Assembly: GCA_016215335.1 (NCBI GenBank)
Contig: JACRKE010000031.1
Location: 1-25,807 of the forward strand
Length of the DNA: 25,807 nucleotides
DNA from: Candidatus Vogelbacteria bacterium
GTDB taxonomy: Bacteria; Patescibacteriota; Minisyncoccia; Phycocordibacterales; JACRKE01
Direction of reading: 5' to 3'
The notes beneath the pieces were generated by a model. It saw nothing but the letters and a program-made list of their open reading frames with translations, had not been told where the DNA came from and made no database searches. Positions 1 through 25,807 of the stretch are shown piece by piece (the first letter of the stretch is position 1; each line of letters starts with the position of its first letter). The translations under genes were made by a program, and so were the position numbers.

Positions 1-7006: not shown

Positions 7007-8269
7007 TCAGTGTCCCTTTCTTTCCAAAGAGAACCAGTCAATATTTCTTGTCGCGTACATAGCGCCGCCGAGAAGAATAAACATTAGGAGCGAACCTGCG
7101 ACTAATGCATAGTCTTCAAGTTGAAGTATGAGATATAGATAGCCGTATAGTAGGACGAGAATGATACTAATGAGGAATGCCCGGTTGCCACTCTTCAGTA
7201 CGAATGAACTGTACGATCCTACGAGACATGCGGTCATTATCGTGGCAAGCAAGTAGGCAGTGGGGAAACCAAGCCATTCAGAGAAAGAGAGTAGGAGAAG
7301 ATAAAATAGTGCAAGAGCGGCGCCGATAAGCAGGTATTGAATAGGGTGAACGCGCACACCACCAAGAACATCGAACAAAAAGAATGCGGCGAATGTAATG
7401 AGAATGAAGAGTATGGCGTACTTTACACTACGCAAAGTCATGTCGTATATGTCGATCACTTGAAGCAAATCAACGCCCGCCGCAGATAGCAAAACTTGGT
7501 CGAAATAAACCTCTGTTGTTTTGAAAGATTGCGGATAGGAACGGCCGAAAGATGAGACCTGCCATCCAGCTTTGAAACCATCTTTATTTACTGTCTGCGA
7601 TGAGGGCAGGAACGCGCCTACGAATTTTGGCGACGGCCAGGCAGATTCAAGCGCGATCTTTGTTTCTCTTCCAAGCGGGATGAAAGAAAATCCTTCACTA
7701 CCTTTGAGTTCGACTTCGAAAGAGAAAGGAACTGTTTTTGTGGTTCGAGTAAGTGGAACTGTGCTGTGCAGTCCCGACATGCCGTATAGATTAACTCCCG
7801 CACCCGGTTCCAAAGGCAAACTCGTACCATTCCAATTAATAGACATTTGCCGTTCTATGCCTCTGGTGTCAGATATGGCAACTGTCAAGAGAGCATTCGA
7901 GTCGTTATCAAATACTGCTTTTATATCTGACGCGTTGAATTCACCAGTCACGACATTCGTGCTCTTGTAGACGACGGTTTTAAAGATGCCTCGTGATCGC
8001 ACTTCAGGCAGTAGTTTGGTTTCATATTTTAGCGAGTGGGGAAGCACAAATTCGTTCTGTGTGGCTCCTGCGACAATACTTTTTTTCACAAGCATTGGTC
8101 CGCTAAGAGTTTGACGCCCACCCCAGATAAGAGCAATTTCGTTTGAGGCCTCGAGTCCCCGGTCTTGACGCTCAGAGACGAGCCCCATAACCGCAAAGCT
8201 TGCAATCAAACAAGCACCCCCAATAATGGCGATAGCTAGAACCTTCAAGGTGATAGAGTCGTTTTGCAT
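7007..8269 (-). CDS. creD: CreD-family cell envelope integrity inner-membrane protein.
   Basis: The 420-aa ORF starts at ATG 8269. It has an N-terminal TM, a periplasmic domain, then a multi-TM C-terminus. Matches to E. coli CreD: 'AWPSPKFVGAFLPSSQTVNKDGFKAGWQVSS' against 'NWPHPSFLGDFLPAKREISESGFQAHWQSS'; 'KYAILFILITFAAFFLFDVL' against 'KYAILLIALTFMAFFVFETL'; 'HPIQYLLIGAALALFYLLLLSFSE' against 'HPMQYLLVGLSLVMFYLLLLALSE'; 'TRNIDWF' against 'TRNIDWY'. Confidence 0.8.
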   Translation of the reverse strand: MQNDSITLKVLAIAIIGGACLIASFAVMGLVSERQDRGLEASNEIALIWGGRQTLSGPMLVKKSIVAGATQNEFVLPHSLKYETKLLPEVRSRGIFKTVVYKSTNVVTGEFNASDIKAVFDNDSNALLTVAISDTRGIERQMSINWNGTSLPLEPGAGVNLYGMSGLHSTVPLTRTTKTVPFSFEVELKGSEGFSFIPLGRETKIALESAWPSPKFVGAFLPSSQTVNKDGFKAGWQVSSFGRSYPQSFKTTEVYFDQVLLSAAGVDLLQVIDIYDMTLRSVKYAILFILITFAAFFLFDVLGGVRVHPIQYLLIGAALALFYLLLLSFSEWLGFPTAYLLATIMTACLVGSYSSFVLKSGNRAFLISIILVLLYGYLYLILQLEDYALVAGSLLMFILLGGAMYATRNIDWFSLERKGH

Positions 8270-8356
8270 TTAGATAGTATAACGTAATAAGATCGCCATA
8301 GGTTACAAAAATAAGGATTTAGGCCTCCTGATCGACTACTGGATAAGTATAGTTTT

Positions 8357-8393
8357 CCTAGTCGTCCAACGACTTAGTCGTTGGACGACTAGG
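8357..8393. repeat. Perfect 37-bp palindrome (18-bp arms): CCTAGTCGTCCAACGAC-T-TAGTCGTTGGACGACTAGG.
   Basis: Read directly. It lies 4 nt downstream (minus-strand sense) of the stop of the TspO fragment. No flanking T-run on either side, so it is not a canonical intrinsic terminator. Confidence 0.5.
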
Positions 8394-8397
8394 ACAT

Positions 8398-8619
8398 TTA
8401 GTTGAGCATCCAAATAGCGTAGTTTAGATAAAGGGCGAAAGTAACCCAAGCAAGATAGGGCAGAAGGAACCAGGCGGCGGGTCTAGAGATTTTATAAAAT
8501 GTAACGACTGTTGCAAGAATGGCAAGCCAGAGGAGTACTATTTCGACAAGCGCACCACCAGGACTCTGTAGGCCGAAAAAGATAAGATGATTTCCATTCG
8601 GGTGTACAATAAGATTTGC
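8398..8619 (-). pseudogene. tspO: TspO/MBR-family (tryptophan-rich sensory protein) C-terminal fragment; truncated remnant.
   Basis: A minus-strand frame with no start codon is bounded upstream by TAA at 8620-8622. It reads 'ANLIVHPNGNHLIFFGLQSPGGALVEIVLLWLAILATVVTFYKISRPAAWFLLPYLAWVTFALYLNYAIWMLN*'. This matches the last two TM helices of TspO (compare 'LFFGL.SP..AL..I.LLW......I.AF....R.AA.LL.PYL.WV.FA..LN..IWRLN'). The roughly 90 N-terminal residues are absent, and the upstream frame 'MDNINIEKEKKGCSTHLDIHKN*' is unrelated. Confidence 0.55.
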
Positions 8620-8693
8620 TTAGTTCTTGTGAATGTCTAAATGAGTGGAACAACCCTTCTTTTCTTTCTCAATATTTATATTGTCCATTAGAA

Positions 8694-9107
8694 TCAAACT
8701 ATTTTATTCAAATCTCTGTTCACCACTGTAGGCTTCATTCCTATTAGTTCGTCATAAAGCATTCCTTCTGGTATAGGATTCCAGAGAAATATTTTCTTTT
8801 TCAATTCCCATGCTTTGAAGATTTCGAGAAAAGTGGCACCACCTATGTAATTTTCCTGACCATTCTTTTCGCAGTTGAACACGAGCACGGCCTCATTCAT
8901 TGTGACTTTTTCAATTTGTTTATCCAGCATACTGGCTTTCCATTCAGAATATTTGTCGGGAGTGAGTGTCTCTTTCATTCGTGCCCCGCAACCAGGGTCA
9001 TCATAACAATTCGGCGGTGTAATCTCGTGCCCTACGCGCTTGAGTTCGTCCACATGCGAACGAATCTTGTCATATAAATGTCGACTGGCGCATACAAAAA
9101 TTTTCAT
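8694..9107 (-). CDS. Nucleoside 2-deoxyribosyltransferase-like small Rossmann-fold protein (tentative).
   Basis: About 137 aa from ATG 9107. The ORF-track start at 9131 is TTG. 'MKIFVCASRHLYDKI...' and 'ENYIGGATFLEIFKAWELKKKIFLWNP' resemble the N-terminal 'MKIYLAGP.F' and the 'DSGTAFE[IL]GYA.ALGKPV' motif of the PF05014 family. The call rests on motif memory only. Confidence 0.4.
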   Translation of the reverse strand: MKIFVCASRHLYDKIRSHVDELKRVGHEITPPNCYDDPGCGARMKETLTPDKYSEWKASMLDKQIEKVTMNEAVLVFNCEKNGQENYIGGATFLEIFKAWELKKKIFLWNPIPEGMLYDELIGMKPTVVNRDLNKIV

Positions 9108-9357
9108 GTTCAGATTATTGCAGTGGTTCAATAATAGTTGCAGACAATTTAAATAAATTATGATTATATGGCTTTTTTCTTTGCTCCAACGGTAGGAATT
9201 TCTCCCTTGACTAAATTTTTGTTCTTACAAAAGTTTCTCTCGGCACCAGCTCACGATTCCGCAAGCTTGCGGGACAATGTTCCGTTGTTCGAAACCCTGC
9301 CTGTGGCAGGCAGGTCCACCAACCGCCAGTTGTTAGAAGTACTGTTTGAAAAATAGG

Positions 9358-9727
9358 CTCCGCGGCCAGGATTCGAACCTGGGACCAACTCCTTACACTT
9401 ATTCCACTGTTACTAGTGGGGTGGACTATATCATCTTCCTCTTGGGAAGCGAGGCGCTTCGTCCCGCCTATGGCGGGACTACTCCCTTACGGGATAGTCT
9501 CTACACCTGCCAGACTGTCTGAAAACTGACCCTGAAGCCTTGCTTCCAGATGGATTTGGAAGCAAGGCTCCTCATTTTCTGACAGTCCAGATTGGTTCGG
9601 GATTGCCCACCTCGCCATCGGCGGAGTTAGGGTTTCCCCGAGTTCACCTCGTTTTTCAAACTCGATTGCTCGAGTAAGCTGCAATTTACTTTACAGGGAG
9701 CCGCTCTACCAGCTGAGCTACCGCGGA
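9358..9727 (-). tRNA. tRNA gene interrupted by a group I intron in the anticodon loop. The most consistent reading is tRNA-Asn(GUU); 5' exon 9727..9693, 3' exon 9395..9358.
   Basis: The 5' exon reads TCCGCGG-TA-GCTC-AGCTGGTA-GAGC-G-GCTCC-CUGU. The 3' exon reads UAA-GGAGT-TGGTC-CCAGG-TTCGAAT-CCTGG-CCGCGGA-G(CC). Together they give a 73-nt cloverleaf with a perfect 7-bp acceptor stem, D-stem, anticodon stem with G27-U43, and T-arm GGTTCGAATCC. Canonical group I junctions (5' exon ending in U, intron ending in G) give the anticodon loop CUGUUAA, i.e. GUU. P1 is then C32-G, U33-A, G34-C, U35.G plus two intron A-U pairs. The contiguous 5' text 'CUGUAAA' mimics a Tyr(GUA) loop, but that junction would place A at -1. 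Confidence 0.6.
9396..9692 (-). ncRNA. Group I self-splicing intron (~297 nt) inside the tRNA anticodon loop; no homing-endonuclease ORF.
   Basis: The conserved core elements are present in order in the RNA sense. P-like is 'AAAUUGCAGC'. Q-like is 'GGGCAAUCC', with GCAA pairing UUGC to form P4. R-like is 'GUGUAGAGACUAUCC' (consensus GUUCACAGACUAAA). S-like is 'AAGAUGAUAUAGUCCAC' (consensus AAGAUAUAGUCC), with P7 as AGACUA/UAGUC. The intron ends in G (omegaG, 9396) and is preceded by an exon U (9693). The only ORF inside (65 aa) has no homing-endonuclease features. Confidence 0.65.
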
Positions 9728-9840
9728 GCTTATTTTTCAAGCACATACGTTGGAATGAATTGTGGAATGTCCTTGTTTTAGCTGTGCCAAAACGTTCTGT
9801 TATATTAGCAAACAAAATCTTCAAAATCAAAGATTTAGTC

Positions 9841-9871
9841 TTGCAAATTATAACCACATAGCTCTTAATAT
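9841..9871 (+). promoter_or_regulatory. Putative sigma70-like promoter for the flp gene (-35 TTGCAA, 18-nt spacer, -10 TTAATA/TAATAT).
   Basis: The hexamers were read from the sequence about 50 nt upstream of the GGAGG ribosome-binding site and the ATG at 9921. It is a weak match. Confidence 0.25.
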
Positions 9872-9920
9872 TCGAAGATGGGATTATGTGTACTCGGCTC
9901 AAACGTTGGAGGATGAATAG

Positions 9921-10121
9921 ATGATAACTTTCAGAAAGGCTCGAAAGACAGGGGAGACGGGGCAAGGTTTGGTAGAGTATGCGCTCATTCTAGCCACAAT
10001 CGCAGTGGTCGCGATAGGAGTTATGAGTCTTCTTGGCGTAAAGCTATCAGTCCTTTTGGGACGAACGGCAGACGCGATCGCGCCTCTTTCGTCTGAAGAA
10101 TCAGCACCACCACTCGAATAA
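9921..10121 (+). CDS. flp: Flp/Fap-family type IVb pilin subunit.
   Basis: The 66-aa ORF starts at ATG 9921, preceded by GGAGG (spacer about 8 nt). It carries the Flp motif 'GQGLVEYALILATIAVVAI' (G-x-x-x-x-E-Y processing site followed by a hydrophobic helix). Confidence 0.75.
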   Translation: MITFRKARKTGETGQGLVEYALILATIAVVAIGVMSLLGVKLSVLLGRTADAIAPLSSEESAPPLE

Positions 10122-10123
10122 CA

Positions 10124-10170
10124 GCCCCCAGGCGGCAGCTTAGCTGTCGTCTGGGGGCCTAACTGTATTT
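10124..10170 (+). terminator. Terminator hairpin after flp.
   Basis: GCCCCCAGGCGGCAGC-tta-GCTGTCGTCTGGGGGC forms a 16-bp stem with two G.U pairs. It sits 3 nt after the flp stop, followed by CTAACTGTATTT. The high-GC stem stands out in a low-GC context. Confidence 0.45.
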
Positions 10171-10247
10171 ACTCATTTTACATAACATTAAAAATATAAT
10201 GGCAAAGTGAAAGTGTGGATTTAAGAGTGTGGGGTTGCGTAGACTAC

Positions 10248-10276
10248 TTTCCTTTTACATCATTGTGTTGTATAAT
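10248..10276 (+). promoter_or_regulatory. Putative promoter for the hydrolase gene (perfect -10 TATAAT at 10271-10276; weak -35 TTTCCT with 17-nt spacer).
   Basis: TATAAT lies 21 nt upstream of ATG 10297. Read directly from the sequence. Confidence 0.35.
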
Positions 10277-10296
10277 TCTAGCGTAACAAATTAGCC

Positions 10297-11088
10297 ATGG
10301 AATCAGTCAAAATAGACACAGAAGACGGGTTCATTTTGGATGCGGATTATTATCCCGGAACTGGATCTTTGGGCGTAATTTATACCCATGGAGCAACATC
10401 ACATCGCGGCCGCGAGCGTTTTTTTGAGCGGGCTGCGCGCGAACTTTCATCTAAGGGCGTTCACTGTCTCTTCTTCGATTTCAGAGGGCATGGTAAGAGC
10501 GGGGGAGATTCGGCCAAGGATTTCAAACTTTCGGGAGTGTTGAAAGACCTGGCAGCAGCAGTTGATTTTCTTAAGTCAAAGGGTATGAAAACTCTCGGAC
10601 TTGCCGGCGCATCTTTCGGAGCCAGTGTCTCTTCCATATATGCTTCTAAAAACAACGGTACAGTCGGTGCATTAATGCTTGTAAATCCGGTATTGAATTT
10701 CCATACCGCGTTTTTTGAACCCACCACCGAGAATTCGCGCATGCTGTTTAGCGCCGTGCACAAGACTCTAGAGACAGAAGAGTATTTCGAAATGCCATGG
10801 AACAATTTTAGGTTGGGGAGACCCGCTTTTGAGGAACTGCGCATGAAGCTTCCTGAACACGATCCTATTTTATCACTTGATTCTTACAAAGGCCCTCTCC
10901 TTATTGTTCACGGCAACAAAGACAGAACGATTGACCACAATGAGACATTGGATTATTTCAACAGAATAAAAAGCAATAACAAAAGATTCATCACCATAAA
11001 TGGCGCAGACCATAGTTTCCTTGGTGAGCCCGGCCAGACAGAGGTAACTGACATTGCAATAAAGTTTTTCTCGGATAATCTATCCTAG
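10297..11088 (+). CDS. Alpha/beta-fold hydrolase.
   Basis: 263 aa. Nucleophile elbow 'GASFG' (GxSxG), an HG-like 'YTHGATSH' near the N-terminus, and a C-terminal 'GADHSF' catalytic His region. Length and motif order are typical of the alpha/beta hydrolase superfamily. Confidence 0.7.
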   Translation: MESVKIDTEDGFILDADYYPGTGSLGVIYTHGATSHRGRERFFERAARELSSKGVHCLFFDFRGHGKSGGDSAKDFKLSGVLKDLAAAVDFLKSKGMKTLGLAGASFGASVSSIYASKNNGTVGALMLVNPVLNFHTAFFEPTTENSRMLFSAVHKTLETEEYFEMPWNNFRLGRPAFEELRMKLPEHDPILSLDSYKGPLLIVHGNKDRTIDHNETLDYFNRIKSNNKRFITINGADHSFLGEPGQTEVTDIAIKFFSDNLS

Positions 11089-11112
11089 GTGGATACCTAA
11101 TACACTATAGTC

Positions 11113-11985
11113 ATGCAACACAATCTCACGAAGGAGCCCGTACTTGAAAAACATAGTTTAACGCAACACACATTGCGTTATATATTGCTACCGTTTTTAA
11201 ACTACCTAATTCCAAAAGAAACTCTAATACGAGGTATAAGTAAACTATCTGATGCCGGAGAACAGGCCATCTCTCGCTCCGGCTCGAGTCACGCCATGGA
11301 GTCTTTCTATGATCGCGGAAAAGACAAAAAGAATATATCCGCGAAAGCGCGAGAATATATCTCGTATCACGTCTTAAACGCGACCAAATCAACTCGCAAC
11401 AGACTTAAGATTGTCGAGAATGCTATTGCTCGTGAGCTTGTAGAGAGAGAGGCTTCTGGTCTAAACACAACGATCGTAACTCTCGGCGGTGGTACATGTC
11501 GATCGTTAATCGATGTTATGGATTATCTTGTAGAGAATAAGGAGCGTCCAAAATTGCATATAGTAAACATTGACTTAGATGCGACAGCTTTAGAGCGTGC
11601 AAAAGTTATAACGGATGAGAAAAAACATGGAGAGCATTTCAAATGGGTCAGAGGCAATGCAGTTGACGCACTTTCGTTTGTTCCAAAGCAGAGTGTTAAT
11701 ATTGTAGAGCTCATAGGGCTTTTAGAGTACCTTAATAAGGATGACGCATTAAATGTTATAAAAACAGCTTACGGCCTTTTGGGCGATGGGGGACTGCTTG
11801 TTGCCGCTAATGTGAGACCAAATGACGAGAGAAGATTCTATGAAAGAATCGGCTGGCCAACAATGCATTATAGGACCAAAGAGGAATTTGTTGATCTCAT
11901 TAGAAGTGCCGGCTTTAACGCCTCAAACATTAAAATAACAGTTGAGCCTCTTAAGATGCATAATATAGCTCTAGTTAGGAAATAA
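11113..11985 (+). CDS. Class I SAM-dependent methyltransferase.
   Basis: 290 aa. Motif I-like 'VTLGGGTCRSL' and acidic motif II 'VNIDLD'. The substrate is unknown, and the true start may be further downstream. Confidence 0.6.
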   Translation: MQHNLTKEPVLEKHSLTQHTLRYILLPFLNYLIPKETLIRGISKLSDAGEQAISRSGSSHAMESFYDRGKDKKNISAKAREYISYHVLNATKSTRNRLKIVENAIARELVEREASGLNTTIVTLGGGTCRSLIDVMDYLVENKERPKLHIVNIDLDATALERAKVITDEKKHGEHFKWVRGNAVDALSFVPKQSVNIVELIGLLEYLNKDDALNVIKTAYGLLGDGGLLVAANVRPNDERRFYERIGWPTMHYRTKEEFVDLIRSAGFNASNIKITVEPLKMHNIALVRK

Positions 11986-11999
11986 TCTATTTCGAATAA

Positions 12000-13631
12000 C
12001 TATTCAGGCTGAATGGTTGGCACAGTGGAACCACGTCTGCGTGCGTCTGCCACGAAATCATCATCGCTCGGTCCCTTGTGGGGCATAGAGAACTCATCCC
12101 CCGTAAACTTTGTGTAAAGACTCATTCCGTTTAATGTTGTGCCGAATATGCCAGCGTACCCGGCTGTCGCGTTGCAGAAAAAGAAATTCTTGAATGGCGT
12201 CTCCATTGGCAATCTCTTTGGTCCTATCTGGAATGGGGTACATGGCTCGCCGTATGATGTTCCGTTCGGTGCGTTCACCCACTCTTCGTTGGTTGTTGGG
12301 CTTCCTACAACTTTGACTACGATGTGCTCTCGAATGTCTGGTATGAAGTGTTTCTCGACTAGGTCAAGTAGATTCTCTGCAAGCTCCATCTTTTTCGCTT
12401 CATACGCCTTGTAATCTCTATCACGCAGATCTTTCCAGTCTGCATATTCTGTGTAAGTGCCTATTTCCATAATCTGATGACCGTCAGGTGCGACACCGGG
12501 TTCGCTGCTGTGATGGGTCGGCATTGAAATAAAGAAGAAAGGTTTGCTGAAATCGCCAGCAGTCTGATCCTTCCAGATCTGATTCATGCTCCACTGTTCC
12601 ATGTGCCAAATATTGCCATTAGTTAGATTGTACTTTTCGTAATCGAAATCCTTGAGTCCCAAATACATCATTATGTTCGATCCGGAATAGTCGTAAGCCA
12701 ATTTTTTACGGTAAGACTTATTGAATTTATCGAGCCCGATTATTTGAGCCGCTTTTTGAGGGTCCATGTTACATACTATTGTTCGGGCCGCAAACTTTCT
12801 TCCTTCTTCTGTTTCAACGCCGGTGACACGATTGCCCGACGTTTCTATTTTTGTGACTTTGCTTTTGTAGAAAATATGACACCCTCGATGATCGGTAATA
12901 GATTCTGCTATTGAATCAAAGTAATACTTGTAATGTTTGGTCGGATAGTATGCGCCTGTATTGTAACCGCAAAAAAGTCCTACATACGAAAATATAGAAA
13001 GCTTCTCGGGAGGCAACATGAAGTCAGCGGCATTTGCAGAGAGCACTGCCTGCGCTTCTTTGCTCAATTTACATTCATCGTATACGTCCTGCAGGGTGCT
13101 GTTTTTGTACTTAAGCAGTGTAAAATATCGCCAACCCTTTGTGATGTATTCCCACCACCTTATTCTCTTGTCCGGAAGTCTTAGAAGTTCTTCTCGAATC
13201 TTCTGCATTATATGCACAAACTTGTTAACTTGTTCTCGATTGTCCGGATAGGCCTTTTCTATATTATCCACTAGATTCTCAAATCCGTATGGGATACCGA
13301 CTATCTTTCCATCCGGCATGCTCATACGATCGTATCCGTTCGGATCGAACAATTCAAAGGTGATTTTTTTGTTAAGGCCGATTTTTTTTAAAAATTCGTA
13401 AATTCTGCCCCCTTGCCCGCTTGGCATTAGAGCCGGACCGCACCCCCAAATATAGTGTACTTGAGCGCAAAAATAGAAATCCCCCCATTTGAAAGAATGA
13501 GCGTAGCCCCCGGGAATATCATGGGCTTCGAGCATGCAAACTTTCTTGCCGGCATTCGCAAGGAGCGCTGCTGCTGTTAAAGCTGAATTACCGGTTCCGA
13601 TGAAGAGATAGTCGTATTTGTAGTCGTCCAT
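12000..13631 (-). CDS. FAD/NAD(P)-dependent oxidoreductase, phytoene-desaturase (CrtI)/amine-oxidase superfamily.
   Basis: The N-terminal dinucleotide-binding fold is 'DYLFIGTGNSALTAAALLANAGKKVCMLEAHDIPGGYAHSF' (GxGxxG ... E ... GG). Length is about 543 aa from ATG 13631. The ORF-track start at 13670 is TTG, and its extra 13 aa 'MKFVLFSLYWVKK' are probably not translated. Confidence 0.7.
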   Translation of the reverse strand: MDDYKYDYLFIGTGNSALTAAALLANAGKKVCMLEAHDIPGGYAHSFKWGDFYFCAQVHYIWGCGPALMPSGQGGRIYEFLKKIGLNKKITFELFDPNGYDRMSMPDGKIVGIPYGFENLVDNIEKAYPDNREQVNKFVHIMQKIREELLRLPDKRIRWWEYITKGWRYFTLLKYKNSTLQDVYDECKLSKEAQAVLSANAADFMLPPEKLSIFSYVGLFCGYNTGAYYPTKHYKYYFDSIAESITDHRGCHIFYKSKVTKIETSGNRVTGVETEEGRKFAARTIVCNMDPQKAAQIIGLDKFNKSYRKKLAYDYSGSNIMMYLGLKDFDYEKYNLTNGNIWHMEQWSMNQIWKDQTAGDFSKPFFFISMPTHHSSEPGVAPDGHQIMEIGTYTEYADWKDLRDRDYKAYEAKKMELAENLLDLVEKHFIPDIREHIVVKVVGSPTTNEEWVNAPNGTSYGEPCTPFQIGPKRLPMETPFKNFFFCNATAGYAGIFGTTLNGMSLYTKFTGDEFSMPHKGPSDDDFVADARRRGSTVPTIQPE

Positions 13632-13794
13632 TTTTTTGACCCAGTATAAGCTGAAGAGAACAAATTTCAAAGTGTGACTGTTTTTTCTCGGAATCAGAAT
13701 AATTCCACATCTTTCGTTATGCTCCTTTTATTTGAGATGCTACAATTCTTAGCGAGTACATAAATATATAGTCCAATCATACAGAAACATATTC

Positions 13795-15501
13795 ATGCCG
13801 GATTACACAGTTACAATACCCTTCGCACTTTCACTTATTAATATAGTTTTGGGTATTTTCATTTTGTATGGCAGACGAGACTGGTCCACGCGTGTTTACG
13901 CTTTATTCGTCGTCTTCGTGGCTCTGTGGTGTTTCTCTATAGGGATGATTTTCTATTTGGAATCCAGTCCGCTCGTAATGTTTGCCATAAACCTGAACTA
14001 CATAAGCGCCGTGGGTACGGTCCTTCTGTTCCTCATCTTTACTAAACTTTTTCCACGTAAAACATGGAATCTAAAAACAATTTCAATCGTATCACTGCCG
14101 ATTTTTTTAATAGCGGCGCTCATACTACTTGATCCCAGCTTGATTATAAAGTCTTTTGTTTCGCGTACCGATTTTAGGATAGAGTATATGACATATGCCA
14201 TATACACGTTTGTTGTGTACACATATATTCTGTCCGCCTTTTACTCCCTTTACAGCTCATATCGCGAGAGCAAAGACTATACGGAGAAAAGTCAAACCAT
14301 CGTGGTTGCTCTTGGAACCACTTGCGGCTATCTCGTACTTCTTATTCCGAATATAATCCTGCCTTGGTTTCTTGACTATTCATACATCTGGATCGGACCC
14401 ATTGCCAGTTTGACAATGACGACTGCCATCGGTTACGCAATGAGTAAACACCATCTGTTTGACATTAAAGTCATAGCGACTGAACTGTTTACGTTCCTGC
14501 TTTGGCTCATTTTGCTCATAAGAGTATTGACGTCCGATAGCTATGGAGATGCGCTGGTGAACGGTTTGATATTAGTATTCGCAATATTCTTCGGCATACT
14601 GCTTATTAAGAGTGTGATAAGAGAGGTGAAGAACAGGGAGAAGATTGAAGGTCTGGCCACCGAGCTTGCGGTGGCGAATGATGAACTGAACTCGGCCAAT
14701 GTGCGCCTGAAAGGACTTGATAAACAAAAATCCGAATTTGTTTCCATAGCATCTCATCAGTTGAGAAGTCCTCTTACCGCGATTAAAGGATACGTTTCCA
14801 TGTTACTCGAAGGAACGCCGTCATACGGAGATTTGAAGGCAGGCAAGATTACCGAAGCCGGTTATGAAGCTCTGGATCGAGTCTTTAAGTCAGCAAATGC
14901 GCTTGTTCTTATTATAGAAGACCTTTTGAATATTTCGAGGATAGAGCAGGGTAGAATGCAGTACACAATGACTGACTTTAATCTTCGGGATATGGTCAAA
15001 GAGATCGCGGACAATATGACTATTGTTGCCCGTGAGCACAAACTTGATCTCACATTCGGTTCAAACGACGATGGCAATTATACGGTGAATGCGGACTCGG
15101 GAAAGATAAGGCAGGTCATTGGAAATATTATAGACAATTCAATCAAATACACACCAAGTGGTTCTGTGAAGATATCCTTACACCACAGCGACGAAGGCTC
15201 TGTTGTGGTCGCGGTAAAAGATACCGGAATCGGCATACCGGCTAGTGTAATTGGAACGTTATTCCAGAAATTCACTCGTTCGGAGGGAGCCGGCAAAGTA
15301 AATGTTACAGGCACAGGCATAGGCCTTTACATCGCTCAAGAAATTATGAAAGCTCACGGTGGCAAAATTTGGATCGAGTCGCCCGGCGAAGGAAAAGGGT
15401 CCACATTCTTTATTGAGTTTATAAAACAAAAAACACAAATGACAGAAAACACAAAAACCACACAAAGCACCAATGTCCAAAGCTCAGACAAATTTGTTTA
15501 A
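13795..15501 (+). CDS. Sensor histidine kinase with an N-terminal multi-pass (about 8-9 TM) membrane sensor domain.
   Basis: HisKA H-box 'SIASHQLRSPLTAIKGY'. HATPase_c N/G boxes 'IGNIIDNSIKYT', 'DTGIGI' and 'GTGIGLYIAQ'. The first ~250 aa consist of consecutive hydrophobic helices. No response regulator is encoded adjacent to it. Confidence 0.8.
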   Translation: MPDYTVTIPFALSLINIVLGIFILYGRRDWSTRVYALFVVFVALWCFSIGMIFYLESSPLVMFAINLNYISAVGTVLLFLIFTKLFPRKTWNLKTISIVSLPIFLIAALILLDPSLIIKSFVSRTDFRIEYMTYAIYTFVVYTYILSAFYSLYSSYRESKDYTEKSQTIVVALGTTCGYLVLLIPNIILPWFLDYSYIWIGPIASLTMTTAIGYAMSKHHLFDIKVIATELFTFLLWLILLIRVLTSDSYGDALVNGLILVFAIFFGILLIKSVIREVKNREKIEGLATELAVANDELNSANVRLKGLDKQKSEFVSIASHQLRSPLTAIKGYVSMLLEGTPSYGDLKAGKITEAGYEALDRVFKSANALVLIIEDLLNISRIEQGRMQYTMTDFNLRDMVKEIADNMTIVAREHKLDLTFGSNDDGNYTVNADSGKIRQVIGNIIDNSIKYTPSGSVKISLHHSDEGSVVVAVKDTGIGIPASVIGTLFQKFTRSEGAGKVNVTGTGIGLYIAQEIMKAHGGKIWIESPGEGKGSTFFIEFIKQKTQMTENTKTTQSTNVQSSDKFV

Positions 15502-15553
15502 TAATTTATATTGTTGTTTGGTTTTTGTGCTTTGAGTTTTGTGATTTAAACAT

Positions 15554-15775
15554 ATGTATATCAAAGTGCATGTAATTCCGAAATCTAAGAAAGAGGCTTT
15601 AGAAAAGAAAAGAGAGGATAGCTTTATTGTCCGTGTTCGTGAACCGGCAGAAAGAAATCTCGCCAACGAACGAGTATGCGAGTTGATTGCGAGAGAATTT
15701 AAAGTGCAGAGGTCAAAAGTGAGAATTATAAATGGCCATGTTTCGCCTTCCAAGCTGCTTTCTATTGCGGAGTAG
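15554..15775 (+). CDS. DUF167 (YggU-family) protein.
   Basis: 73 aa. 'IKVHVIPKSKKEAL...FIVRVREPAERNLANERVCELIAREFKVQRSKVRIINGHVSPSKLLSI' parallels E. coli YggU 'LRLYIQPKASRD...[48 protein letters not shown]'. Confidence 0.65.
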   Translation: MYIKVHVIPKSKKEALEKKREDSFIVRVREPAERNLANERVCELIAREFKVQRSKVRIINGHVSPSKLLSIAE

Positions 15776-15847
15776 GACGTGGAGGGTATAATTCTCAAGG
15801 CAGTAGGCAGAATATATAAATTGTCATTATTAGAATCAATAAAACAG

Positions 15848-16237
15848 ATGAAAATCAATGTAAAGTCGCAGAACATGGATATGACTCTGGCAATAAGCGA
15901 TTATCTGAACAAGCGCTTGAATCATGTAAAAAAATTCATGGGCATTACCGATGATGCCGCCATCGTTTACGTTGAGGTCGGCAAGACATCAAAGCACCAC
16001 AAGCAGGGAGATTATTTTCAGGCGGAGGCCCATCTTCACGCTTGGGGCAAAGAGTTTTCGGCAACTTCAAAACAGTCGGATCTATATTCGGCGATAGACG
16101 AAATGAAAGATGAATTAACCAGAGAAGTTAAAGAGTATAAAAACAAAAAAACAGACACGGCTAGAAAAGGGGATAGAAAGATAAAGAGCTTGCTTCTCGA
16201 AGTCAGGGGTGACAAAGAGAAAGAGACTATTGAATAG
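15848..16237 (+). CDS. hpf: Ribosome hibernation-promoting factor / ribosome-associated inhibitor (HPF/RaiA family).
   Basis: From ATG 15848: 'MKINVKSQNMDMTLAISDYLNKRLNHVKKF...AEAHLHAWGKEFSATSKQSDLYSAIDEMKDELTREVKEYKNKK' matches the HPF pattern (M.I.I.G.n.e.T.AL..Y...KL....... ...A...G.......D.Y.AID...D.L.RQL.K.K). The ORF-track start at 15779 is GTG and adds 23 unlikely residues. Confidence 0.7.
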   Translation: MKINVKSQNMDMTLAISDYLNKRLNHVKKFMGITDDAAIVYVEVGKTSKHHKQGDYFQAEAHLHAWGKEFSATSKQSDLYSAIDEMKDELTREVKEYKNKKTDTARKGDRKIKSLLLEVRGDKEKETIE

Positions 16238-16242
16238 CCGGC

Positions 16243-16914
16243 ATGCAATTTTCAAAAAGATTAATAATTTGGGTTGTATTCTTGGCCGTCGTGTCAGGCA
16301 GCTACATGGTTATAAAAATTTTCTCCGATAAGGTCGTATACGAAAGTGAAGTTCGGGCAAAACATATAATGGAGATGAATGACAAAATAGTCGACAGAAT
16401 GACAAACATAAGATGGGAGAGTATGGATAGAGTGCTCTCAGATGTAATCTTTCGTACAAGTAAGGGTGAAATCACCATGGAGTTTATGCCCAATCAAGCA
16501 CCGAACACAGTCGCCAACTTTTTGAAGCTTGTGAAGGATGGTTTTTATAATGGTACAAAATTCCACAGGGTTATAAAGGGTTTTATGATTCAAGGCGGAG
16601 ACCCCATTACAAAGACAGACAACACATATCTATACGGCACCGGAGGCCCCGGCTATACATTCGATGACGAGATAAGCAGCCAAAAATTCAGGCCAGGGAT
16701 AGTTGCAATGGCGAACTCGGGACCAAATACCAATGGCAGTCAGTTTTTTATAGTTACGGGTGATGACGTCACTTGGCTTGAAGGCAAGTACACTATTTTT
16801 GGGAGAGTGATAAAGGGTATGGATGTTGTGCGAGCCATCGAAAACGTAAAGACCGGAGAAAAAGATATGCCGACTGAACCTGTTTTTTTGAACGAAGCGA
16901 CTACACGATATTAA
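16243..16914 (+). CDS. ppi: Cyclophilin-type peptidyl-prolyl cis-trans isomerase with an N-terminal membrane anchor.
   Basis: 'FRTSKGEITMEFMPNQAPNTVANFLKLVKDGFYNGTKFHRVIKGFMIQGGDP' and 'GSQFFIVTGD...LEGKYTIFGRV' are canonical cyclophilin motifs. An N-terminal hydrophobic helix follows the ATG at 16243. Confidence 0.8.
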   Translation: MQFSKRLIIWVVFLAVVSGSYMVIKIFSDKVVYESEVRAKHIMEMNDKIVDRMTNIRWESMDRVLSDVIFRTSKGEITMEFMPNQAPNTVANFLKLVKDGFYNGTKFHRVIKGFMIQGGDPITKTDNTYLYGTGGPGYTFDDEISSQKFRPGIVAMANSGPNTNGSQFFIVTGDDVTWLEGKYTIFGRVIKGMDVVRAIENVKTGEKDMPTEPVFLNEATTRY

Positions 16915-17789
16915 AGGAACCCTCGAAGAAAATCTTCAAAGGACATCTCCTTTTTGCCTTCCGGCCTGACTAGAGTCGGCGTGAATCTCTTTTGTTCCAT
17001 TATCGCCTTTAAAATCTGAAGTCGGATCTCCTTCCCATTTTTAGATTTTAGTATTGTAAAGGCAATCGGGGTCGGGAAGTACGCGCGGACTTTTCTTTCC
17101 GCTTTCATGTTCACTTCTTCGTCTTCAGATAGACCGAGACAAATTTCCGATTCTATAAATCCATCGGTTTTTTTTATTTTTTGAGTAAAAGTCGCCTTTG
17201 AATCGTCTTGCGGTTCGGCTTGTTCTATCGATTCTTCGAGACTTTCAAATAGTCTCGCCAGCATTTCTCCTCCAAGTTTGGACAGAGTGTTCTCTAGGTC
17301 TTTTGATGTTTCAGTCAGAGTTAGCTCGATTCTGTCCTGGGTCAGCACTTTGCCGTGGTCAATTTGATCGTCAGAGAGAATTATAGAAACTCCAGTCTCC
17401 TTGTCTCCGTTTAGAATCGCGTACTGAATAGGACTGGTCCCCCTGTGTTTAGGTAGGAGTGATTGGTGCGTGATAAGCACACCAAGGCGTGGAATTTGGA
17501 GAATTTCACTTGGAATAATTTTACCGAAATCCGAGACTAAAAAAACGTCCGCATTAAATGTACTTAACTTTTTAACGATGGATGTTAACTTTTCTGCTTG
17601 TAATGCTTCTATGCCATTTTCGTCCGCCCAAACCTTAATAGCCGGTGGAGTAAGCATGAGGTGTCTGCCGCTTGGCGCATCAGGCTTTGTGACGATCATT
17701 TTTGGAACAATTCCGTGATTTTTCAATTCGTTAAGCACACCGACTGCAAATTCTCCAGTACCAAAAAAAATAAAGTTAGTTTTTGACAT
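16911..17789 (-). CDS. fmt: Methionyl-tRNA formyltransferase.
   Basis: 292 aa. The N-terminal 'IFFGTGEFAV' and 'HQSLLPKHRGTSPIQYAILNGDKETGVSI' (SLLP/HRG) motifs are present. It overlaps def by 14 nt, the classic def-fmt arrangement. Its stop overlaps the convergent ppi stop by 4 nt. Confidence 0.85.
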   Translation of the reverse strand: MSKTNFIFFGTGEFAVGVLNELKNHGIVPKMIVTKPDAPSGRHLMLTPPAIKVWADENGIEALQAEKLTSIVKKLSTFNADVFLVSDFGKIIPSEILQIPRLGVLITHQSLLPKHRGTSPIQYAILNGDKETGVSIILSDDQIDHGKVLTQDRIELTLTETSKDLENTLSKLGGEMLARLFESLEESIEQAEPQDDSKATFTQKIKKTDGFIESEICLGLSEDEEVNMKAERKVRAYFPTPIAFTILKSKNGKEIRLQILKAIMEQKRFTPTLVRPEGKKEMSFEDFLRGFL

Positions 17790-18285
17790 TAATTTTTTCT
17801 AGATTAGTTGCTGTGTCTACAAATAGGATTCCATTCAGGTGATCTATTTCGTGCTGAAATATTTGCGCGAGTAGGCCGCTTGCACCTCTTGTAAACTTCT
17901 TACCATCTATATCTTTGGCTGAAATTGTGGCTTTTTCACTTCTTAAGATCTTGCCGAAATAACCGTCAACGCTTAGACACCCCTCGTCAAGGATTGCTTT
18001 AGAAATAGAGAGTTTCTTTATTTTTGGATTTATAAAAACCTTGTCCTCAGGAACATTAGAATCATCATTTTTACGAAAAACTTTTCCCGCCACAACAAAG
18101 ATTCTCTTGGAGACACCAATTTGAGGAGCGGCGATTGCCACACCCTCCTTTTTTGTTGCCAGAATAGAACTCATTTTGTGTATGAGCTCTTTCAGTTTTT
18201 CACTACCGAATTCTTCAGGCAAAACATCATTAGCCTGAAGTCTTAGGACCGACTCATCTCTTTGTACGATTAAATCAGTATTCAT
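17776..18285 (-). CDS. def: Peptide deformylase.
   Basis: 169 aa. Motif 1 'GVAIAAPQIG', motif 2 'EGCLSV', motif 3 'QHEIDHLNG'. Confidence 0.85.
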   Translation of the reverse strand: MNTDLIVQRDESVLRLQANDVLPEEFGSEKLKELIHKMSSILATKKEGVAIAAPQIGVSKRIFVVAGKVFRKNDDSNVPEDKVFINPKIKKLSISKAILDEGCLSVDGYFGKILRSEKATISAKDIDGKKFTRGASGLLAQIFQHEIDHLNGILFVDTATNLEKINVKN

Positions 18286-18332
18286 TTGGAGTATTGAATG
18301 TAGTTAAAGATAGCAAAAAGTGTTGACCCAGT

Positions 18333-20243
18333 CTACAAAATGTTAAGCGGGTCTACTTGTACTGTGTATTCGGGAGGAAGGTTTAAAAGTATTTGCACTA
18401 GATCATCGCGGGGCCATTTATCTTGTTCTATTCTAATTAACATATTCATTTTCTTCTCCCCGCTAGTCGCTTTGGCTATAATGAATGGACTCGGGTTGTA
18501 CTTGCGGAGCATTTGGACGTACTCCTCGAATTCTGCCATCTTTTTTTCTGACGCTGACACAAGACTTATCTTCACGAGGACAATAAAAGGCGGGTAGTTG
18601 AGTTTCCTTCTCTCCTCGAATTCTTGCCTGACCCATTTCGTCAGATCTCCCCTTACGAAACAGCCAAAGATAATATCATCTGCTTTTCTGGTTTGTATAG
18701 CGAGCTCTTTTCCAGCTAGCTTAATTAAACCAAGCAATATGTGTACTATCTTCTCCTTCATTCTAAAATTGGGAACCGAGAAAAGAGAATCTATGGAAGC
18801 CACCATTGTTTTAGGAATTGTATCGTGTAGATAGTAGAGTGCCATCTCTGTTCCAATCAATATTCCATTCTTTGAGACAAAACGTTCTACCAGTTTGTTT
18901 GCTTCATCGTGAGATTTAATATTTGCAGAATCAAGGATTAAAACTTCTGTTCCCGGAAACTCCGCTTTGAGCTCATGCACAACTTTTTCAACTCCGATGC
19001 CAAGCATGGAAAATCTCCAACCTCCGCAGTTTTCACACTTATCTTTTGCTTTCTCGGTGGTGAGACAGTGATGACATCTGTAAGTAAGACTGGTCGCATT
19101 CTCGTCTAACAAGTTTTTTCCCATAAGAGTAAGCGGGGTGTTGCACTTGGAACAGGAAACTATTGTTTCGCAATCTCTGCAGATGGTTATTGAAGCGAGC
19201 CCTTTTCTGGCTGTAAAAATGAACACACACTCTTTTTTTTCTACGGCTAGGCTTATTGTAGAGATTAAGCTATCGCCAACCGCTTTAACTTTAAACTCCT
19301 TCTTCTCTAATTCTTTAACTTTCTTCCTAGCGTCTATTAGATTGATTTTATCTGAACCTTGGATTCTGAACGAAAAATGAGAAAGCTTTGAATATTCACC
19401 ACTCTCGACTTTTGCTATAGATTCCATGCTGAGCAAATCGTCAGCAACTATGTAATCAGCGCCAAGCTCCTCGGACAGAAATCTCGCGAAAATCCTATGA
19501 TCTATAAAGGGTCTACTAATGGTCATGTATGCACTCGAATGTTCAGATTCAACTATTATACAACCGGTATCAAGGCGTGGTATCGAGAGGAAGTAGGGTG
19601 TCATCACAATAACTACCGAGTGTTCCTCCAGGACCGCATTTTTCCAGGCGTTCTTTACTTCGCGATTCGACATGGATCCATGTAGCATAAACGAATATCG
19701 TTCGATGCCTTTTGTTATATTTTTGAAATAGAATTCCACAGCCGATATGGTTGGCAAAAGAATTATCACGGACTGTTTTTTGGCAAATCGTTCTCTAATC
19801 TGTCTTTTGACTAAGGCAAGTCTGCCTGCGGCTTCATCCTGTAGGGCAAACTCTTGTCTTCTACCCGTGATGTTTTTTACTTCATCGTTTAGAGTATAAT
19901 ATTTTTTTGGTGAAGACATTATGAGTCTTGGAACTTGGCAGGAGATAGTCTGGCCTATATGTTGCGCGAAGTATGTCGCGCTACGGATGCACGCTTTTAC
20001 GTAGGCTTCAGAGAGAAACTTTTCTGATTCAAGCTTCCCGATTTTTTTCAACTCAAAACTTTGAGTCTTGAGTTGAATCTTTTGCGATTTGGCATCTTGA
20101 TTTCCAATCACAAATGCGTATATAGTCTTGTTTCTGACAGGTACTTTCAGAATAGAACCGATCGAAACATGATTTGCGCTAAAATACGTAAGTTCGTCTT
20201 TAAATATACCTCTGTCAAGCGGAATTACATTTAGGATAAACAT
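18333..20243 (-). CDS. priA: Primosomal protein N' (PriA) homolog with degenerate helicase ATPase motifs.
   Basis: The Cys-rich zinc-binding region 'CRDCETIVSCSKCNTPLTL...YRCHHCLTTEKAKDKCENCGG' is present. The helicase core aligns with E. coli PriA: 'KQSVIILLPTISAVE' against 'KQALVMVPEIGLTPQ', and 'GCIIVESEHSSAY' against 'GVIVIDEEHDSSY'. The expected Walker A (GxTGSGKT) position reads 'QDEAAGRL', and there is no GK[TS] anywhere in the protein. The likely start is ATG 20243, since the ORF-track start at 20258 is GTG. It lies upstream of def-fmt on the same strand. Confidence 0.7.
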   Translation of the reverse strand: MFILNVIPLDRGIFKDELTYFSANHVSIGSILKVPVRNKTIYAFVIGNQDAKSQKIQLKTQSFELKKIGKLESEKFLSEAYVKACIRSATYFAQHIGQTISCQVPRLIMSSPKKYYTLNDEVKNITGRRQEFALQDEAAGRLALVKRQIRERFAKKQSVIILLPTISAVEFYFKNITKGIERYSFMLHGSMSNREVKNAWKNAVLEEHSVVIVMTPYFLSIPRLDTGCIIVESEHSSAYMTISRPFIDHRIFARFLSEELGADYIVADDLLSMESIAKVESGEYSKLSHFSFRIQGSDKINLIDARKKVKELEKKEFKVKAVGDSLISTISLAVEKKECVFIFTARKGLASITICRDCETIVSCSKCNTPLTLMGKNLLDENATSLTYRCHHCLTTEKAKDKCENCGGWRFSMLGIGVEKVVHELKAEFPGTEVLILDSANIKSHDEANKLVERFVSKNGILIGTEMALYYLHDTIPKTMVASIDSLFSVPNFRMKEKIVHILLGLIKLAGKELAIQTRKADDIIFGCFVRGDLTKWVRQEFEERRKLNYPPFIVLVKISLVSASEKKMAEFEEYVQMLRKYNPSPFIIAKATSGEKKMNMLIRIEQDKWPRDDLVQILLNLPPEYTVQVDPLNIL

Positions 20244-20310
20244 GGGATGATTATACACAAAAATGGCTTAAAGGACCTTTTTCGTGTTTGTAGCTGAATT
20301 TGAAGGTGAG

Positions 20311-21618
20311 ATGTATACTTCAGGTATCATGCACAAGGACAAATTTGTTGTAAAAGGACTAGATGGTAGCAGAAGCTTAAAAGGCAGAATATCCGTAAGC
20401 GGTGCAAAGAACGCTGCGTTGCAAGCCTTCGCCTTTTCTCTGCTTTTTCGAGATACTTTAAGGATTGAGAATGTTCCAGACATAGAGGATACAAAACTGA
20501 TTATAGCCCTACTCCAAAGTTTAAAAGTAAGAATAGACAGAATTGCCGACCATACCTTTGACGTGACGCCACCAAACAAATTAGGAAGCGAAATGTCGCA
20601 TGAACTCTCGAGAAGGATGCGTGCTTCCGTGGTGTTGACCGGTCCCATACTTGCACGCACTGGTAGGGTGATTTTTCCACACCCCGGAGGTTGTGTTATA
20701 GGCAATAGACCGATAGATGTTTTCTTGAACGCATACAAGAAAATGGGGGCTAATTGTAAAGAAAGTGCGGAAAATTACAATATAAAGGCTTATAATAGCA
20801 AGTTGTCTGGCACAGATATTTTTTTGCGGGTACCAAGTGTTACCGGAACACAGACTATTATGATGGCGGCTATTTTAGCCAAAGGTAAGACCGTAATTAA
20901 AAACGCGGCACTCGAACCGGAGACTGAACATTTCGCAAATTTCTTAAATGATTGCGGAGCCAAGATATCAGGTGCGGGCACGTCCGGGATTACCATAATA
21001 GGAGATGGGTTATTAATAGCAGACGGAAAGAGCTATGTGGTTCCGCCGGACAGAGTTGAAGCGGGGAGTTTCTTAATATTAGCGGCTCTTGCCGGCAAAG
21101 ATGTACTTATAGAGAATTGTGATCCAAGCCATATTGAGGCGCTTACCGAGTCACTCAAGGATTCAGGAGTGAATATGGAAATAAAACAAGGCAGCATTAG
21201 AATCAAGTCCACAGACAAAATCTATAAAGCTGTTGAAATAAAGACTCATGAATATCCAGGATTCCCGACTGATCTTCAGGCACCAATGGTTGTATTCTTA
21301 ACACAGGCAGTAGGTGAGTCACTGGTGTTCGAGACAATTTTTGAAGGTCGACTCAATTACACTGAACAACTTACTCGTATGGGAGCCGATATTAAAATGT
21401 GGGATACACATAGGGTTACAACGAAAGGTCCTACTAAACTGCATGGCAAAGAGCTCGAGAGTCCGGACATAAGGGCGGGTCTCGCTTTTCTTCTTGCCGG
21501 TATAATTGCAAAAGGTGAGTCAGTTATACATAATGCCTACTATATAGATCGAGGATACGAAAATATCGAAAAGCGTTTATTGGCCTTAGGAGTTCAAATT
21601 CAACGGATTACAGAATGA
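20311..21618 (+). CDS. murA: UDP-N-acetylglucosamine 1-carboxyvinyltransferase.
   Basis: 'KFVVKGLDGSRSLKGRISVSGAKNAALQA' matches the MurA N-terminus. Active-site Cys lies in 'HPGGCVIGNRPID'. Two EPT-fold halves. The start is ambiguous among GTG 20284, ATG 20311 (GGTGAG 4 nt upstream) and ATG 20332. Confidence 0.85.
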   Translation: MYTSGIMHKDKFVVKGLDGSRSLKGRISVSGAKNAALQAFAFSLLFRDTLRIENVPDIEDTKLIIALLQSLKVRIDRIADHTFDVTPPNKLGSEMSHELSRRMRASVVLTGPILARTGRVIFPHPGGCVIGNRPIDVFLNAYKKMGANCKESAENYNIKAYNSKLSGTDIFLRVPSVTGTQTIMMAAILAKGKTVIKNAALEPETEHFANFLNDCGAKISGAGTSGITIIGDGLLIADGKSYVVPPDRVEAGSFLILAALAGKDVLIENCDPSHIEALTESLKDSGVNMEIKQGSIRIKSTDKIYKAVEIKTHEYPGFPTDLQAPMVVFLTQAVGESLVFETIFEGRLNYTEQLTRMGADIKMWDTHRVTTKGPTKLHGKELESPDIRAGLAFLLAGIIAKGESVIHNAYYIDRGYENIEKRLLALGVQIQRITE

Positions 21619-21623
21619 CTTAA

Positions 21624-22640
21624 ATGATTTTTTTTGCACCAAAAATTGGGATAGATTTAGGAACAGCAAATACGCTTGTTTTTGTACCCGGAAAGGGGAT
21701 TGTCCTCGATGAACCATCTGTTGTTGCGGTTTCGGAATATGGAAATAAGATTCTGGCGGTCGGAGCGGCGGCTAAGGAGATGATTGGCAAGACACCCGAT
21801 GGTATTATTGCATATCGGCCAATGAAGGATGGAGTTATTGCTGATTATAGAGTAACCGAAGCGATGCTCCGTTACTATATATCAAAATCACTCGGTCGAT
21901 GGCATTTCATGAAGCCTGAAGTGATGATATCCGTCCCTGCAGGAATTACCTCAACCGAACGTAGGGCCGTAATAGAAGCGGCGATTAAGGCTGGAGCCAG
22001 AAGCGCGTATGTAGTGAAGGAGCCAGTACTTGCGGCGATAGGAGCCGGTATACCAATTCAAGAAGCGCGTGGGCATATGATTGCCGATATCGGCGGCGGT
22101 ACCACCGACGTGGCGGTGATATCACTTGGAGGTATTGTTGCTTCGACGTCCGTCAAATGTGCTGGCAACAAAATGGATGATGCAATTATGGATTATGTTA
22201 AAAAGACATTTAATCTTGCTATAGGTGACAAGGTCGCGGAAGGTATAAAGATAAAGATTGGATCAGCCACGGTTATCGAAGACGAATTGTCTACCATTAT
22301 AAAGGGCAGAGACATGCTTACAGGATTACCAAGAACATCAAACATAACTTCAAACGAAATTGCTAAAGCGCTTGATAACGAACTTCGTATTATGATAAAG
22401 GCAATGAAGGACGTTCTTGAACTGACACCACCTGAACTAGCAGCCGACATTATAGATCAAGGCATCATAATGACAGGCGGATCTTCACAATTGCGTAATT
22501 TTCCGGAGCTTGTACAGAGGCGCACCGGCGTGAAGGCGGTGCTTGCAGATGAAGCGATTTTTTGCGTTGCAAAAGGGACAGGTGTAGCGCTTGAGCATAT
22601 GGATACTTACAAGCGGAGTATAATGTCGAAAAAGCATTGA
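21624..22640 (+). CDS. mreB: Rod shape-determining actin homolog MreB.
   Basis: 'IGIDLGTANTLVFV' phosphate-1 motif, 'DIGGGTTDVAVISLGG' phosphate-2 and 'IIMTGGSSQLRNF' adenosine motif. 338 aa. Confidence 0.85.
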   Translation: MIFFAPKIGIDLGTANTLVFVPGKGIVLDEPSVVAVSEYGNKILAVGAAAKEMIGKTPDGIIAYRPMKDGVIADYRVTEAMLRYYISKSLGRWHFMKPEVMISVPAGITSTERRAVIEAAIKAGARSAYVVKEPVLAAIGAGIPIQEARGHMIADIGGGTTDVAVISLGGIVASTSVKCAGNKMDDAIMDYVKKTFNLAIGDKVAEGIKIKIGSATVIEDELSTIIKGRDMLTGLPRTSNITSNEIAKALDNELRIMIKAMKDVLELTPPELAADIIDQGIIMTGGSSQLRNFPELVQRRTGVKAVLADEAIFCVAKGTGVALEHMDTYKRSIMSKKH

Positions 22641-22664
22641 TTTATTTAGTGAATCGATTCACGG

Positions 22665-23414
22665 ATGTATTTAAACCAAATGCATAAATCAATCGAACAG
22701 ATTAAAAGTCACCACGAAAGAGGCGAGTTGCATCACGCCTATTTGATTGAAGGTGACGGAGAAGTGTTTCGGGAAGATCTACTTAATTTAATCGAAAAAA
22801 TACTTGAGTCTCCGATCCATGGAAATCCTGATTTTTGGCAACACAAGACCACCTTGTTTGGCATAGACAACAGCCATGAATTGCATACGCGCCAGTCTCG
22901 CATGGCATTCGGGAAGCGAAAATGTTTTTTGATCGAAGCCGGTTCCTTTTCTGTTGATGCCGAGAATGCTCTGCTTAAAACATTGGAGGATCCGACTCCG
23001 TTTAATCATTTTTTTATAATTTTCAGATCCAAGGATTTATTGTTGCCGACCCTGCTCTCGAGAATGTACATTCTCGAGGATGAATCCACTCTGTGGAATA
23101 ATGAAGCAGCCGGATTTTTGGCGAGCGACGTGTCCGAGCGCCTAAAATATATCGAAAAATTTTTCTCAAAAAAGACGAGTTCCACCGAAGAGAAGAGAGA
23201 AATCAAGAGAAGATTTTCCGTTTTTTTGTCGGATATTCTTAAGGAATTGCATAGGCGTATGCCTCTCGATGGGAAAAACTATGAAGTATACACAGCTTTT
23301 AATAAAGTTAAAAAATATGCCGATGATTCCGGCGCTGCGTCCGAGCTCGTTGGAGAGTTTGTTGCGCTCGCGCTTCCGATGATTGATTTCAATACGAATA
23401 AATCTCTGTTATAA
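22665..23414 (+). CDS. holB: DNA polymerase III delta-prime subunit-like clamp-loader protein.
   Basis: Hallmark 'ENALLKTLEDPTPFNHFFII' (NALLKTLEEPP) and 'TLLSRM' (sensor-1/SRC-like) are present. There is no Walker A ('HHAYLIEGDGEV'), as expected for delta-prime. 249 aa. Confidence 0.65.
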   Translation: MYLNQMHKSIEQIKSHHERGELHHAYLIEGDGEVFREDLLNLIEKILESPIHGNPDFWQHKTTLFGIDNSHELHTRQSRMAFGKRKCFLIEAGSFSVDAENALLKTLEDPTPFNHFFIIFRSKDLLLPTLLSRMYILEDESTLWNNEAAGFLASDVSERLKYIEKFFSKKTSSTEEKREIKRRFSVFLSDILKELHRRMPLDGKNYEVYTAFNKVKKYADDSGAASELVGEFVALALPMIDFNTNKSLL

Positions 23415-23434
23415 TTATAAATGAGAGGATATAA

Positions 23435-25807: not shown

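Follow-up and report, generated by a model that had tools for sequence, protein, structure and literature searches.

A tRNA-Asn(GUU) gene interrupted at 35/36 by a group I intron of 297 nt and subgroup IA

The minus strand of the window, i.e., the whole 25,807-nt stretch of DNA analysed here, carries at 9727-9358 a tRNA-Asn(GUU) gene of 73 nt once spliced, in which a group I intron of 297 nt separates position 35 from position 36. The 5' exon (9693-9727, minus strand, 35 nt, UCCGCGGUAGCUCAGCUGGUAGAGCGGCUCCCUGU) covers tRNA positions 1-35 and includes the acceptor strand UCCGCGG, the D arm, the anticodon stem strand GCUCC and the loop nucleotides CUGU with which it ends, the last of these, U35, being the U(-1) of the intron. 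The intron (9396-9692, minus strand) starts with AAAG and ends with AAGUG. The 3' exon (9358-9395, minus strand, 38 nt, UAAGGAGUUGGUCCCAGGUUCGAAUCCUGGCCGCGGAG) starts with UAAGG and supplies U36, A37 and A38, the stem strand GGAGU, a five-nucleotide variable loop, the T arm and the acceptor strand CCGCGGA, followed by the discriminator G73 at 9358. The discriminator is directly followed by CCU (GAG-CCU), so that the CCA end is incompletely encoded. All features described below are on the minus strand.

Both exons were delimited by ARAGORN with intron detection (option -i), which returned tRNA-Asn(gtt) and placed an intron of 297 nt at 35/36, on the sub-region as well as on the whole window. 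ARAGORN gave a cloverleaf with anticodon GUU after intron removal, whether it was run on the spliced or on the unspliced sequence, and the predicted joined exons read ...GGCUCCCUGU followed by UAAGGAGU... at the 35/36 junction. An earlier reading of this DNA from its letters and open reading frames (hereafter the sequence-only reading) had proposed that the removal of about 297 nt leaves a 73-nt tRNA, and its coordinates and lengths turned out to be exact, all of them on the minus strand. No sigma-70-like promoter came up in a scan for promoters and terminators. The sole "terminator" of that scan was the hairpin of the intron domain P6 read on the wrong strand, and was discarded. The 220 nt located 3' of the tRNA showed no significant structure (z = -1.35).

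The group I features at the locus far exceed chance. The Rfam model Intron_gpI (RF00028) was matched over its full length (model positions 1-253) at 9403-9702 with 53.9 bits, the gathering score being 50, and with E-values of 9.6e-13 in a search of 901 bases and 2.8e-11 in the whole window. Folded alone, the intron has a minimum free energy (MFE) of -122.9 kcal/mol (z = -7.9 relative to 200 shuffles), and this unconstrained fold contains P2, P3, P4, P5, P6, P7.1, P7.2, P8 and P9. The sequence-only reading had called the insert a group I intron from two core strings, R (GUGUAGAGACUAUCC) and S (AAGAUGAUAUAGUCC); both are present in it, and the Rfam score agrees with that call. The same holds for its statement that the intron lacks an endonuclease ORF: we found no homing endonuclease ORF inside the intron, where the longest ORF has 65 aa and a TTG start, and a 112-aa ORF overlapping the 5' part of the intron had no Pfam match. 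The whole locus had no blastn match among 50,697 phage records.

We drew the secondary structure by hand (P1 to P9 with P7.1 and P7.2, including the P3/P7 pseudoknot) and tested it on the window intron together with 70 distinct homologues, drawn from the genome loci among the matches listed (at least 120, see below). Across these 71 sequences, standard pairs occupied 92.7% of the cells, against 35-44% when the 3' partners were slid by 1-3 columns, and compensatory changes affecting both sides occurred in 42 of the 63 pairs. The covariation score was 0.452, against 0.134 in shuffles, and was reached by none of the 500 shuffles.

The 5' strand of P1 (9691-9696), read from the sequence, is formed by exon CUGU and intron AA, with the 5' splice site after the U at 9693. 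Its 3' strand is the internal guide sequence UUGCAG (9679-9684), the G of which wobbles with U(-1). The exon pairs of P1 were found as C-G in 71/71 sequences, U-A in 70/71, G-C in 71/71 and U.G in 71/71, and a GCAG motif lies near the 5' end of 69/71 homologous introns. P2 (9660-9675, ACUCGA-GCAA-UCGAGU) is a hairpin with a GNRA loop, paired in 96.4% of the cells and with compensatory changes in 6/6 pairs. The 5' strand of P3, CGAGGUG (9645-9651), is partnered by CGCCUCG (9450-9456); P3 is paired in 99.6% of the cells, and 5/7 pairs are compensatory. In the P4-P5 domain (9597-9641), which is also part of the MFE fold, P4 (UCGGGG/UCCCGA, 9636-9641 and 9597-9602; 100% paired, 5/6 pairs compensatory) encloses the P5-P5a hairpin (9606-9632; P5 paired in 89.7% of the cells). 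In the family, P4 occurs for instance as UCGGGG/UCCCGA or as UGCUGG/UCAGCA. The P6 domain (9505-9596, 92 nt) consists, in the MFE fold, of a 2-bp P6 and a long near-perfect extension hairpin; its base helices are paired in 100% and 90.3% of the cells, and 6/6 pairs of P6a are compensatory. We rejected the P6 extension as a repeated element, given the single occurrence of the hairpin within the window.

The 5' strand of P7, GACUA (9495-9499), lies inside the R element and is complementary to the 3' strand UAGUC (9424-9428), which together with J8/7 (AUGAUA) makes up the S element (9424-9434) and matches the RF00028 consensus GAAGAUAUAGUC. Two further hairpins, P7.1 (9483-9494, UCCC-GUAA-GGGA) and P7.2 (9461-9479, GUCCCGCC-AUA-GGCGGGAC; 8/8 pairs compensatory), make 9461-9494 stand out as an insertion of 37 nt in comparison with the RF00028 consensus, located between P7 and the 3' strand of P3. 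P8 (9435-9449, CUUCC-CAAGA-GGAAG) is paired in 95.5% of the cells, with 3/5 pairs compensatory. P9 (9404-9419, CCACU-AGUAAC-AGUGG) has 4/5 compensatory pairs and is paired in only 69.5% of the cells because the MAFFT alignment is rough in this region. The last intron nucleotide, at the 3' splice site, is the omega-G at 9396. A search for P10 gave 1-2 bp at most and no convincing helix. The core helices P3 to P8 are supported by covariation, with the exception of P7 itself: the search pattern demanded P7 and some positions of P7.1 and J8/7, which therefore do not vary in the 71/71 sequences, and covariation is silent on the catalytic P7.

In the classification of group I introns, helices between the 5' strand of P7 and the 3' strand of P3 mark subgroup IA, and the classical bacterial tRNA introns belong to subgroup IC3. 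We assign the intron to subgroup IA because P7.1 and P7.2 lie precisely between P7 and the 3' strand of P3. The comparison that had been drawn with the introns of tRNA-Leu, tRNA-fMet, tRNA-Ile and tRNA-Arg is thus misplaced, since those are of type IC3 and the present one, with its P7.1 and P7.2, is IA. An origin in cyanobacteria and membership of type IC3 were both ruled out by P7.1/P7.2 and by the Patescibacteria synteny described below.

The position of the junction determines the identity of the tRNA. The U(-1), the omega-G and the 6-bp P1 (CUGU.AA/UUGCAG), from which the sequence-only reading had placed the insertion at 35/36 and deduced the anticodon GUU, are all present, and ARAGORN -i agrees. 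We also made the comparison with intron-less tRNA-Asn of relatives that it had proposed: the predicted spliced tRNA is identical at 73/73 positions to the intron-less tRNA-Asn of two metagenome contigs, L255 and L245 (35/35 for the 5' exon, 38/38 for the 3' exon). A metagenome scan for the tRNA 5' half, accepting the interrupted or the uninterrupted form, gave 18 intron-less tRNA-Asn(gtt) genes sharing this half and one interrupted relative. Nakagawa et al. 2026 (PMC13011429) likewise set intron boundaries by a match to intron-less tRNA genes. A search for intron-less tRNA-Asn and tRNA-Thr within the at least 120 genome loci found 18 tRNAs, none of which was a tRNA-Asn. Among the tRNAs of E. 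coli, tRNA-Asn was the only end-to-end match (72.6%) and tRNA-Lys had the better local score, which makes this comparison weakly informative.

ARAGORN -i gave a different answer for most homologues: among the matches listed, it called tRNA-Thr(tgt) with an intron at 33/34 in 55/71 sequences and tRNA-Asn(gtt) at 35/36 in 16. Under a Thr junction, CU would be the last nucleotides of the 5' exon and UGUAAGG the first of the 3' exon, the intron beginning with GUAAAG and finishing with AAUAAG, and the mature product would be a tRNA-Thr(UGU). This junction likewise has a U(-1), namely U33, and a terminal G. Yet we regard it as highly improbable. When the Thr calls are shifted by 2 nt, CTGT/...G/TAA (slashes marking the splice sites) is obtained in 71/71 sequences, the window included, and U1 is the first nucleotide of every mature tRNA. 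The partner of U33 in P1 is an A, in a Watson-Crick pair, whereas U35 makes the U.G wobble that marks the splice site in 71/71 sequences. U1-A72 and G73 in the tRNA body fit an Asn rather than a Thr identity, and it is the product of the Asn junction that is identical at 73/73 positions to intron-less tRNA-Asn(GUU) genes. The program tFind makes the same Thr call in the literature, but the sequenced in vitro splicing products of a homologue show 35/36 (both PMC13011429).

The warning of the sequence-only reading that the 5' exon mimics a Tyr loop was right about the text, since CUGUAAA is present at 9690-9696 and resembles a Tyr anticodon loop, but not about the rival, since the junction that competes seriously is that of Thr(UGU), at 33/34. 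A few ARAGORN calls on homologues were also Tyr; these put the 3' exon wrongly inside P9. We give next to no weight to a mature tRNA-Tyr(GUA) with the loop CUGUAAA and an intron placed one nucleotide further 3'. It would need an A at -1 and a U at the intron's 3' terminus, breaking both splice-site rules of group I introns, and the AA that follows CUGU has its explanation in P1, where it pairs with UU. Moreover, bacterial tRNA-Tyr have a long variable arm (class II body), whereas the variable loop here has 5 nt.

A narrow lineage pattern, searched in one genome per species, matched at least 120 species genomes, nearly all of Patescibacteria. The matches listed include Parcubacteria/Paceibacteria, Saccharibacteria, Kaiser-, Nomura-, Falkow-, Uhr- and Doudnabacteria and others, with a few outliers, namely Omnitrophota, a single Hydrogeniiclostridium isolate and a MAG that bears the label Woesearchaeota, all these taxa being read from MAG titles, some of which are unreliable. 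The host and site had earlier been described as uncommon; on the contrary, introns at 35/36 of tRNA-Asn are the dominant type of tRNA intron in Patescibacteria (Williams 2020; Nakagawa et al. 2026), and the lineage was found here in at least 120 species genomes. The window intron aligns along the core with the 70 genome-derived members. The four closest introns among the matches listed, an arbitrary sample that comprises neither the window's own genome nor its nearest relative, are about 77% identical to it in core columns. Relative to the same matches, the intron is long (297 nt for a family median of 240 nt), has a short P1 loop, and has the longest P6 domain (92 nt, median 29 nt), which accounts for its length above the median. 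A loose IA-core pattern matched more than 120 loci in the IMG/VR viral contigs, which are generic phage IA introns, and the narrow lineage pattern had no match in the 120 viral loci among the matches listed.

The housekeeping genes of the window (fmt, def, priA, murA, mreB, holB, frr, rseP and the hibernation-factor gene HPF) are short and divergent. The block formed by tRNA-Asn, HPF, (PPIase), fmt, def, priA, murA and mreB recurs in one of the compared genome loci (L171, tblastn) with gene order and orientation unchanged, and is partly matched in five further loci and in other intron-bearing MAGs named Paceibacteria, Parcubacteria or Kaiserbacteria. For MreB, the identity to the counterparts in the intron-bearing MAG loci is 72-75%, and the window proteins are 30-75% identical overall. 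The same block flanks an intron-less tRNA-Asn in six metagenome contigs. Because the block is common to both sets, we identify the window, from synteny and protein identity, as part of a Patescibacteria chromosome, and judge by gene order that the orthologous tRNA-Asn locus exists with and without the intron. Relative to the compared loci, the window has around 6 kb of additional genes between the tRNA and HPF (10297-15501).

The distances between intron cores and those between exons are correlated among the matches listed (Mantel r = 0.42, 0/2000 permutations). Intron and host tRNA have thus changed in parallel, in line with a mostly vertical descent in which the intron was now and then lost or gained. 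A fairly close relative, L255, has a neighbouring oxidoreductase with 77% protein identity, exons that are 100% identical, and no intron. An endonuclease-less intron is thus present in some close Patescibacteria and absent from others with identical exons. Since the syntenic tRNA-Asn locus occurs with and without the intron, this distribution might reflect ongoing mobility without an endonuclease of its own, by reverse splicing or by an endonuclease acting in trans, but we find this unlikely. Still more speculatively, GTP-dependent splicing might limit the supply of tRNA-Asn, beside a conserved gene of ribosome hibernation.

Taken together, we estimate at roughly 93% the probability that this is the tRNA-Asn(GUU) of a Patescibacteria, split at 35/36 by a 297-nt IA ribozyme that splices in the standard way. 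The precursor would be transcribed as a single RNA, in which the guide UUGCAG would pair with exon CUGU and intron AA to form P1, with U35 wobble-paired to G. The first attack, after U35 (9693), would come from a free guanosine that P7 binds. The omega-G (9396) would then occupy the guanosine site, and the 3'-OH of U35 would attack after the omega-G, joining CUGU to UAA in the anticodon loop CUGUUAA. These two guanosine-initiated transesterifications are proposed by homology with experimentally characterised members of the family, and by the same analogy this copy probably splices without the help of a protein. Processing of the 3' end and a CCA-adding enzyme would also be required, because the CCA is incompletely encoded.

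The gene could instead be a decaying tRNA pseudogene that does not splice, an intact second tRNA-Asn elsewhere in the genome working in its place. Related organisms do have alleles that lack the intron and have the same exons, the extension of P6 is of unusual length, and the view is that of the window, so that selection for splicing is an assumption. However, no core helix is disrupted and all of them keep the register of the family consensus, U(-1), the omega-G, J8/7 and the strands of P7 are canonical, and the exons show no substitution relative to the intron-less alleles. Furthermore, copies with and copies without an intron for one anticodon rarely share a genome (PMC13011429). Such a relic is therefore quite improbable, and we retain the reading of a functional, splicing tRNA-Asn.

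The chief value of the locus lies in the annotation trap it represents; it is a further clean example of its class and brings nothing new on mechanism. Run without -i, ARAGORN reported no tRNA for the window, and Rfam in its default mode (gathering thresholds, fast filters) returned nothing at the locus. Default tRNA and Rfam pipelines would thus overlook the gene, and the genome would seem to be devoid of tRNA-Asn. Intron-aware tools can in turn mislabel such genes as tRNA-Thr(UGU), which is exactly the problem met by Nakagawa et al. 2026 (PMC13011429), who report that ARAGORN and tFind often make this miscall at 33/34. The real annotation risk is this Thr(UGU) 33/34 call, not a Tyr one.

How does the intron compare with known systems? 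The classical tRNA introns of bacteria and plastids are found at 34/35 of tRNA-Leu(UAA), 33/34 of tRNA-fMet and 36/37 of tRNA-Ile(CAU) and tRNA-Arg(CCU). Like the present intron, most of these IC3 introns have no ORF. They differ from it in lacking P7.1/P7.2, in occupying other tRNAs and sites, and in being found mainly in Cyanobacteriota and Pseudomonadota; they are a different lineage. The phage IA introns (such as those of T4 td and nrdB and their relatives) resemble it in the IA core (AGAGACUA ... GAURAKAUAGUCC) and in the peripheral helices after P7. Phage IA introns sit in protein-coding genes, often with homing endonucleases.

The closest known systems are the introns at 35/36 of the tRNA-Asn of Patescibacteria. 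Williams 2020 (bioRxiv 10.1101/2020.01.27.920355) raised the number of bacterial tRNA types with introns from the four classical ones to 21; as cited by Nakagawa et al., the "Asn.4Ug" class of that study has its intron directly 3' of the loop's fourth nucleotide. Nakagawa et al. 2026 (mSystems, PMC13011429) found introns at 35/36 of tRNA-Asn(GUU) in 15 of 95 complete Patescibacteria genomes, and used subgroup-specific covariance models to place 25 of 28 introns at 35/36 in subgroup IA. Most of the introns in that study are without endonuclease genes. One Patescibacteria tRNA-Asn intron self-splices in vitro exactly at 35/36, and changing its omega-G to C abolishes the reaction. Asn introns at 35/36 also occur in Nitrospirota and Bipolaricaulota, and three introns at 35/36 were reported in Cyanobacteriota (PMC13011429). 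An intron from the supplement of the same study (Paceibacteria, GCA_016699245.1) is visibly homologous to ours through P7.1, the 3' strand of P3, P8, J8/7 and P9. The window intron shares with this group the host tRNA, the site, U(-1) and omega-G, the GCAG guide, the IA type with P7.1/P7.2, the phylum and the chromosomal neighbourhood, and, with most of its members, the lack of an endonuclease gene. The differences are only peripheral (P6 length, P1 loop and intron length), and no functional difference is evident from the sequence. The intron hence belongs to a class that is already known, being catalogued and biochemically validated as the characteristic tRNA intron of Patescibacteria.

An Rfam scan of the whole window at the gathering threshold with default filters reported no match, whereas with relaxed filters the window intron scored 53.9 bits against a family gathering score of 50. 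The default scan thus misses the intron through filter loss, and the match itself is not weak. When we ran ARAGORN -i on the intron-bearing homologues (genome-contig loci L122-L241), the matches listed included scattered Tyr, His, Ser, Pro and Phe calls in which the 3' exon was misplaced. The ambiguity of two nucleotides between Thr and Asn junctions is systematic in these homologues, because G-U-G is conserved at the intron 3' end. Two loci carried variant introns that were nearly identical to each other (L217, 5719-6062; L236, 745-1088). Both have an AT-rich insertion of ~100 nt near the 5' end, upstream of the guide sequence, and GCAG, which belongs to this guide, is therefore absent from their first 70 nt.

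Two metagenome contigs each carry an intron-less tRNA-Asn(GUU) whose exons match those of the window at 100% identity (L245, 2626-2699; L255, 6378-6451). Metagenome contigs with the same tRNA 5' half comprised 18 intron-less genes and one interrupted gene, the latter class being undercounted since the search pattern fixes the first intron bases. In the window, tRNA-Asn and HPF are separated by ~6 kb (10297-15501) encoding an alpha/beta hydrolase, a methyltransferase, an FAD amine-oxidase-like oxidoreductase and a 7TM histidine kinase. This block is a lineage-specific insertion, because its genes were missing from the otherwise syntenic Patescibacteria loci that we compared, e.g., L171. A homologue of its oxidoreductase (77% identical) lies close to the intron-less tRNA-Asn of L255.

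The window also encodes an MVP-like ORF of 803 aa (133-2544, minus strand), in what is apparently a Patescibacteria genome. Its Pfam matches are to the shoulder domain of the Major Vault Protein (PF11978, E = 6e-22) and to the vault repeat (PF17795). The ORF of 540 aa at 5292-6914 (plus strand) had no Pfam domain. It gave several overlapping tblastn matches to a single region of genome-contig locus L192, which suggest an internally repetitive protein common to these bacteria.

The same intron lineage interrupts, also at 35/36, a tRNA-Asp(GUC) in a Campbellbacteria MAG (L149, 1165-1258), where the 5' exon ends in CCUGU, the intron in GUG, and the 3' exon starts with CAC. The common CUGU target could open different GUN-anticodon tRNAs to the lineage. 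Outside Patescibacteria, the lineage-specific pattern matched Hydrogeniiclostridium mannosilyticum, a cultured Bacillota isolate (L240, NZ_QLYR01000020.1), and an Omnitrophota MAG (L127); ARAGORN called no tRNA host gene at either match. An interrupted tRNA-Asn of bacterial type, as in Patescibacteria, was found on a 2.1-kb contig (L205, CAZHMB010000061.1) of a MAG entitled 'Candidatus Woesearchaeota archaeon'. The contig probably stems from Patescibacteria and was mis-binned, similar to the case of a 'Pacearchaeota' bin noted by Williams (2020, bioRxiv 10.1101/2020.01.27.920355).
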